In this document: one piece after another, positions 1 through 6,287 of the stretch | How the letters are laid out: each line of letters starts with the position of its first letter | Position numbering within the stretch: the stretch's first letter is position 1 | Translations under genes and position numbers: made by a program | IMG/VR virus record: IMGVR_UViG_2695420792_000001 | Location: 1-6,287 of that record | Length of the DNA stretch: 6,287 nt | DNA from: a virus | Taxonomy: Monodnaviria; Loebvirae; Hofneiviricota; Faserviricetes; Tubulavirales; Inoviridae | Strand: one strand, 5' to 3' | Notes under the pieces: generated by a model | The model's database searches: none | What the model was told of the DNA's origin: nothing | Seen by the model: only the letters and a program-made list of their open reading frames with translations

Positions 1-84
1 TTCGGGGGAAAAACGAGTATTTTTAGTCATCCTGTTTACCTCTTTCTCAGGAAGTTTAGTCTCCAGGATTCCCGGGGCGGTTCA
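1..84 (-). mobile_element. Partial IS3-family insertion sequence (IS629/IS1203-like), orfA-proximal terminal inverted repeat end; element body extends leftwards out of the window
   Basis: Bases 1-84 are the exact reverse complement of 5960-6043, which contains the terminal repeat TGAACCGCCCCGGGAATCCTGGAGA and the start of the transposase OrfA ([11 protein letters not shown]...). The element terminus is at position 84 (…TCA on the + strand). Confidence 0.85.
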
Positions 85-118
85 GGTTTCGATATCGATT
101 AAAGGTTCGATTCTGAAA

Positions 119-1048
119 ATGTCGGGAAATCCATCCCGATGGAACAGACTGGACAATTTGTTTGGTCACACTTCTGTTGATGCCTGTGTGCAGGTATACA
201 ACCGGATCCTGAATGACCTTGGTCTGCCGGAATTCACAAAATGTACGAAATTGTGGCAGAGACAGGCAAGTGAAACTGAAAAGGCCGGAACGGTTACTGA
301 TGGCGCATGTATTCGTGAAATTCACATTACATCCAACCGAACAGTCGGAGCAGATAATGTAGATGACTATATATCGGGCCTTTCAACATTACGGTATCGC
401 AATAGTGAGCCGCGATTACACAGCAACGGTAAATCAGTTGACTGGCTATCCAAAAAAGGAAACGCCTTGCTCATTTATCCGACTGTATATAATAAAGCAC
501 ATGAAATTAAGCTTCACTCCCTTAATAAAATAAAGAATAAATTCGGGGATTCATCAGCTGAAGTTTCATACATCAAAAAGATTATTGATTTCTGTCAGGA
601 ACAGGGCGTAGTCAGATTTGAGCAAAAACTTAAATCCCGGTATCTGCAACGTAACCATCTTATTTACTGGGGGCTTTCCGACTATTCAATACTCAATAAT
701 TTACATGATGATTTTTTAGCTCTTGATAAAAAGCTTATGGTGACGTCGATGGATTTTGAAACGATTAGTGAACATTTAATCAGTGAAGGCATTGTTGACT
801 CAACTCGATCAGCGAATACCACTGCGATGTATGCTATCCAGTGGATGCACGGTCACTCATTTGATTTTTCTAAAACACAGGTGCAAACCCATCGTGCCAG
901 GCTTAGAAAAATAGGTATTGACATTGCTCAGCGATGTAATATTTCCAAATTTAGCCCCGTTATTGTTAAGAAAGTGAGAGAAGTATCAGTAAGTGAATGC
1001 TTTATTCCATCATGGTATGTGAAACCACGTTATTTGCATGTTGCATAA
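119..1048 (+). CDS. Replication initiation protein (gene II-like), 5'-truncated by the IS insertion; reading frame is open upstream to the IS junction at 85 and into the IS, so Met119 is not the native start
   Basis: Large ORF immediately upstream of the gene V homologue, as in the Ff gene order. The frame has no stop between position 29 and 1048, so it runs across the IS junction. It contains a Y-x3-Y-x-K motif (IYPTVYNK, nt 476-496) reminiscent of catalytic tyrosine motifs in rolling-circle initiators. No direct sequence alignment is possible from memory. Confidence 0.55.
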   Translation: MSGNPSRWNRLDNLFGHTSVDACVQVYNRILNDLGLPEFTKCTKLWQRQASETEKAGTVTDGACIREIHITSNRTVGADNVDDYISGLSTLRYRNSEPRLHSNGKSVDWLSKKGNALLIYPTVYNKAHEIKLHSLNKIKNKFGDSSAEVSYIKKIIDFCQEQGVVRFEQKLKSRYLQRNHLIYWGLSDYSILNNLHDDFLALDKKLMVTSMDFETISEHLISEGIVDSTRSANTTAMYAIQWMHGHSFDFSKTQVQTHRARLRKIGIDIAQRCNISKFSPVIVKKVREVSVSECFIPSWYVKPRYLHVA

Positions 1049-1060
1049 GAGGATATTTAA

Positions 1061-1348
1061 ATGATTAAGATTGAAATTAAACAGTCTCAGGCCATTGCCG
1101 ATACGCGTTCTGGCGTGTCGAAGTCGACCGGGCAGGCGTATACAATTAATGAGCAGTCTGCATATATTTTTCTTGGCCAGGATTATCCACAACTCTTCAA
1201 GTTGAATCTTGACGCGGGTCAGGCACCATACCCGGCGGGATTATATACATTACATCCATCCAGTATTTACGTCGGTGATTTCCAGAAATTACGGGTAGGA
1301 AGAATCGTTCTGATTCCATATCAGGAAAATAAAGAACAGACTAAATAA
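1061..1348 (+). CDS. ssDNA-binding protein, Ff gene V protein homologue
   Basis: The 95-aa product MIKIEIKQSQA..TRSGVS...YTINEQ..Y..LG..YP.L.K..LD.GQ.PY..GLYT.H.SS..VG.F aligns along most of its length with recalled M13 gVp (MIKVEIKPSQAQFTTRSGVSRQGKPYSLNEQ...GLYTVHLSSFKVGQF). RBS AAGAGGA sits about 8 nt upstream. Confidence 0.9.
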   Translation: MIKIEIKQSQAIADTRSGVSKSTGQAYTINEQSAYIFLGQDYPQLFKLNLDAGQAPYPAGLYTLHPSSIYVGDFQKLRVGRIVLIPYQENKEQTK

Positions 1349-1357
1349 GGTATCGCT

Positions 1358-1576
1358 ATGGCTTCTCAGAATATAATGACTGGTAAGATTTGTGATGGCA
1401 ATACTGAGCAGAACTGCCAGATAATAACATTAAATTCCTCTGAGTTGCCATATCAGCAGCTCCCTCCGGCAGAAGATATTGCACTGGTATGGGGAACTGC
1501 TTTTACCTCTGTAATCGTCCTTTATTTAGTATCACACTGTATTGGACTCGTTTTAAATATGATAAAGAGAGCCTAA
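1358..1576 (+). CDS. Small protein with C-terminal hydrophobic segment, in the position of Ff genes VII/IX (putative minor virion cap protein)
   Basis: 72-aa ORF between the gene V and gene VIII homologues. It has a hydrophilic N-terminal half and one C-terminal hydrophobic helix (ALVWGTAFTSVIVLYLVSHCIGLVL). An AGG motif lies upstream. The call rests on synteny only. Confidence 0.4.
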   Translation: MASQNIMTGKICDGNTEQNCQIITLNSSELPYQQLPPAEDIALVWGTAFTSVIVLYLVSHCIGLVLNMIKRA

Positions 1577-1578
1577 TT

Positions 1579-1800
1579 ATGAAAAAGACCATTTTGAAAT
1601 CAGCTGTTGTTATTGCTTCCGTAGTACCTTTTCTGGCTAATGCAGCAGAGTCTGCCGGAGTGGATTTTACTGCATTGACTAATGCAGTGTCATTCGACAG
1701 TGTAATTGTGGCAATTATGTCCGTAGCCGGCATTTTGGTTGGTCTTTATGCCTCCATTGCCGGGGCAAAAACAGTTCTGCGTATGATCCGTGGGGCCTGA
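1579..1800 (+). CDS. Major coat protein precursor (gene VIII-like), 73 aa
   Basis: MKKTILKSAVVIASVVPFLANA is a signal peptide with an A-x-A cleavage site. The mature part has an acidic N-terminus (AESAGVDF), a hydrophobic core and a basic C-terminus (KTVLRMIRGA). Length equals the 73-aa M13 pVIII precursor. I prefer the ATG at 1579 to the ORF-track start at 1489, which would overlap the preceding gene. Confidence 0.8.
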   Translation: MKKTILKSAVVIASVVPFLANAAESAGVDFTALTNAVSFDSVIVAIMSVAGILVGLYASIAGAKTVLRMIRGA

Positions 1801-1807
1801 TAATACG

Positions 1808-1825
1808 GGCAGGGGAAACCCTGCC
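1808..1825 (+). terminator. Stem-loop downstream of the major coat protein gene (GGCAGGG-GAAA-CCCTGCC), candidate intrinsic terminator
   Basis: A perfect 7-bp GC-rich stem with a GAAA tetraloop begins 8 nt after the gene VIII stop. The downstream T tract is weak (TTCAGGAGTTTCTG). Ff phages carry a terminator at this position between genes VIII and III. Confidence 0.45.
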
Positions 1826-1922
1826 TTCAGGAGTTTCTGTGATATTACATTTCTGGCTAATTACCTGTTTTCTCTGGGGTCTTCTTTGTGCCTGGGCAGT
1901 TATAAAAGGATTAGGAGGGTAA

Positions 1923-3188
1923 ATGAAAACTCTTTTAATTGCATTGTTGTTATCTATCATTAGCTTTTATTCATACAGTGCAGAGAACGCAGCTGTTATT
2001 AATCAGACCATTTCAGGAACCATTAAAAACAAAATTACACAGCGTGGTTTCTCAGCGAATGATCCTCGATACTACGGAACATTAAAAGGTATTTCAGGTT
2101 ATCTAAATTCTACCGCTTCAGGTTCGAAAGCTTATACCGTTGCAGGTGTCTCTGGTCGTTCGTGGTTATCAGTTGGACTCAGAGGGGCTTTGTTAAGCCG
2201 CGGTACGCTTATAGCTCTTGCCGCTTCCGGTGCGGTGGCATGGCTAATTGAGACTGAGGACTCCGTACAAATCAAAGTAAAAGAAATAACGGGAGAGCAG
2301 GGTGTTAAAGGGTTTTACTGGAATATTGGCGCAGAAAGCTATGTTACAGCAACTGAGGGAGCTCAGTCGATATGCCAGCATAATCCGGCGTTCTGTCAGA
2401 CATACATAGTTGAGCAATATAATGCAGACCCGACAAGGTCTGATTTAAGAACCATCAAATTTTATATTGATTCATCTAAAACACAGCTTTGGGCATCACG
2501 AACTGCAAACCTTGTTTCCTGCGGTACAAATAAGGTTATGCCTACATGTCAGCCTGATTATGTGCCGGGTAGTAATGAAGTAATTAAAACCGTTAGCGTA
2601 CAGGATGCTATTAATAGCATTTCAGATACGGAAATGCAGACAGATCTTTCGCCAGAAGTTATTTCTGATGTTGTAAATAATGCATGGCAAAAAGCAGCCT
2701 CCGAAGCAGGGTATTCTGGTTTTGCATACGACCACACCAGACCAGTGACAGCGCGTGATGTAACTGCTTCAACTGGTGCTGCAAAGCCCGCTGTATCTGA
2801 CTTTCTCAAACCGTCAGACAAACCCGATTTTACACTACCTGCTGACACAACAGGGACAACACCAACCAATCCATCGACAGGAGAACAGGTTAATCTTGGT
2901 GATGATCCTGGTATTGGGCCGCCTGAACTGGAAAATATACCTGCAGGTACTGAAATTTTATCTCCATTATTATCATTCAACCCCTTTGAAGATTCAGCCG
3001 ATGCACTTAATGCAGAAAGCGAAAGAATTAAATATGCGGAGTGTCCAAAACCTGTACTGGATGTTTTTAACGGACAATATAAGTTAGAAACACATTGTAC
3101 ATTATTAAATAATAACGCTGCGATGATTGGTGTTATTTTTCTGTTCATTTACTCAATAGCAGCGTTCAGAATTATCCTTTCTGCATAA
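1923..3188 (+). CDS. Adsorption/minor coat protein (gene III-like), 421 aa
   Basis: Strong RBS AGGAGG about 5 nt upstream. The signal peptide MKTLLIALLLSIISFYSYSAE resembles the recalled M13 pIII leader (MKKLLFAIPLVVPFYSHSAE). The C-terminus has two Cys (ECPKP...THCTLL) followed by a membrane anchor (AAMIGVIFLFIYSIAAFRIIL), as in M13 pIII. A Pro/Thr/Gly-rich linker lies in the middle. Size matches pIII (424 aa). Confidence 0.85.
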   Translation: MKTLLIALLLSIISFYSYSAENAAVINQTISGTIKNKITQRGFSANDPRYYGTLKGISGYLNSTASGSKAYTVAGVSGRSWLSVGLRGALLSRGTLIALAASGAVAWLIETEDSVQIKVKEITGEQGVKGFYWNIGAESYVTATEGAQSICQHNPAFCQTYIVEQYNADPTRSDLRTIKFYIDSSKTQLWASRTANLVSCGTNKVMPTCQPDYVPGSNEVIKTVSVQDAINSISDTEMQTDLSPEVISDVVNNAWQKAASEAGYSGFAYDHTRPVTARDVTASTGAAKPAVSDFLKPSDKPDFTLPADTTGTTPTNPSTGEQVNLGDDPGIGPPELENIPAGTEILSPLLSFNPFEDSADALNAESERIKYAECPKPVLDVFNGQYKLETHCTLLNNNAAMIGVIFLFIYSIAAFRIILSA

Positions 3189-3197
3189 AGGTGATTT

Positions 3198-3485
3198 ATG
3201 TTTGGCATCATGACCTCTGTTTTATATGGCGTTCTTGGGTTTTTATTGCGCTCAGTTATTGTGAAGTTTACGGTGTTTTTTGCATTGTATTTTATTGTGC
3301 AGGAATTCGTGCCGCTTATTCTCGATATGGTTAATCGCCAACTCCCACTTCTTGCGTTAATTTCAAGTATTCCAGATAGCCTGAAATATTTCTTCTCTGT
3401 TTTTAAAGTTATAGATGGGATTAACATAATACTTTCAGCTTTTGTGACTCGCTTTATTATTCGTCGAATTCCGGTAATAGGATAA
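3198..3485 (+). CDS. Minor coat protein (gene VI-like), hydrophobic 95 aa
   Basis: Highly hydrophobic small protein immediately after gene III and before gene I, matching Ff synteny. RBS AAGGTGA upstream. Confidence 0.7.
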   Translation: MFGIMTSVLYGVLGFLLRSVIVKFTVFFALYFIVQEFVPLILDMVNRQLPLLALISSIPDSLKYFFSVFKVIDGINIILSAFVTRFIIRRIPVIG

Positions 3486-3489
3486 TTTT

Positions 3490-4515
3490 ATGGCTGTATC
3501 ATTGTATATGGGTGTGATGGGGAGCGGTAAAACATACGAGGTTGTTTACAGTGTTATTATCCCTGCGGTTTCAGCAGGCCGCCGTGTAATCACCAATATC
3601 AAAGGGATAAATGAAGAGAAAATACATGAGTATTGTCGTTCTAAATTCAAGACTAAGCAGCCTGGTCGTGTTGTTTTCGCATCGACGGATGAAATATTAA
3701 AGGATGATTTCTTCCCTTTTTACTCTGATGATGAATCTTCAGAACAAAAAGCAGCATTTTGTGAATATGGTGATCTGATTTGTCTTGATGAATTATGGTC
3801 AATATGGCCATCGGACTCAAAACTATCTGAGGCACATAAAAGATTTATTTCAATGCACCGTCATATGACACATGCTGTTAGTGGGGTATCATGTGATTTG
3901 GTCATCATCAATCAGGGTGTAGATGGTGTACCCCGGTATCTTAAAGAGCGTATTGAATCGACATACCGGATGACCAAACTAAAATCTTTGGGGCTATCAA
4001 AGTCATATCGTGTCGATGTTTTTTCTGGTGCCAAAGTATTCAAAAATAATAAAGTCAGTACTCGTAACTATCAGTACAAAAAAGCCGTTTTTGAATTATA
4101 CAAATCTTATGAAACCACTAACGGAATGGAAGCGACAACAGACTCTAGACAAAACGTTTTTTCATCCGCCTTTCTTTGGGTGAAAATTGCATTTTTATTA
4201 TTTATTGTACTGGCTTCTATATATTCAATAAGAACGGTCTGGGTGGATATTAGAGGAGAGTCAGTACCAGAGCCGAAACATACCGAACCGGAGGTTGTAC
4301 TGCCTTCATCAGAAAAGATTGCGAAACCTGATGCCCCGTACTCAAAGCGCTGGCGTATTGCCGGGGAGTTAAAATCAGATTATGTCAGCAAGGTTGTTCT
4401 TACAGACAGCAATGGTCGGTTTAGAACGCTACCGGCAAATCAGTTCGACGGAGAAGGTTTTACTTTAAGTGGAATCATTGATGGTGAAATTGTCACCTAT
4501 TTTACTGGGGGTTAA
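3490..4515 (+). CDS. Phage assembly protein pI (Zot-family P-loop NTPase), 341 aa
   Basis: The N-terminus MAVSLYMGVMGSGKTYEVV carries a Walker A motif (GxxGSGKT) and resembles recalled M13 pI (MAVYFVTGKLGSGKT). A single transmembrane helix (FLWVKIAFLLFIVLASIYSI) lies about two thirds along the protein. It sits directly upstream of the secretin gene. Confidence 0.9.
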   Translation: MAVSLYMGVMGSGKTYEVVYSVIIPAVSAGRRVITNIKGINEEKIHEYCRSKFKTKQPGRVVFASTDEILKDDFFPFYSDDESSEQKAAFCEYGDLICLDELWSIWPSDSKLSEAHKRFISMHRHMTHAVSGVSCDLVIINQGVDGVPRYLKERIESTYRMTKLKSLGLSKSYRVDVFSGAKVFKNNKVSTRNYQYKKAVFELYKSYETTNGMEATTDSRQNVFSSAFLWVKIAFLLFIVLASIYSIRTVWVDIRGESVPEPKHTEPEVVLPSSEKIAKPDAPYSKRWRIAGELKSDYVSKVVLTDSNGRFRTLPANQFDGEGFTLSGIIDGEIVTYFTGG

Positions 4516-4516
4516 T

Positions 4517-5728
4517 ATGAAATTATTTTATATCATAATAATGGTATTTATGATTCCACCTGCATTATCAAAAGGCGTTATACTGAATCTCTCAGGATTA
4601 ACGCTTAATGATGCCATTACTTTGTTTTATACTGAAGTTATGAGAAAACCGTTCATGGTTTCTCCTGAACTTATCACGGACAAACGACAAGTTAATTTCA
4701 ATATTACGCCAGATATGGATGAGTATACGTTTATTATGCGTTATCTCCAGAATGCCGGAGTCTCTGTAGCCAGAAAAAATGGTGTGGATTACTTTTATCT
4801 CCAGGAGAAAAAAGTATACGAAGCCCCGAAATATTCTTTTGTTTACACACCACAGTACCGTTCTGTTGCTTATCTGGCTGATATTCTTCAGTCACAAGTG
4901 AGCGGGTCATTTTCAAATGGTGGGCAAATAGGGCATGGCGATGTTTCTCCTGCGATGATTAAAGACAATACCGCATCCGATTTTTTGAGCAGAAATGGGG
5001 ATGTACTTGTTTTTTACGGTACGAAAAAAGACATTCAGCGGGTCGAAGATTTGCTTCCTCTTATCGACCGGGCCGCCGAAGAAGTTATTGTCGCCGGGTA
5101 CGTGTTTGAGGTTCAGACGTCTGAGCGAAATGGTTCTGGCCTGGCACTGGCTGCCAAACTTATGTCGGGAAAATTCACAATAGAAACGGGTACTGCACAA
5201 GGACTCAGCAACTTTGTCCGTTTCAGTTCTGGATCGCTCGATGCACTTTATGAGTTGTTCAGAACAGACAGCCGTTTTCACGTCGTCAGTTCGCCACAAT
5301 TGCGGGTCAGAAATGGCTCTAAAGCATCATTTTCTGTGGGATCTGACGTGCCGGTACTCGGTCAGGTCAGCTATGTTGATGGTCGTCCGGTTCAGTCCAT
5401 TGATTATCGTTCAAGTGGCGTAATTTTTAACGTTCAGCCGCAAATCCGGGCTGCTACGATTGACCTTAATATTCATCAGCAACTGTCTAATTTTGCAAAA
5501 ACAGAGACTGGGGTGAATAACAGCCCGACGCTCATTAAACGGGAGGTGAACACCGATGTTTCGCTCAAGGATGGCGACATAATTTTACTTGGTGGTCTGG
5601 CTGAGAATAAAGACAGTAATGCAGATACGGGCCTGTCATTTTTGCCGTCATGGTTCGGAACAACGGCAACTGAAAAAGCAAAAACAGACATCATTATTGT
5701 ACTTCAGGCCAGAAAAATCAGGCGGTGA
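4517..5728 (+). CDS. Secretin, phage pIV-like outer-membrane export channel, about 403 aa
   Basis: Signal peptide MKLFYIIIMVFMIPPALS. The C-terminal secretin-type region (VSLKDGDIILLGGLAENKDSNADTGLSFLPSWFG) resembles the recalled pIV C-terminus (…MDGQPLLLGGL…GVPFLSKIP…). I chose the start at 4517 because it follows the gene I stop (4513-4515) and a GGGGG RBS; the ORF-track start at 4469 would lie inside gene I. Confidence 0.88.
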   Translation: MKLFYIIIMVFMIPPALSKGVILNLSGLTLNDAITLFYTEVMRKPFMVSPELITDKRQVNFNITPDMDEYTFIMRYLQNAGVSVARKNGVDYFYLQEKKVYEAPKYSFVYTPQYRSVAYLADILQSQVSGSFSNGGQIGHGDVSPAMIKDNTASDFLSRNGDVLVFYGTKKDIQRVEDLLPLIDRAAEEVIVAGYVFEVQTSERNGSGLALAAKLMSGKFTIETGTAQGLSNFVRFSSGSLDALYELFRTDSRFHVVSSPQLRVRNGSKASFSVGSDVPVLGQVSYVDGRPVQSIDYRSSGVIFNVQPQIRAATIDLNIHQQLSNFAKTETGVNNSPTLIKREVNTDVSLKDGDIILLGGLAENKDSNADTGLSFLPSWFGTTATEKAKTDIIIVLQARKIRR

Positions 5729-5959
5729 GAGCAGGGCGGCCAGCCCCGCAGCTCCGTGAGGAGCTGGCCGTACTGAGACACCGACTGTTGATTGATTGTG
5801 TAAATCATGAACGGCGTGATTTGCGCATGCGCAAATTTCTCGTCAATTCTTATGGGGAATCTATGGCTACAAAGTTGAAGTTTATCCGACTGAAAATTGA
5901 AGATGAGTTAATCCAGCCGGTTAATAATCTGGCAGGCATTCGCGATGAGTTAAAGGCCG
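5729..5959 (+). promoter_or_regulatory. Remnant of the phage intergenic region, truncated at 5959/5960 by the IS insertion; contains a GC-rich dyad and a perfect 18-bp palindrome
   Basis: Located after the gene IV stop, where Ff phages carry a terminator, the packaging signal and the origins. Hairpin CAGCTCC-GTGA-GGAGCTG at 5749-5766, or the alternative CGGCCAGC/GCTGGCCG pairing at 5737-5770. Perfect palindrome ATTTGCGCATGCGCAAAT at 5819-5836. Confidence 0.5.
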
Positions 5960-6287
5960 TGAACCGCCCCGGGAATCCTGGAGACTAAACTTCCTGAGAA
6001 AGAGGTAAACAGGATGACTAAAAATACTCGTTTTTCCCCCGAAGTCCGTCAACGGGCAGTCCGTATGGTTCTGGAAAGTCAGGATGAATATGACTCACAG
6101 TGGGCGGCAATTTGTTCCATTGCCCCAAAGATTGGCTGTACGCCGGAGACTCTGCGTGTCTGGGTTCGCCAGCATGAGCGGGATACCGGGGCGGTGATGG
6201 TGGGCTCACCAGCGCTGAACGTCAGCGTCTGAAAGAGCTGGAACGTGAAAATCGTGAACTGCGCCGCAGTAACGATATCCTTCGCCA
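5960..6287 (+). mobile_element. Partial IS3-family insertion sequence (IS629/IS1203-like), orfA-proximal end; element continues beyond the window
   Basis: Terminal repeat starts TGAACCGCCCCGGG at 5960. OrfA begins at 6014 with [23 protein letters not shown]…[18 protein letters not shown], which matches my recollection of IS629 OrfA. Identical over 84 bp to the inverted copy at 1-84. Confidence 0.9.
6014..6232 (+). CDS. IS3-family transposase OrfA (helix-turn-helix N-terminal part); frame is interrupted before the leucine-zipper segment, which continues in the -1 frame from 6178 to the window end
   Basis: The ORF encodes the HTH-like N-terminus and stops at 6230-6232. The leucine-zipper-like sequence [19 protein letters not shown] is read in the -1 frame from 6229 onward. 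The two frames overlap at 6178-6232, around a G4 run at 6188-6191. Confidence 0.7.

Follow-up and report, generated by a model that had tools for sequence, protein, structure and literature searches.

How did a segment of filamentous phage DNA come to lie between two inverted copies of the same insertion sequence (IS) end, and does this arrangement exist outside the assembly? The window (the whole 6,287-nucleotide stretch that was analyzed) is the complete contig CYEH01000056.1 of the short-read draft Escherichia coli assembly GCA_001284685.2. A literature search with the accession of this assembly returned no paper. The favored explanation, to which we assign a probability of roughly 0.88, is that two separate IS629/IS1203 insertions, each by ordinary transposition, cut the core of a dif-type filamentous prophage. 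The bracketing of the core by IS629 is judged genuine from the exact IS termini, a second assembly, and the deposited protein CTY18709.1. The structure is real but ordinary, combining known IS biology with repeat collapse at the contig ends. Features are listed in Table 1.

Table 1. Features of the window, with the basis for each assignment.
Feature	Position	Strand	Basis or comment
Left IS629/IS1203 copy, element nt 1–84	1..84	-	IRL end and first 10 orfA codons; cut at contig start
GGT, 3-bp target-site duplication of left insertion, IRL-side copy	85..87	.	Exact match of predicted reciprocal-junction protein
Replication initiator (rep), G2P / gene II type	85..1048	+	Pfam PF05144 and PF05155; lacks promoter and first 152 nt
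Single-stranded-DNA-binding protein, gene V type	1061..1348	+	Pfam PF02303, E = 1.9e-24
Small 72-aa ORF, minor coat gene position	1358..1576	+	Function by position only
Probable major coat protein, 73 aa	1579..1800	+	Inferred from sequence features and inovirus gene order
Probable adsorption protein, gene III position, 421 aa	1923..3188	+	ORF and position; no Pfam match
Gene VI-type minor coat protein (DUF2523)	3198..3485	+	Pfam PF10734, E = 1.5e-13
Assembly ATPase, gene I / Zot type	3490..4515	+	Pfam PF05707, E = 1.7e-25
Secretin, gene IV type	4517..5728	+	Pfam PF00263, E = 7e-25
14-nt palindrome TTGCGCATGCGCAA	5821..5834	.	One of four copies in complete prophage
First 97 nt of 104-aa hypothetical prophage gene	5863..5959	+	Interrupted by right IS
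CCG, presumed target-site duplication of right insertion	5957..5959	.	Analogy with left insertion and PMC3271280
Right IS629/IS1203 copy, IRL end and 5' part	5960..6287	+	Runs off contig end; 328 nt of IS
orfA of right IS copy, 72 aa, truncated	6014..6232	+	Pfam PF01527 (HTH_Tnp_1), E = 9.7e-08; alignment to complete element

The 84-bp perfect inverted repeat described in the original prediction was recovered at the window ends, with positions 1–84 and 5960–6043 being 100% complementary and the next-best inverted pair inside the window reaching at most 24 nt at 75%; the bases beside the arms (GGT at 85–87 and CCG at 5957–5959) are also as it gave them. By alignment, both arms are definitely identified as IRL, the orfA-proximal end of IS629/IS1203 (IS3 family, 1310 bp). 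The left arm has the same sequence as nt 1–84 of the complete 1310-bp element in strain E686, the right copy is identical to that element except for one missing G, and the orfA start codon is present in each arm. Assignment to IRL is possible because IRL and IRR, which in the complete 1310-bp copy are identical at all of the first 14 nt and at about 23 of the first 25, diverge after 14 nt. The missing G is a one-base deletion in a G run of the right orfA (GGGGG to GGGG, 6188–6191), and this frameshifted copy is therefore unable to supply its own transposase. Its orfA product is labeled 'IS629 ORF1 protein' or 'IS1203 transposase orfA' by the sources consulted, and the identical 72-aa product also occurs within a 1309-bp copy in the finished genome AP026503.1. 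The contig ends at IS nt 328; in the complete copy the AL1L pseudoknot (associated with the orfA-orfB -1 frameshift) lies at IS nt 336–452. As originally proposed, a single IS insertion could not produce this arrangement, in which two opposite IS copies flank the phage segment with their orfA ends inward.

Of the two IS copies, the left is visible for 84 nt and the right for 328 nt. The left arm is only 84 nt long because the contig begins at base 1, so the arm length is biologically meaningless; with two complete IS copies, the real inverted repeat would extend to about 1.3 kb. One might speculate that the 84 nt correspond to k-1 in a de Bruijn assembly with k=85; the idea leaves the 328 nt at the opposite contig end unexplained. 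Because IS629 is a repeat that the assembler was unable to read through, the contig stops within it at both ends, and it is this halting inside IS629 on each side that yields the 84-nt terminal inverted repeat. The earlier suggestion that collapsed repeat copies bound the contig is thus borne out, with the IS as the repeat that sets the contig ends.

By its gene content, the inner 5.9 kb is recognized as the core of a filamentous E. coli prophage of about 9 kb, with the genes for replication, coat, and assembly. The Pfam matches (G2P, Phage_DNA_bind, DUF2523, Zot, and Secretin) follow the canonical inovirus order, and the coat and adsorption proteins were assigned by position and sequence features only. 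The 73-aa ORF has a signal peptide, a hydrophobic segment, and a basic C-terminus, with no Pfam match. The 72-aa ORF preceding it likewise has no Pfam match and is annotated as 'hypothetical' in some finished genomes. The 421-aa adsorption-protein allele is lineage-specific, and its exact form was found on four contigs only. The 14-nt palindrome, putatively operator-like, occurs in four exact copies in the prophage of strain 6EVA vs. 0.01 expected by chance. Window position 85 corresponds to nt 153 of rep, such that codons 1–50 and two bases of codon 51 are lost; intact rep encodes 371 aa in finished genomes. A 309-aa Rep call was considered as a junction-specific marker and rejected, as the internal start on which it relies is also chosen by other gene callers where the prophage is intact. 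One further contig (L006) simply begins within an intact rep.

Uninterrupted relatives show what the core looks like without IS629. Window positions 82–5959 are present in nine finished E. coli chromosomes at 99.5–99.8% identity, with no interruption and no IS, within a prophage of about 9 kb that adjoins hipA and is frequently in tandem (one tandem unit measures 8999 bp). In strain 6EVA, the prophage is flanked on one side by a hybrid dif (position 5859 of the extracted locus, L001) and on the other by a perfect 28-nt dif (position 14891). The prophage thus integrates at chromosomal dif in related finished genomes, presumably in a Xer-dependent manner, and the circular phage genome in which the original prediction framed the insertions gives way to an integrated prophage. 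The prophage type occurs in E. coli and Salmonella. A near-identity search of phage and plasmid collections with the core DNA returned nothing, and no phage record searched exceeds 41% identity to the assembly ATPase.

At both junctions, phage sequence meets the IS precisely at the terminus TGAACCGCC. The left junction reads as the reverse complement of IRL followed by GGTTTCGATATCG, and homology to the uninterrupted prophage begins at 82 rather than 85, because the TCA of the target (GATCA/GGTTTCG in the intact prophage, or GCGATCA/GGTTTCG with two more bases) is also the triplet with which the reverse-complemented IS end finishes. The reciprocal junction was sought as a protein: the 64-aa product predicted for the rep 5' part, GGT, and IRR has an exact NCBI match (CTY18709.1) with an IRR-specific C-terminus (VEPPRVSWRVFYL), and the junction proteins predicted for 0-, 2-, or 4-nt duplications are absent from NCBI. 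By this match, the left IS629 has a 3-bp GGT duplication on both sides, which supplies, for the left copy, the 3–4 bp duplication that the original prediction advised looking for at the distal IS ends. Its claim that GGT and CCG cannot be the target duplication of one insertion holds: GGT belongs, as a 3-bp duplication, to the left insertion only. CTY18709.1 is encoded on a 46,980-bp contig, and its accession lies about two genes from that of CTY18787.1, the exact upstream 358-aa allele of the window's lineage; accessions advance by about 30 numbers per gene in the window's contig, and 26,267 numbers separate the two junction proteins. On accession spacing alone, the CTY18709.1 junction would come from the same isolate as the window. 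At the far junction of the left copy, the contig end on the rep 5' side is predicted to read ...GCGATCAGGT joined to TGAACCGCCCCGGGTTTCC.

On the right, the IS interrupts a gene that is intact, with 104 aa, at positions 13779–14093 of the 6EVA locus. The reference continues from ...AAAGGCCG into ACATAGCC, and the window instead enters the IS terminus. By analogy with the left insertion, CCG is presumed to be the duplication of the right insertion, and the right copy would be complete and followed by a second CCG; its far junction is predicted as IRR-CCG-ACATAGCC, with a contig start reading ...GGAAACCCGGGGCGGTTCA joined to CCGACATAGCCAGTG. ORFs predicted for this IRR junction, on both strands and with several duplication lengths, had no match in the protein collection; there is no in-frame start codon after the right IRR junction, so a missing protein call says little. 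Nor was the 41-aa product left by truncation of the 104-aa gene on record in the protein search.

Independent assemblies reproduce the junctions and suggest an order of events. A Logan contig from run ERR178192 (L025) is identical to window 56–5988 and consists of the 5875-nt core with 29 nt of IS on either side, thereby including both junctions; this k=31 assembly, made from raw reads with a different assembler, has no branch at either junction. A second Logan contig (L011; ERR14205758) matches window 82–5988 with zero mismatches and has the right junction as in the window, but has a complete rep (371 aa) preceded by further prophage sequence. Because this identical prophage has the right IS only, the two insertions are separate events, and the rep insertion is probably the later one. 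IS629 has struck the same prophage lineage at three different sites in three samples. Such repeated independent insertions in one lineage are consistent with the element's reported bias toward prophages, in which 62% of IS629 copies are located (PMC3271280). A reading as a tandem array, in which the two IS copies sit in separate prophage units, predicts intact-junction branches that would end contigs at 82 and 5959, and was rejected; both assemblies continue into the IS.

An alternative to two separate insertions is a history in which a single resident IS629, the right copy, made the second intramolecularly, for example by IS-dimer attack or a replicative-type inversion. This route would invert the 5.9-kb core and leave inverted IS copies around it. 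On paper it would yield all four junctions that two independent insertions give (rep 5'-IRR, IRL-core left, core right-IRL, and IRR-downstream), the duplicated GGT included, such that CTY18709.1 and the ERR178192 contig fit it equally well, and a lineage with the right copy alone does exist. The orientation of the core cannot separate the two histories, because homologous recombination between inverted copies can flip it. IS3-family elements, however, transpose by a copy-out/paste-in mechanism via a circular intermediate, which yields simple insertions; the right copy, whose visible part includes a frameshifted orfA, could not provide its own transposase; and the comparable inverted pair in E686 is accounted for by two simple insertions, each with its duplication. 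We therefore regard the intramolecular route as unlikely. It is very unlikely that the left junction arose during assembly or library preparation and that the phage segment actually runs on into an intact rep in the isolate, even though the contig is short with a multi-copy repeat at both ends and rep is intact in other samples with an identical prophage. A random chimera would not be expected to join exactly at the IS terminus, the k=31 raw-read assembly repeats the junction with no branch toward intact rep, and the reciprocal junction with its 3-bp duplication has been deposited as a protein. The artefact offered by the original prediction as one account of the bracketing is not supported, given the recurrence of both junctions in a second assembler's output and the existence of the reciprocal IRR junction.

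The original prediction had also raised a composite-transposon-like unit, that is, an IS629-core-IS629 segment moved or movable as a whole with the phage morphogenesis genes. Two IS copies do flank a passenger segment, in the contig as in the independent assembly, but the left IS has its own GGT on both sides and still adjoins the 5' part of rep, which marks an independent insertion in place; furthermore, both outer ends of the unit would be IRR, and the right copy, at least, has a broken orfA. Neither a single duplication around the unit nor its occurrence in several contexts was found: the IS-core-IS unit was seen nowhere else in 5426 finished E. coli genomes, plasmid and phage collections, or viral contigs, and a degenerate pattern for either junction had no match in viral contigs. 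This reading is accordingly hardly credible. It is also highly improbable that the inverted IS629 pair makes the core a cassette that is invertible by homologous recombination or mobilized in trans by transposase; if true, such a cassette could move the genes for Zot and secretin separately from the phage.

Under the two-insertion explanation, one IS629 would have entered the small gene downstream of the secretin gene, and the other, in the opposite orientation, would have entered rep 152 nt in; the orfA-proximal ends face each other across the core because the two copies are oppositely oriented. With rep lacking its promoter and its first 152 nt, the prophage would be defective, and in this strain it is probably a dead remnant. 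The core is also cut off from the regulatory and dif-side module. The significance beyond the isolate is small. The locus is a clean case of IS629 inactivating a prophage and illustrates why short-read contigs can end in inverted copies of one IS end; terminal inverted repeats on short phage-like contigs are not evidence for phage termini, circular genomes, or new mobile units.

Both IS629 insertion in prophages and inverted, inward-facing IS629 pairs are already known. The closest precedents are the IS629/IS1203 insertions in O157:H7 prophages (PMC3271280), which involve the same element, target duplications of 3–4 bp (3 bp here), and the same preference for prophages; here, however, the host is a small filamentous phage at dif rather than a lambdoid prophage, and the visible right copy has an orfA frameshift. 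In E. coli E686 (NZ_CP049198.1, locus L010), two identical 1310-bp IS629 copies lie in opposite orientation with IRL inward; unlike the window's copies, they are fully sequenced and have their own 3-bp duplications (GGT and ATG), and they enclose 3.5 kb of truncated non-phage genes rather than a phage core. The prophage itself shares the inovirus gene set of dif-integrating Enterobacterales prophages (UPphi901 and the YpfPhi/CUS type; PMC7307601), and the window's finished relatives show the same hybrid dif/perfect dif flanks and tandem arrays. UPphi901, which is related to IKe and I2-2, measures 7.56 kb and has a glycine-rich g3p (PMC7307601); identity with it was rejected, as the unit here is about 9.0 kb and its DNA matches no phage record. 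Repeat-collapsed draft contigs likewise end inside a multi-copy IS, as does the k=31 assembly, which ends 29 nt into the IS on both sides; unlike in misjoined contigs, the inverted IS ends here reflect a real arrangement of two copies.

The segment between the IS ends is bracketed by an 84-bp perfect inverted repeat, as the original prediction had claimed: an inverted-pair search of the window returned 1–84 as the exact reverse complement of 5960–6043 (the next-best pair being 24 nt at 75%), and the flanking bases (GGT at 85–87, CCG at 5957–5959) are likewise as described. The repeated sequence starts TGAACCGCCCCGGG and includes the beginning of a transposase orfA (Pfam HTH_Tnp_1), the product of which is named 'IS629 ORF1 protein' or 'IS1203 transposase orfA' in public sources. 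The 328 nt of IS at 5960–6287 lack one G but otherwise equal the first part of a complete 1310-bp IS3-family element in the finished genome of E. coli E686, for which RefSeq annotates a programmed frameshift together with an AL1L pseudoknot; sequence matches to the element occur in 3741 of the 5426 finished E. coli genomes (median 6 places per genome). Because the ends of the complete element are identical over the first 14 nt only, and the 84-nt match includes the orfA start, the orfA-proximal end (IRL) lies on both sides, in agreement with the earlier reading. The window and the 6287-bp contig CYEH01000056.1 (draft assembly GCA_001284685.2) are identical over the whole contig, so that the 84-nt length of the arm only reflects where the contig begins: the IS on the left is cut off there, and the right copy extends further, to IS nt 328. 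The right copy has GGGG at 6188–6191, within orfA (6014–6232), vs. GGGGG in the complete E686 copy; this loss truncates OrfA to 72 aa, and thus the copy cannot make its own transposase. An identical 72-aa product is encoded by a 1309-bp copy in the finished genome AP026503.1, so the shortened form is a circulating allele, and a sequencing error is unlikely.

The bracketed segment comprises a filamentous-phage core (see table), with small coat-like ORFs and a 421-aa ORF of adsorption-protein size at the expected positions in the ORF list. The secretin start differs among gene callers (4481, giving 415 aa and overlapping the Zot gene, vs. 4517, giving 403 aa, in RefSeq). Window 82–5959 occurs, uninterrupted in every case, in nine finished E. 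coli chromosomes at 99.5–99.8% identity, as part of a ~9.0-kb unit adjoining hipA. In strain 6EVA this unit lies between a hybrid dif (left) and a perfect 28-nt dif (right), and other genomes carry tandem copies with 8999-bp spacing, which identifies it as a prophage integrated at dif and not as a free circular genome. The left junction interrupts the replication initiator gene rep (371 aa) after 152 nt (intact reference GCGATCA/GGTTTCG), and the right junction interrupts a hypothetical gene (104 aa) after 97 nt, downstream of the secretin gene (intact reference AAAGGCCG/ACATAGCC). Both coincide exactly with the IS terminus, as is characteristic of transposition but not of a random chimera. 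At its last three positions (TCA, 82–84) the reverse-complemented IS end agrees with the target (GATCA/GGT); intact-prophage homology consequently reaches back to 82, which leaves a 3-nt ambiguity in the sequence position of the left junction.

Core genes of the bracketed prophage, with the secretin junction and palindrome copies in related loci
Feature	Position	Order or sequence	Basis
G2P-type rolling-circle initiator		first in Pfam order	Pfam
Gene V-type ssDNA-binding protein		second in Pfam order	Pfam
DUF2523 (gene VI-type) protein		third in Pfam order	Pfam
Zot-type assembly ATPase	3490–4515	fourth in Pfam order	Pfam
Secretin		fifth in Pfam order	Pfam
Secretin junction, contig L024	6197/6198 (window 5435/5436)	...TTTTTAACGTTC/TGAACCGCC	
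Palindrome copies, 6EVA locus (L001)	13737, 14112, 14586, 14684	TTGCGCATGCGCAA	

Three independent tests indicate that the bracket is genuine. The prediction was that a k=31 assembly, from this or a sister isolate, would begin ~29 nt inside the IS and so yield a 330-aa edge-truncated Rep; exactly this protein was found on Logan contig L025 (run ERR178192), which is identical to window 56–5988 (29 nt IS, 5875-nt core, 29 nt IS). Both junctions were thus recovered from raw reads by a different assembler, and no branch led into an intact rep. A second Logan contig, L011 (ERR14205758), matches window 82–5988 with zero mismatches and terminates in the right-hand IS junction seen in the window, while leftwards it continues through an intact rep, a repressor-like gene and a 358-aa gene to the hybrid dif; here the right insertion is present and the left one absent, which makes them separate events. 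For a simple insertion, the reciprocal left junction should comprise rep nt 1–152, a duplicated GGT and the other IS end (IRR), encoding a 64-aa protein with the C-terminus VEPPRVSWRVFYL, the residues of which are IRR-specific. This exact protein is present in NCBI (CTY18709.1, on a 46,980-bp E. coli contig); junction proteins predicted for 0-, 2- or 4-nt duplications were absent from the protein collection searched. Accessions in the window's contig climb by ~30 per gene (CTY44851, CTY44976, CTY45005), and CTY18709.1 is 78 numbers from CTY18787.1, the exact 358-aa allele of the prophage lineage, a spacing that fits the expected order rep'-HTH-hyp358. We infer that the CTY18709.1 contig comes from the same isolate as the window. 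The proposed assembly artefact is not upheld, given both junctions in an independent assembly and the reciprocal one in CTY18709.1; it applies only insofar as a collapsed repeat stops the contig, which is trivial.

The arrangement is best explained by two ordinary IS629 insertions, in opposite orientation, into one prophage, the first option of the original prediction, which is borne out by the two IRL junctions, the GGT duplication at the left copy and the contig with the right insertion only. The 3 bp at the left copy agree with the 3–4 bp target duplications of IS629, 62% of whose copies in O157:H7 genomes lie within prophages (PMC3271280). Intramolecular inversion would give the same four junctions and so fits these data too, but it is a less probable route for an element that moves by copy-out/paste-in, and the orfA of the visible right copy is broken. 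A tandem array with each IS in a separate prophage copy predicts intact-junction branches that end contigs at the junctions, and is excluded because both assemblies continue into the IS. The suggested composite transposon does not pass the test that defines one: the left IS carries a separate duplication and remains next to the other half of rep, while the IS-core-IS unit occurs in a single context, with no other found in finished E. coli genomes or in plasmid, phage and viral-contig collections.

In a third sample, SRR29490185 (L024), a sequence-identical prophage has an intact rep and terminates at an IS629 IRL junction within the secretin gene. This site differs from those of the window, and IS629 has therefore struck one prophage lineage at at least three sites in different isolates. 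E686 carries an equivalent pair (NZ_CP049198.1 locus L010, 1275–2584 and 6092–7401): two identical, inverted IS629 copies with IRL ends inward, each with its own 3-bp duplication (GGT and ATG), enclosing 3.5 kb that includes an N-terminally truncated DEAD/DEAH helicase gene. The original observation is correct, as is its reading as two inverted insertions, and the structure is ordinary, already-known biology. In the window, rep lacks a promoter as well as its first 50 codons and two bases of codon 51, and the core is no longer joined to the regulatory and dif-side module, so that a defective prophage is likely in this isolate.

Members of the dif-site prophage family occur widely in E. coli and, judging from protein names, in Salmonella. 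Gene calls vary among copies (L014–L021, L003), with coat, adsorption or gene VI-type genes missing and Zot called at 582 aa, differences that suggest deletions within the prophage or gene fusions. Cargo adjoining the repressor-like gene also varies (some copies have the 358-aa protein, others DUF2971 together with an MltR-type regulator). A 14-nt palindrome, TTGCGCATGCGCAA, has four copies in intergenic stretches of the small-gene/HigA-like module (0.01 expected by chance), of which only the first lies in the window (5821–5834); these look like candidate operator sites for a phage regulator. The prophage is common among E. coli assemblies. At the DNA level the core matches zero records in the phage genome collection, where its assembly ATPase reaches at most 41% identity, with inoviruses derived from human and lemur gut metagenomes, and the prophage may represent an undescribed inovirus lineage. 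It has in common with UPphi901 and YpfPhi the lifestyle described for them (PMC7307601), although it is a different phage.

Follow-up and report, generated by a model that had tools for sequence, protein, structure and literature searches.

The stretch of DNA analysed here (the window; 6,287 nt) is one entire draft contig, CYEH01000056.1 of assembly GCA_001284685.2, in which 5.9 kb of filamentous-phage DNA (82-5959) lies between two inward-facing, inverted IS ends. Phage homology spans positions 82 to 5959 in all the relatives compared. The left IS terminus (1..84, minus strand) comprises the IRL and the start of orfA of an IS629/IS1203-like element of the IS3 family and is the exact reverse complement of 5960-6043. 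The latter belongs to a second copy of opposite orientation (5960..6287, plus strand), whose alignment to an annotated IS3-family copy likewise places the IRL on the inner side. Both ends of the contig are thus inside an IS, with 84 nt of IS sequence visible on the left and 328 nt on the right.

Both IS ends read TGAACCGCCCCGGGAATCC... followed by the start of orfA. The terminus, TGAACCGCCCC..., aligns with that of the annotated IS3-family copy and leads into orfA (HTH_Tnp_1, a weak match on a 72-aa ORF), so that a terminal inverted repeat and then orfA are found in the order expected of the IS629/IS1203 group. This IS matches annotated IS629/IS1203 copies in thousands of E. coli replicons, with 97-99.7% identity over the terminus and orfA (99.7% over 328 nt). 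The likeness to other gene disruptions by IS629/IS1203 lies in the terminal sequence and orfA, while the differences are that each copy shows just one of its ends and that the right orfA is frameshifted by a run of four G residues at 6188-6191, where reference copies have five. Phage DNA abuts the IS exactly at its terminal base (TGAACC...). Since the TCA at 82-84 is common to the IS end and the phage and fits both alike, the left junction is placed at 81/82 to 84/85, and the position of 84/85 given in the original prediction is correct to within 3 nt.

The phage genes all lie on the plus strand. The gene II (pII/G2P) remnant (83..1048) is followed by a gV-like ORF for an ssDNA-binding protein (1061-1348), ORF72 (1358-1576), a coat-B-like ORF (1579-1800), a 421-aa ORF in the gIII position (1923-3188), a DUF2523 ORF in the gVI position (3198-3485), Zot/pI (3490-4515) and secretin/pIV (4517-5728), with Pfam as evidence for the assignments. 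The genes downstream of gene II (1061-5728) equal those of relatives in length. The window is 100% identical over 82-5988 to one prophage, referred to here as L010, right IS junction included, and over 82-5435 to another, L012, which bears out the earlier view of intact coat, assembly and secretin genes.

On the right, the 134-nt spacer between gene IV and a 104-codon phage ORF (ORF104) is complete. One copy of the palindrome TTTGCGCATGCGCAAA lies at 5820..5835, and the first 32 codons of ORF104 (5863..5959, plus strand) precede the IS. The intergenic region had been thought to be cut at 5959; the cut at 5959/5960 instead falls in codon 33 of ORF104 (L001:11779-12093 in the intact prophage of E. 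coli strain 6EVA), which continues within the IS to give a fusion ORF of 87 aa or 41 aa. Compared to relatives, the window lacks at this side the rest of ORF104, a HigA-like ORF, a 59-aa ORF, the host dif junction and three of the four palindromes of intact relatives, which lie beyond the right IS.

Extent of the gene II remnant

No stop interrupts the gene II frame between window position 2 and its TAA (1046-1048), which includes the range from 29 for which this had been noted earlier. The frame retains 321 phage-derived codons, Q51 to A371 (83-1045), where about 320 had been estimated. Two Pfam families identify the remnant as a pII homologue. G2P_X_C matches with 91.8 bits (cut-off 25; 4e-26) over profile positions 1-86 of 88, a domain that corresponds to residues 282-366 of the intact protein (776..1030) and is kept. 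Phage_CRI matches with 31.5 bits (cut-off 21.7; 1.8e-7), but its match begins only at profile position 64 of 232, while in an intact relative residue 47 already corresponds to profile position 45. The N-terminal Phage_CRI catalytic domain is thus incomplete, 50 codons short of the 371-aa homologues. Both matches, together with intact relatives that are 50 codons longer, confirm the proposal of a pII homologue truncated at its 5' end by the IS.

The remnant was also compared with pII of the Ff phages (M13/f1/fd). The two share the Pfam families PF05144 and PF05155, and the gene likewise stands upstream of gene V: here a Phage_DNA_bind ORF begins 12 nt past the gene II stop. A local match by hhalign between the family profile and M13 pII, which covers only 71 columns at a probability of 55%, puts Tyr186 (codon at 488..490, kept in the remnant) on Tyr-197 and VRFEQKLKSRYLQ on VRFEARIKTRYLK. 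Tyr-197 of M13/Ff pII is described as catalytic in PMC5405960, after Asano 1999, and Y186 is invariant in 36 aligned homologues. The proteins differ in size, with 410 aa for Ff pII against 371 aa here, and the TIGR01629 score of 27.7 stays below the cut-off of 29.

The native start was located by comparison with the intact gene of E. coli strain 6EVA (L001:5849-6964), which has 371 codons. Window position 85 corresponds to L001:6001, and codon 51 of the intact gene aligns with window position 83. Because intact relatives encode 371 aa starting with MFFDWL, exactly 50 codons are lost, from M1 to D50, the missing part ending in ...TTTTTGCGATCAGGT. The original prediction had put the loss at about 90 residues by comparison with the 410-aa Ff protein, which is misleading for a family of 371 aa. 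Among 725 homologues from the database search, the best 120 are nearly all 371-374 aa long. In an alignment of 36 homologues that takes in Enterobacterales, Pasteurellaceae, Shewanella, Aeromonas and others, every sequence begins with MFFDWL. The first 50 residues rank among the best conserved of the family, with E9, Q10, P17, G32, H44, G46, S47, C49 and D50 invariant. In a tblastn search of 80 IMG/VR loci, matches start at query residues 1-6 except on cut contigs.

Upstream of the native ATG, relatives carry a GGGAGA Shine-Dalgarno sequence and, about 55 nt from the ATG, a promoter-like TTGACA-17-TAGTAT (10/12 matches; L001:5765-5793). No promoter-like site was found in window 1-1100, consistent with the earlier view that the native promoter is displaced. 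When the entire window was scanned for promoters, the counts equalled those due to chance and so carry no information on internal promoters. The longest translatable ORF of the remnant (119..1048, 309 aa) starts at the first in-frame ATG/GTG/TTG, Met119 in window coordinates, which is the internal residue 63 of 371 and, as had been supposed, merely the first in-frame ATG. If the left IS copy is the same as its right counterpart, a stop ends the gene II frame 29 codons before the junction, and no in-frame ATG, GTG or TTG was found between this IS stop and position 119.

The alternative that Met119 is the native start, with a complete 309-aa ORF and the IS upstream of the gene and not within it, draws on 309-aa products annotated in six relatives without the IS (L004-L009) and on one database cluster of that length (P0043), but it is scarcely tenable: L004, L005 and L008 have a 1-nt deletion within the N-terminal 50 codons, L007 has a run of Ns there, L006 and L009 are contigs cut within gene II and uninformative on the start, callers assign 371 aa wherever the upstream frame is intact, the N-terminal 50 residues are highly conserved and modelled confidently as strands, homology to phage If1 begins at the upstream ATG, and that ATG has the Shine-Dalgarno sequence, whereas no properly spaced one precedes Met119. 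A native Met63 start deduced from the 309-aa calls was accordingly rejected, and the alignment to related initiators shows that Met119 does not correspond to their native N-terminus.

Among the closest known counterparts is gene II of Escherichia phage If1 (Infulavirus If1; NC_001954/U02303), which is 69% identical at the nucleotide level over the whole gene from the ATG (68% over window 86-969). As in the prophage, it lies directly upstream of gene V and encodes the same N-terminal 50 residues. Unlike the prophage, If1 is a free, non-integrating phage, and the remaining genome is dissimilar at the nucleotide level. In the If1 record, gene II is annotated as 'ORF320', which could be read as a natural 320-aa initiator. 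This candidate was rejected, as the record does contain the 50 N-terminal codons, just ahead of ORF320 but in a different frame: one extra G (GATGGTTG), around nt 7460, splits the gene into a 'minor intergenic region' and ORF320. A single surplus base is thus behind the wrong annotation of gene II of If1 as a hypothetical protein of 320 aa.

Relatives and a candidate origin

The same prophage occurs in 9 of 5426 complete E. coli genomes, all at 99.5% identity or more in a search at megablast level (~85% or more). Like the dif/XerCD-integrating inoviruses of Enterobacterales (UPphi, Ypfphi/CUS-1 and CTXphi), the relatives adjoin the canonical dif 28-mer, here between hipA and the ydeQRS fimbrial genes, and in several of them prophage copies are found in tandem. 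The same dif behaviour has been described for UPphi and Ypfphi (PMC7307601). The exact 28-mer lies ~310 nt past the last phage ORF in 15 loci, and the end of L010 carries a dif-like sequence; the window itself contains neither a dif junction nor attP. Since UPphi901 is reported in >200 published genomes, compared to 9/5426 complete E. coli genomes here, the present prophage is the rarer of the two, and it is probably distinct from UPphi901.

A blastn alignment of the prophage to If1 brought out a single conserved non-coding element, 95% identical (L001:5145-5201 vs If1 5046-5101). It contains an origin-like hairpin with the core GTTCGGG-[GTTCTGTNACA]-CCCGAAC-TTT. All relatives have this hairpin, one in each prophage copy, and the window lacks it. 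With up to 2 mismatches, the core occurs in 58 of the 80 IMG/VR loci, including some whose pII identity is as low as 48-50%. In every case the core is on the coding strand, with gene II following 349-895 nt further downstream (2248 nt in If1), and in relatives it is situated beyond the gene for an HTH repressor. Its geometry is that of the M13 nick hairpin, GTCCAC-[GTTCTTT|AATA]-GTGGAC (nick position from PMC5405960), and 8 of the 11 loop bases are identical.

Next to the first hairpin is a second one of 7 bp, whose sequence is variable but shows strong covariation: 96% of cells are paired, compared to 32-50% in slid controls, and 54 cells have double changes, compared to 15 in shuffles. Such a pairing of a constant and a variable hairpin would agree with a conserved nick site next to a recognition site specific to each phage, and on these sequence patterns the pair (roughly 70 bp; L001:5150-5212, L010:1275-1339) is probably the (+) origin of the prophage family, with a predicted nick at GTTCTGT|GACA. 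No match to the Ff-type origin core (GTTCTTTAATAGTGGACTCTTGTTCC) turned up in either the prophage or If1 when as many as 8 mismatches were allowed. While the Ff origin lies directly between gene IV and gene II, the candidate origin here is upstream of the repressor gene, and because of this position beyond the repressor it would have been displaced by the left and not by the right IS.

Probable order of the IS insertions

Window 82-5959 is an internal piece of a dif-integrating inovirus prophage of E. coli. The left IS interrupts the initiator gene after codon 50 of 371 and thereby separates codons 51-371 from codons 1-50, the strong Shine-Dalgarno sequence and promoter-like site, the HTH repressor gene and the probable origin. 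The order of events is suggested by L010, which comes from an independent sequencing run (ERR14205758) and has on its left side an intact gene II, the repressor, the origin-like hairpins and the dif-like end. Because this otherwise identical prophage has the right IS yet an intact gene II, the right insertion is likely to be the older one, with the insertion into gene II second. The remnant shows no additional decay and is 100% identical to the intact alleles of L010 and L012, and since it is undecayed the gene II insertion is probably recent. As the right junction is found in situ in L010, a dif-linked prophage with an intact left side, two successive simple insertions are sufficient to account for the window, and we consider them the most economical history. 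Taken together, we give a probability of roughly 85% to the whole account, namely an IS-truncated initiator gene in a prophage remnant whose promoter and origin have been displaced while its morphogenesis genes are intact.

Two IS copies around a passenger segment, as observed here, would also be expected of a composite transposon or of an inversion or deletion brought about by the IS. The 5' end of gene II, the repressor and the origin would then be non-adjacent and maybe absent from the genome. The same IRL end of both copies faces the phage segment, inverted as in composites of the Tn5/Tn10 type, and the contig shows nothing past the IS copies. However, the right junction in situ in L010 means that two simple insertions suffice, the visible right IS copy carries a frameshift in orfA, and no second genomic context was found. 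We consider this origin unlikely.

An assembly chimera at the left junction, with the gene intact in the real genome, is very unlikely in our view. The junction between IS and gene II is supported by a single draft assembly, the contig ends lie in a multi-copy repeat on both sides, and identical prophages with an intact gene exist. The junction was also unmatched in other samples: the exact left and right junctions had no match in the GTDB species-representative genomes, an exact-junction scan of JGI metagenomes had none, and look-ups of the 41-aa and 347-aa junction products returned no match, the latter query being one codon shorter than the recorded 348-aa product and hence uninformative. 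Among the PLSDB plasmids, the IS was matched and the phage was not. Against a chimera, the join falls exactly at the terminal base of the IS, as transposition predicts, the equivalent right junction is independently present in L010, and a coexisting intact copy should have branched the assembly graph at 84/85.

A retained or mobilisable role for the 5.9-kb block has little to recommend it either. The block might serve as a composite transposon carrying an export apparatus, as a domesticated secretion or assembly system, or as a superinfection-interference locus using a truncated pII/pX-like product, a set of possibilities that we hold to be highly improbable. It encodes an ssDNA-binding protein, coat proteins, a Zot-like pI and a pIV secretin, without a complete initiator, origin, repressor or attP.

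Probable consequences for the initiator

The AlphaFold2 model of an intact homologue (P0001) has a mean pLDDT of 89 and a pTM of 0.81. Residues 1-50 contribute modelled beta-strands at 2-11, 24-27, 34-38 and 42-47, which puts the IS junction after the fourth modelled strand and before the fifth. The model has the TBP-like, crescent-shaped beta-sheet fold of Rep_trans proteins. Sequence comparison gave no match to PF02486 (Rep_trans) and no Rep_trans sequence motif. Searches by phmmer and with the family profile detected no similarity to RepDE or RepSTK1, only spurious CR2/filamin matches, and the TM-scores against their structures (PDB 4cwc, 4cij) are low at 0.26-0.33.

In Rep_trans proteins the N-terminal strand is central in the sheet, one of three metal-binding carboxylates is D46 in RepDE and D9 in RepSTK1, activity falls or disappears when any one of these ligands is mutated, and the same arrangement has been predicted for Phage_CRI proteins (PMC4797284). 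By this analogy, strand 2-11 (FFDWLTIEQD, with D4, E9 and D11 conserved) would be central to the fold as well as to the active site of the initiator. In Ff, N-terminal mutations of gIIp such as Met40Ile change origin use (PMC5405960). Translation of the remnant would start at most from the internal Met63 and would yield a product that keeps the catalytic-type Y186 and the C-terminal G2P_X domain without the four N-terminal strands. Because these four strands are missing, and by analogy with Rep_trans, the remnant is most likely inactive as a nicking initiator. As far as the contig shows, it would be impossible for the element to start rolling-circle replication, a loss of activity that we infer from the truncation. 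A second, intact copy may be present elsewhere in the source genome.

A residual function is conceivable, with a Met63-371 product, or a gene X-like product from Met273, acting as a regulator or as a dominant-negative inhibitor of incoming related phages. The Met273 codon (749-751), a candidate internal start, is invariant among the aligned homologues and has been kept undecayed along with Y186 and the whole G2P_X_C domain. In the M13 annotation, pX arises from an in-frame internal start in gene II. Yet no promoter-like site was found upstream of the remnant, and the missing decay is explained equally well by a recent insertion, so that we regard a functional remnant as quite unlikely and an inactive initiator as the preferred reading.

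Prophage genes are routinely disrupted by IS elements in IS-rich E. coli, and existing annotation already assigns this gene family to G2P: the window offers an ordinary case of a gene inactivated by an IS within a defective inovirus prophage of the dif type. Because an identical sibling prophage keeps the gene intact, the locus is nevertheless a clean and datable example of two IS steps that removed replication functions and left the morphogenesis genes untouched. Of more general use are the frameshift in the If1 GenBank record and the candidate origin hairpins, the pair being probably the (+) origin of a large family of inoviruses with a 371-aa pII, which comprises If1, many enterobacterial inoviruses and other inoviruses of IMG/VR.

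Hairpins upstream of gene II

A probable (+) origin for the 371-aa pII family is a hairpin region that lies upstream of gene II, on the coding strand, in the intact prophage of E. coli strain 6EVA (L001, 5150-5212), in the sibling contig L010 (1275-1339) and in the If1 record (L003, 5046-5101). Its core is a near-invariant hairpin, GTTCGGG-GTTCTGTNACA-CCCGAAC-TTT, seen in 58 of the 80 IMG/VR loci with a pII homologue, 349-895 nt upstream of gene II and on the coding strand every time. Compared with the M13 nick hairpin, the geometry is the same and 8 of the 11 loop bases are identical. A GCGAAGC mini-hairpin stands immediately 5' of this core hairpin, and a second, 7-bp hairpin follows it, with a variable sequence and strong covariation. 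The GTTCGGG/CCCGAAC hairpin is absent from the window.

Frameshifts in gene II and in the right-hand IS copy

One-nucleotide deletions within gene II codons 1-50 are also found in several IS-free relatives (L004, 554-812 and 9756-10014; L005, 9756-10014 and 18958-19216; L008, 2043-2301). In L004 and L005 the affected site is the T5 run of GGATCTTTTTGC; all tandem copies visible there share the deletion. Either the initiator is repeatedly inactivated in resident prophages, or these deletions are homopolymer sequencing errors.

The If1 reference record (NC_001954) is frameshifted in the same gene (7316-7470): one extra G, in GATGGTTG instead of the expected GATGTTG, splits the 371-codon gene. 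Its gene II is labelled "ORF320, hypothetical, homologous to R-pyocin", and the "minor intergenic region" that precedes it codes for MFFDWLTIEQDFGF...GSFCD in a different frame. This frameshift and the IS in the window gene II occupy positions only a few bases apart, apparently by coincidence.

The right-hand IS copy of the window has a G4 run (6188-6191) where its closest reference copies have G5 (328 nt versus 329 nt, 99.7% identity), which shifts the orfA frame past ...HERDTG. Either this IS copy is defective or the run is an assembly homopolymer error.

Accessory region and chromosomal context

Immediately 3' of the secretin stop codon, the remnant still carries a G+C-rich region (5729-5790) whose inverted repeats, GGCCAGC...GCTGGCC and CAGCTCC-GTGA-GGAGCTG, are alternatives to each other. 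This region could act as a terminator or as a hairpin of the packaging-signal type. Intact prophages have, in their accessory region, four copies (L001, 11736, 12111, 12585 and 12683) of a perfect 16-bp palindrome, TTTGCGCATGCGCAAA, for which the chance expectation is zero. The copies flank ORF104 (the 104-codon ORF after the secretin gene), a HigA-like ORF and a 59-aa ORF, and only the first is left in the window (5820-5835). This palindrome may be the operator of a phage regulator.

Intact members of the family have hipA on one side and the ydeQRS fimbrial genes on the other, and the canonical E. coli dif 28-mer follows the last prophage ORF at a distance of about 310 nt (L001, 12891-12918; also L004, L005 and L013; L010, 1-60, where the end is dif-like). 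The module separating the last ORF from the repressor differs among prophages, with either a 358-aa ORF or a DUF2971 ORF plus an MtlR-like ORF, and several genomes carry two or three tandem copies. The intact prophage family behaves like a XerCD/dif-integrating inovirus, but just 9 of the 5426 complete E. coli genomes carry it.

Follow-up and report, generated by a model that had tools for sequence, protein, structure and literature searches.

We analysed a window of 6,287 nt, which is the whole of draft contig CYEH01000056.1 (GCA_001284685.2), the two sequences being identical. Eight consecutive plus-strand ORFs fill positions 85-5959 in the order II-V-(72-aa ORF)-VIII-III-VI-I-IV (Table 1). 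All eight have a phage-family match in PHROGs, and Pfam matches across the gene set comprise Phage_CRI/G2P_X_C, Phage_DNA_bind, DUF2523, Zot and Secretin, which bears out the filamentous-phage gene set in canonical order that had been proposed in the original prediction. The tight spacing described there is also found, with the stop of the 72-aa ORF at 1576 and the start of pVIII at 1579, and with pI extending to 4515 and pIV beginning at 4517. The count of eight genes holds, with the qualification that a ninth, truncated gene (orf104) also lies inside the segment; seven genes (V, orf72, VIII, III, VI, I and IV) are intact. The proposed boundaries are exact, as IS629-family ends occupy the remainder of the window on both sides, and the phage part is the more AT-rich, as had been judged by eye, its GC content being 41.3%, while the IS ends have 46.4% and 54.0%.

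Table 1. Features of the 6,287-nt window.
Feature	Position	Strand	Evidence or remark
IS629-family (IS3 family) IRL terminus and 5' leader/orfA start	1..84	-	points leftwards
Gene II, rolling-circle replication initiator pII, N-truncated	86..1048	+	Pfam, PHROG, If1 identity
Gene V, single-stranded-DNA-binding protein, 95 aa	1061..1348	+	Pfam, PHROG, M13/IKe identity
72-aa ORF (orf72), VII/IX position	1358..1576	+	PHROG 3679 (E=6.5e-9), no function annotated
Gene VIII, major coat protein precursor, 73 aa	1579..1800	+	PHROG 2186
GC-rich hairpin (GGGCAGGG-GAAA-CCCTGCC core)	1796..1831	+	overlaps gene VIII stop, extends slightly past
Gene III, adsorption/terminal cap protein, 421 aa	1923..3188	+	phage-family PHROG match
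Gene VI, minor coat protein, 95 aa (DUF2523)	3198..3485	+	Pfam, PHROG
Gene I, Zot-type assembly ATPase, 341 aa	3490..4515	+	Pfam Zot, PHROG 197
Gene IV, outer-membrane secretin, 403 aa	4517..5728	+	Pfam Secretin, PHROG 1012
69-nt imperfect GC-rich hairpin	5719..5787	+	overlaps gene IV stop, extends slightly past
orf104, first 32 codons of 104-aa accessory gene	5863..5959	+	cut by right-hand IS
IS629-family IRL terminus and orfA	5960..6287	+	points rightwards

The left-hand IS end agrees with positions 1-84 of the IS629 of VT1-Sakai at 82/84 positions and with an IS3-family copy of E. coli E686 at 84/84, and the right-hand end agrees with the same two elements at 321/329 and 328/329 positions, respectively, the sole gap lying in a G-run. 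The right-hand copy has a Pfam match to HTH_Tnp_1, and its orfA (6014-6232) is frameshifted by one G missing from the run at 6188-6191. Positions 1-84 are 100% complementary to 5960-6043, and the two IRL ends are in inverted orientation. Two IS629-family elements bracket the segment, one within gene II past codon 50 and the other within orf104, where the junction creates a fused ORF of 87 aa (5725-5988). The orfA frameshift and both junctions rest on a short-read draft assembly, in which the contig stops within both IS copies. The rest of gene II and the candidate origin, for which the full contig had been suggested as the place to look, are absent from this contig.

Gene II begins in the window at codon 51, its start codon, first 50 codons and promoter being absent. 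[quoted passage not shown] The replication protein is If1-like and neither M13- nor IKe-like, contrary to the "Ff/IKe-like" designation given at first. An in-frame ATG at 119 would give an N-truncated product of 309 aa, which we assume to be inactive. The gene V product matches Phage_DNA_bind (E=2e-24) and PHROG 1199, the family also of M13 pV, and is 53% identical to M13 pV (E=8e-26) and 52-53% identical to IKe pV. A scan of the window for promoters gave nothing above chance.

The VII/IX position is occupied by one 72-aa membrane protein instead of two small genes. This protein has one C-terminal hydrophobic segment (residues 40-70) followed by a basic tail, is 51% identical to the ORF at the same position in the episomal inovirus of E. 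coli A37, and is presumed from its position to be a tip (minor coat) protein. The pVIII precursor, with two hydrophobic segments that correspond to a signal peptide and one transmembrane/core helix, belongs to a family annotated as "virion structural protein" (E=1e-18), whereas M13 pVIII is placed in PHROG 1646. After its signal peptide, pIII has an N-terminal region of about 300 aa in which 4 Cys are conserved, and a linker rich in Pro and Thr leads to the C-terminal domain, which contains 2 Cys and a membrane anchor; for the N-terminal region, no relative of known structure was detectable. Several hydrophobic segments are found in pVI, which matches DUF2523 (E=1.5e-13) and PHROG 974, "minor head protein", and is 51-54% identical to its UTI89 and A37 homologues.

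The assembly protein pI has one transmembrane segment (residues 222-254) and matches Zot with E=1.7e-25 and its PHROG family with E=2e-65, whereas M13 pI falls in PHROG 1675; identity to the homologues in Dulem virus 52, A37 and UTI89 is 41-42.5%. The secretin pIV carries a signal peptide, matches Pfam Secretin (E=7e-25) and the PHROG family "protein IV of M13" (E=7e-124), and is 61% identical to the A37 protein, 52% to that of UTI89, 49% to that of Dulem virus 52 and 25-30% to those of M13 and IKe. Downstream, orf104 is whole in complete genomes (L001 13782-14096) and has no significant match in Pfam or PADLOC. The resemblance to M13 proteins that the original prediction had described is uneven: it is clear for pV and for the secretin domain of pIV (25.5%, E=5e-18), marginal for the pIII leader (E=0.007) and for the pI N-terminus, where the alignment is limited to 37 residues (E=0.05), and for the pIII C-terminus BLAST finds none.

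Two hairpins lie at gene ends. The first was seen in an RNA fold, the whole 131-nt region being no more stable than its shuffles (z=-0.6), and lacks a T-run and was not picked by a scan for consensus terminators; in Ff, a terminator follows gene VIII at this position, and by this analogy the hairpin may act as a terminator. The second folds as DNA with -22.6 kcal/mol (z=-4.8; 0/200 shuffles equally stable), and the M13 region at the same position with -29 kcal/mol (z=-4.0). It sits just past gene IV, where the Ff packaging signal is located and where the IKe record annotates a morphogenetic-signal hairpin, and is by position a candidate packaging signal. Outside the window, intact copies of the phage have a 50-nt two-hairpin element that is 96% identical to the major intergenic region of If1 and carries a compensatory stem change; its position and conservation suggest that it may be the replication origin.

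Of 5,426 complete E. coli genomes, 9 match window positions 82-5959 at 99.5-99.8% identity. All nine matches are chromosomal, with the phage DNA beside dif, in agreement with the earlier suggestion of residence in a bacterial chromosome. The intact unit is a prophage of 9.0 kb with about 13 genes, located between hipA and the chromosomal dif, and tandem copies are common, the unit repeating every 9,000 nt. The left and internal junctions carry GGTGCGCATAATGTACGACACGTTATGT, a dif-like hybrid site that agrees with dif in its XerC arm and in the first part of the central region, and the right end of the prophage is an exact 28-nt dif. No integrase is annotated within the 9.0-kb unit, and a dif context without an integrase of its own is the pattern of an XerCD-dependent integrating phage, from which we infer an XerCD mechanism. 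A single residue separates the window proteins from their counterparts in strain PCP06021. The Logan contig ERR14205758 is 100% identical over window positions 82-5988, with an identical right IS junction, but its left side is intact and includes the attachment site, the cargo gene, the repressor and the whole of pII.

Judging from its protein similarities, the phage is a mosaic of an If1-like pII, an M13/IKe-like pV and a morphogenesis module nearest to the UTI89 dif prophage, the E. coli A37 episome and metagenomic inoviruses. The Ff/IKe-like label is apt for the gene order, pV and the pIV family, but not for pVIII, pIII, pVI and pI, which belong to other PHROG families than their M13 counterparts and have no significant similarity by BLAST to M13, IKe or If1. 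The UTI89 dif prophage, which we take to be of the CUSφ/Ypfφ type, is among the nearest relatives for pVIII (52%), pVI (51%), pI (42%), pIV (52%) and the C-terminal part of pIII (32%), identities that place the window phage well outside its species. It too is inserted at dif, flanked by hipA-side genes and by the ydeQ fimbrial cluster, and it shares the exact dif on the right and a layout of leftward HTH/cargo genes followed by II, V, a small ORF, VIII, III, VI (DUF2523), I (Zot), IV (secretin) and small accessory ORFs. Its replication module is unrelated, however, with no tblastn match for pII and pV at E<1e-3, and both the N-terminal region of pIII and the accessory genes are different. CUSφ/Ypfφ-type elements are filamentous prophages that are integrated at dif in ExPEC E. 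coli and Yersinia pestis (Gonzalez 2002; Derbise 2007; via PMC7307601).

Likewise, the UPΦ viruses (UPφ901) are IKe-like phages that integrate at dif in Enterobacterales (Shapiro & Putonti 2020, PMC7307601), with tandem copies at dif, reverse-oriented accessory ORFs adjoining the attachment site, novel ORFs where Ff has the intergenic region, and replication and structural modules from separate lineages in a modular mosaic, all of which are features of the window phage too. However, their structural genes are about 70% identical to those of IKe and I2-2, their g3p has Gly-rich repeats and their genes II and V are Ypfφ-like (PMC7307601), whereas in the window phage pVIII, pIII, pVI and pI have no significant IKe match, the pIII linker is Pro/Thr-rich, pII is If1-like and pV is Ff/IKe-like.

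The Escherichia phage If1 (Infulavirus) resembles the window phage in pII, in the two-hairpin element, in gene order and in having its own pIV, but pV, pVIII, pIII, pVI and pI have no significant match in it and the pIV match is marginal (E=0.04). The If1 record annotates neither a dif site, a repressor module nor integration, and to our knowledge If1 is a non-integrating phage. With Ff (M13/fd/f1) and IKe are shared the II-V-...-VIII-III-VI-I-IV order on one strand, the tight spacing, pV and the pIV PHROG family, and the window pII and IKe pII fall into one PHROG family. Nucleotide similarity to Ff and IKe extends over at most 100 nt, however, and unlike them the window phage has one ORF in place of VII and IX and is, in its intact copies, temperate with accessory genes. 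The best phage-database matches for the morphogenesis module are Dulem virus 52 (pI 41%, pIV 49%, pVI 44%, pVIII 32%) and Inovirus D_HF5_61, which are uncultivated inoviruses from gut and saliva viromes, and betaproteobacterial prophages (Uliginosibacterium, Undibacterium) have pI and pIV of 35-41% and 38-42% identity, respectively. These relatives are distant (35-49%), uncharacterised and equipped with other replication proteins.

With the genes identified, and with the IS junctions, the mosaic ancestry and the location of intact copies at dif established, we are confident that the segment is best explained as the central 65% of a 9.0-kb temperate, dif-integrating E. coli inovirus, left as an IS-bracketed defective remnant. 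The term "near-complete" was an overstatement, as the phage part comprises 5,875 nt and the window also lacks the attachment site, the repressor and cargo module and the If1-conserved hairpin element. With the pII start and promoter, the repressor and cargo genes, the attachment site and the candidate origin lost or separated, autonomous replication and excision should fail, and the segment is most likely replication-defective. The remnant appears to be recent: because it is 100% identical to a copy that keeps the left part, the intactness of its genes reflects recency rather than selection.

The missing phage parts are either deleted or located beyond the IS copies, and gene II is interrupted both ways. 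We give somewhat less than even weight to the possibility that the source genome has a complete prophage with two simple IS insertions in it, with neither deletion nor inversion. The remaining 3.1 kb would then lie directly past the IS copies on other contigs, with the pII N-terminus, repressor, cargo and attachment site beyond one IS, and the rest of orf104, a HigA-like gene and dif beyond the other. Stepwise simple insertions are suggested by the occurrence of the right junction in a sample with an otherwise intact left part, and IS629-family elements are very numerous, the IS ends matching 3,741 of 5,426 complete E. coli genomes; however, the inward-facing IRL pair fits an IS-mediated inversion equally well. 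Since gene II and orf104 are disrupted even in a complete prophage, the functional conclusion would barely be altered.

The inverted identical IS ends, the seven intact internal genes and the retained packaging-signal-like hairpin could also be expected of a functional unit, either a composite transposon with a virion-assembly/secretion module or a host-domesticated module that helps or packages other filamentous elements or serves as a secretin/ATPase export device. We consider this quite unlikely, given the identity to the copy that still holds the left part, the occurrence of both junctions in one assembly record only (CYEH01000056.1, listed for 2 samples), the lack of a visible target-site duplication, the frameshifted orfA in the right IS, and promoter signals that do not exceed chance. 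Still less probable is that the segment exists as an episomal replicative form or a plasmid, as the deposition of the related A37 phage as a 7,439-bp circular record might suggest: an IRL on both sides makes a simple circle with one IS impossible, the phage part is in no plasmid record, the full-length matches are all chromosomal, and the segment has neither the candidate origin nor a complete pII. Contamination of the assembly with M13/fd/f1 or a phagemid vector, which the original prediction had argued against and which has nothing besides the Ff-like gene order and pV similarity in its favor, has a negligible probability and is refuted, as the identity of >95% to M13/fd/f1 or a vector that had been set in advance as its mark was not found, megablast against 50,697 phage records matches the IS ends only, sensitive blastn finds If1 gene II (68%) with no M13 match, the sole M13 nucleotide match is one of 100 nt (74%) in gene V, 4 of the 8 proteins have no significant M13 match, and this DNA is located at dif in nine complete chromosomes.

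In the defective-remnant interpretation, the intact phage would integrate at the chromosomal dif, presumably through the host XerC/XerD. By homology with other inoviruses, pII would nick the origin and start rolling-circle replication, and pV would coat the single-stranded DNA. The Zot-type ATPase pI in the inner membrane and the phage-encoded secretin pIV in the outer membrane would form the export channel, during passage through which the DNA would receive its pVIII coat, with the 72-aa protein capping one end of the filament and pIII and pVI the opposite end. In the source genome, two inverted IS629-family copies bracket the phage segment. The phage is rare, being carried in the chromosome of a few E. 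coli strains, and belongs to a familiar type of element, within which it is unexceptional.

The window represents an IS-truncated and probably replication-defective two-thirds of a filamentous prophage that integrates at dif in E. coli. The original prediction of eight consecutive genes on the plus strand between positions 85 and 5959 was borne out by the ORF list, Pfam and PHROGs, with a phage-family match for all eight ORFs in the PHROGs profile search, and both boundaries proved exact. The close packing of the genes was likewise seen, with 2 nt separating the stop codon at 1576 from the ATG at 1579 and a single nt separating 4515 from 4517, and the impression that the phage part is more AT-rich than its flanks agrees with a GC content of 41.3%, as compared to 46.4% and 54.0% in the two IS ends. 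Genomic features of the Inoviridae are present, namely a Zot/pI ATPase with a membrane anchor, pII followed by pV, and coat-protein genes on one strand in conserved order, and hydrophobicity profiles agree with the membrane topologies expected of pVIII, pIII, pI and pIV. Scans of the window for Rfam families and tRNAs gave no match, and scans for promoter and terminator consensus sequences gave no more sites than in shuffled sequence.

Features of the window, with the matches and properties on which the assignments are based
Feature	Position	Strand or orientation	Matches and properties
IS629-family IS3 left end (IRL, then orfA)	1-84	reverse	98% identical to IS629 of VT1-Sakai
Gene II (pII), N-truncated	86-1048	+	Open from left edge, in-frame ATG at 119; Pfam G2P_X_C and Phage_CRI; PHROG 702
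Gene V (pV, ssDNA-binding)	1061-1348	+	Pfam Phage_DNA_bind
orf72	1358-1576	+	PHROG 3679
Gene VIII (pVIII, 73 aa)	1579-1800	+	PHROG 2186, virion structural protein family; signal peptide and hydrophobic core helix
Gene III (pIII)	1923-3188	+	PHROG 7187/3942; C-terminal membrane anchor
Gene VI (pVI)	3198-3485	+	Pfam DUF2523; PHROG 974
Gene I (pI)	3490-4515	+	Pfam Zot, E=1.7e-25; PHROG 197, E=2e-65; one transmembrane segment, residues 222-254
Gene IV (pIV)	4517-5728	+	Pfam Secretin; PHROG "assembly (protein IV of M13)", E=7e-124; signal peptide
orf104 fragment, ninth ORF	starts 5863	+	Short, truncated
IS629-family IS3 left end (IRL, then orfA)	5960-6287	forward	98% identical to IS629 of VT1-Sakai

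Positions 82-5959 were recovered by megablast at 99.5-99.8% identity from 9 of 5,426 complete E. coli genomes, in every case from the chromosome, and two contigs in IMG/VR are 99-100% identical. The phage part was found in neither plasmid records nor phage records, and its absence from the former led us to reject a plasmid origin. The intact unit is 9,000 nt long, often tandem, and located between hipA and the ydeQ fimbrial cluster. Its plus strand encodes II (371 aa), V, orf72, VIII, III, VI, I and IV, followed by orf104, an 88-aa antitoxin of the HigA family (RefSeq naming) and a 59-aa ORF, and its minus strand contains a variable cargo position next to the attachment site and a gene for a 177-aa HTH repressor-like protein. 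The cargo is either a 358-aa protein without family or a DUF2971 protein together with an MtlR-like protein. At the cargo position, seen in strain LD39-1 (L002, 5787-6596, minus strand) and also in L007 and L008, the DUF2971 protein matches the PADLOC candidate defence system PDC-S31 (E=9e-48), and some copies of the intact phage may thus have an anti-phage defence gene as cargo.

The exact 28-nt dif sequence of E. coli is located at the right end of the array, while GGTGCGCATAATGTACGACACGTTATGT, a dif-like hybrid site, occupies the left end and the junctions between copies. In it, the XerC arm and the initial bases of the central region are those of dif. Flanking by dif and this hybrid site, with tandem copies, is seen in the intact copies (L001, L002, L007-L010 and the Logan contig L013). 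No dif-like site was found within the window, because that part of the phage is missing from it, and no integrase or recombinase was annotated or detected in the 9.0-kb unit. The intact unit bears the signature of elements that exploit XerCD, as do CTXφ, CUSφ, Ypfφ and UPΦ (PMC7307601), and by analogy we infer an XerCD mechanism.

The description of the window as near-complete was, however, too generous, since it contains 5,875 of the approximately 9,000 nt (65%), with seven genes intact and two truncated. The window has no gene II promoter or repressor region, no cargo and no attachment site; most of orf104 is absent, as are the two genes that follow it. Gene II begins at codon 51, and the 50 residues lost are 82% identical to If1, which marks them as a genuinely conserved portion of pII. 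In the If1 reference record (NC_001954), the first 50 residues of the replication protein are encoded at 7316-7465, in a different frame and just upstream of ORF320 (7464-8432); judging from this arrangement, the record seems to contain a frameshift or sequencing error, with gene II annotated too short. The frame break in If1 occurs at codon 50/51, exactly where gene II of the window is cut by the IS, which is probably a coincidence.

Two structural elements deserve mention in this context. A 50-nt element with two hairpins occurs in the intact prophage (L001, 7155-7204) and, at 96% identity, in the If1 major intergenic region (5052-5101), with a compensatory change in the second stem (CCCCGG/CCGGGG versus CCGTGG/CCACGG). 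Since the replication protein is common to both phages as well, we regard this element, which is located outside the window, as a candidate replication origin. Within the window, a GC-rich hairpin of 69 nt (5719-5787; -22.6 kcal/mol, z=-4.8) overlaps the stop codon of gene IV and extends just past it, resembling the packaging signal of M13 in position and stability. Since no conservation of this hairpin was detectable in the relatives A37 and Dulem 52, we only tentatively suggest, by analogy, that it may serve as a packaging signal. A hairpin after gene VIII gave a clear local fold, but the whole region folded no better than shuffled sequences.

Contamination by M13 or an M13-derived vector, against which the original prediction had also argued, is ruled out by the nucleotide searches, in which the sole megablast or blastn match to M13, fd or f1 was 100 nt at 74% identity in gene V, as compared to the level of >95% that the original prediction had set for contamination. 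At the protein level, the window was compared by local tblastn with M13, IKe, If1 and the best match in the phage database.

Similarity of the window proteins to those of M13, IKe and If1 (local tblastn)
Protein	M13	IKe	If1
pII	no significant match	no significant match	72%
pV	53%	52%	no significant match
pIV	25.5%	30% (C-terminal secretin domain)	marginal, E=0.04
pI, N-terminal residues	37, E=0.05	72, E=0.10	125, E=0.003
pIII	leader region only, E=0.007	no significant match	no significant match
pVIII, pVI	no significant match	no significant match	no significant match

The PHROG families give a similar picture, in that only those of pV and pIV are common to the window and M13, with pI shared at the broad Zot level (the pII protein of M13 was outside the scan), while the pII family PHROG 702 is common to the window, IKe and If1. 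Four proteins of M13 belong to other families than their counterparts in the window: pVIII (2186 in the window versus 1646 in M13), pIII (7187/3942 versus 8482), pVI (974 versus 1944) and pI (197 versus 1675). The label "Ff-like" in the original prediction thus applies mainly to the architecture, whereas the replication protein is If1-like and the assembly module CUS/Ypf-like.

The dif prophage of UTI89, which we take to be of the CUS type, is related in the assembly module only, at 32-52% identity (pVIII 52%, pVI 51%, pI 42%, pIV 52% and the C-terminal part of pIII 32%), and its II and V proteins are unrelated; identity with this prophage was therefore rejected. We likewise rejected membership in Infulavirus, since only pII (72% at the amino acid and 68% at the nucleotide level) and, in the intact copies, the 50-nt element are common with If1, and membership in Lineavirus or UPΦ, since the match to IKe is confined to pV (52%) and the C-terminal domain of pIV (30%). 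Identity with UPΦ was dismissed because the structural genes of the window are not IKe-like. Those of UPΦ are about 70% identical to IKe, with a Gly-rich repeat linker in g3p (PMC7307601), whereas the linker in the pIII protein of the window is Pro/Thr-rich.

For the pIII protein, only 14 clusters of homologs were found, from E. coli, Salmonella, Yersinia enterocolitica and Pectobacterium. An alignment of these shows a conserved N-terminal region with a Gly/Ala-rich hydrophobic stretch and four conserved cysteines, followed by the Pro/Thr-rich linker and a C-terminal domain with two cysteines and the membrane anchor. No structural relative was detected for the conserved N-terminal region of about 300 aa.

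Among further relatives of the assembly module, the inovirus of E. coli A37 shows 72.5% identity in pII, 61% in pIV, 54% in pVI and 42.5% in pI; virome inoviruses such as Dulem virus 52 are related to this module as well. A complete genome of the A37 inovirus is available as a circular record of 7,439 bp (NZ_CP195780.1), deposited as "plasmid unnamed4", with the gene order VIII, III, VI, I, IV, three reverse genes, II, V and a small ORF. A further match to this circle lies in the A37 chromosome at about 2.41 Mb, and the circle probably represents an active phage in its replicative form. In sensitive blastn searches, the pII-pV module was about 68% identical in about 14 further E. coli genomes, and related pIV genes were found in about 150 genomes, mostly at dif-compatible positions. 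A pattern-based, non-exhaustive search of genomes representing their species placed the nearest relatives of this module in Betaproteobacteria rather than Enterobacterales, namely in Uliginosibacterium (L016, L017) and Undibacterium (L018, match at 8001-9050), with identities of 35-41% for pI, 38-42% for pIV and 37-46% for pVI. Judged by its sequence relationships, the phage is a mosaic that belongs to the dif-integrating inoviruses of enterobacteria, and it is of neither the UPΦ nor the UTI89 type.

By an exact-protein look-up, the window was identified as the entire short-read contig CYEH01000056.1 (GCA_001284685.2), which stops inside a repeated IS at each side; the right flank contains only the first 328 nt of the element, and the distal IS ends are beyond the contig. 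The terminal inverted repeat begins TGAACCGCCCCGG, orfA matches IS629, and the arms 1-84 and 5960-6043 are perfectly complementary. Because the IRL is present at both sides, two IS copies in inverted orientation are needed. In terms of a composite transposon, the phage block is bracketed by two IS ends, with the outer ends beyond the contig. The IS ends are 99.7-100% identical (over 328 nt and 84 nt) to the copy in E. coli E686, where the same variant forms an inverted pair (317-1530 and 5146-6359 in the chromosomal record L022) with the IRL ends inward, around a DEAD/DEAH helicase gene that is truncated and one hypothetical gene. Inverted brackets of this kind thus seem to be formed repeatedly by the variant. 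The right copy has four G at 6188-6191, as compared to five in reference copies, which puts orfA out of frame after residue 59; this may be a genuine inactivating mutation, or a homopolymer or assembly error at a collapsed repeat.

The two insertions differ in their distribution. The Logan contig L013 (ERR14205758_2281, 1-8028; run ERR14205758) is 100% identical to window positions 82-5988 and has the same orf104-IS junction, so that the insertion in orf104 is common to two samples. Further left in this contig, gene II is of full length, and the repressor gene, the gene for the 358-aa cargo protein and the hybrid form of dif are intact as well, which implies that the insertion into orf104 preceded the one at gene II, a later and strain-specific event. 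The IS at gene II was seen in the assembly of the window only. Among the junction look-ups, both IS junctions occurred together only in CYEH01000056.1 (listed for two samples). The 87-aa ORF fused across the orf104-IS junction matched only the contig of the window and one Logan contig, and no 41-aa or 53-aa version of the fused orf104 was on record in the junction-product look-up; the 309-aa pII product did not discriminate, since it is annotated in intact phages too. The inward orientation of the IRL pair fits a second, independent insertion in the opposite orientation, and it also fits an IS-mediated inversion of the segment. The window proteins are those of strain PCP06021 except for T156A in pIII, and the near-identity to intact copies indicates that the seven genes are intact because the damage is recent, rather than through selection on the remnant.

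We also considered the possibility that the IS629-bracketed block is a mobilizable or retained helper module and, separately, that the N-terminal region of pIII represents a new receptor-binding class. Such a block, with seven intact virion and export genes and a packaging-signal-like hairpin but without replication and integration functions, could be a composite transposon capable of moving the whole assembly and secretion apparatus of a filamentous phage, or a helper resident in the host by which satellite or related inoviruses are packaged. We regard this reading as very improbable.

Literature searches for this phage found only the related paper on UPΦ and none naming the phage, which is rare (9 of 5,426 complete genomes) but present in RefSeq genomes and IMG/VR; it is apparently a new, unnamed representative of a well-known kind of element. 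The window makes no long-standing question testable. As a freshly disrupted copy, it mainly illustrates the erosion of prophages by IS629-type elements and the breaks that these cause in short-read assemblies, and the intact relatives are of possible interest for their variable cargo, the candidate defence protein variant and the putative receptor-binding region of pIII. With this phage, the filamentous prophages that integrate at dif in E. coli comprise three types, the other two being CUSφ/Ypfφ and UPΦ. By combining an If1-like replication protein with an Ff-like pV and a CUS/Ypf-like assembly module, it provides a further case of the module swapping already noted for UPΦ (PMC7307601).

Follow-up and report, generated by a model that had tools for sequence, protein, structure and literature searches.

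The organization of the leading tip of a filamentous phage has been resolved by cryo-EM in f1. There, pVII and pIX are present in about five copies at the leading tip, their C-termini contact the packaging-signal hairpin and both are needed to initiate assembly. In layer 1, a pVII bundle is surrounded by five pIX and five pVIII helices in alternation, pIX taking pVIII-like positions in this first tip layer, and the basic C-termini of pVIII, pVII and pIX all face the DNA with their N-termini pointing outward (PMC10175506). According to recent studies of Xanthomonas phages, many integrative filamentous phages carry no recognizable homologue of gIX and often none of gVII, and in these the start of assembly and the leading cap are unclear (bioRxiv 10.1101/2023.12.30.573655; 10.1101/2024.03.19.585677).

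In VGJphi the gene order is orf112 (ssb), orf81, orf44 (coat), orf29, orf493 (gIII), orf80 (gVI) and orf384 (gI). Annotated alike as ‘putative minor capsid protein’, orf81 and orf29 correspond to PHROGs 2924 and 25361, respectively. In Pf1, orf30 and orf83 both precede the coat gene; their Pf4 equivalents, PA0721 and PA0722, are labelled gVII and gIX minor capsid protein, respectively, by analogy (PMC12328805; PMC13502202). PA0722 co-varies with structural genes between two Pf lineages (PMC7549136). PA0721 is PfsE, a 30-aa protein with a conserved YAWGW aromatic motif, which binds PilC and gives superinfection exclusion (PMC8764522). The ‘minor capsid’, ‘gIX’ and ‘gVII’ labels of VGJphi and Pf4 are based on position and size only.

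Here, we analyse a 72-aa ORF (ORF72) which lies just upstream of the coat gene in an enterobacterial filamentous prophage, together with a second, smaller ORF of 27 aa (ORF27) on the other side of that gene.

The prophage and its gene map

The window, i.e. the whole stretch of 6,287 nt analysed in this work (positions 1 to 6,287 of the IMG/VR record IMGVR_UViG_2695420792_000001), includes a filamentous (Inoviridae) prophage of 5.9 kb (85–5959). It has IS629/IS3-type ends, with a perfect 84-nt inverted repeat on both sides of the prophage. The same phage DNA (99.5–99.8% identity) was found in 9 of 5,426 complete E. coli genomes, where the full element is about 9 kb long, adjoins hipBA and is present in tandem in some cases. 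The complete prophage is carried as tandem copies at dif by E. coli PCP06021 (NZ_CM129877) and strain 6EVA (NZ_CP138428). Since the element occurs in only these 9 genomes, it is unlikely to be CUS-1 or YpfPhi. The copy in the window is truncated and IS-flanked and, for this reason, its ORF72 may not be expressed. The features of the window are listed in Table 1.

Table 1. Annotated and predicted features of the prophage in the window
Feature	Position	Strand	Remarks
Gene II, truncated	119-1048
Gene V homologue, ssDNA-binding protein, 95 aa	1061..1348	+	Upstream neighbour of ORF72; Pfam PF02303 (Phage_DNA_bind) E 1.9e-24; phrog_1199 E 5e-29; 53% identity to Ff pV, 52% to IKe pV
ORF72, 72 aa	1358..1576	+	PHROG 3679; conserved, predicted single-pass membrane protein
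ORF72, predicted beta-hairpin (strands 6–12 and 20–26)	1373..1435	+	AF2
ORF72, Cys12	1391-1393	+	Base of predicted hairpin loop
ORF72, Cys20	1415-1417	+	Base of predicted hairpin loop
ORF72, predicted C-terminal helix (residues 38–71)	1469..1570	+	AF2, pLDDT 88–95
Gene VIII, major coat protein precursor, 73 aa	1579..1800	+	Signal peptide; phrog_2186 E 1e-18; weak match to Pfam Phage_Coat_B
Stable RNA hairpin 3′ of gene VIII	1796..1831	+	Core stem 1807–1814/1819–1826, loop GAAA
ORF27, 27 aa	1839..1922	+	GTG start; absent from the annotation of inspected records
Gene III-like adsorption/terminating-tip protein, 421 aa	1923..3188	+	Signal peptide; C-terminal part matches phrog_7187 (E 8e-47) and also phrog_3942; position as in other inoviruses
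Gene VI-like minor coat protein, DUF2523, 95 aa	3198..3485	+	PF10734 E 1.5e-13; phrog_974 ‘minor head protein’ E 4e-19
Gene I, Zot-type assembly ATPase, 341 aa	3490..4515	+	RefSeq annotation of identical gene; Pfam Zot match of the equivalent gene in a relative
Gene IV, secretin, 403 aa	4517..5728	+	RefSeq ‘GspD’ annotation of identical gene; Pfam Secretin match of the equivalent gene in a relative

ORF72 is a single conserved gene

ORF72 is intact, from an ATG at 1358 to a TAA at 1574–1576. It starts 9 nt past the gV stop and ends 2 nt ahead of gVIII, the likely Shine–Dalgarno sequence (SD) of which (AAGAGAG) sits inside the final codons of ORF72. The SD of ORF72 itself (TAAGG, 7 nt upstream) is weak. 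The N-terminal part of the protein is hydrophilic and acidic (net charge −4) and includes no N-terminal hydrophobic segment. The best 19-residue hydrophobic window, residues 48–66, is the sole hydrophobic segment and the tail, NMIKRA, has a charge of +2. In an AF2 model built with a 24-sequence alignment, the C-terminal helix is predicted to comprise the transmembrane segment and the basic tail; the strands of the predicted N-terminal hairpin have low to moderate pLDDT (about 61–66). Charge, hydrophobicity window and AF2 model thus agree with the description given in an initial sequence-only reading of the window, namely one 72-aa ORF with a hydrophilic N-terminal half and a single C-terminal hydrophobic helix.

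ORF72 is identical across independent E. coli genomes. In a relative from Kluyvera georgiana, with 72% amino-acid identity, the start, length and stop are all kept and the nucleotide differences are distributed as 13/7/30 over codon positions 1/2/3. ORF72 is a real, conserved single gene, neither a chance ORF nor the product of a sequencing error. The possibility that an error had merged two ORFs is dispelled by the identity of the ORF in independent genomes and by the intact ORF of the same length in the Kluyvera relative.

The same reading had raised the possibility of an unrecognized second start. We scanned all in-frame ATG, GTG and TTG codons, each with the 20 nt upstream, in the window and seven relatives. 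Three in-frame internal starts are present in ORF72, ATG-7, TTG-30 and ATG-68, and an SD precedes none of them. ATG-7 is replaced by ATT in the Kluyvera relative, and TTG-30, common to the window and two relatives, encodes the Leu of a conserved ELPYQQ motif. No conserved SD-bearing candidate was found across these eight loci and the nested start was discarded.

A further open frame overlaps the 3′ part of ORF72, an N-terminal extension of gVIII starting from ATG 1489 (103-aa ORF). It is also open in the Kluyvera relative, but changes there are synonymous in the ORF72 frame, and about 10 differences over the 30 extension residues were counted by eye. We treated it as a chance open frame.

ORF72 shares position and polarity, but no sequence similarity, with pVII and pIX

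As the sequence-only reading pointed out, M13 encodes gVII (33 aa) and gIX (32 aa) at the corresponding position; between gV and gVIII, there is one gene in the ORF72 lineage and two in Ff. ORF72 resembles the Ff and IKe proteins in occupying this slot within the gV–gVIII transcription unit, in being devoid of a signal peptide, in having a single helix of about 33 residues and in its acidic N-terminus and basic C-terminus. However, Ff pVII and pIX (32–33 residues) consist of such a helix and nothing else, whereas ORF72 has double their length and carries an additional Cys-pair module of about 37 residues before the helix.

The comparison with Ff and IKe pVII and pIX brought up no detectable sequence similarity. 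When searched against PHROGs, ORF72 matched neither phrog_7781 (pVII) nor phrog_10143 (pIX), while M13 pVII and pIX matched their own PHROGs at E 5e-20 and 3e-26. Profile–profile alignment by hhalign of the ORF72 family with M13 pIX and pVII gave probabilities of 1.0% and 0.5%, respectively. The proposal of a ‘fused or alternative tip protein’ thus survives in its second half, as the best functional guess. A pVII–pIX fusion is rejected, given the presence of one hydrophobic helix, an N-terminal half which is a variable hydrophilic module with a Cys pair, and no similarity to either protein.

ORF72 belongs to PHROG 3679 and travels with the structural genes

ORF72 matched phrog_3679 (E 6.5e-9, 36.9 bits), residues 3–72 aligning with positions 4–88 of the 88-position profile. 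As judged by this profile match, ORF72 is a member of PHROG 3679, which groups inovirus proteins with no assigned function. In Dulem virus 52 the counterpart of ORF72, with the same position and architecture, matched the whole of this profile at E 1e-21. No family was found for ORF72 or ORF27 in NCBIfam and Pfam.

An exhaustive HMMER scan of 1.84 billion protein representatives returned 24 matches at E <= 1e-3. Twenty-three are family-like, with lengths of 66–108 aa, and the remaining one, a 432-aa repeat protein (P0024), was left out of the ORF72 family as spurious. A word-indexed protein search with ORF72 gave 2 clusters only, and tblastn of ORF72 against 50,697 GenBank phage records gave no match; relatives were reached only via pVI, pVIII and pV searches. 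Members of the family are single ORFs everywhere, with lengths of 66–111 aa. Their N-terminal part is variable and their core conserved: DY..A..WG(V/L)AFTSV..LYL.SHGIGL.L..I(K/R)(R/N)(A/G). In all 27 aligned members the only hydrophobic segment is C-terminal and the tail carries a net charge of +1 to +3. The net charge of the N-terminal part is negative (−1 to −6) in 26 of them and 0 in one, and exactly two Cys precede the helix in 26 of the 27.

To compare gene contexts, 25+ loci were assembled from 22 viral contigs, 2 genome contigs and 3 metagenome contigs, plus GenBank records (Dulem virus 52, Inovirus D_HF32_91 and Pseudomonas phage PMBT54). The gene order in these loci is ssb, ORF72 family, gVIII, hairpin, ORF27 family, gIII, gVI, gI and gIV. 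In every one of them, as in the window, the ORF72-family member is flanked by the ssDNA-binding gene and gVIII. In many loci gII and gV are swapped for unrelated replication and ssb types, with ORF72, gVIII, ORF27, gVI and gI retained. Thus, ORF72 travels with the structural/assembly block and not with the replication block.

Counterparts of ORF72 in VGJphi and Pf phages

VGJphi and the window show an identical order, with an ORF of about 80 aa before the coat gene and a hydrophobic ORF of about 29 aa after it. Like ORF72, VGJphi orf81 carries two Cys followed by one hydrophobic helix at the C-terminus, which ends in a basic tail. ORF72 cross-matched phrog_2924, that of orf81, at E 0.0055, and a further PHROG cross-match was to phrog_969 (E 0.0085); the hhalign comparison of the ORF72 and orf81 families was weak (probability 6%). 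VGJphi differs from the window prophage by the lack of a secretin gene and by its replication module.

Similarly, Pf1 orf83 (about 83 aa) and Pf4 PA0722 lie directly upstream of the coat gene and have two conserved Cys and one C-terminal helix, and the tail of orf83, LLRKAK, mimics the coat tail MLRKA. Pf1 and the window lineage both carry a hydrophobic partner gene of about 30 aa, but the small gene is located upstream of the long one in Pf and 3′ of gVIII in the window lineage. The ORF72 and Pf orf83 families were aligned by hhalign in register over their C-terminal 34 columns (probability 56%, E 1.2e-4), which is only suggestive of homology.

ORF72, orf81 and orf83 have in common a long-protein architecture of 70–110 aa with an N-terminal Cys pair, a C-terminal helix and a basic tail. 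The layout of the window, which matches VGJphi orf81/orf29 and Pf1 orf83/orf30, is ordinary for non-Ff filamentous phages, and ORF72 is one of the long ‘gIX-position’ proteins of non-Ff inoviruses, a kind already known. This layout, an architecture common to VGJphi and Pf phages, is in itself unsurprising to a specialist.

Structure databases gave no further counterpart. Foldseek of the ORF72 model against the PDB returned only matches at E >= 2.8, which are meaningless for a hairpin and one helix. In a profile search of PDB sequences, ORF72 produced spurious WD40-repeat matches only and the Pf orf83 family produced nothing. Since this search was spurious or empty for both families, none of the solved tip structures contains a protein of the ORF72 or Pf orf83 family.

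The C-terminus of ORF72 modestly resembles that of the cognate coat protein

The last 37 residues of the ORF72 family were aligned with those of the cognate pVIII, without gaps and anchored at the C-terminus. For the window and six other enterobacterial-type loci, z scores relative to composition-preserving shuffles were 2.6–4.8, and no offset except 0 was positive. In Pf1 and PMBT54 the best offset was +1, which fits the one-residue-longer tail of the ORF. An example of such an alignment is IDYSVAAQYWGVAFTSV..ILKLVRNA with IDFGSVLTGIMAVAAS..ILRMVKSA. By hhalign, the ORF72 family and pVIII aligned in register over 30 columns, with E 5e-4 and a probability of only 31%. The resemblance is modest and, as measured on sequences, falls short of proving common descent and could be partly generic to transmembrane helices with basic ends.

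ORF72 did not match phrog_2186 or PF05356. The major coat pVIII (phrog_2186) has a cleavable signal peptide and a mature helix of about 50 residues, whereas ORF72 has no signal peptide; the N-terminal parts of the two proteins also differ, and the SD of ORF72 is weak. In summary of its observed features, ORF72 is single-pass and charge-polarized, it is associated with the structural module, and its C-terminus is modestly similar to that of pVIII.

A second small gene, ORF27, lies downstream of gene VIII

The hairpin which follows gVIII (MFE −22.6 kcal/mol, z −4.2) occupies the position of a terminator. A simple scan called no canonical terminator after gVIII and the hairpin has no canonical T-run in the window; in several relatives a pyrimidine/T-rich run is present at the hairpin position, just 5′ of the ORF27 start. 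Between this hairpin and gIII, ORF27 encodes a 27-aa hydrophobic protein, MILHFWLITCFLWGLLCAWAVIKGLGG. Its GTG start (ATG in the Kluyvera relative) is preceded 5 nt upstream by AGGAG (1829–1833), and its TAA abuts the gIII ATG. As to the idea that two separate small proteins could be encoded between gV and gVIII, a single gene is found at this place and the second tiny gene turned out to be located 3′ of gVIII.

ORF27 was found in every related locus compared except one decaying prophage copy (L032), in which ORF27 is frameshifted and gIII split. Family members have 24–34 aa, and the core F(L/I/F/M)WGLLCAWAVI.GL is nearly invariant in all enterobacterial-type loci. Close variants of this core are seen in D_HF32_91 and Dulem virus 52, and the 24-aa ORF which PMBT54 has at this place is only weakly similar. 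When 17 distinct nucleotide versions of the core were compared, the ORF27 frame showed 946 synonymous versus 373 non-synonymous codon differences; for the two alternative frames, the figures were 125/1169 and 95/1206. This frame-specific synonymous excess indicates that the ORF27 peptide itself is under strong purifying selection. Across loci, identity to the window copy is 55–94% for ORF27, compared with 27–72% for ORF72 and 32–84% for pVIII, so that no other protein of the structural module is as well conserved as ORF27. It is annotated in no inspected record of the lineage (RefSeq E. coli and GenBank phage records).

An HMM of 15 ORF27 sequences gave no significant match to PfsE/orf30, orf29, pVII or pIX. 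For Pf1 orf30 the value was E 14 among 379 ORFs, and ORF27 has CAWAV at the place corresponding to the YAWGW motif of PfsE. ORF27 is the probable second small partner of ORF72, and its coupling to gIII leaves room for a role at the trailing end instead.

ORF72 as a candidate leading-tip protein

From these results we propose, at a little better than even confidence, that ORF72 is a pIX-like leading-tip minor coat or assembly-initiation protein. We infer its topology, entry into the virion and exposure at the tip from its charge polarity, which matches that of pVIII, pVII and pIX, and from its pVIII-like C-terminus. ORF72 would insert in the inner membrane without a signal peptide, the acidic N-terminal 40 residues or so being periplasmic and the basic C-terminus (KR) facing the cytoplasm. 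The predicted N-terminal beta-hairpin, periplasmic and presumably exposed on the virion, may be stapled by a Cys12–Cys20 disulfide; the Cys pair flanking the predicted hairpin loop is consistent with a periplasmic, exposed N-terminus. The 34-residue C-terminal helix would mimic the C-terminal helix of the phage’s own pVIII and sit in the lattice in the manner of pVIII, at the leading (first-extruded) end of the virion, as pIX does in f1. There, the basic tail would face the DNA and may help to start assembly, with the N-terminal module displayed on the tip and ORF27 probably acting as the second small partner.

A more far-reaching version of this proposal, in which a coat-derived cap composed of a pVIII-like helix with a disulfide-stapled hairpin knob, together with ORF27, would form the leading tip over a large inovirus clade with gVI (DUF2523), gI (Zot) and gIV, is put forward more tentatively, and we would not yet bet on it. 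If true, it would account for the tip components described as ‘missing’ in many integrative filamentous phages, and the leading end would offer a natural site for display.

The main alternative is that ORF72 is a phage membrane protein which acts outside the virion, as a cofactor of the pI/pIV export site or as a host-directed factor, for instance in superinfection exclusion. Small inovirus membrane proteins encoded nearby can act on the host, as PA0721/PfsE does on PilC (PMC8764522), and integrative filamentous phages make use of non-virion assembly factors such as PSB15 (bioRxiv 10.1101/2024.03.19.585677). The variable N-terminal module of ORF72 would also suit host interaction. However, ORF72 stays with the structural module, not with accessory regions, it lies inside the high-expression gV–gVIII unit, and the coat-like charge dipole and in-register resemblance to the pVIII C-terminus would be unexpected for a pure host-interaction factor. 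We regard a role outside the virion as rather unlikely, though a serious competitor to the leading-tip assignment.

ORF72 could also be a divergent pVIII paralogue, used as a variant coat subunit along the filament or at low copy instead of as a tip cap. The end-anchored alignment of its C-terminal 37 residues with pVIII (z 2.6–4.8; hhalign E 5e-4) and its location just 5′ of gVIII, within one transcription unit, speak for such an origin. Against it, ORF72 has no signal peptide, its weak SD (TAAGG) suggests an output far below that of pVIII, and a bulky 40-residue N-terminal module on each subunit would be hard to fit in the pVIII lattice. Moreover, in f1 the non-pVIII helix in a pVIII-like position is found at the tip (PMC10175506). 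A variant coat subunit of this kind appears improbable. Least credible by far is that ORF72 is a pVII–pIX fusion, the host of an internal start or two ORFs merged by error, for which position and summed length (72 aa versus 33 + 32 aa), and the in-frame TTG at codon 30 common to the window and two relatives, are outweighed by the one hydrophobic segment instead of two without pVII/pIX similarity, by the loss of ATG-7 in a relative, the lack of a conserved start with an SD and the coding of a motif Leu by TTG-30, and by an ORF which is identical in independent genomes in a family where single ORFs of 66–111 aa are the rule.

Under the leading-tip assignment, one enterobacterial lineage gains a testable candidate pair, a 66–111-aa protein with a coat-like helix and a 24–34-aa peptide. 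What is new beyond existing annotation is the family-wide charge dipole and Cys pair of the ORF72 family, its in-register likeness to the cognate coat C-terminus, and the unannotated, highly conserved 27-aa ORF27, which completes the pair in the window lineage. Practical outcomes are modest. Annotation is due for ORF27, and for ORF72 in some records, and the label ‘single-stranded DNA-binding protein’ carried by relatives of the long protein is probably wrong.

A second small gene within a conserved structural block

Besides ORF72, the 72-aa gene lying between gV and gVIII (candidate pIX-like minor coat protein), the structural module includes ORF27, a second small gene. ORF27 is under strong purifying selection and encodes the most conserved protein of the module. 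In the RefSeq and GenBank records of this lineage that we inspected, it is left unannotated.

Features of the window
Feature	Window position	Remarks
Perfect 84-nt inverted repeat, IS629/IS3-family ends	1-84 and 5960-6043	flanks phage DNA on both sides
gII/gV replication module	119-1348	
ORF72-gVIII-ORF27-gIII-gVI-gI-gIV block	1358-5728	
Post-gVIII hairpin region	1796-1838	-22.6 kcal/mol, z -4.2
ORF27, 27-aa hydrophobic gene, core FLWGLLCAWAVIKGL	1839-1922	between gVIII hairpin and gIII
gIII-like protein	1923-3188	

The hairpin following gVIII lacks, in the window, the T-run of an intrinsic terminator. Part of the AGGAG serving ORF27 is paired in its extended outer stem, and through this pairing opening of the hairpin may be coupled to translation of ORF27 and gIII. 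In the related locus L032 (3210-3354 and 3251-5135), which is one copy of a tandem prophage, ORF27 is frameshifted and gIII is split. This copy is therefore decaying, and it shows that the small genes are lost along with gIII function.

The gIII-like protein itself has no match in Pfam or NCBIfam. PHROGs 7187 and 3942 match its C-terminal ~120-200 residues only, no known adsorption domain is related to its N-terminal (receptor-binding) part, and what it shares with relatives covers only about half of its length. The window gV is 53% identical to that of Ff. In several relatives (L015, L028, L030, L031, L034 and L006), the replication module is swapped for unrelated rep and ssb genes while the block from ORF72 to gIV is kept. 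The recombination boundary of the mosaic lies between ssb and ORF72.

Annotation of ORF72 and its look-alikes

ORF72 is annotated as WP_032253735.1 in the RefSeq E. coli genome NZ_CM129877 (5277-5495 of locus L001), and the identical sequence stands without annotation in a second RefSeq E. coli genome, NZ_CP047658 (4283-4501 of locus L002). Genes for proteins of the same architecture are found directly upstream of gVIII in Pseudomonas phage PMBT54 (ORF6, 2132-2356 of locus L008), named 'ssDNA binding protein', and among relatives of orf81 of Vibrio phage VGJphi, named 'single-stranded DNA-binding protein' at NCBI (P0106-P0108). These names are likely wrong, having probably been transferred from the adjacent gene.

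State of the prophage copies

The window copy is interrupted within gII, of which ~62 N-terminal codons are absent, and again in the ORF downstream of gIV. Either this is a defective remnant delimited by IS ends, or the assembly was joined at a repeat. The complete phage is present as a tandem array in E. coli NZ_CM129877 (1-13878 of locus L001), close to the chromosome terminus and adjoining hipBA, at an integration site that we suspect to be of dif type. Among the genes of its ~9-kb unit are ones for an HTH repressor-like protein and a HigA-like antitoxin, along with a minus-strand ORF of 1077 nt.

Follow-up and report, generated by a model that had tools for sequence, protein, structure and literature searches.

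A pIII-type protein of a dif-adjacent filamentous prophage and its relationship to the Ff phage adsorption protein

The open reading frame at positions 1923-3188 of a 6,287-nucleotide stretch of inovirus DNA (the window) probably corresponds to gene III in a filamentous prophage that integrates next to dif and is unrelated to the Ff phages. Its assignment as pIII is well supported by sequence comparison, because the gene occupies the slot between a pVIII-like gene and those for pVI, pI and pIV, encodes a Sec leader and has C-terminal homology to annotated CoaA/pIII proteins; by analogy, a location in the virion and a role in receptor binding are putative. The host range of filamentous phages is set by pIII. 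To our knowledge, pIII heads are understood for only a few of these phages, namely Ff, IKe, If1, CTXphi and Pf. The present gene is of an ordinary kind, in a large and poorly charted protein family that has no solved head structure.

Gene order and state of the prophage

In the module of the window, pII and pV are followed by two small proteins, of which the latter is pVIII-like, then by the pIII reading frame, pVI (DUF2523), pI/Zot and the pIV secretin (Table 1), and the order is identical in E. coli EC4, E. coli 6EVA and Pseudomonas iridis. The frame, with its Sec leader, lies between gVIII and gVI-gI-gIV, and a position directly upstream of pVI and pI is shared by the window, EC4, 6EVA, Pseudomonas iridis, Dulem virus 52 and PMBT54. 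A pVI-type protein is the expected virion-cap partner of pIII. The start of pIV at 4517 is that of the RefSeq homologue annotation mapped onto the window, the longest open reading frame beginning at 4469. A terminator scan did not call the hairpin 3' of gene VIII. On the reverse strand, a 196-amino-acid reading frame (2558-3148) lies inside the pIII gene, its openness being its sole support.

The prophage in the window is a dead, defective remnant, interrupted on both sides by IS629 ends and with a truncated gene II. The pIII gene is intact, yet its product is probably not to be expected in phage particles arising from this copy, and in so defective a prophage the gene may no longer serve any function. 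As it sits in a dead, IS-flanked remnant, its immediate biological consequence for the window is small. The junction of IS629 and gene II is absent from all 5426 complete E. coli genomes. The intact prophage adjoins hipA and a perfect dif site and is present in tandem copies in E. coli EC4; a plasmid search with the element gave no match, and the element is therefore not plasmid-borne. When the gene was used as query for blastn in 'distant' mode, nine of the 5426 E. coli genomes were recovered, all at 99% identity or more, so that gene III of other E. coli filamentous prophages must lie below about 65-70% DNA identity. Identity of the element with CUS-1 was considered and is weakened by this confinement to nine rare E. 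coli genomes; CUS-1 and YpfPhi are dif-integrated filamentous prophages of E. coli and Yersinia with an adsorption gene of the puvA/YPO2277 type. The genome organization of YpfPhi has been likened to that of CTXphi (review PMC4266046).

Table 1. Features of the pIII-type gene and its neighbours (nucleotide positions in the window; aa, residues of the pIII-type protein)
Feature	Position	Strand	Basis
pVIII-like major coat protein gene, upstream neighbour	1579..1800	+	phrog_2186 E 1e-18; PF05356 weakly, E 0.029
Shine-Dalgarno AGGAGGG, upstream of ATG 1923	1913..1919	+	direct sequence reading
Gene III equivalent, probable; 421-aa pIII-type minor coat/adsorption protein	1923..3188 (incl. stop codon)	+	ORF listing, translation, gene order, family
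Predicted Sec signal peptide, aa 1-18	1923..1976	+	MK start, hydrophobic core, small residues at -3/-1, likeness to M13 leader
Conserved N-terminal head part, aa 19-110; two long helices	1977..2252	+	conservation profile, AF2
Variable beta-rich head part, aa 111-216; candidate host-specificity module	2253..2570	+	low identity, predicted strands
Conserved helical region, aa 217-296	2571..2810	+	PHROG/tblastn match limits, AF2
Pro/Thr-rich linker proper, aa 297-320	2811..2882	+	composition, moderate conservation with some gaps, pLDDT
Most conserved motif of the family, QVNLGDDPGIGPPELENIPAGTEILSPLL, aa 321-350	2883..2972	+	information content 2.8-2.9
Cys374...Cys392 segment, predicted beta-hairpin	3042..3098	+	invariant Cys, AF2 strands
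C-terminal hydrophobic helix/predicted membrane anchor, aa 393-421, ending RIILSA	3099..3185	+	hydropathy, AF2 helix
pVI-type minor coat protein (DUF2523), downstream neighbour	3198..3485	+	PF10734 E 1.5e-13; phrog_974
pI/Zot assembly ATPase	3490..4515	+	PF05707 E 1.7e-25
pIV secretin	4517..5728	+	PF00263; phrog_1012 E 7e-124

Organization of the protein

The leader MKTLLIALLLSIISFYSYS (followed by AE) shares 12 identities with that of M13 g3p over 21 aligned positions, and cleavage is predicted after S-Y-S, parallel to S-H-S in M13. The BLOSUM62 local score of 50 was reached by none of 20000 shuffles and compares with an average of 19 (sd 6) for the 152 leaders scored, which include near-identical copies. 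Only the E. coli/Salmonella subclade shows this likeness, the leaders of other family members being unrelated. At the DNA level the identity to M13 is 57%, with the same codon used for six of the 12 identical residues and one serine encoded by AGT instead of TCC, and this codon usage rules out a recent transfer of the leader DNA from an Ff phage. The Ff-like leader described in the earlier note thus holds as a protein-level likeness of the E. coli and Salmonella copies, with no backing in the DNA.

The head (aa 19-296) comprises three parts. The first contains the RGFSANDPRY motif (aa 41-50, information content 3.1) and a Gly/Ala-rich segment (GRSW...LAASGAVAW), and G42, D47, P48, R49, T53, W81 and W107 are each retained in at least 90% of 95 sequences; AF2 gives aa 21-80 a pLDDT of 86-96 and aa 81-110 one of 72-81. 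The variable part has a mean identity of 14% to distant members, as against 28-36% elsewhere in the protein, and carries four cysteines (Cys151, Cys158, Cys200 and Cys209), the columns of which are all retained in the family consensus. Among close enterobacterial relatives it is not more diverged than the rest (65% versus 57-72%, Salmonella copy). Residue 217 marks the start of a C-terminal half that is common to phrog_3942 and other metagenomic inovirus pIII proteins, and many family representatives match best only across about 217-415; here aa 221-280 have a pLDDT of 91-97 and aa 281-296 one of 85-92.

In agreement with the earlier note, none of the comparisons carried out related this head to the N1/N2 domains of Ff g3p. 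The protein had no Pfam match at E<=1, and the N1 domain PF05357 (Phage_Coat_A) was matched by none of the 95 family members; as positive controls, M13 g3p (E 6e-66), IKe (2e-8) and If1 (1e-31) all matched PF05357, and IKe also matched PF21443. A pilus-binding domain of either the M13 N2 fold or the IKe type (PF21443) was not found in the protein, BLASTP and hhalign against Ff g3p gave no N-terminal similarity past the leader, and PDB sequence searches with the protein or the 95-sequence profile gave no meaningful match. Structure prediction yielded a compact head, for which a fold search returned neither Ff N1/N2 nor any other PDB entry; its query was the first, weaker AF2 model (pLDDT 68.9, head 75-90), so that a distant relative in fold may have escaped. 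The second model, built on 95 sequences (pLDDT 82.3), has a compact head followed by a hairpin and then a long helix.

The Pro/Thr/Gly-rich segment noted earlier at about nt 2808-2950 exists as aa 297-344 (nt 2811-2954; 9 Pro, 8 Thr and 6 Gly among 48 residues), and glycine repeats of the GGGS or EGGGS type are absent from the protein. Only aa 297-320, the sole low-complexity stretch, is linker-like, with pLDDT of about 86 at aa 301-310 dropping to about 50-53 at aa 311-320, the remainder of the segment belonging to the conserved motif at aa 321-350. In this motif P329, P334 and P348 are invariant and G326, D328, L336, P340, T341 and I345 are retained at 90% or more. It served successfully as a search pattern for relatives and is of low confidence in the monomer AF2 models.

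In the C-terminal module, Cys374 and Cys392 are invariant in the 95 aligned members. Of 138 members, 127 have a spacing of 17 residues between the two, and this arrangement followed by 29 further residues is kept in 127-134 of the 138. Both AF2 models place strands at 378-381 and 384-387 (pLDDT 85-92 in the second) and a helix over aa 390-420, and the 19-residue Kyte-Doolittle mean rises to 2.4 at aa 399-419. Three hhalign runs against the Ff CT domain, with either M13 g3p alone or an M13/IKe/If1/I2-2 alignment, gave E values of 0.023, 0.24 and 0.072 with a probability of at most 2%, the Cys pair and the anchor being in register, and neither the protein nor the family profile found the f1 tip structure 8b3o in the PDB sequence search. 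The previously noted resemblance to M13 therefore stands for the architecture, a Cys pair and a 29-residue hydrophobic tail; homology is not significant.

The family and its relation to other inoviruses

The family to which the protein belongs numbers at least 1275 cluster representatives at 50% identity from beta- and gammaproteobacteria and is carried by E. coli, Salmonella, Yersinia, Pectobacterium, Pseudomonas and betaproteobacteria, with full-length relatives in Pseudomonas, Uliginosibacterium, Undibacterium and Pectobacterium. It matches phrog_7187 (E 8.2e-47, three stretches) and phrog_3942 (E 2.2e-34, aa 217-421), as do the Pseudomonas and Uliginosibacterium homologues; since neither entry has a functional annotation, such a match places the protein in a catalogue and assigns it no function. 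Pfam contains no model for the family, and the PHROGs entry is given as function unknown. Among 50,697 phage records searched by tblastn with the protein and its Pseudomonas homologue, two or three metagenomic inoviruses gave matches, C-terminal only, and no cultured phage was matched. A literature search by RefSeq protein accessions found no paper on the protein.

The closest link to recognized coat proteins lies in the last 50-60 residues, which in hmmsearch with the 95-sequence family profile are homologous to CoaA of Pseudomonas phage 36-2 (E 1.6e-16) and to ORF8 of phage PMBT54, annotated as coat protein (E 6.5e-20). Both genes occupy the same slot and share the pattern CP..x..HC followed by a hydrophobic helix ending LSA or LTA, and PMBT54 likewise has a DUF2523-type pVI, Zot and a secretin of its own. 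Their heads (approximately the first 370-420 residues), however, have no significant similarity to that of the window protein, and the RGFxxNDPR and 321-350 motifs are unmatched. This homology, together with the gene slot and the Sec leader, bears out the earlier identification of the frame as pIII. XCD06565.1 of Dulem virus 52, an inovirus from a lemur-saliva metagenome, matches the family profile over its full length (E 2e-48); in the circular genome its gene comes just before a pVI-like frame and Zot, with a gspD secretin after Zot, and its pI is 41% identical to that of the window. It differs in its length (531 aa), in that BLAST aligns only aa 221-421 (29% identity) and in being uncharacterized and uncultured. 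Inovirus D_HF5_61, grouped with Dulem virus 52, is a metagenomic inovirus that also has a related protein in the gene III slot.

Compared with g3p of Ff, IKe, I2-2 and If1, the protein shares the gene slot (VIII-III-VI-I-IV), a comparable size (421 aa, against 424-460 aa), a cleavable Sec leader (FYSYS/AE here, FYSHS/AE in M13), a disulfide-containing N-terminal part (predicted here) and a Cys pair right before the C-terminal anchor (17 versus 16 residues apart). In contrast to them it has no PF05357, PF21443 or GGGS-type linkers, and its tail has 29 residues ending LSA, whereas that of the Ff type has 35 ending in the charged RNKES. The pVI protein is of the DUF2523 type, and that of M13 of the DUF5455 type; the window pI is closest to those of gut-metagenome inoviruses (36-41%); and the pIII PHROGs of the lineage (7187, 3942 and 21195) do not overlap with those of Ff, IKe and If1. 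Judged by these sequences, above all the DUF2523 pVI, pI and PHROGs, the prophage belongs to a lineage other than Ff, and to call the phage Ff-like would be misleading.

It could nevertheless be argued that the protein is a true remote homologue of Ff g3p that has kept the leader and the C-terminal domain, N1/N2 having been swapped by recombination. The leader is indeed much closer to that of M13 than expected, ECPKP...HC and the hydrophobic helix fall in register with ECRPF...DC and the anchor of M13 in both BLASTP and hhalign, and residues 259-301 of IKe/I2-2 align weakly with aa 273-298, collinear with the rest. We nonetheless regard this origin as unlikely, in view of C-terminal alignments that do not reach significance (E 0.02-0.24), the separate PHROG families, the lack of an M13-like leader in most family members, the divergence of the leader DNA including its serine codon, and the fact that pVI and pI also come from non-Ff families or lineages. 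An adhesin or secreted protein foreign to the phage, encoded by chance beside phage genes, would be in keeping with the lack of a Pfam domain and with the annotation of the frame as just 'hypothetical protein'; this is extremely improbable, given that the gene III slot is kept at every locus examined in at least five genera, that cultured inoviruses have annotated CoaA/coat proteins homologous to the C-terminal module and that family members were found inside inovirus modules only. The gene III equivalent of a non-Ff filamentous prophage remains our preferred reading.

Proposed role in entry

The gene represents a family of more than a thousand clusters with neither a Pfam model nor a solved relative. 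Identification of its receptor would explain the spread of dif-integrating inoviruses among enterobacteria that lack F pili, and would supply a new module with which the binding of M13 particles could be retargeted, an approach that is already being pursued (PMC12477597).

If it behaves as Ff pIII and Pf CoaA do, the protein would be exported by Sec with removal of the 18-residue leader, and the C-terminal hydrophobic helix would hold it in the inner membrane awaiting assembly. It would be added, alongside the DUF2523 pVI-type protein, as the final cap while the virion leaves through pI and the phage-encoded pIV secretin. The C-terminal module, consisting of the 321-350 motif, the disulfide-stapled hairpin (374-392) and the helix (393-421), would then be buried in the virion tip, and the globular, disulfide-containing head, held on the short Pro/Thr-rich tether, would bind the host. 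The conservation pattern suggests that aa 19-110 and 217-296, including RGFxxNDPR, most likely contact something conserved among proteobacteria, with a Tol-type co-receptor and the membrane as candidates, and that host specificity most likely resides in the variable beta-rich insert (aa 111-216). The absence of an N1/N2-like domain makes it plausible that the receptor is neither the F pilus nor that recognized by Ff N2, and the different pilus type or receptor proposed in the earlier note is a reasonable expectation.

An alternative is that the conserved N-terminal head is a membrane-active penetration device, RGFxxNDPR and the Gly/Ala stretch inserting in the host envelope while receptor binding resides elsewhere. 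Within 90 residues downstream of NDPR, 85% of 96 members have a 19-residue window with a Kyte-Doolittle mean of at least 1.6; the uncharged run there, which has a TAPAW turn at its centre, has a median of 46.5 residues and could span a membrane as a hairpin. The window protein and its enterobacterial relatives, however, have Arg78, Arg87 and Arg93 within the stretch, which leaves at most 16 uncharged residues in a row, and AF2 confidently places it in a compact soluble head, so that we consider such a device very improbable. It can further be speculated that the conserved head scaffold (RGFxxNDPR, the roughly 46-residue Gly/Ala stretch and helical region 217-296) is a new entry module, widespread among proteobacterial inoviruses, that replaces the TolA-binding N1 and either binds another conserved envelope component or inserts in the membrane. 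We hold this to be improbable; were it true, more than 1000 inovirus lineages would enter by a route undescribed for Ff, CTXphi and Pf. The Gly/Ala-rich stretch is transmembrane-like in most members of the family.

Identity and distribution of the pIII-type protein

The flagged ORF and its translation are as the earlier note described them, with a strong Shine-Dalgarno sequence, and the assignment to pIII is borne out by gene position, leader, C-terminal anchor and a match to CoaA, the pIII of Pseudomonas inoviruses. All inovirus genes of the 6287-base window lie on one strand according to the ORF listing, Pfam and PHROGs. The sequence evidence that argues most strongly for pIII comes from the profile of 95 diverse family members, which matches over the C-terminal 50-60 residues both CoaA of Pseudomonas phage 36-2 (E 1.6e-16) and the ORF8 'coat protein' of the cultured phage PMBT54 (E 6.5e-20). 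These two proteins occupy the same gene slot as the window protein, and PMBT54 carries a DUF2523-type pVI, Zot and its own secretin, all as in the window's phage.

Features of the window and subdivision of the 421-aa pIII-type protein (nt, window positions; aa, protein positions)
Feature	Position	Domain, family or character
IS629 left end, inverted	nt 1-81	
Phage DNA	nt 82-5959	
Replication protein pII	nt 119-1048	PF05155, PF05144
ssDNA-binding protein pV	nt 1061-1348	PF02303
72-aa protein, hydrophobic tail	nt 1358-1576	phrog_3679
pVIII-like coat protein	nt 1579-1800	phrog_2186
Hairpin	nt 1808-1825	GGCAGGG-GAAA-CCCTGCC
Flagged ORF (pIII-type)	nt 1923-3188	
Open ORF, 196 aa, minus strand	nt 2558-3148	
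pVI-type protein	nt 3198-3485	DUF2523, PF10734
pI/Zot	nt 3490-4515	PF05707
pIV secretin	nt 4517-5728	PF00263, phrog_1012
ORF downstream of pIV	nt 5725-5988	cut by right-hand IS629 end
IS629 left end, inverted	nt 5960-6287	
Conserved segment	aa 21-110	RGFSANDPRY at aa 41-50, information content 3.1
Variable segment	aa 111-216	14% identity to distant members
Conserved segment	aa 217-296	mainly helical (predicted)
Pro/Thr-rich linker	aa 297-320	moderate conservation, some gaps
Most conserved segment	aa 321-350	information content 2.8-2.9; P329, P334, P348 invariant
Conserved C-terminal module	aa 351-421	C374 and C392 invariant

A word-indexed search returned 14 relatives only (E. coli, Salmonella, Yersinia enterocolitica and Pectobacterium), and an exhaustive profile search returned 1275 cluster representatives (E<=1e-3), of which 386 reach E<=1e-30. 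The profile matches are mostly full-length; a sizeable minority match best only from about residue 217 on. Further members were found by genome scan in Kluyvera, Pseudomonas iridis, Uliginosibacterium and Undibacterium, with the gene order of the window kept in P. iridis. None of the 95 diverse members has a meaningful Pfam match, and in PHROGs the family is represented by phrog_7187 and phrog_3942, each of 'unknown function'. Among 50,697 phage records searched by tblastn, no full-length member occurs in a cultured phage and a few metagenomic inoviruses match over the C-terminal half; Dulem virus 52 gives a full-length match to the family profile. The window protein is a member of this large uncharacterised family, here within a dead prophage remnant.

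Comparison with Ff phages

The reported absence of the Ff head domains N1/N2 holds. PF05357 is matched by the g3p of M13, IKe and If1 (IKe also matches PF21443), whereas the window protein and its relatives match neither; BLASTP against Ff g3p aligns the leader alone, and the PHROG families of Ff g3p and of the window's family do not overlap. The 'Ff-like' framing has no significant domain match behind it, and the neighboring genes are non-Ff as well: pVI is a DUF2523 protein here and a DUF5455 protein in M13, and pI is closest to gut-metagenome inoviruses (36-41%), then to Pseudomonas and Vibrio phages. Three profile-profile comparisons place ECPKP...HC and the helix in register with ECRPF...DC and the anchor of M13, at E 0.02-0.24 and a probability of at most 2%; on this alignment, homology of the C domains is possible.

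The leader is M13-like, as had been noted, with identities at 12 of 21 aligned positions of M13 g3p, FYS[YH]SAE included. Its BLOSUM62 local score of 50 against the M13 leader compares with a mean of 19 (sd 6) over 152 scored leaders, a set that takes in two near-identical copies of the window protein scoring 50 and 48, and was matched by none of 20000 composition-preserving shuffles. Within the family, such a leader occurs only in the E. coli and Salmonella copies. The leader DNA is 57% identical to that of M13, the same codon is used in only six of the 12 identical residues, and one Ser is encoded by AGT versus TCC. Because the likeness is confined to E. coli and Salmonella and has no DNA counterpart, we set aside shared Ff heritage and read it either as chance or as convergence toward a leader well suited to E. 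coli Sec/LepB. The earlier observation is largely right. Inoviruses as a rule differ from one another in their pIII heads (PMC12477597).

Anatomy and proposed function

The protein was subdivided from per-column information content across the 95 sequences and from identity to distant members. Its six cysteines lie at 151, 158, 200, 209, 374 and 392. The pLDDT of AlphaFold2 models was 68.9 with 10 sequences and 82.3 with 95, secondary structure being unchanged. The models contain a confident helix-plus-sheet head (aa 22-296), a region of low confidence (aa ~311-370, pLDDT roughly 46-76) and, between the invariant cysteines, a confident beta-hairpin (378-381/384-387), followed by a long helix (390-420). 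The C-terminal geometry is nearly fixed, with Cys-17-Cys in 127 of 138 members and then 29 residues in 134 of 138, and the usual ending is L-x-A. The Pro/Thr/Gly-rich peptide that had been called a linker is present, a few bases from where it was placed (aa 297-344, nt 2811-2954), and the label fails for its second half: because aa 321-350 are the most conserved in the family, this half is, judged by sequence conservation, a functional motif and not a spacer.

A hydrophobic window of TM grade follows the NDPR motif in 85% of 96 members, and the uncharged Gly/Ala-rich run after RGFxxNDPR has a median of 46.5 residues and a central TAPAW. In the enterobacterial subclade that includes the window (2085-2252, aa 55-110), the run is broken by conserved Arg78, Arg87 and Arg93, the longest piece being 16 residues. 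This stretch may be either a buried core or a membrane-active element, and it is the basis of an unlikely reading of the conserved head scaffold as a new inovirus entry module.

The proposed pathway is drawn by analogy from what is established for Ff pIII and Pf CoaA. The window protein would be exported and its leader cleaved, the C-terminal helix would park it in the inner membrane, and the protein would join pVI in capping the end of the virion as it is extruded through pI and pIV. Adsorption would occur via the head on a short Pro/Thr tether. Read from conservation only, a conserved scaffold (aa 19-110 and 217-296) may engage a conserved envelope component and the variable Cys-containing insert (aa 111-216) may set specificity; the insert is not especially diverged among close enterobacterial relatives. 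It is plausible that the receptor differs from the F-pilus tip, because the protein lacks an N2-like domain and has full-length relatives in Pseudomonas and betaproteobacteria.

The prophage remnant and its intact counterparts

The element is a defective remnant between two IS629 left ends in inverted orientation: on one side IS629 has removed some 62 codons from the N-terminal end of gene II, which is intact, at 371 aa, in E. coli EC4, and on the other it cuts the gene downstream of pIV. A search of 5426 complete E. coli genomes showed the exact IS629 junction in none and the intact element (>=99.5% identity) in nine, all chromosomal. In both genomes examined, EC4 and 6EVA, hipA adjoins the intact prophage. 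EC4 carries it in tandem copies (EC4 record 7198-21851), a perfect 28-bp dif site lies directly past it in 6EVA (6EVA record 14876-14903), and a Kluyvera contig with a 66%-identical gene stops inside dif (last 17 bases). By analogy with CTXphi, CUS-1 and YpfPhi (PMC4266046), this hipA/dif setting would mark a filamentous prophage of the Xer/dif-integrating kind and is consistent with XerCD/dif integration.

Between the tandem copies of EC4 (13764-16935) lies an accessory module that encodes a HigA-family antitoxin, an MltR-family regulator, an HTH repressor, a DUF2971 protein and one hypothetical protein; the DNA upstream of the first copy is unlike this module. In the window, the 72-aa protein encoded between the pV and pVIII-like genes has a C-terminal hydrophobic helix and belongs to a PHROG of unknown function; this one longer protein takes the place of genes VII and IX of Ff. 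The hairpin, 8 bases past the pVIII-like stop, has a 7-bp GC-rich stem and a GAAA loop, with a weak T-tract, and was not called by a terminator scan. The gene VIII terminator of Ff and Pf1 sits at the matching position. The minus-strand ORF wholly within gene III is probably spurious. At its longest the secretin ORF opens with GTG 4469 and shares 47 bases with the end of pI, and RefSeq homologues begin at the ATG corresponding to 4517.

Follow-up and report, generated by a model that had tools for sequence, protein, structure and literature searches.

An internal start has been ascribed to the gene I of 'most filamentous phages' (Loh et al., PMC5408679), but according to a paper on a Cupriavidus prophage pXI is not always conserved (PMC10011098), and a preprint on CTXphi Zot calls both the start and the function of that phage's gene 11 unclear (bioRxiv 10.1101/2022.09.21.508815). 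The window, by which we mean the whole stretch of 6,287 nucleotides analysed here, contains a gene I with an in-frame ATG at position 4126, a short distance before the codons for a transmembrane (TM) helix. Is this ATG the start of a second, pXI-like protein, or is it an ordinary methionine codon? To which element does the gene belong, and is that element intact? Does the name Zot, under which its product is annotated, say anything about a toxin?

Identity and setting of gene I

The genes and boundaries on which the argument depends are as follows.

1 to 84, minus strand: left boundary of the prophage piece, formed by one end of an IS3-family element (the 84 nt of this arm are 100% complementary to 5960-6043)
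83 to 1048, plus strand: gene II (gII), replication protein without its first 50 codons (Pfam G2P C-terminal domain complete, N-terminal domain partial)
3198 to 3485, plus strand: gene VI-like (gVI) minor coat protein (DUF2523), directly 5' of gene I (Pfam PF10734, E 1.5e-13)
3490 to 4515, plus strand: gene I (gI), Zot/pI-family morphogenesis ATPase of 341 aa (ORF; Pfam PF05707)
4517 to 5728, plus strand: gene IV (gIV) secretin, starting 2 nt past the gI stop (Pfam Secretin, E 7e-25; strong Shine-Dalgarno (SD), dG -9.6)
5960 to 6287, plus strand: IS3-family element (end and start of orfA), right boundary (99.7% identical to E. coli IS3 family transposase copies)

In the ORF list, gene I runs from the ATG at 3490 to the TAA ending at 4515. 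Residues 2-209 of its product match the Pfam Zot family with an E-value of 1.7e-25 and a score of 90.1 bits (curated cut-off 20.3), covering profile positions 1-195 of 197. A profile built from 41 gene I homologues finds the Zot N-terminal domain of Neisseria meningitidis (2r2a; E 5.5e-9), which is also the best PDB match when the AlphaFold model of the product is searched with Foldseek (E 1.6e-9), followed in rank by RecA-like and viral genome-packaging ATPases. The first-pass annotation had called the product a Zot-family assembly ATPase and had proposed comparison with Zot/pI profiles as a check; these matches, together with the gVI and secretin genes on either side, bear the assignment out.

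The gene order in the window is truncated gII, gV (Phage_DNA_bind), small membrane ORFs, a gVIII-like gene, a gIII-like gene, gVI, gI and gIV. Gene I is thus directly adjoined by coat and secretin genes, the context expected of an inovirus, and lies between gVI and gIV as it does in the Ff phages. A G+C-rich hairpin (GGCAGGG GAAA CCCTGCC) is found at 1808-1825, between the gVIII-like coat gene and gIII; it has no clean T-run and was not called by the terminator scan. The Ff phages have a terminator at the equivalent position, after gVIII and before gIII.

The gene I protein is already known, as identical proteins carry a RefSeq annotation. A cluster of 101 member sequences (P0001) is 100% identical to it, and WP_032253740.1, the copy in an intact prophage, which RefSeq labels as a zonular occludens toxin domain-containing protein, differs from it at 0 amino acids. 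The DNA of the window found no near-identical match in the phage collection, and the window is therefore given no named phage. The best protein matches to gene I in that collection are inoviruses from human gut and lemur with 41% identity, and none of its cultured phages is closer than this.

The piece is part of an E. coli prophage. Positions 82-5959 align without gaps, at 99.6-99.85% identity, with the interior of an intact prophage of about 9 kb, which adjoins hipBA. Of 5426 complete E. coli genomes 9 contain it, as do many draft assemblies. The site next to hipBA is, we presume, in the dif region at the chromosomal terminus. The intact prophage sometimes occurs as a tandem array, and in both its site and its capacity to form arrays it behaves as chromosomally integrating inoviruses do; in E. 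coli PCP06021 (locus 6001-17878) the array has a 9-kb period. The intact form also has an ORF for a HigA-like antitoxin downstream of gIV and, upstream of gII, a divergent gene for an HTH-domain protein and an ORF of 358 aa.

In the window, the prophage piece is bracketed by two inverted IS3-family ends (1-84 and 5960-6043), and this IS-flanked form was found in no complete genome among the 5426 searched. The IS ends that bear the start of orfA both point inward. The element may be similar to IS629/IS1203. Its right-hand copy measures 328 nt against 329 nt in the best E. coli copies (99.7% identity) and may be frameshifted, orfA ending at 6232 after 72 aa. The IS insertions have cost gII its first 50 codons, have taken away everything before that gene and have cut the 3' end off the ORF that follows gIV. 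In the alignment with intact prophages, whose gII has 371 codons, window position 82 corresponds to nt 150 of that gene; the cut thus falls after codon 50 of 371, and the listed gII ORF begins at an internal ATG (119). The ORF after gIV (5725-5988) overlaps the gIV stop, has its 3' end cut off by the IS and has no Pfam match; its counterpart in intact prophages is predicted with a length of 104 or 150 aa.

Judged from its sequence, the prophage appears to be reasonably described as replication-defective, because the 5' end of gII and all that precedes it have been removed. Is gene I then no more than silent cargo, intact in sequence while gI and gIV go unexpressed and decay, so that no export channel is made? 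We regard this as a tenable but somewhat doubtful reading. The IS arms do delimit the piece, the missing upstream part includes the divergent HTH-domain gene of intact prophages, and promoter-like matches in the window are no commoner than chance (15 found, 15.3 expected in shuffled sequence). Terminator-like matches in the window likewise equal those in shuffled sequence. Against silence, all ORFs from gV to gIV are full length and free of gaps relative to the intact copies, which means that the truncation is recent or that the genes are still under selection; internal promoters, or outward promoters borne by the IS, could also serve them. The first-pass annotation had proposed that intact pI/pXI and pIV could still form an export channel; gI and gIV are indeed intact, but such a channel would depend on their expression from a piece that has lost the 5' end of gII and all that preceded it. 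Gene I is an ordinary, intact copy of an assembly-motor gene in the remnant of a filamentous prophage.

Architecture of the gene I product

Along the gene, the parts of the product are arranged as follows.

3511 to 3534, plus strand: Walker A (P-loop) GVMGSGKT, residues 8-15 (read from the sequence; G13 and K14 invariant)
3775 to 3792, plus strand: Walker B LICLDE, residues 96-101 (D100 and E101 invariant)
4105 to 4167, plus strand: cytoplasmic linker from the ATPase domain to the TM helix, residues 206-226 (coil in the AlphaFold model)
4126 to 4128, plus strand: in-frame ATG, Met213, proposed as an internal start (most likely an ordinary Met codon)
4168 to 4254, plus strand: single TM helix, residues 227-255, with a hydrophobic core at 228-246 (AlphaFold pLDDT >90; Kyte-Doolittle maximum 2.38)
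4261 to 4317, plus strand: variable periplasmic linker, residues 258-276 (pLDDT <50; length and sequence differ among homologues)
4342 to 4494, plus strand: conserved periplasmic beta domain, residues 285-335 (five strands in the AlphaFold model)

The Walker A pattern GxxxxGK[ST] and the Walker B pattern hhhhDE are both present, and the four residues G13, K14, D100 and E101 are invariant in the alignment of 41 homologues. Walker A and B have been shown to be essential in pI, and D100 and E101 are the counterparts of the essential D88 and E89 of M13 gp1 (Loh et al., PMC5408679). In the AlphaFold model (mean pLDDT 88.9) residues 1-205 form the P-loop ATPase domain, whose fold resembles that of the solved Zot N-terminal domain by model, Foldseek and profile alike. 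The linker of residues 206-226 contains three residues, S206, D218 and R220, that are invariant in the same alignment. The Walker A box and the one TM helix named in the first-pass annotation are both there, the helix of the AlphaFold model overlapping the Kyte-Doolittle maximum at residues 223-241. Near-invariant residues of the beta domain are S285, W288, G292, R312, F319, G323, G328, D331 and G332. An ATPase domain followed by one TM helix and a periplasmic C-terminal domain is the layout of the family.

The pI of the Ff phages is laid out in the same way, with an N-terminal Walker A/B ATPase, one TM helix and a periplasmic C-terminal domain. It is a little longer (348-365 aa in Ff-type phages against 341 aa in the window), and the similarity of M13 pI to the window protein is limited to 37 residues in the P-loop region (BLASTP E 0.004). 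If it works as Ff pI does, the window protein would multimerise in the inner membrane, its periplasmic domain (285-335) would dock on the pIV secretin, and ATP hydrolysis would power the extrusion of coated single-stranded DNA.

Closer relatives are found in enterobacteria. A Kluyvera protein is homologous over its full length with 70% identity, and the gene I protein of a Yersinia pestis prophage locus that is repeated in tandem, presumably YpfPhi, is 42% identical over the full length. The Zot-like proteins of Kluyvera, Y. enterocolitica, Pectobacterium, Klebsiella and Y. pestis share both a linker motif, LYxSY…ExxxDxRQ, and the periplasmic domain with the window protein. The N. meningitidis Zot domain, the best solved-structure match by sequence profile and by fold, has about 19% identity to the window pI, and the solved fragment is without the TM helix and the periplasmic domain.

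The first-pass annotation had alluded to the enterotoxin role of the Vibrio CTXphi member of the family. CTXphi Zot belongs to the same Pfam family, and its N-terminal ATPase domain and TM region are homologous to those of the window protein, residues 1-268 of which align with 24% identity (E 2e-15). The BLASTP alignment with CTXphi Zot (399 aa) ends at window residue 268, Zot residue 267, and finds nothing significant beyond. The enterotoxic activity of CTXphi Zot maps to its C-terminal part, to which the window pI shows no homology. As that part has no counterpart, there is no sequence basis for toxin activity in the window pI, the allusion does not carry over, and a 'Zot' annotation should not be read as toxin potential.

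Initiation signals at ATG4126

ATG4126 lies in the context ACC ACT AAC GGA ATG GAA GCG (protein TTNGMEATTD). It is the sole in-frame ATG, GTG or TTG between TTG167 and the TM helix, and it stands 14 codons before that helix; a start here would give a product of 129 aa (residues 213-341). In these respects the first-pass annotation, which had pointed out an ATG just upstream of the helix and a product of roughly this size, was accurate. Is position enough? At the family background of 0.017 ATG per codon, the chance of at least one ATG in a 30-codon linker is about 0.40, so that an ATG in the linker is unremarkable in itself.

The gene XI starts of M13, If1, IKe and I2-2 served as a positive control. 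In all four phages an ATG precedes the TM helix by exactly 13 codons and has an SD pairing energy of -3.6 to -6.3 kcal/mol; the segment that follows it carries a net charge of +5 (MKLTKIYLKKFSR and similar), and the surrounding mRNA is weakly structured (4th-13th percentile of the gene). At ATG4126, by contrast, SD pairing over positions -20 to -4 amounts to +0.4 kcal/mol, that is, no Shine-Dalgarno sequence. Counting the abutting GGA lowers the value only to -2.6, the median of in-frame codons, whereas the seven real gene starts of the window have values of -2.9 to -10.4. The would-be N-terminal flank, MEATTDSRQNVFSS, has a net charge of -1 in place of the +5 of Ff pXI. The RNA is weakly structured here too: the 60 nt around ATG4126 have an ensemble dG of -3.4, at the 2nd percentile of the gene, and folding of 4076-4175 gave no significant structure (z = 0.62). 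The window ATG thus matches the Ff control only in geometry (14 codons as against 13) and in weak local structure, and has none of the three other marks of the Ff internal start, namely the SD, conservation in 4 of 4 phages and the basic segment. Of the four testable features of a pXI analogue (position, ribosome-binding site, conserved start codon and basic segment), one is present.

Near-identical E. coli copies bear on the point in two ways. A synonymous C/T polymorphism (Thr210, ACC or ACT) occurs among them at window position 4116, 10 nt 5' of ATG4126, and suggests that there is no constraint upstream of the ATG. The ATG itself is retained in 11 of 11 copies examined, which carries no weight because the copies differ by only 2-8 nt.

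Since the region is weakly structured, low-level initiation independent of an SD is possible at ATG4126. Could the codon then be a working start of this kind, recently gained in the E. coli lineage and yielding a 129-aa membrane-anchored pXI analogue that co-assembles with pI? Its distance from the helix, its open RNA, its retention in the E. coli copies and the published remark on 'most filamentous phages' (PMC5408679) would all fit. We nevertheless consider this improbable, given the missing SD at any usable spacing, an acidic rather than basic flank and the chance expectation for an ATG in the linker, and the variable occurrence of pXI (PMC10011098) and the uncertain gene 11 start of CTXphi (10.1101/2022.09.21.508815) also speak against it. 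The comparison with relatives adds two further objections.

The linker across the Zot clade

If ATG4126 were a pXI-type start, it should recur in the relatives, and the first-pass annotation had suggested looking there for the internal Met and an upstream ribosome-binding site. Met213 is not conserved. Of the three nearest relatives, Kluyvera (70% identity) has AGA for R at the equivalent codon, a second relative (56%) has ACT for T, and Y. enterocolitica (53%) has AAA for K; none of the three has any in-frame ATG, GTG or TTG from about residue 165 to the TM helix. The Y. pestis phage gene likewise has no start codon in the linker. Among enterobacterial relatives the position is occupied by N, R, K, T, S or Q, and across 75 non-redundant relatives the column reads K in 31, N in 12, Q in 7, S in 7 and M in just 5. 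A count of in-frame ATG, GTG and TTG codons over the last 30 codons ahead of the TM helix found no start at all in 36 of the 75, against the 19% expected by chance; an ATG occurs in 10 of 75, and an ATG with an SD in 5 of 75.

The weak RNA structure was likewise rejected as evidence of a start. In Kluyvera the equivalent position is just as unstructured without having a start codon, and over the family the local structure at this position lies at a median 46th percentile.

A start elsewhere in the linker was also considered for the family as a whole. The pI linker of relatives has a conserved motif, G-G-x-G-x-E, in the columns of window residues 209-217, and the Gly codons of G-G-x-G form an SD-like stretch (median dG about -6) before columns 212-216; a GTG or ATG just after this stretch is found in 20 of 75 relatives. 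Codon choice gives no convincing sign of selection for a start, with GTG use at the two Val columns giving z = +2.0 and -0.9 and only a mild skew among the Gly codons (an excess of GGG at one column). A bigger hotspot of start plus SD is found at residue 137, inside the ATPase fold, where it clearly follows from the protein sequence. The proposal of a family-wide start after the motif was rejected on these grounds, and the SD-like stretch is read as a probable by-product of the protein sequence as well. The window itself is without the Gly motif and has E-T-T-N-G at that point.

A shorter C-terminal form might be made by another route, either by initiation further upstream, for example at Met161 in the motif RMTKLK, or by proteolytic cleavage of pI. 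CTXphi Zot is reportedly cleaved by proteolysis. Met161 is conserved in near relatives, and the equivalent ATG165 of Y. enterocolitica has an SD of -5.6. In the window, though, Met161 has no SD (+0.4), and it lies inside the ATPase fold, in the strand of residues 155-163 of the AlphaFold model, so that its conservation is explained by the protein; nor does the family show a hotspot of start plus SD at this column. Met161 was rejected as an alternative start for want of an SD and for its place within the strand, and a shorter form made by either route seems to us highly improbable.

Taken together, ATG4126 is most likely an ordinary methionine codon. The proposal of the first-pass annotation that it is a pXI-type start is not supported, given the missing SD, the unconserved Met213, the lack of a linker start in half of the family and the lack of a basic segment. 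The reading that we favour, and hold to be very probably correct, is that the ORF at 3490-4515 is the pI of an E. coli inovirus prophage and that ATG4126 is an ordinary, lineage-specific Met codon in its linker, not a pXI-like start. On this reading full-length pI probably suffices for assembly in the lineage, or else a shorter form would be produced in some other way.

What would follow if Met213 were, after all, a recently gained, SD-independent start that gives the lineage its own 129-aa pXI-like subunit, independent of Ff gene XI? This is quite unlikely, a little more so than a working start as such. If true, it would mean that motors of two subunits, pI and pXI, evolved more than once, and that most inoviruses which integrate into the chromosome can do without pXI; in the wider Zot clade about half of the members are unable to make one.

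Our counts of start codons in the clade agree with the reports that pXI is not always conserved (PMC10011098) and that the start of CTXphi gene 11 is unclear (10.1101/2022.09.21.508815). The excess of linkers without a start is at odds with the remark on 'most filamentous phages'. About half of the Zot clade of enterobacteria, Pasteurellaceae and betaproteobacteria has no in-frame start in the stretch that joins the ATPase domain to the TM helix, and for this reason neither the two-protein pI/pXI model of Ff nor that general statement should be transferred to prophages of the Zot clade until experiments support it there.

Follow-up and report, generated by a model that had tools for sequence, protein, structure and literature searches.

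A conserved hairpin with two bulged adenines at the gene IV end of an Escherichia coli filamentous prophage and its relatives is a candidate packaging signal

Introduction

To our knowledge, the filamentous phages whose packaging signals have been established by experiment are few (Ff and IKe), and we know of none for the numerous prophage-type inoviruses that are derived from genomes. In IKe, a feature annotated as 'stem loop ... morphogenetic signal' at 6141-6196 spans the gene IV stop codon at 6151; in I2-2, the annotated 'morphogenetic signal' at 2260-2330 likewise spans the gene IV stop codon, at 2273; and hairpin A of M13, also on the viral strand at the gene IV end, begins at the gene IV stop codon. 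All three are GC-rich imperfect hairpins of similar size. In the Ff model, pV leaves the packaging-signal (PS) hairpin exposed, and the C-termini of pVII/pIX as well as pI/pXI act there (PMC10175506).

Here, we describe a hairpin that occupies the corresponding place in a 6,287-nucleotide stretch of inovirus DNA (IMG/VR record IMGVR_UViG_2695420792_000001), hereafter referred to as the window. A first-pass annotation of the window had pointed to a GC-rich dyad symmetry capable of forming either an 8-bp stem or a 7-bp stem closed by a GNRA-type tetraloop, and had proposed it as a candidate packaging or termination structure. We find that the dyad belongs to a longer hairpin, positioned like the signals of IKe, I2-2 and M13, whose stems covary and whose apex is nearly invariant across the family. 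From where the hairpin lies, from its association with the morphogenesis module and from its presence in plasmids devoid of gene IV, we infer that the dyad forms the upper portion of a filamentous prophage's morphogenetic (packaging) signal, a reading to which we assign a probability of roughly 0.55.

Results

The hairpin lies at the gene IV end of a dif-associated filamentous prophage

The window carries a full filamentous-phage (inovirus) gene set, several small ORFs included, all of it on the + strand, and the dyad was confirmed to lie directly after the secretin gene (Table 1). The host element is a previously uncharacterised filamentous prophage of E. coli that is associated with dif. Nine of 5426 complete E. 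coli genomes contain intact copies, with 100% identity over positions 5600-5959, in chromosomal tandem arrays that have a dif-like site ~1.2 kb downstream. In Ff phage the origins follow hairpin A, whereas in the window phage accessory genes, and not the replication origins, come after the hairpin, gene II being ~3.3 kb away. The remainder of the window, from ~5960 to 6287, is occupied by a copy of IS629 that is 97-98% identical to copies found in Stx phages; intact prophages are uninterrupted across the insertion point.

Table 1. Positions in the window of the phage genes and of the elements of the gene IV-end hairpin
Feature	Position	Strand	Remark
Replication protein G2P	119-1048	+	
Gene V-type single-strand DNA-binding protein	1061-1348	+	
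Gene III-like ORF, 421 aa	1923-3188	+	
DUF2523 protein (gene VI position)	3198-3485	+	
Zot/pI	3490-4515	+	
Secretin (gene IV)	4469-5728	+	
Secretin stop codon TGA	5726-5728	+	Inside the 5′ basal arm of the hairpin
Whole imperfect hairpin, probable morphogenetic (packaging) signal	~5719-5787	+	MFE folds, whole-phage scan, covariation
5′ arm of the 8-bp stem, CGGCCAGC	5737-5744	+	Pairs with 5763-5770
3′ arm of the 8-bp stem, GCTGGCCG	5763-5770	+	
Conserved apex CC-CGC-AGCTCC-GTG-A-GG-A	5745-5762	+	
Alternative 7-bp hairpin CAGCTCC-GTGA-GGAGCTG	5749-5766	+	
Next gene (MATKLKF...), 100 aa	start 5863		Interrupted by IS629 at ~5960

Further symmetrical elements lie downstream of the secretin gene, up to and including the dif-like site. 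A perfect palindrome, (A)TTTGCGCATGCGCAAA(T), is found at 5819-5836 of the window and four times per phage unit, and is present at each accessory gene region. In L001 it occurs seven times, against none expected (at 375, 849, 948, 9221, 9597, 10070 and 10168); another copy lies in L002 at ~4350, and a Kluyvera relative has one too. This palindrome looks like an operator and is a candidate binding site for a phage regulator; its half-site TTGCGCA is also similar to the XerC arm of dif. The dif-like site itself (GGTGCGCATAA-TGTCATACGCG-TTATGTTGAAA; L001 10378-10440 and L005 2150-2215) shows an apparent 11-nt spacer between its XerC-like and XerD-like arms and is directly followed by a canonical bidirectional terminator (GGCCGCTGCG...CGCAGCGGCC), site and terminator together constituting the other very stable hairpin of the phage unit.

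Two other accounts of the dyad were rejected. It is not a REP/BIME-like dispersed repeat, since positions 5600-5965 matched 21 places in nine of 5426 E. coli genomes, and the best place in each genome lies, by its annotation, where a GspD-type secretin gene ends. Nor is the region coding: an ORF at 5725-5988, whose GTG overlaps the secretin stop codon and which is in frame with the gene at 5863, is interrupted by stop codons in Kluyvera, and the frame of the motif described below differs between the extended secretin ORFs of the L005 and L030 types.

The dyad is the upper part of a long, stable hairpin

Both dyads reported in the first-pass annotation are present, at 5737-5744/5763-5770 and, around GTGA, at 5749-5755/5760-5766, and they compete for the tetranucleotide GCTG at 5763-5766. 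The 8-bp stem turned out, however, to be just the middle of a ~70-nt imperfect hairpin with 25 pairs over 69 nt, made up of the paired segments 5719-5721/5785-5787, 5723-5727/5779-5783, 5732-5734/5773-5775, 5736-5744/5763-5771, 5745-5746/5760-5761 and 5747-5749/5756-5758. The basal stems (5719-5727/5779-5787) enclose the secretin stop codon. In the apex, CC at 5745-5746 pairs with GG at 5760-5761 and CGC at 5747-5749 with GTG at 5756-5758, leaving a loop at 5750-5755 and two bulged adenines, A5759 and A5762, both on the 3′ strand. What had been read as a GNRA-type GTGA tetraloop thus consists of G-T-G paired with CGC, followed by a bulged A.

The stability of the structure was compared with that of shuffled sequences, a check proposed together with the original observation. 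Positions 5725-5780 folded at -29.1 kcal/mol as RNA (z = -2.9) and at -14.7 kcal/mol as DNA (z = -2.4). The longer segment 5714-5790 folded at -22.6 kcal/mol as DNA (z = -4.66, none of 200 shuffles being as good) and at -40.3 kcal/mol as RNA (z = -4.42). In a scan of one complete 9.4-kb phage unit (L001 3101-12540), the hairpin ranked first with DNA parameters and second with RNA parameters among 1873 80-nt windows of the + strand, and the only comparable structure was the bidirectional terminator beside the dif-like site. Within the window phage, the long fold and the 7-bp fold are nearly isoenergetic as DNA (-21.9 vs -21.3 kcal/mol); as RNA, the 7-bp fold is 5.8 kcal/mol worse. A search of the whole window with the covariance models of Rfam 15 yielded no match up to E = 1.

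Stems covary and the apex is nearly invariant

A secretin search of genome contigs returned a single relative, a Kluyvera georgiana prophage whose secretin is 85% identical to that of the window and which carries the same hairpin. Relative to the window, the pair 5739/5768 has changed on both sides from G-C to C-G, one basal pair from G-C to A-T, a G·A mismatch to an A-T pair, and the G·T pair 5748/5757 to G-C. In further prophages and replicative forms of E. coli, with 53-61% secretin identity, the apex is identical but the stems are very different. A profile scan of IMG/VR provided 79 secretin relatives, 66 of which had usable sequence after the gene. The motif [AC]CC[GA]-N7-10-GAGGA was found at the gene IV end in 50 of these 66 (42 of 58 distinct loci), in phages whose secretins are 44-100% identical, and in 40 of the 42 distinct loci at most two 70-nt windows lying up to 900 nt to either side were more stable than the hairpin. 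As to searches by DNA pattern, eight of the 11 matches of a first viral scan arose by chance, as did nearly all of the matches of a metagenome scan (at least 120), in GC-rich contigs; the real ones among the metagenome matches listed were three L030-type contigs and the plasmid contig L041.

The complementarity of the two arms was examined by a swap test in which every 5′ flank was combined with every 3′ flank from 17 independent lineages with flanks at most 60% alike. Combinations were scored by duplex energies, a version based on whole-sequence minimum free energies being confounded by the self-structure of one 3′ flank. The cognate 3′ flank came first in 17 of 17 lineages (z = -13.2; none of 200,000 permutations was as good), with a mean duplex energy of -35.0 kcal/mol for cognate versus -13.4 kcal/mol for non-cognate combinations. 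In a gap-free alignment of 29 sequences (A3), the long-hairpin model left 82.4% of the cells paired, with 13 of 18 pairs changing on both sides, and gave a covariation score of 0.605 compared to 0.157 for shuffled alignments, no shuffle out of 500 scoring as high; in controls where the partners were slid by 1-3 columns, 28-47% of the cells were paired. For the 8-bp stem (columns 5-12 with columns 32-39), many different kinds of base pair were seen. The stems are unrelated in sequence across lineages and yet complementary, and the ranks in the swap test together with the pair counts show that selection maintains this complementarity. Conservation in related phages, on which the original proposal had been made to depend, therefore held in both the swap test and the 29-sequence covariation analysis.

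The apex behaves differently from the stems. C14, C15 and GAGGA are invariant in the 29 sequences, the column pairs 14-29 and 15-27 being C-G in 29 of 29; the CC:GG step and the C-G pair above it are likewise invariant in all 29, with the adenines of GAGGA forming the bulges. The conserved architecture reads outer stem, CC, CG(C), variable loop, (G)CG, A, GG, A, outer stem, and the apex CC-CG(C)-loop-(G)CG-A-GG-A is nearly invariant across the family. Of the two originally proposed pairings, the 8-bp stem is supported by this comparison as the outer stem. The 7-bp GNRA hairpin, with 52.8% of its cells paired across the 29 relatives and one covarying pair, was rejected as a conserved structure: sequences of the L030 and L005 types break it and still satisfy the long model. 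With DNA parameters, the + strand gave a more stable fold than the - strand in all 10 lineages compared, the bulges being one-sided, and among the loci examined all motif copies but one have the same orientation relative to gene IV.

The hairpin resembles known morphogenetic signals in place and shape, not in sequence

The comparison with IKe and I2-2 suggested in the first-pass annotation gave a divided answer. As in these two phages, the hairpin of the window spans the gene IV stop codon; as in Ff, it is present once per genome, and it would likewise stay uncoated by pV (PMC10175506). Its size and GC-rich, imperfect character are also similar, although it is somewhat shorter than the M13 structure, which folds at -59.9 kcal/mol over 5490-5580. 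No similarity in sequence accompanies this likeness. The M13 apex (GGTTACGC-GCA-GCGTGACC) is without the CC/AGGA bulged-A core, the apex of IKe and I2-2 (GGGTAGGTGCG..AGCCCTGCCC) differs from that of the window, and neither IKe, I2-2 nor M13 yielded a copy of the 19-nt apex motif in a fuzzy search that allowed up to four substitutions. The apices of Ff and IKe, however, differ from each other as well, so that sequence homology is probably not what defines the function. A tblastn search of the phage collection with the secretin brought up neither IKe nor I2-2 at an E-value limit of 1e-5, which fits with these phages belonging to different lineages.

The hairpin is linked to the morphogenesis genes and retained in plasmids without gene IV

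The filamentous phage present as a dimer on plasmid pZ0117EC0117-1 shares with I2-2 an 84%-identical block (I2-2 2598-4454) that takes in genes II and V as well as the 3′ portion of the intergenic region. The ~330 nt that follow gene IV lie outside this block, and contain the morphogenetic signal in I2-2 and the motif hairpin in the pZ0117EC0117-1 phage. The hairpin thus travels with the morphogenesis genes and not with the replication module.

The motif hairpin is also kept by small secretin-less plasmids of 1.5-2.4 kb from E. coli, Salmonella, Klebsiella and others (the metagenomic L041, L158 pLAO17, L159 pMM1, L160 and more than 24 PLSDB plasmids). In these plasmids there is an IKe-like minus origin, with 80% identity over 145 nt, together with the top of an I2-2-like signal, with 93% identity over 27 nt; most of them also have an IKe-like plus origin (89% over 53 nt). 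Their motif hairpin is 92% identical over 37 nt to the pZ0117 type, has compensated basal stems of its own, and shares the polarity of the IKe-like minus and plus origins and of the I2-2-like signal. It is nearly invariant while the adjoining sequence is variable, and it does not lie directly after any gene. The replication gene of the plasmids is pC194-like or of the gene II/X type. On this content, the plasmids are candidate natural phagemids or inovirus satellites. A rolling-circle plasmid satellite of an inovirus has been described in Shewanella (pDolos; 10.1101/2023.11.28.569023). As in pDolos and in engineered phagemids, phage cis signals are here found on small rolling-circle plasmids, and packaging by a helper inovirus is conceivable; unlike these, the enterobacterial plasmids combine the signals of two phage lineages.

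Variant and deviant relatives

The motif hairpin is missing from one prophage type (L004, L026, L027). Many relatives have a second, smaller conserved hairpin, TTTTATGCC-GTCA-GGCATGG, 60-100 nt downstream of the motif hairpin; written as TTTTTATGCC-GTCA-GGCAT-GGRAGGC, it is found in L017 (5029-5044), L031 (1827-1842) and 10 other loci. In the L004 type this second hairpin (~1737-1760) comes directly after the secretin stop codon; when searched for in the window phage, it was absent. It may be an origin element.

Other deviations concern the apex itself. In L179 (2425-2475) the apex is inverted (CCTCCTCGCTAGCTGCGGGGG) relative to the close relatives L177 and L178, and is enclosed by a 21-bp stem free of mismatches, with TTTTT directly behind it; this arrangement suggests that the loop was flipped by recombination between the arms. 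In the pZ0117EC0117-1 phage (L003 1713-1775), a 13-nt direct repeat, CAC(C)GATAGCGGG, flanks the motif hairpin on both sides, and the ~30-nt hairpin core could have been inserted or duplicated there. Four L005-type phages (L031, L163, L166, L234) have a second, stem-poor copy of the apex (CCCCGCAGCGAAGCGAGGAC) ~100 nt past the secretin stop codon.

Alternative roles for the hairpin

We considered the possibility that the hairpin acts at the RNA level only, either in termination or pausing (weak intrinsic or Rho-assisted) or in protecting or processing the 3′ end of the gene IV transcript. The strongly folded transcript (z = -4.4) speaks for such a role, a stem of 25-30 bp would suit RNase III, and the IKe hairpin is also annotated as 'pot. 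transcription termination'. Like a Rho-independent terminator, moreover, the structure is a GC-rich stem-loop located right after a gene, and some relatives add a run of T residues to the stem (L175, L177, L179, L209). In L003, L176, L180, L187 and L188 the 3′ arm can instead pair downstream to form an overlapping, shorter hairpin with a T-rich tract, the two folds being mutually exclusive in an attenuator-like fashion. These features indicate that termination is at least an added role in those lineages and, combined with the operator-like palindromes downstream, make some role in transcriptional insulation plausible; with a TTTGCGCATGCGCAAA palindrome at each downstream accessory gene region, insulation from read-through would be sensible. 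A Rho-independent terminator needs a T tract, however, and none follows the hairpin in the window, where the 3′ flank is GTACTGAGACACC, or in the Kluyvera, L005 and L030 types. An intrinsic terminator scan listed no site at 5700-5800, in agreement with the earlier view that this is not a canonical intrinsic terminator, and the stem of the window is far longer than is usual for one. Furthermore, neither a terminator nor a transcript stabiliser requires a fixed apex sequence, whereas CC...GAGGA is invariant in 29 sequences; the hairpin of the L005 and L030 types lies entirely within the extended secretin reading frame; and the plasmids have retained it in the absence of gene IV and away from the end of any gene. 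We thus regard an exclusively RNA-level function as unlikely.

A second alternative is that the folded + strand serves as an origin or priming site for the complementary (minus) strand, recruiting primase, PriA or RNA polymerase. The single-strand specificity, consistent polarity and invariant apex of the hairpin speak for such a site, and its persistence in phages with no more than 44-60% secretin identity could be due to recognition by a host enzyme that is itself conserved. Rolling-circle plasmids, which depend on a single-strand origin, have also kept the hairpin. In addition, BLAST detected no Ff/IKe-like minus origin in the pZ0117EC0117-1 phage, the window phage or I2-2; the query from plasmid contig L041, which contains an IKe/M13-like minus origin, matched IKe and M13, and nothing in the window or in L001. 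Against this stand the IKe-like minus origin that the plasmids already possess, the lack of promoter-like -35/-10 hexamers within the hairpin, and its position, which is tied to the gene IV end, remote from gene II and outside the block shared with I2-2, the minus origin of Ff and IKe being located 150-200 nt further downstream. Taken together, these observations render a priming function improbable.

The flipped apex of L179 and the direct repeat around the hairpin of L003 could finally be taken to denote a protein-binding site in duplex DNA, or a recombination or inversion hotspot, for which orientation is irrelevant, but we give this very little credence given that the + strand fold is favoured in 10 of 10 lineages with DNA parameters, that conserved G·T pairs and two one-sided bulges would be meaningless in a duplex, and that all copies but one at the loci examined are oriented alike relative to gene IV. 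What is left of our estimate goes to some other function or to none.

Discussion

The element described here is of a known kind, a morphogenetic hairpin at the gene IV end. We did not find its sequence class described in the literature covered, which comprised the UPΦ paper on related prophages and articles about the packaging of inoviruses, with few of the older ones on IKe and I2-2. Of the two functions originally proposed for the dyad, the packaging role draws support from a position equivalent to that of the IKe, I2-2 and M13 signals. Position, polarity, linkage to the morphogenesis module and retention in plasmids fit a cis-acting element of single-stranded DNA, and the same four points argue against an element that serves gene IV expression only.

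By analogy with Ff, the hairpin might operate as follows. Rolling-circle replication frees the + strand as single-stranded DNA, which the gene V protein would coat, sparing the very stable ~70-nt GC-rich hairpin at the gene IV end. The assembly site in the inner membrane, whose Ff counterparts are pI/pXI and the tip proteins pVII/pIX, would then recognise the exposed hairpin through the invariant CC:GG step and the two bulged adenines on the 3′ strand, presented above stems that are specific to each lineage. Assembly would begin at the hairpin, so that the virion would have it at its leading tip. Transcription or degradation may also be hindered when the hairpin forms in the transcript of gene IV, a role that is probably secondary in the window phage since no T tract follows the structure.

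Several observations weigh against a packaging function. The hairpin has no sequence similarity to any packaging signal of experimentally tested function. The plasmids already hold an I2-2-type signal, and the motif hairpin could have another cis function there. Inversion of the kind seen in the apex of L179 should disable a signal that is strictly strand-specific; the prophage type of L004, L026 and L027 does without the motif hairpin; and the second hairpin could be the real signal in those relatives that carry it.

More tentatively, the CC/A-GG-A 'double bulged-A' hairpin could define a class of packaging signal that has so far gone unnoticed among inoviruses. A conserved assembly protein would read the invariant apex and leave the stems free to drift; the signal would be present in a wide clade of gammaproteobacterial phages, and the Enterobacteriaceae plasmids that have captured the hairpin would be satellites of at least two helper lineages. 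We consider this wider proposal possible but doubtful.

The location of the hairpin and its probable role are ordinary, and should it merely be a transcript-end structure the finding as a whole would be ordinary too; the conserved apex and its capture by plasmids are the points worth following up. If the hairpin is a packaging signal, the packaging site would become annotatable from sequence in dozens of uncultured inoviruses, and CC at 5745-5746, A5759 and A5762 would be targets for DNA recognition by the assembly machinery. The motif would then also provide a marker for plasmids and islands that hitch-hike on filamentous phages, and hence for gene flow in E. coli, Salmonella and Klebsiella.

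Follow-up and report, generated by a model that had tools for sequence, protein, structure and literature searches.

Centromere sites of the parS type are 16 bp perfect or near-perfect palindromes that are bound by dimers of helix-turn-helix (HTH) ParB proteins, and they often occur in several copies near the par operon. The phage-plasmid N15 carries several dispersed palindromic sites for SopB and encodes its own SopAB. An example of a parS sequence is given in PMC4820964. In plasmid RK2, the operator OB, a 16 bp silencer with the core TTTAGCGGCTAAA, is bound by KorB at 12 sites, some adjacent to promoters and others over 1 kb distant from them (PMC11790492). KorB of the IncU plasmid RA3 is a member of the ParB family that binds a centromere-like parS and three operators, and controls stability and transfer genes globally (PMC7414963). 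The RA3 site is an inverted repeat, 'IR-SnaBI' (PMC4175270). The KorB/ParB operator-centromere is, as a type of site, already known.

A perfect palindrome downstream of the secretin gene of an inovirus remnant is described here, and by analogy of form and layout its closest described counterpart is RK2 OB. Both are 16 bp in length and two-fold symmetric, with a T-run, a GC-rich core and an A-run; both are dispersed over a conjugative plasmid in about a dozen copies, some near promoters and many far from them; and in both cases the gene for the protein adjoins parA/incC, the plasmid protein of the present system being a detectable homologue of KorB. The two differ in the sequence of the site, in the plasmid backbone (here MOBF with an F-type T4SS, and no Inc type assigned) and in the KorA partner (none identified here), and the E. 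coli-group proteins have the motif GATR, not GERR. They differ also in that copies of the present site are found on phages, on a P2-like prophage and on small plasmids without KorB, while no report of RK2 OB on elements lacking KorB was found in the searchable literature. The RA3 site was considered as a possible match, but its published name, IR-SnaBI, implies the sequence TACGTA, so that, judged from the name, it differs from the palindrome.

Among the features of OB and parS sites, two-fold symmetry, multiple copies in company with ParA and ParB/KorB, and copies near the par operon were all found for the plasmid-borne sites, whereas the phage copies have no binder encoded in cis. Classical parS sites cluster at the par operon or origin, whereas most of those described here are spread over gene boundaries, like RK2 OB. 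The phages resemble N15 in being phage genomes with several dispersed palindromic ParB-type sites. Unlike N15, no KorB or ParB homologue was found in the site-carrying inoviruses, so a binder would have to come from another replicon, and the phage copy would be a target in trans rather than part of a self-contained par system.

The intergenic hairpins of Ff phages share with the palindrome its place just after gene IV and the ability to form a hairpin. Ff hairpins are long and imperfect, whereas the present site is a short perfect palindrome followed by genes, and it does not lie in a non-coding region between gene IV and gene II, as Ff-type origin/packaging hairpins do, together with the nick site and initiator-binding repeats. 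The site is moreover found in phages whose Rep proteins are unrelated and in plasmids of dsDNA; IKe and PEar1 lack it. The initiator or origin role suggested in a first-pass annotation of this DNA is not supported by this distribution, and no link of the site to the phage initiator or origin was found.

Features of the Window

The window, i.e., the whole stretch of 6,287 nt that was analysed, holds a segment of an inovirus (filamentous phage) at positions 85–5959. Its features are as follows:

1–84, minus strand: second copy of the IS end, inverted (reverse complement of 5960–6043)
85–4515, plus strand: inovirus remnant before the secretin gene (annotation and domain searches), made up of the next six entries
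up to 1048, plus strand: rep, truncated at its 5′ end
1061–1348, plus strand: ssb
1358–1800, plus strand: small genes
1923–3188, plus strand: gene-III-like gene
3198–3485, plus strand: DUF2523 gene
3490–4515, plus strand: zot
4517–5728, plus strand: secretin gene (gene IV-like; annotation, and Pfam Secretin in relatives)
5736–5771, plus strand: GC-rich hairpin directly after the secretin stop codon (alignment and fold)
5819–5836, no strand: palindrome P1, ATTTGCGCATGCGCAAAT (sequence match)
5837–5862, plus strand: spacer of 26 nt between palindrome and start codon, including a GGGGA ribosome-binding site (alignment)
5863–5959, plus strand: first 32 codons of the 105-aa gene 'RHH105', WP_025693553 in intact copies (annotation of intact copies)
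5960–6287, plus strand: left end of an IS629-like element of the IS3 family, with orfA from 6014 (97–98% identity to IS629)

The secretin gene is the last morphogenesis gene ahead of the accessory module. The hairpin at 5736–5771 is kept in relatives and belongs to a conserved block 5′ of the palindrome.

The inverted IS end at 1–84 truncates rep, and the element at 5960 cuts the 105-aa gene after codon 32 (junction at 5959/5960) and, by comparison with an intact copy, removed three further copies of the palindrome (P2–P4), a HigA-like gene and a dif-like site. Since IS ends lie on both sides (1–84 and 5960–6287), the phage DNA of the window is an IS-bracketed remnant, and because the prophage is both truncated and bracketed, the site in this decayed remnant is probably non-functional and no longer in use. 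The closeness of the palindrome to the IS junction, pointed out in the first-pass annotation, is incidental. The palindrome region is held by 9 of 5426 complete E. coli genomes, where it is found in tandem prophage arrays beside hipBA/ydeT. The phage/IS junction of the window occurs in none of the complete E. coli genomes searched. The E. coli inovirus is integrated at dif. Its Zot protein is at most 41% identical to that of any deposited phage, and identity with the UPΦ phages (PMC7307601) was rejected, as the latter belong to a different group.

The perfect 18 bp palindrome reported earlier is indeed present at 5819–5836 (ATTTGCGCATGCGCAAAT) and is the longest perfect palindrome of the window; its 16 bp core, TTTGCGCATGCGCAAA (5820–5835), is itself perfectly palindromic. 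No second match to the 18 bp sequence was found in the window with up to three mismatches allowed, nor did the half-site TTTGCGCA occur elsewhere in it. Under a first-order Markov model of the window, 101 of 3000 simulated windows (3.4%) contained a perfect palindrome of at least 18 bp, in agreement with the earlier chance estimate of about 0.02. On its own, P1 is mildly unusual but not compelling, and the case for its significance therefore rests on comparative data from outside the window.

P1 folds as a 7 bp stem with a 4 nt loop, the loop itself being palindromic, with a T-run 5′ of the stem and an A-run 3′ of it. No intrinsic terminator was found at P1, the GC-rich stem having no T-run after it, and promoter searches around P1 gave no promoter-like sequence adjoining the site. 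Across all copies, the symmetry spans the 16 bp core, extending up to 26 bp in some, and an extended consensus of A-W-TTTGCGCATGCGCAAA-W-T reflects a flank preference common to plasmid and phage copies.

The Palindrome in Intact Prophages and Relatives

The intact E. coli prophage unit has four copies of the core TTTGCGCATGCGCAAA in a stretch of about 960 bp:

P1, upstream of the 105-aa gene
P2, upstream of the HigA-family gene
P3, just 3′ of orf59
P4, 98 bp beyond P3

A 24 kb array of intact prophages contains 12 exact copies, compared to about 0.2 (0.19) expected, and none of them lies outside the four per unit. Relatives in Salmonella carry two copies, without the HigA gene. The palindrome is thus present in relatives, and its core is perfect upstream of orthologues with 60–63% identity while the flanks cannot be aligned. 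This retention of the core despite diverged flanks, together with a symmetric change of both half-sites in one plasmid lineage (see below), favours the part of the earlier proposal that saw a candidate site for a dimeric protein.

The surrounding region had been taken for the remnant of an Ff-like intergenic region, but in intact copies the site is followed by genes (the 105-aa gene, the HigA-like gene and orf59), then the dif-like site, three genes on the reverse strand, and rep. Some 50 nt of non-coding DNA following P4 are found again on the plasmids described below, including directly after a homologue of the 105-aa gene, and where a block of homology between the accessory regions of two phages breaks off, it tends to do so at a palindrome. 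These two observations, along with the plasmid homologues described below, mark the accessory region as a mosaic related to a plasmid family. The phage module is linked to the plasmids at both gene and DNA level. For annotation, what follows gene IV in these inoviruses is to be read as a plasmid-derived accessory module and not as an Ff-like origin region.

The HigA-like protein scores 53.9 bits against TIGR02607 (cutoff 47.7), and no HigB was recognised. A HigA/HigBA operator was rejected on the latter ground and because the Salmonella relatives keep the palindrome without the HigA gene. The main phage repressor (a 177-aa HTH protein) was likewise rejected as binder, since the intergenic DNA between repressor and rep contains no copy of the palindrome.

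The Gene Downstream of the Palindrome

The 105-aa gene starts at the ATG at 5863. The distance from core to ATG is constant (26–27 nt) in three lineages, while the sequence of the spacer has diverged. A gene-caller extension to the GTG at 5725 would place the palindrome inside the gene. This start was rejected on three grounds: distant homologues (60–63% identity) are 99–104 aa long, Salmonella has an in-frame TGA between the palindrome and the ATG, and the palindrome is out of frame in one relative (L008). Only the part of the open reading frame 5725–5959 from the ATG onward is a real gene, and the palindrome lies outside conserved coding sequence.

Homologues of the 105-aa protein (40–47% identity) are present on all four enterobacterial plasmids described below, with a trace of one in the Aeromonas plasmid. 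Each heads its transfer operon, always in the same place ahead of DsbC, TraL, TraE and TraK. Both halves of the protein give sub-threshold matches to RHH_1, a CopG-family structure is matched with E = 0.03, and a low-confidence model (pLDDT 60) shows a strand-helix-helix topology twice. The best fold matches of the model are non-significant, and comprise 102–120-residue chains in structures of the F-plasmid relaxosome and a single-chain Arc. The matched relaxosome chains are unnamed in the search output; the ribbon-helix-helix (RHH) accessory protein of the F relaxosome is TraY. Weak but concordant, these lines of evidence indicate that the 105-aa protein is probably a TraY-like tandem RHH protein. 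Its predicted DNA-contacting strand, LKF.RLRI.D, is the same in a Yersinia plasmid despite the altered site of the latter.

A Family of Conjugative Plasmids Carrying the Site

A 36-mer search of complete E. coli genomes detected plasmids of 70–86 kb with many matches. Copies counted with the 14-mer TTGCGCATGCGCAA were as follows:

pLD91-1-76kb (E. coli), whole plasmid: 16 copies, 14 of them with the full 16-mer
p51929 (C. freundii), 45 kb scanned: 10 copies
pSA20053897.2 (Salmonella), 50 kb scanned: 12 copies
pKAM330_2 (A. hydrophila), 80 kb scanned: 11 copies

No other palindromic word of the same length occurs more than twice in any of these plasmids. Plasmid pKAM330_2 carries the carbapenemase gene blaGES-24. 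A survey of a plasmid database returned 131 plasmids with a match of at least 19–20 nt, from Escherichia, Enterobacter, Salmonella, Citrobacter and Aeromonas, in which members of the family show 10–27 places. The common backbone comprises a MOBF relaxase, an F-type T4SS, ParA, ParB, H-NS, Hha, DnaB and UmuDC.

In pLD91-1-76kb, 79.5% of which is coding sequence, 13 of the 16 copies fall between genes, and the typical geometry is a stop codon, 0–7 nt, the site, 18–22 nt and the next start codon. The same tight intercistronic arrangement is common to plasmids and phages, and probably reflects where an insertion of 16 bp is tolerated. A gap of 18–27 nt between site and start codon is too short for a promoter, which makes a classical promoter-proximal operator unlikely and a loading, roadblock or centromere-like site more likely.

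Five plasmids, including a Yersinia member, carry 10–16 copies each together with adjacent parA and korB-like genes. Sites lie 100–320 bp upstream of parA in four of the five, with four arrayed copies in Yersinia, and none upstream of parA in pLD91-1-76kb; in several plasmids one site is inside korB. Despite the 10–16 sites per plasmid, none is found upstream of the plasmids' own homologue of the 105-aa gene. No plasmid of the family occurs in the nine complete E. coli genomes with the prophage, so that the site would be unoccupied in those lysogens.

A KorB-Type Protein as Candidate Binder

The ParB proteins of these plasmids match the Pfam KorB domain with 29.4 bits (cutoff 22.3). A PDB search with a single KorB homologue gave no match and a profile was needed: one built from four members gave hits to two structures of RK2 KorB, 8qa8 (E = 1e-9) and 1r71 (E = 2e-8), and the aligned span covers the ParB-type N-terminal region and the HTH domain. 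The KorB-type protein of E. coli plasmid pLD91-1-76kb is WP_146881366.1, and that of Y. ruckeri plasmid p17Y0414.1, with 31% identity, is WP_234049733.1.

The Y. ruckeri plasmid carries no site of the E. coli type; instead, TTGTGCATGCACAA occurs in it 12 times, at equivalent positions. This sequence, TTTGTGCATGCACAAA as a 16-mer, differs from the E. coli-type site by a symmetric change that affects each half-site (GTGC type versus GCGC type). In Yersinia the predicted recognition helix reads VSKVQALA; it starts with VSR in all four lineages that have a site of the GCGC type (TTGCGCATGCGCAA), including Aeromonas, whose protein is only 26% identical to that of E. coli yet has VSR and the GCGC-type site. 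The co-variation of site and predicted helix amounts to a single event, which is consistent with KorB as the binder without proving it, and no matching co-variation was seen in the 105-aa family. As the symmetric change keeps the potential to form a hairpin, the co-variation alone is also compatible with a hairpin function. The E. coli-group KorB homologues have GATR where ParB CTPases have GERR, making it uncertain whether they would behave as a clamp like RK2 KorB. Another conserved plasmid protein could be the binder.

Occurrence in Unrelated Mobile Elements

The exact 16-mer was found in 20 IMG/VR contigs, 6 of them inoviruses: two copies of the E. coli phage, an IKe/PEar-like phage (L013) and three Aeromonas phages (L015, L017 and L023). 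In L013 the site lies between gene II and gene V; IKe and PEar1 do not have it. The Zot proteins of the three Aeromonas phages are 97% identical to an A. hydrophila protein, and the site overlaps the start of a gene-III-like open reading frame. One of them (L017) has two extra copies, carried on a short indel relative to near-identical phages. The small RHH repressors of L013 and L017 were rejected as binders, their homologues occurring in saliva inoviruses that lack the site.

Outside the inoviruses, a P2-like prophage (L020) carries a 24 bp version in its cargo region, and many plasmids of 4–9 kb have one copy, a ColE1-type example carrying the 26 bp form GTGATTTTGCGCATGCGCAAAATCAC. Aeromonas harbours both site-bearing phages and site-bearing plasmids. 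The control 16-mer TTTGTGCATGCACAAA (Yersinia type) matched 16 virus contigs, all with single copies, and none of these 16 is an inovirus. A scan of 185,579 species genomes returned scattered single matches, mostly inside long open reading frames, as predicted by chance. No match to a known host transcription-factor site was recognised, and this candidate was rejected together with the chance-level singletons of the genome-wide scan. A literature search for TTGCGCATGCGCAA found nothing, and one for GCGCATGCGC matched solely the eukaryotic NRF1 motif; no report of this sequence, of this plasmid network, or of the site on elements without KorB was found in the searchable literature.

Discussion

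Going by the comparative sequence evidence, the palindrome is fairly probably an OB/parS-like site that would be bound in trans by the KorB-type protein of a plasmid. It is also reasonably likely that the 16 bp site belongs to a regulatory and segregation network of plasmids with a MOBF relaxase and F-type pili, in Enterobacterales and Aeromonas. On these plasmids, dimers of the KorB-type ParB would most likely bind the sites, which would then correspond to the OB operator/centromere sites of RK2 and act as loading sites or operators dispersed around the plasmid. In a cell holding both phage and plasmid, the plasmid protein would then bind the phage sites in trans, linking accessory-gene expression, segregation of the replicative form, or both, to the plasmid. 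Possible outcomes include silencing or timing of the accessory genes, partitioning of the replicative form by the plasmid ParA, or titration of KorB by the multicopy replicative form. The F-type pili of the plasmids may serve as the phage receptor. The presence of the site in filamentous phages suggests that these phages plug into the control or segregation system of the plasmids.

Other explanations of the site were weighed against the same data. It might be an autoregulatory operator at which the 105-aa protein represses its own gene, the plasmid homologue binding all copies. The constant 26–27 nt to the start codon in three diverged lineages, the probable DNA-binding RHH nature of the protein, and its homologues on every site-bearing plasmid (a trace in Aeromonas) all fit, but not one of the 10–16 plasmid sites lies upstream of the plasmid's own homologue; clusters of sites are found in front of parA-korB instead. 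The gene is missing from several site-bearing elements (IKe-like and Aeromonas inoviruses, the P2-like prophage, the small plasmids), and the DNA-contacting strand is unchanged in Yersinia where the site has changed, so this explanation is considered unlikely. A structural hairpin in ssDNA or RNA, acting in complementary-strand synthesis, packaging, or intercistronic mRNA processing or translational coupling, would account for the stem-loop fold, for the tight gaps (stop codon, 0–7 nt, site, 18–27 nt, start codon) and for a symmetric change in Yersinia that keeps pairing. It would suit the ssDNA entry stage common to inoviruses and conjugative plasmids, and the ATG in the centre of the site begins, in several copies, a mini-ORF that stops at, or overlaps, the following start codon. 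Hairpins kept for their structure usually accumulate compensatory changes, whereas both stem and loop are invariant here in dozens of copies from Aeromonas to E. coli, and the loop is itself palindromic. Further points against a hairpin are that dsDNA elements (a P2-like prophage and ColE1-type plasmids) also carry the site, that it forms arrays upstream of parA and has a copy inside korB (both of which fit a ParB site), that a T-run for termination is missing, and that no consistent ribosome-binding site precedes the central ATG. This role is judged quite unlikely. Two related ideas were dropped: a leaderless mRNA starting at the central ATG, as a good −10 hexamer occurs at P2 only, and similarity to a XerC arm (TGCGCAT), as the half-sites overlap without a central region.

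That the site is a passive passenger, brought in with a plasmid-derived cassette holding the 105-aa gene and having no role in the phage, would agree with the mosaic of plasmid-related modules in the accessory region, with the examined lysogens lacking the plasmid, and with the decayed, IS-bracketed state of the copy in the window. It is nevertheless very unlikely in view of a core that stays perfect while the non-coding DNA around it has diverged beyond alignment, the four copies retained per phage, the unrelated inoviruses that have the site without other plasmid DNA (e.g., at the gene II-gene V junction of L013), and the gain or loss of sites by short indels between near-identical Aeromonas phages. 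A chance palindrome of no biological meaning, for which only the 3.4% of simulated windows could be cited, is refuted by the comparative data, including the 12 exact copies in 24 kb against 0.19 expected, and its probability is practically negligible.

A further, tentative extension of the OB/parS-like reading, which is possible but doubtful, is that at least three unrelated inovirus lineages, the small plasmids and the P2-like prophage each acquired the plasmid site to exploit the KorB-ParA system in trans. The lineages would be the dif-integrating E. coli/Salmonella group (additionally with a stolen TraY-like regulator), the IKe-like phage and the Aeromonas phages. The payoff might be segregation of the replicative form, expression timed to the plasmid that supplies the pilus, or titration of KorB, de-repressing the pilus genes. 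If true, such exploitation would be a form of phage-plasmid regulatory parasitism not described so far.

If the OB/parS-like reading is correct, the site would serve as global operator/centromere in a family of conjugative plasmids that is widespread yet uncharacterised, and of which some carry carbapenemase genes. Elements without KorB, i.e., filamentous phages from two bacterial orders, a P2-like prophage and many small plasmids, would carry the same site. Cross-talk of a phage with the plasmid that is the probable source of its receptor would then be open to testing in a concrete case, and the site could serve as a sequence tag linking phages and small plasmids to the conjugative plasmid on which they depend.

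Boundaries of the phage segment and the hairpin downstream of the secretin gene

The first 84 nt of the window are the exact reverse complement of positions 5960–6043, so that the phage segment is flanked by two inverted copies of one IS629-like left end. These copies cut rep at one edge and, at the other, the 105-aa gene that starts at ATG 5863. The arrangement resembles either a composite transposon or the outcome of a rearrangement mediated by the IS, and the phage/IS junction of the window was absent from every complete E. coli genome in the collection.

A GC-rich hairpin lies directly 3′ of the secretin stop codon:
Window 5736–5771: GGCCAGC..CAGCTCC-GTGA-GGAGCTGGCC

Alignment of the palindrome region shows that this hairpin is kept in the Salmonella relatives and in a further lineage with the palindrome (L008), and that the gene upstream of it differs in the latter. 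Possible roles are as a terminator-like element, in packaging, or as an oriT-like signal.

Reading frames and sequence variants at the palindrome

A mini-ORF of 7–15 codons (MRK...) starts at the central ATG of the palindrome, and its stop codon overlaps or abuts the start codon of the next gene (TGATG, TAATG or ATGCTGA). Such mini-ORFs were located as follows:
L006, 2544–2581
L043 (Buttiauxella), about 7800–7830, minus strand
L013 (IKe/PEar-like inovirus), 288–325
L008, 566–604

At the E. coli palindrome (P1), the central ATG shares the reading frame of the 105-aa gene. In the Aeromonas phages, translation of the gene-III-like protein (MRKFFIYLLCLNLSLLPAFQAHA) apparently begins at this ATG. 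The mini-ORFs may reflect either coincidence or translational coupling.

The second core copy (P2) of the intact prophage in strain EC4 (L002 12596–12611) reads TTTGTGCATGCGCAAA and carries, in one half-site, the base typical of the symmetric variant found on a Y. ruckeri plasmid, whereas P2 of strain LD39-1 is perfect. The 16-mer also occurs within long ORFs, with similar flanks, in six Janthinobacterium genomes (L049, L053, L066, L086, L101 and L121); here it is apparently conserved coding sequence, unrelated to the candidate KorB/ParB-type site.

Accessory module of the intact prophage

The following elements were found in the accessory region of the EC4 prophage (L002):
12637–13066: HigA-family antitoxin gene (TIGR02607, above cutoff) and an overlapping 59-aa ORF
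13223–13273: copy of a ~50-nt element (ccggaaattctttccggtgttttgg-cgggttggacaagccgtaggcgcgtcag)
13376–13408: dif-like site, GGTGCGCATAA-TGTCATACGCG-TTATGTTGAAA

No recognisable HigB toxin gene adjoins the HigA-family gene, the end of which is overlapped by a 59-aa ORF. In L007, homologues of this ORF are found close to the dif-like site; in Buttiauxella (L043), they are joined to an N-terminus resembling orf82. The L002 dif-like site has an 11-nt spacer between its XerC-like and XerD-like arms, compared to 6 nt in E. coli dif, and a strong terminator-like hairpin comes after it. In contrast to strain EC4, many phage genes of strain LD39-1 (L001), including zot, secretin and rep, are split or frameshifted, which could be due to sequencing errors or to real decay of tandem copies.

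Repeats common to phages and plasmids

The ~50-nt element contains a terminator-like hairpin and recurs at several plasmid locations:
L152 (E. coli plasmid pLD91-1-76kb), 18264–18315 and 8597–8646
L156, 19416–19466, 9252–9324 and 44896–45001

In the Salmonella phages it falls within the annotated 'orf82', which, because of this, may be a real gene over only part of its length.

Plasmid pLD91-1-76kb carries a single GTTTAGCTAAAC (L152 15780–15791), adjoining the gene at 15811–16854 and identical in sequence to the core of the RK2 KorA operator (PMC11790492). Within the plasmid family, the Aeromonas representative pKAM330_2 is annotated with a class 1 integron bearing four tandem blaGES-24 carbapenemase genes (L177 16551–21166).

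A longer repeat (gtccgaaggatgatTTTGCGCATGCGCAAAatcacgcgtagcgc) is common to five plasmid copies of the site, which lie amid genes for anti-restriction and other early-type functions:
L152, 2676
L153, 27386, 29330, 34358 and 36065 (record positions 67386, 69330, 74358 and 76065)

The same flank is present in a virus contig (L009, 4084). This repeat may represent a repeated promoter/operator unit of the plasmid leading region.

Follow-up and report, generated by a model that had tools for sequence, protein, structure and literature searches.

The window analysed here, a stretch of 6287 nt that corresponds to the entire contig CYEH01000056.1 of the draft assembly GCA_001284685.2, ends inside an insertion sequence whose orfA is divided between two reading frames near a short run of G. 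Is this division a programmed frameshift of the kind used by IS3-family elements, a mutation that inactivated this particular copy, or an error of the assembly?

Identity of the insertion sequence

Judged by its sequence, the segment 5960–6287 (plus strand) is the left end of an IS629/IS1203/IS3411-type element of the IS3 family, common in E. coli; IS3-family transposase loci matching it are found in 3738 of the 5426 complete E. coli genomes. Phage homology ends at 5959, and what follows is the left 328 nt of a 1310-bp element that runs off the contig end, leaving orfB and the right inverted repeat (IRR) beyond the window. The left terminal inverted repeat (IRL), TGAACCGCCCCGGGAATCCTGGAGA at 5960–5984, starts with TGAACCG as expected of 5′-TG...CA-3′ termini and agrees at 23 of 25 positions with the reverse complement of the right end, the IRR compared being that of intact copies. 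The best complete-genome matches show 99.7% identity over the full 328 nt (100% of the query) with a subject span of 329 nt, and in pairwise as in multiple alignments the sole difference is an extra G in the subjects, GGGGG versus GGGG. More than 100 E. coli IS copies are identical to 5960–6287 but for this one G. Identity to copies labelled IS1203 family by PGAP is about 97%, and the labels on close relatives include both ‘IS1203 family’ and ‘IS629 family’. IS1203 and IS3411 are regarded as isoforms of IS629, with subtypes 4–5% apart (PMC3271280).

In IS1203v/IS629, OrfA combines a helix-turn-helix (HTH) with a leucine zipper, the DDE triad belongs to orfB, which is read in the −1 phase, and the transposase is OrfAB, produced by a frameshift in the last heptad of the leucine zipper (bioRxiv 10.1101/2023.06.07.543989). 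This layout is displayed by the intact copy of E. coli 14EC017 (L004), which is otherwise the same DNA as the 328 nt of the window: 1310 bp bordered by TGAACCG...CGGTTCA, encoding a 108-aa OrfA (MTKNT...) and a 296-aa OrfB, annotated by PGAP as a joined CDS with ‘programmed frameshift’. The canonical OrfA is therefore continuous and about 108 aa long, as the earlier note had it. In the same copy, an A6 slippery run occupies IS positions 373–378, immediately before the orfA stop, and an ALIL pseudoknot (Rfam RF01497) is detected at IS positions 336–452, scoring 121.5 bits where the gathering threshold is 50. Transposed to window coordinates, the A6 run would fall at about 6331–6336 and the pseudoknot at about 6294–6410, both past the window end at 6287, as the note had anticipated in placing the programmed OrfAB site farther downstream. 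The window stops at IS position 329, and orfB in its −1 phase, the A run and ALIL are seen in L004 and L006, two references that are otherwise identical to it.

The orfA frame is broken at a G run

A putative Shine-Dalgarno sequence, AGAGG at 6001–6005 (plus strand), precedes the orfA ATG by 8 nt. Read from the sequence, the frame opened by ATG 6014 closes at TGA 6230–6232 and its product has 72 aa; this truncated frame (6014–6232, plus strand) comprises 59 native residues, corresponding to the HTH part, followed by 13 out-of-frame residues and the stop. In the −1 frame (phase of 6013), the final stop is that at 6175–6177; no further stop interrupts it between 6178 and the end of the window (6287), and the rest of OrfA is encoded there: codons 60–91, shifted to the −1 frame at 6190–6285 (plus strand), specify residues identical to 60–91 of the intact 108-aa OrfA. 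The remaining frame contains many stops across the region. Our re-reading thus retrieves the frame ends, the −1 opening at 6178 and the G run on which the earlier note had based its description of an OrfA split near a GGGG.

Domain searches are in agreement with this division. The 72-aa product matches Pfam HTH_Tnp_1 (PF01527) over residues 1–58 and profile positions 1–51 of 75 with 32.6 bits, above the cut-off of 24.1 bits, so the N-terminal HTH expected of an OrfA is present; the frame-repaired 91-aa translation covers profile positions 1–74 of 75 with 48.7 bits. The NCBIfam search with the 72-aa product returned no match, and the 108-aa OrfA alone gave a sub-threshold IS3 match (44 bits against a 160-bit cut-off), because the NCBIfam model covers the whole OrfAB. 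The leucine-zipper heptads are found in the −1 frame, at L76 (6238–6240), L83 (6259–6261) and L90 (6280–6282). The window copy consequently does not have the continuous orfA with a terminal leucine zipper, its zipper codons being out of frame.

The alignment with intact copies contains one gap and is otherwise unchanged over 328 nt. This gap falls in the run GGGG at 6188–6191 (plus strand), bordered by C6187 and C6192, so that the core of the allele reads CCGGGGC where that of the canonical G5 allele reads CCGGGGGC. The distribution of orfA over two frames is no statistical pattern; it reflects a single, deterministic departure from the canonical element. According to the alignments, the window copy shows a one-base deletion in the G5 run and not the programmed frameshift; the 1-bp indel relative to the canonical element that had been suspected is precisely the G5 to G4 change, which alone distinguishes the window from the intact copy.

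Distribution of the G4 allele

The exact 77-nt context of the G5 allele is found in 1472 complete-genome records, and 32 contain the full-length exact 76-nt context of the G4 allele; a search of the same collection for an exact G6 allele found none. The G4 copies examined are marked by PGAP as ‘frameshifted’ pseudogenes. A reference OrfA ending normally at this position, the outcome against which the earlier note had set its reading, did not emerge from these 1472 exact G5 records nor from the annotation of the G4 copies.

As a control, one base was deleted from the C5 run (IS positions 77–81) or from the T5 run (IS positions 72–76), each in a 59-nt SNP-free context, and the same collection was searched. 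The C5 deletion is present in 34 exact full-length records and the T5 deletion in at least 40, versus 32 for G5 to G4. Since contractions of C5 and T5 are as frequent, the G run does not contract more readily than other 5-nt runs of the element. We accordingly rejected the idea that the run of G is a particular hotspot of mutation or a phase switch, deletions in C5 and T5 being equally common and an exact G6 being absent from the collection. The contraction pattern is that of ordinary homopolymer decay, or of homopolymer miscalling in assemblies. As a yardstick, about 30–45 of several thousand complete-genome records are contracted in any given 5-nt run, and a single contraction is therefore unremarkable.

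Around two thirds of the 32 G4 records belong to one ETEC group. There, a G4 copy sits at a fixed chromosomal locus (DeoR regulator / ilv pseudogene / IS / group II intron, near rbsK) that is common to FORC_031 (Korea), L1_E925, E8 (Bangladesh) and E2386 (Bolivia), other strains of the group having further origins, and a second one adjoins eltAB on the LT plasmids of the group. A group II intron is inserted in these ETEC copies as well. In this ETEC group, the G4 deletion is a real and inherited mutation. Altogether, four sequence backgrounds carry G4. The copy of TUM9812 is otherwise full length (1310 bp); apart from the deletion and one silent SNP (C165T) it matches the intact reference, and it specifies an identical 72-aa product.

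The intron itself deserves a comment. IS629-type copies with an LtrA-encoding group II intron at the same internal position, the CDS being cut after about 739 nt, were observed in several of the loci retrieved (L001 at 1555–3329; L003, L008–L010, L013 and L014). They reside on ETEC plasmids (pETEC_73 and the LT plasmids by eltAB) and at the chromosomal site near rbsK, and they vary in the run, some having G5 (E24377A) and others G4.

Could the two frames be joined by recoding?

A −1 ribosomal slip, or slippage of RNA polymerase, could in principle restore the frame and provide low, regulated amounts of OrfA and OrfAB. A −1 shift anywhere in 6178–6229 would give back the exact OrfA sequence, and the 96 nt located 3′ of the run (6192–6287, the zipper-coding segment of orfA) fold somewhat better than shuffled sequences, with a predicted −36.8 kcal/mol, z = −2.70 and 2 of 200 shuffles. 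Yet the in-frame G5 copies have this same downstream sequence and therefore the same predicted fold, so nothing in it is specific to G4, and ALIL, farther downstream, was the only Rfam family in the references, none being detected over the segment matching 6192–6287. Following the slippery-motif rules taken from PMC4066793, the 0-frame codons ACC GGG GCG contain neither a Z_ZZN tetramer nor an X_XXZ_ZZN heptamer, and G-based tetramers were not frameshift-prone in that systematic E. coli study, even with a strong pseudoknot (PMC4066793). Moreover, G4 is a rare state (32 versus 1472 records), the out-of-frame arrangement is not conserved among functional copies, the deletion is not commoner than those of the C5 and T5 runs, and several G4 copies are otherwise wrecked by the group II intron. 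Functional recoding therefore appears extremely improbable to us, and corrective or programmed frameshifting at the G run was set aside on the grounds that there is no in-frame slippery motif, that G tetramers are not shifty and that G4 is rare.

Mutation or assembly artefact?

The more serious alternative is that the IS copy adjoining the phage truly has G5, the missing base being a consensus error at a low-coverage end or the product of a chimeric repeat assembly through reads or k-mers of another copy with G4 in the same genome. The position of the run invites this suspicion. Both ends of the draft contig lie in the same IS, and the run, part of a multicopy repeat, is 96–100 nt away from the end of the contig (its first G exactly 100 nt), where coverage, consensus quality and copy assignment are weakest. 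All IS subtypes compared are identical over IS positions 166–328; copies are therefore indistinguishable to an assembler in this interval and their assignment rests on read pairing. A donor of the G4 sequence is also conceivable, as decayed copies with G4 coexist with G5 copies in some E. coli genomes (E2863, 39 places). Likewise, contraction is similarly infrequent for all three 5-nt runs in the finished genomes (32, 34 and at least 40 records), which is also what homopolymer miscalls would give. Finally, the allele is rare, the exact 72-aa protein being present on 2 contigs versus 861 for the intact 108-aa OrfA.

These arguments have to be balanced with several others. The same allele occurs at an orthologous locus in independently sequenced strains, which makes it a genuine biological variant, at least elsewhere. 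De Bruijn assemblers normally drop an error path in favour of the path of higher coverage, here that of G5, so a path derived from an error would normally lose. The length of IS recovered, 328 nt here versus 84 nt at the other end of the contig, would be expected if a copy-specific variant had given unique sequence. The right IS–phage junction is also present in the Logan assembly of run ERR14205758, whose contig ends 29 nt into the IS, and the independent presence of this junction indicates that the insertion itself is real. We found no such phage–IS junction in finished genomes; coverage of the window by any one complete E. coli genome reaches 93% at most. On balance, we suppose that the missing base is probably a real mutation of this copy, and we hold an assembly or sequencing artefact to be less likely, though by no means improbable.

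The numbers at the contig ends are curious in themselves: exactly 100 nt remain after the first G and exactly 84 nt of IS are present at the other end, which hints at assembler or read-length effects. No k-mer size of the assembler follows from them: 84 nt would fit k = 85 and 100 nt would fit k = 101 or 100-nt reads, with no single k for both.

The prophage setting

The 85–5959 part of the window is a fragment of a filamentous (inovirus-like) prophage, with genes for a replication initiator (Phage_CRI/G2P), a single-stranded DNA-binding protein, a DUF2523 protein, Zot and a secretin. Prophages of nine complete E. coli genomes share 99.5–99.8% identity with it; a megablast search of the INPHARED phage collection yielded no match. 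In one reference locus (L005, 2852–11850), the prophage units are in tandem and about 9.0 kb each. Relative to such a unit, about 3 kb are missing from the window, namely the remainder of the gene interrupted by the right IS, a HigA-family antitoxin gene, an HTH-domain gene and hypothetical genes.

At the other contig end, positions 1–84 (minus strand) correspond to a second, inverted IS left end consisting of the IRL and the first 30 nt of orfA. It forms with 5960–6043 an inverted repeat that is 100% complementary, and stops short of the G run. The phage fragment is thereby bracketed by two IS629-type copies with both IRLs facing the phage, an arrangement that could have arisen by two insertions or by an IS-mediated rearrangement. 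The left IS removes the first ~150 nt of the replication gene, that is the Rep N-terminus, and the right one interrupts a small hypothetical gene. In the ERR14205758 assembly, the left part of the prophage is intact, with the full 371-aa Rep and regulators upstream, while the right junction is the same; the right IS insertion is therefore shared and the left one is not. An 87-aa ORF (5725–5988) crosses from the phage into the IRL, and an identical junction ORF is found in that assembly (L015, 7001–7264). The TCA at 82–84, at the end of the inverted IS, corresponds to the same bases in the uninterrupted prophage (L005 ...gcgaTCAggtttc), so the left junction is ambiguous by 3 nt. No matching target-site duplication was seen between the two IS–phage junctions.

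Consequences for the element

If the deletion is genuine, replication slippage is the most likely cause of the loss of one G from the G5 homopolymer (IS positions 229–233). A 72-aa protein would then be translated from ATG 6014, with the N-terminal HTH kept and the leucine zipper missing. Ribosomes would halt at the premature TGA generated by the change of frame (6230–6232, plus strand), about 100 nt before the expected A6/ALIL programmed −1 site, and OrfAB, which joins OrfA to the DDE domain of OrfB, would therefore not be made from this copy. We infer that neither full OrfA nor OrfAB could be produced from the window copy and that transposase activity has been lost. The window, which includes the first 328 of the 1310 bp of the element, would thus contain part of a non-autonomous pseudogene; provided that the right end of this copy is intact, the copy might still be mobilised in trans by intact ones.

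Full-length OrfA alone has been reported to depress excision (bioRxiv 10.1101/2023.06.07.543989). One could imagine by extension that an HTH-only OrfA fragment arising from homopolymer loss is a recurrent and selected damper of active IS629 copies, where the fragment would bind the IS ends and act in trans to reduce how often the copies that are still active transpose or are excised. We consider this scenario very unlikely.

What has been observed belongs to a class of events already known, the deletion or miscall of one base in a homopolymer, here within a well-known IS, and gives no sign of a new mechanism. Its importance is mostly one of annotation. The source record names the product of the 72-aa ORF ‘IS629 ORF1 protein’; the copy would be better called a frameshifted pseudogene, or a possible assembly error, and its split orfA should not be confused with the programmed OrfAB frameshift.

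Comparison with known systems

The window copy resembles IS629 and its isoforms IS1203 and IS3411 of E. coli and Shigella in its terminal sequence TGAACCGCCCCGGG, in the start of orfA and in protein sequence. Unlike them, it is without one G of the G5 run, its OrfA would have 72 instead of 108 aa, and no OrfAB is expected from it.

Its closest counterparts are the IS3-family pseudogenes called ‘frameshifted’ by PGAP, namely those linked to rbsK and eltAB in ETEC and those of E2863, 2014C-3655 and TUM9812, which share the identical G5 to G4 deletion in the same 76-nt context. They occupy other genomic sites, and differ further by C165T in TUM9812 and, in the copies of ETEC and STEC, by 5–6 SNPs in the first 150 nt. 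The group II intron is a further difference, present in many of the copies from ETEC.

With the programmed −1 site of IS3-family elements (A6/A7 and ALIL, RF01497), the window copy has in common a −1 change of frame within orfA. The programmed site is located about 140 nt farther downstream (IS positions 373–378) and combines an A run with a conserved pseudoknot, whereas the G run has no in-frame slippery motif. In contrast to the programmed A-run site, the run is G5 and in frame in functional copies.
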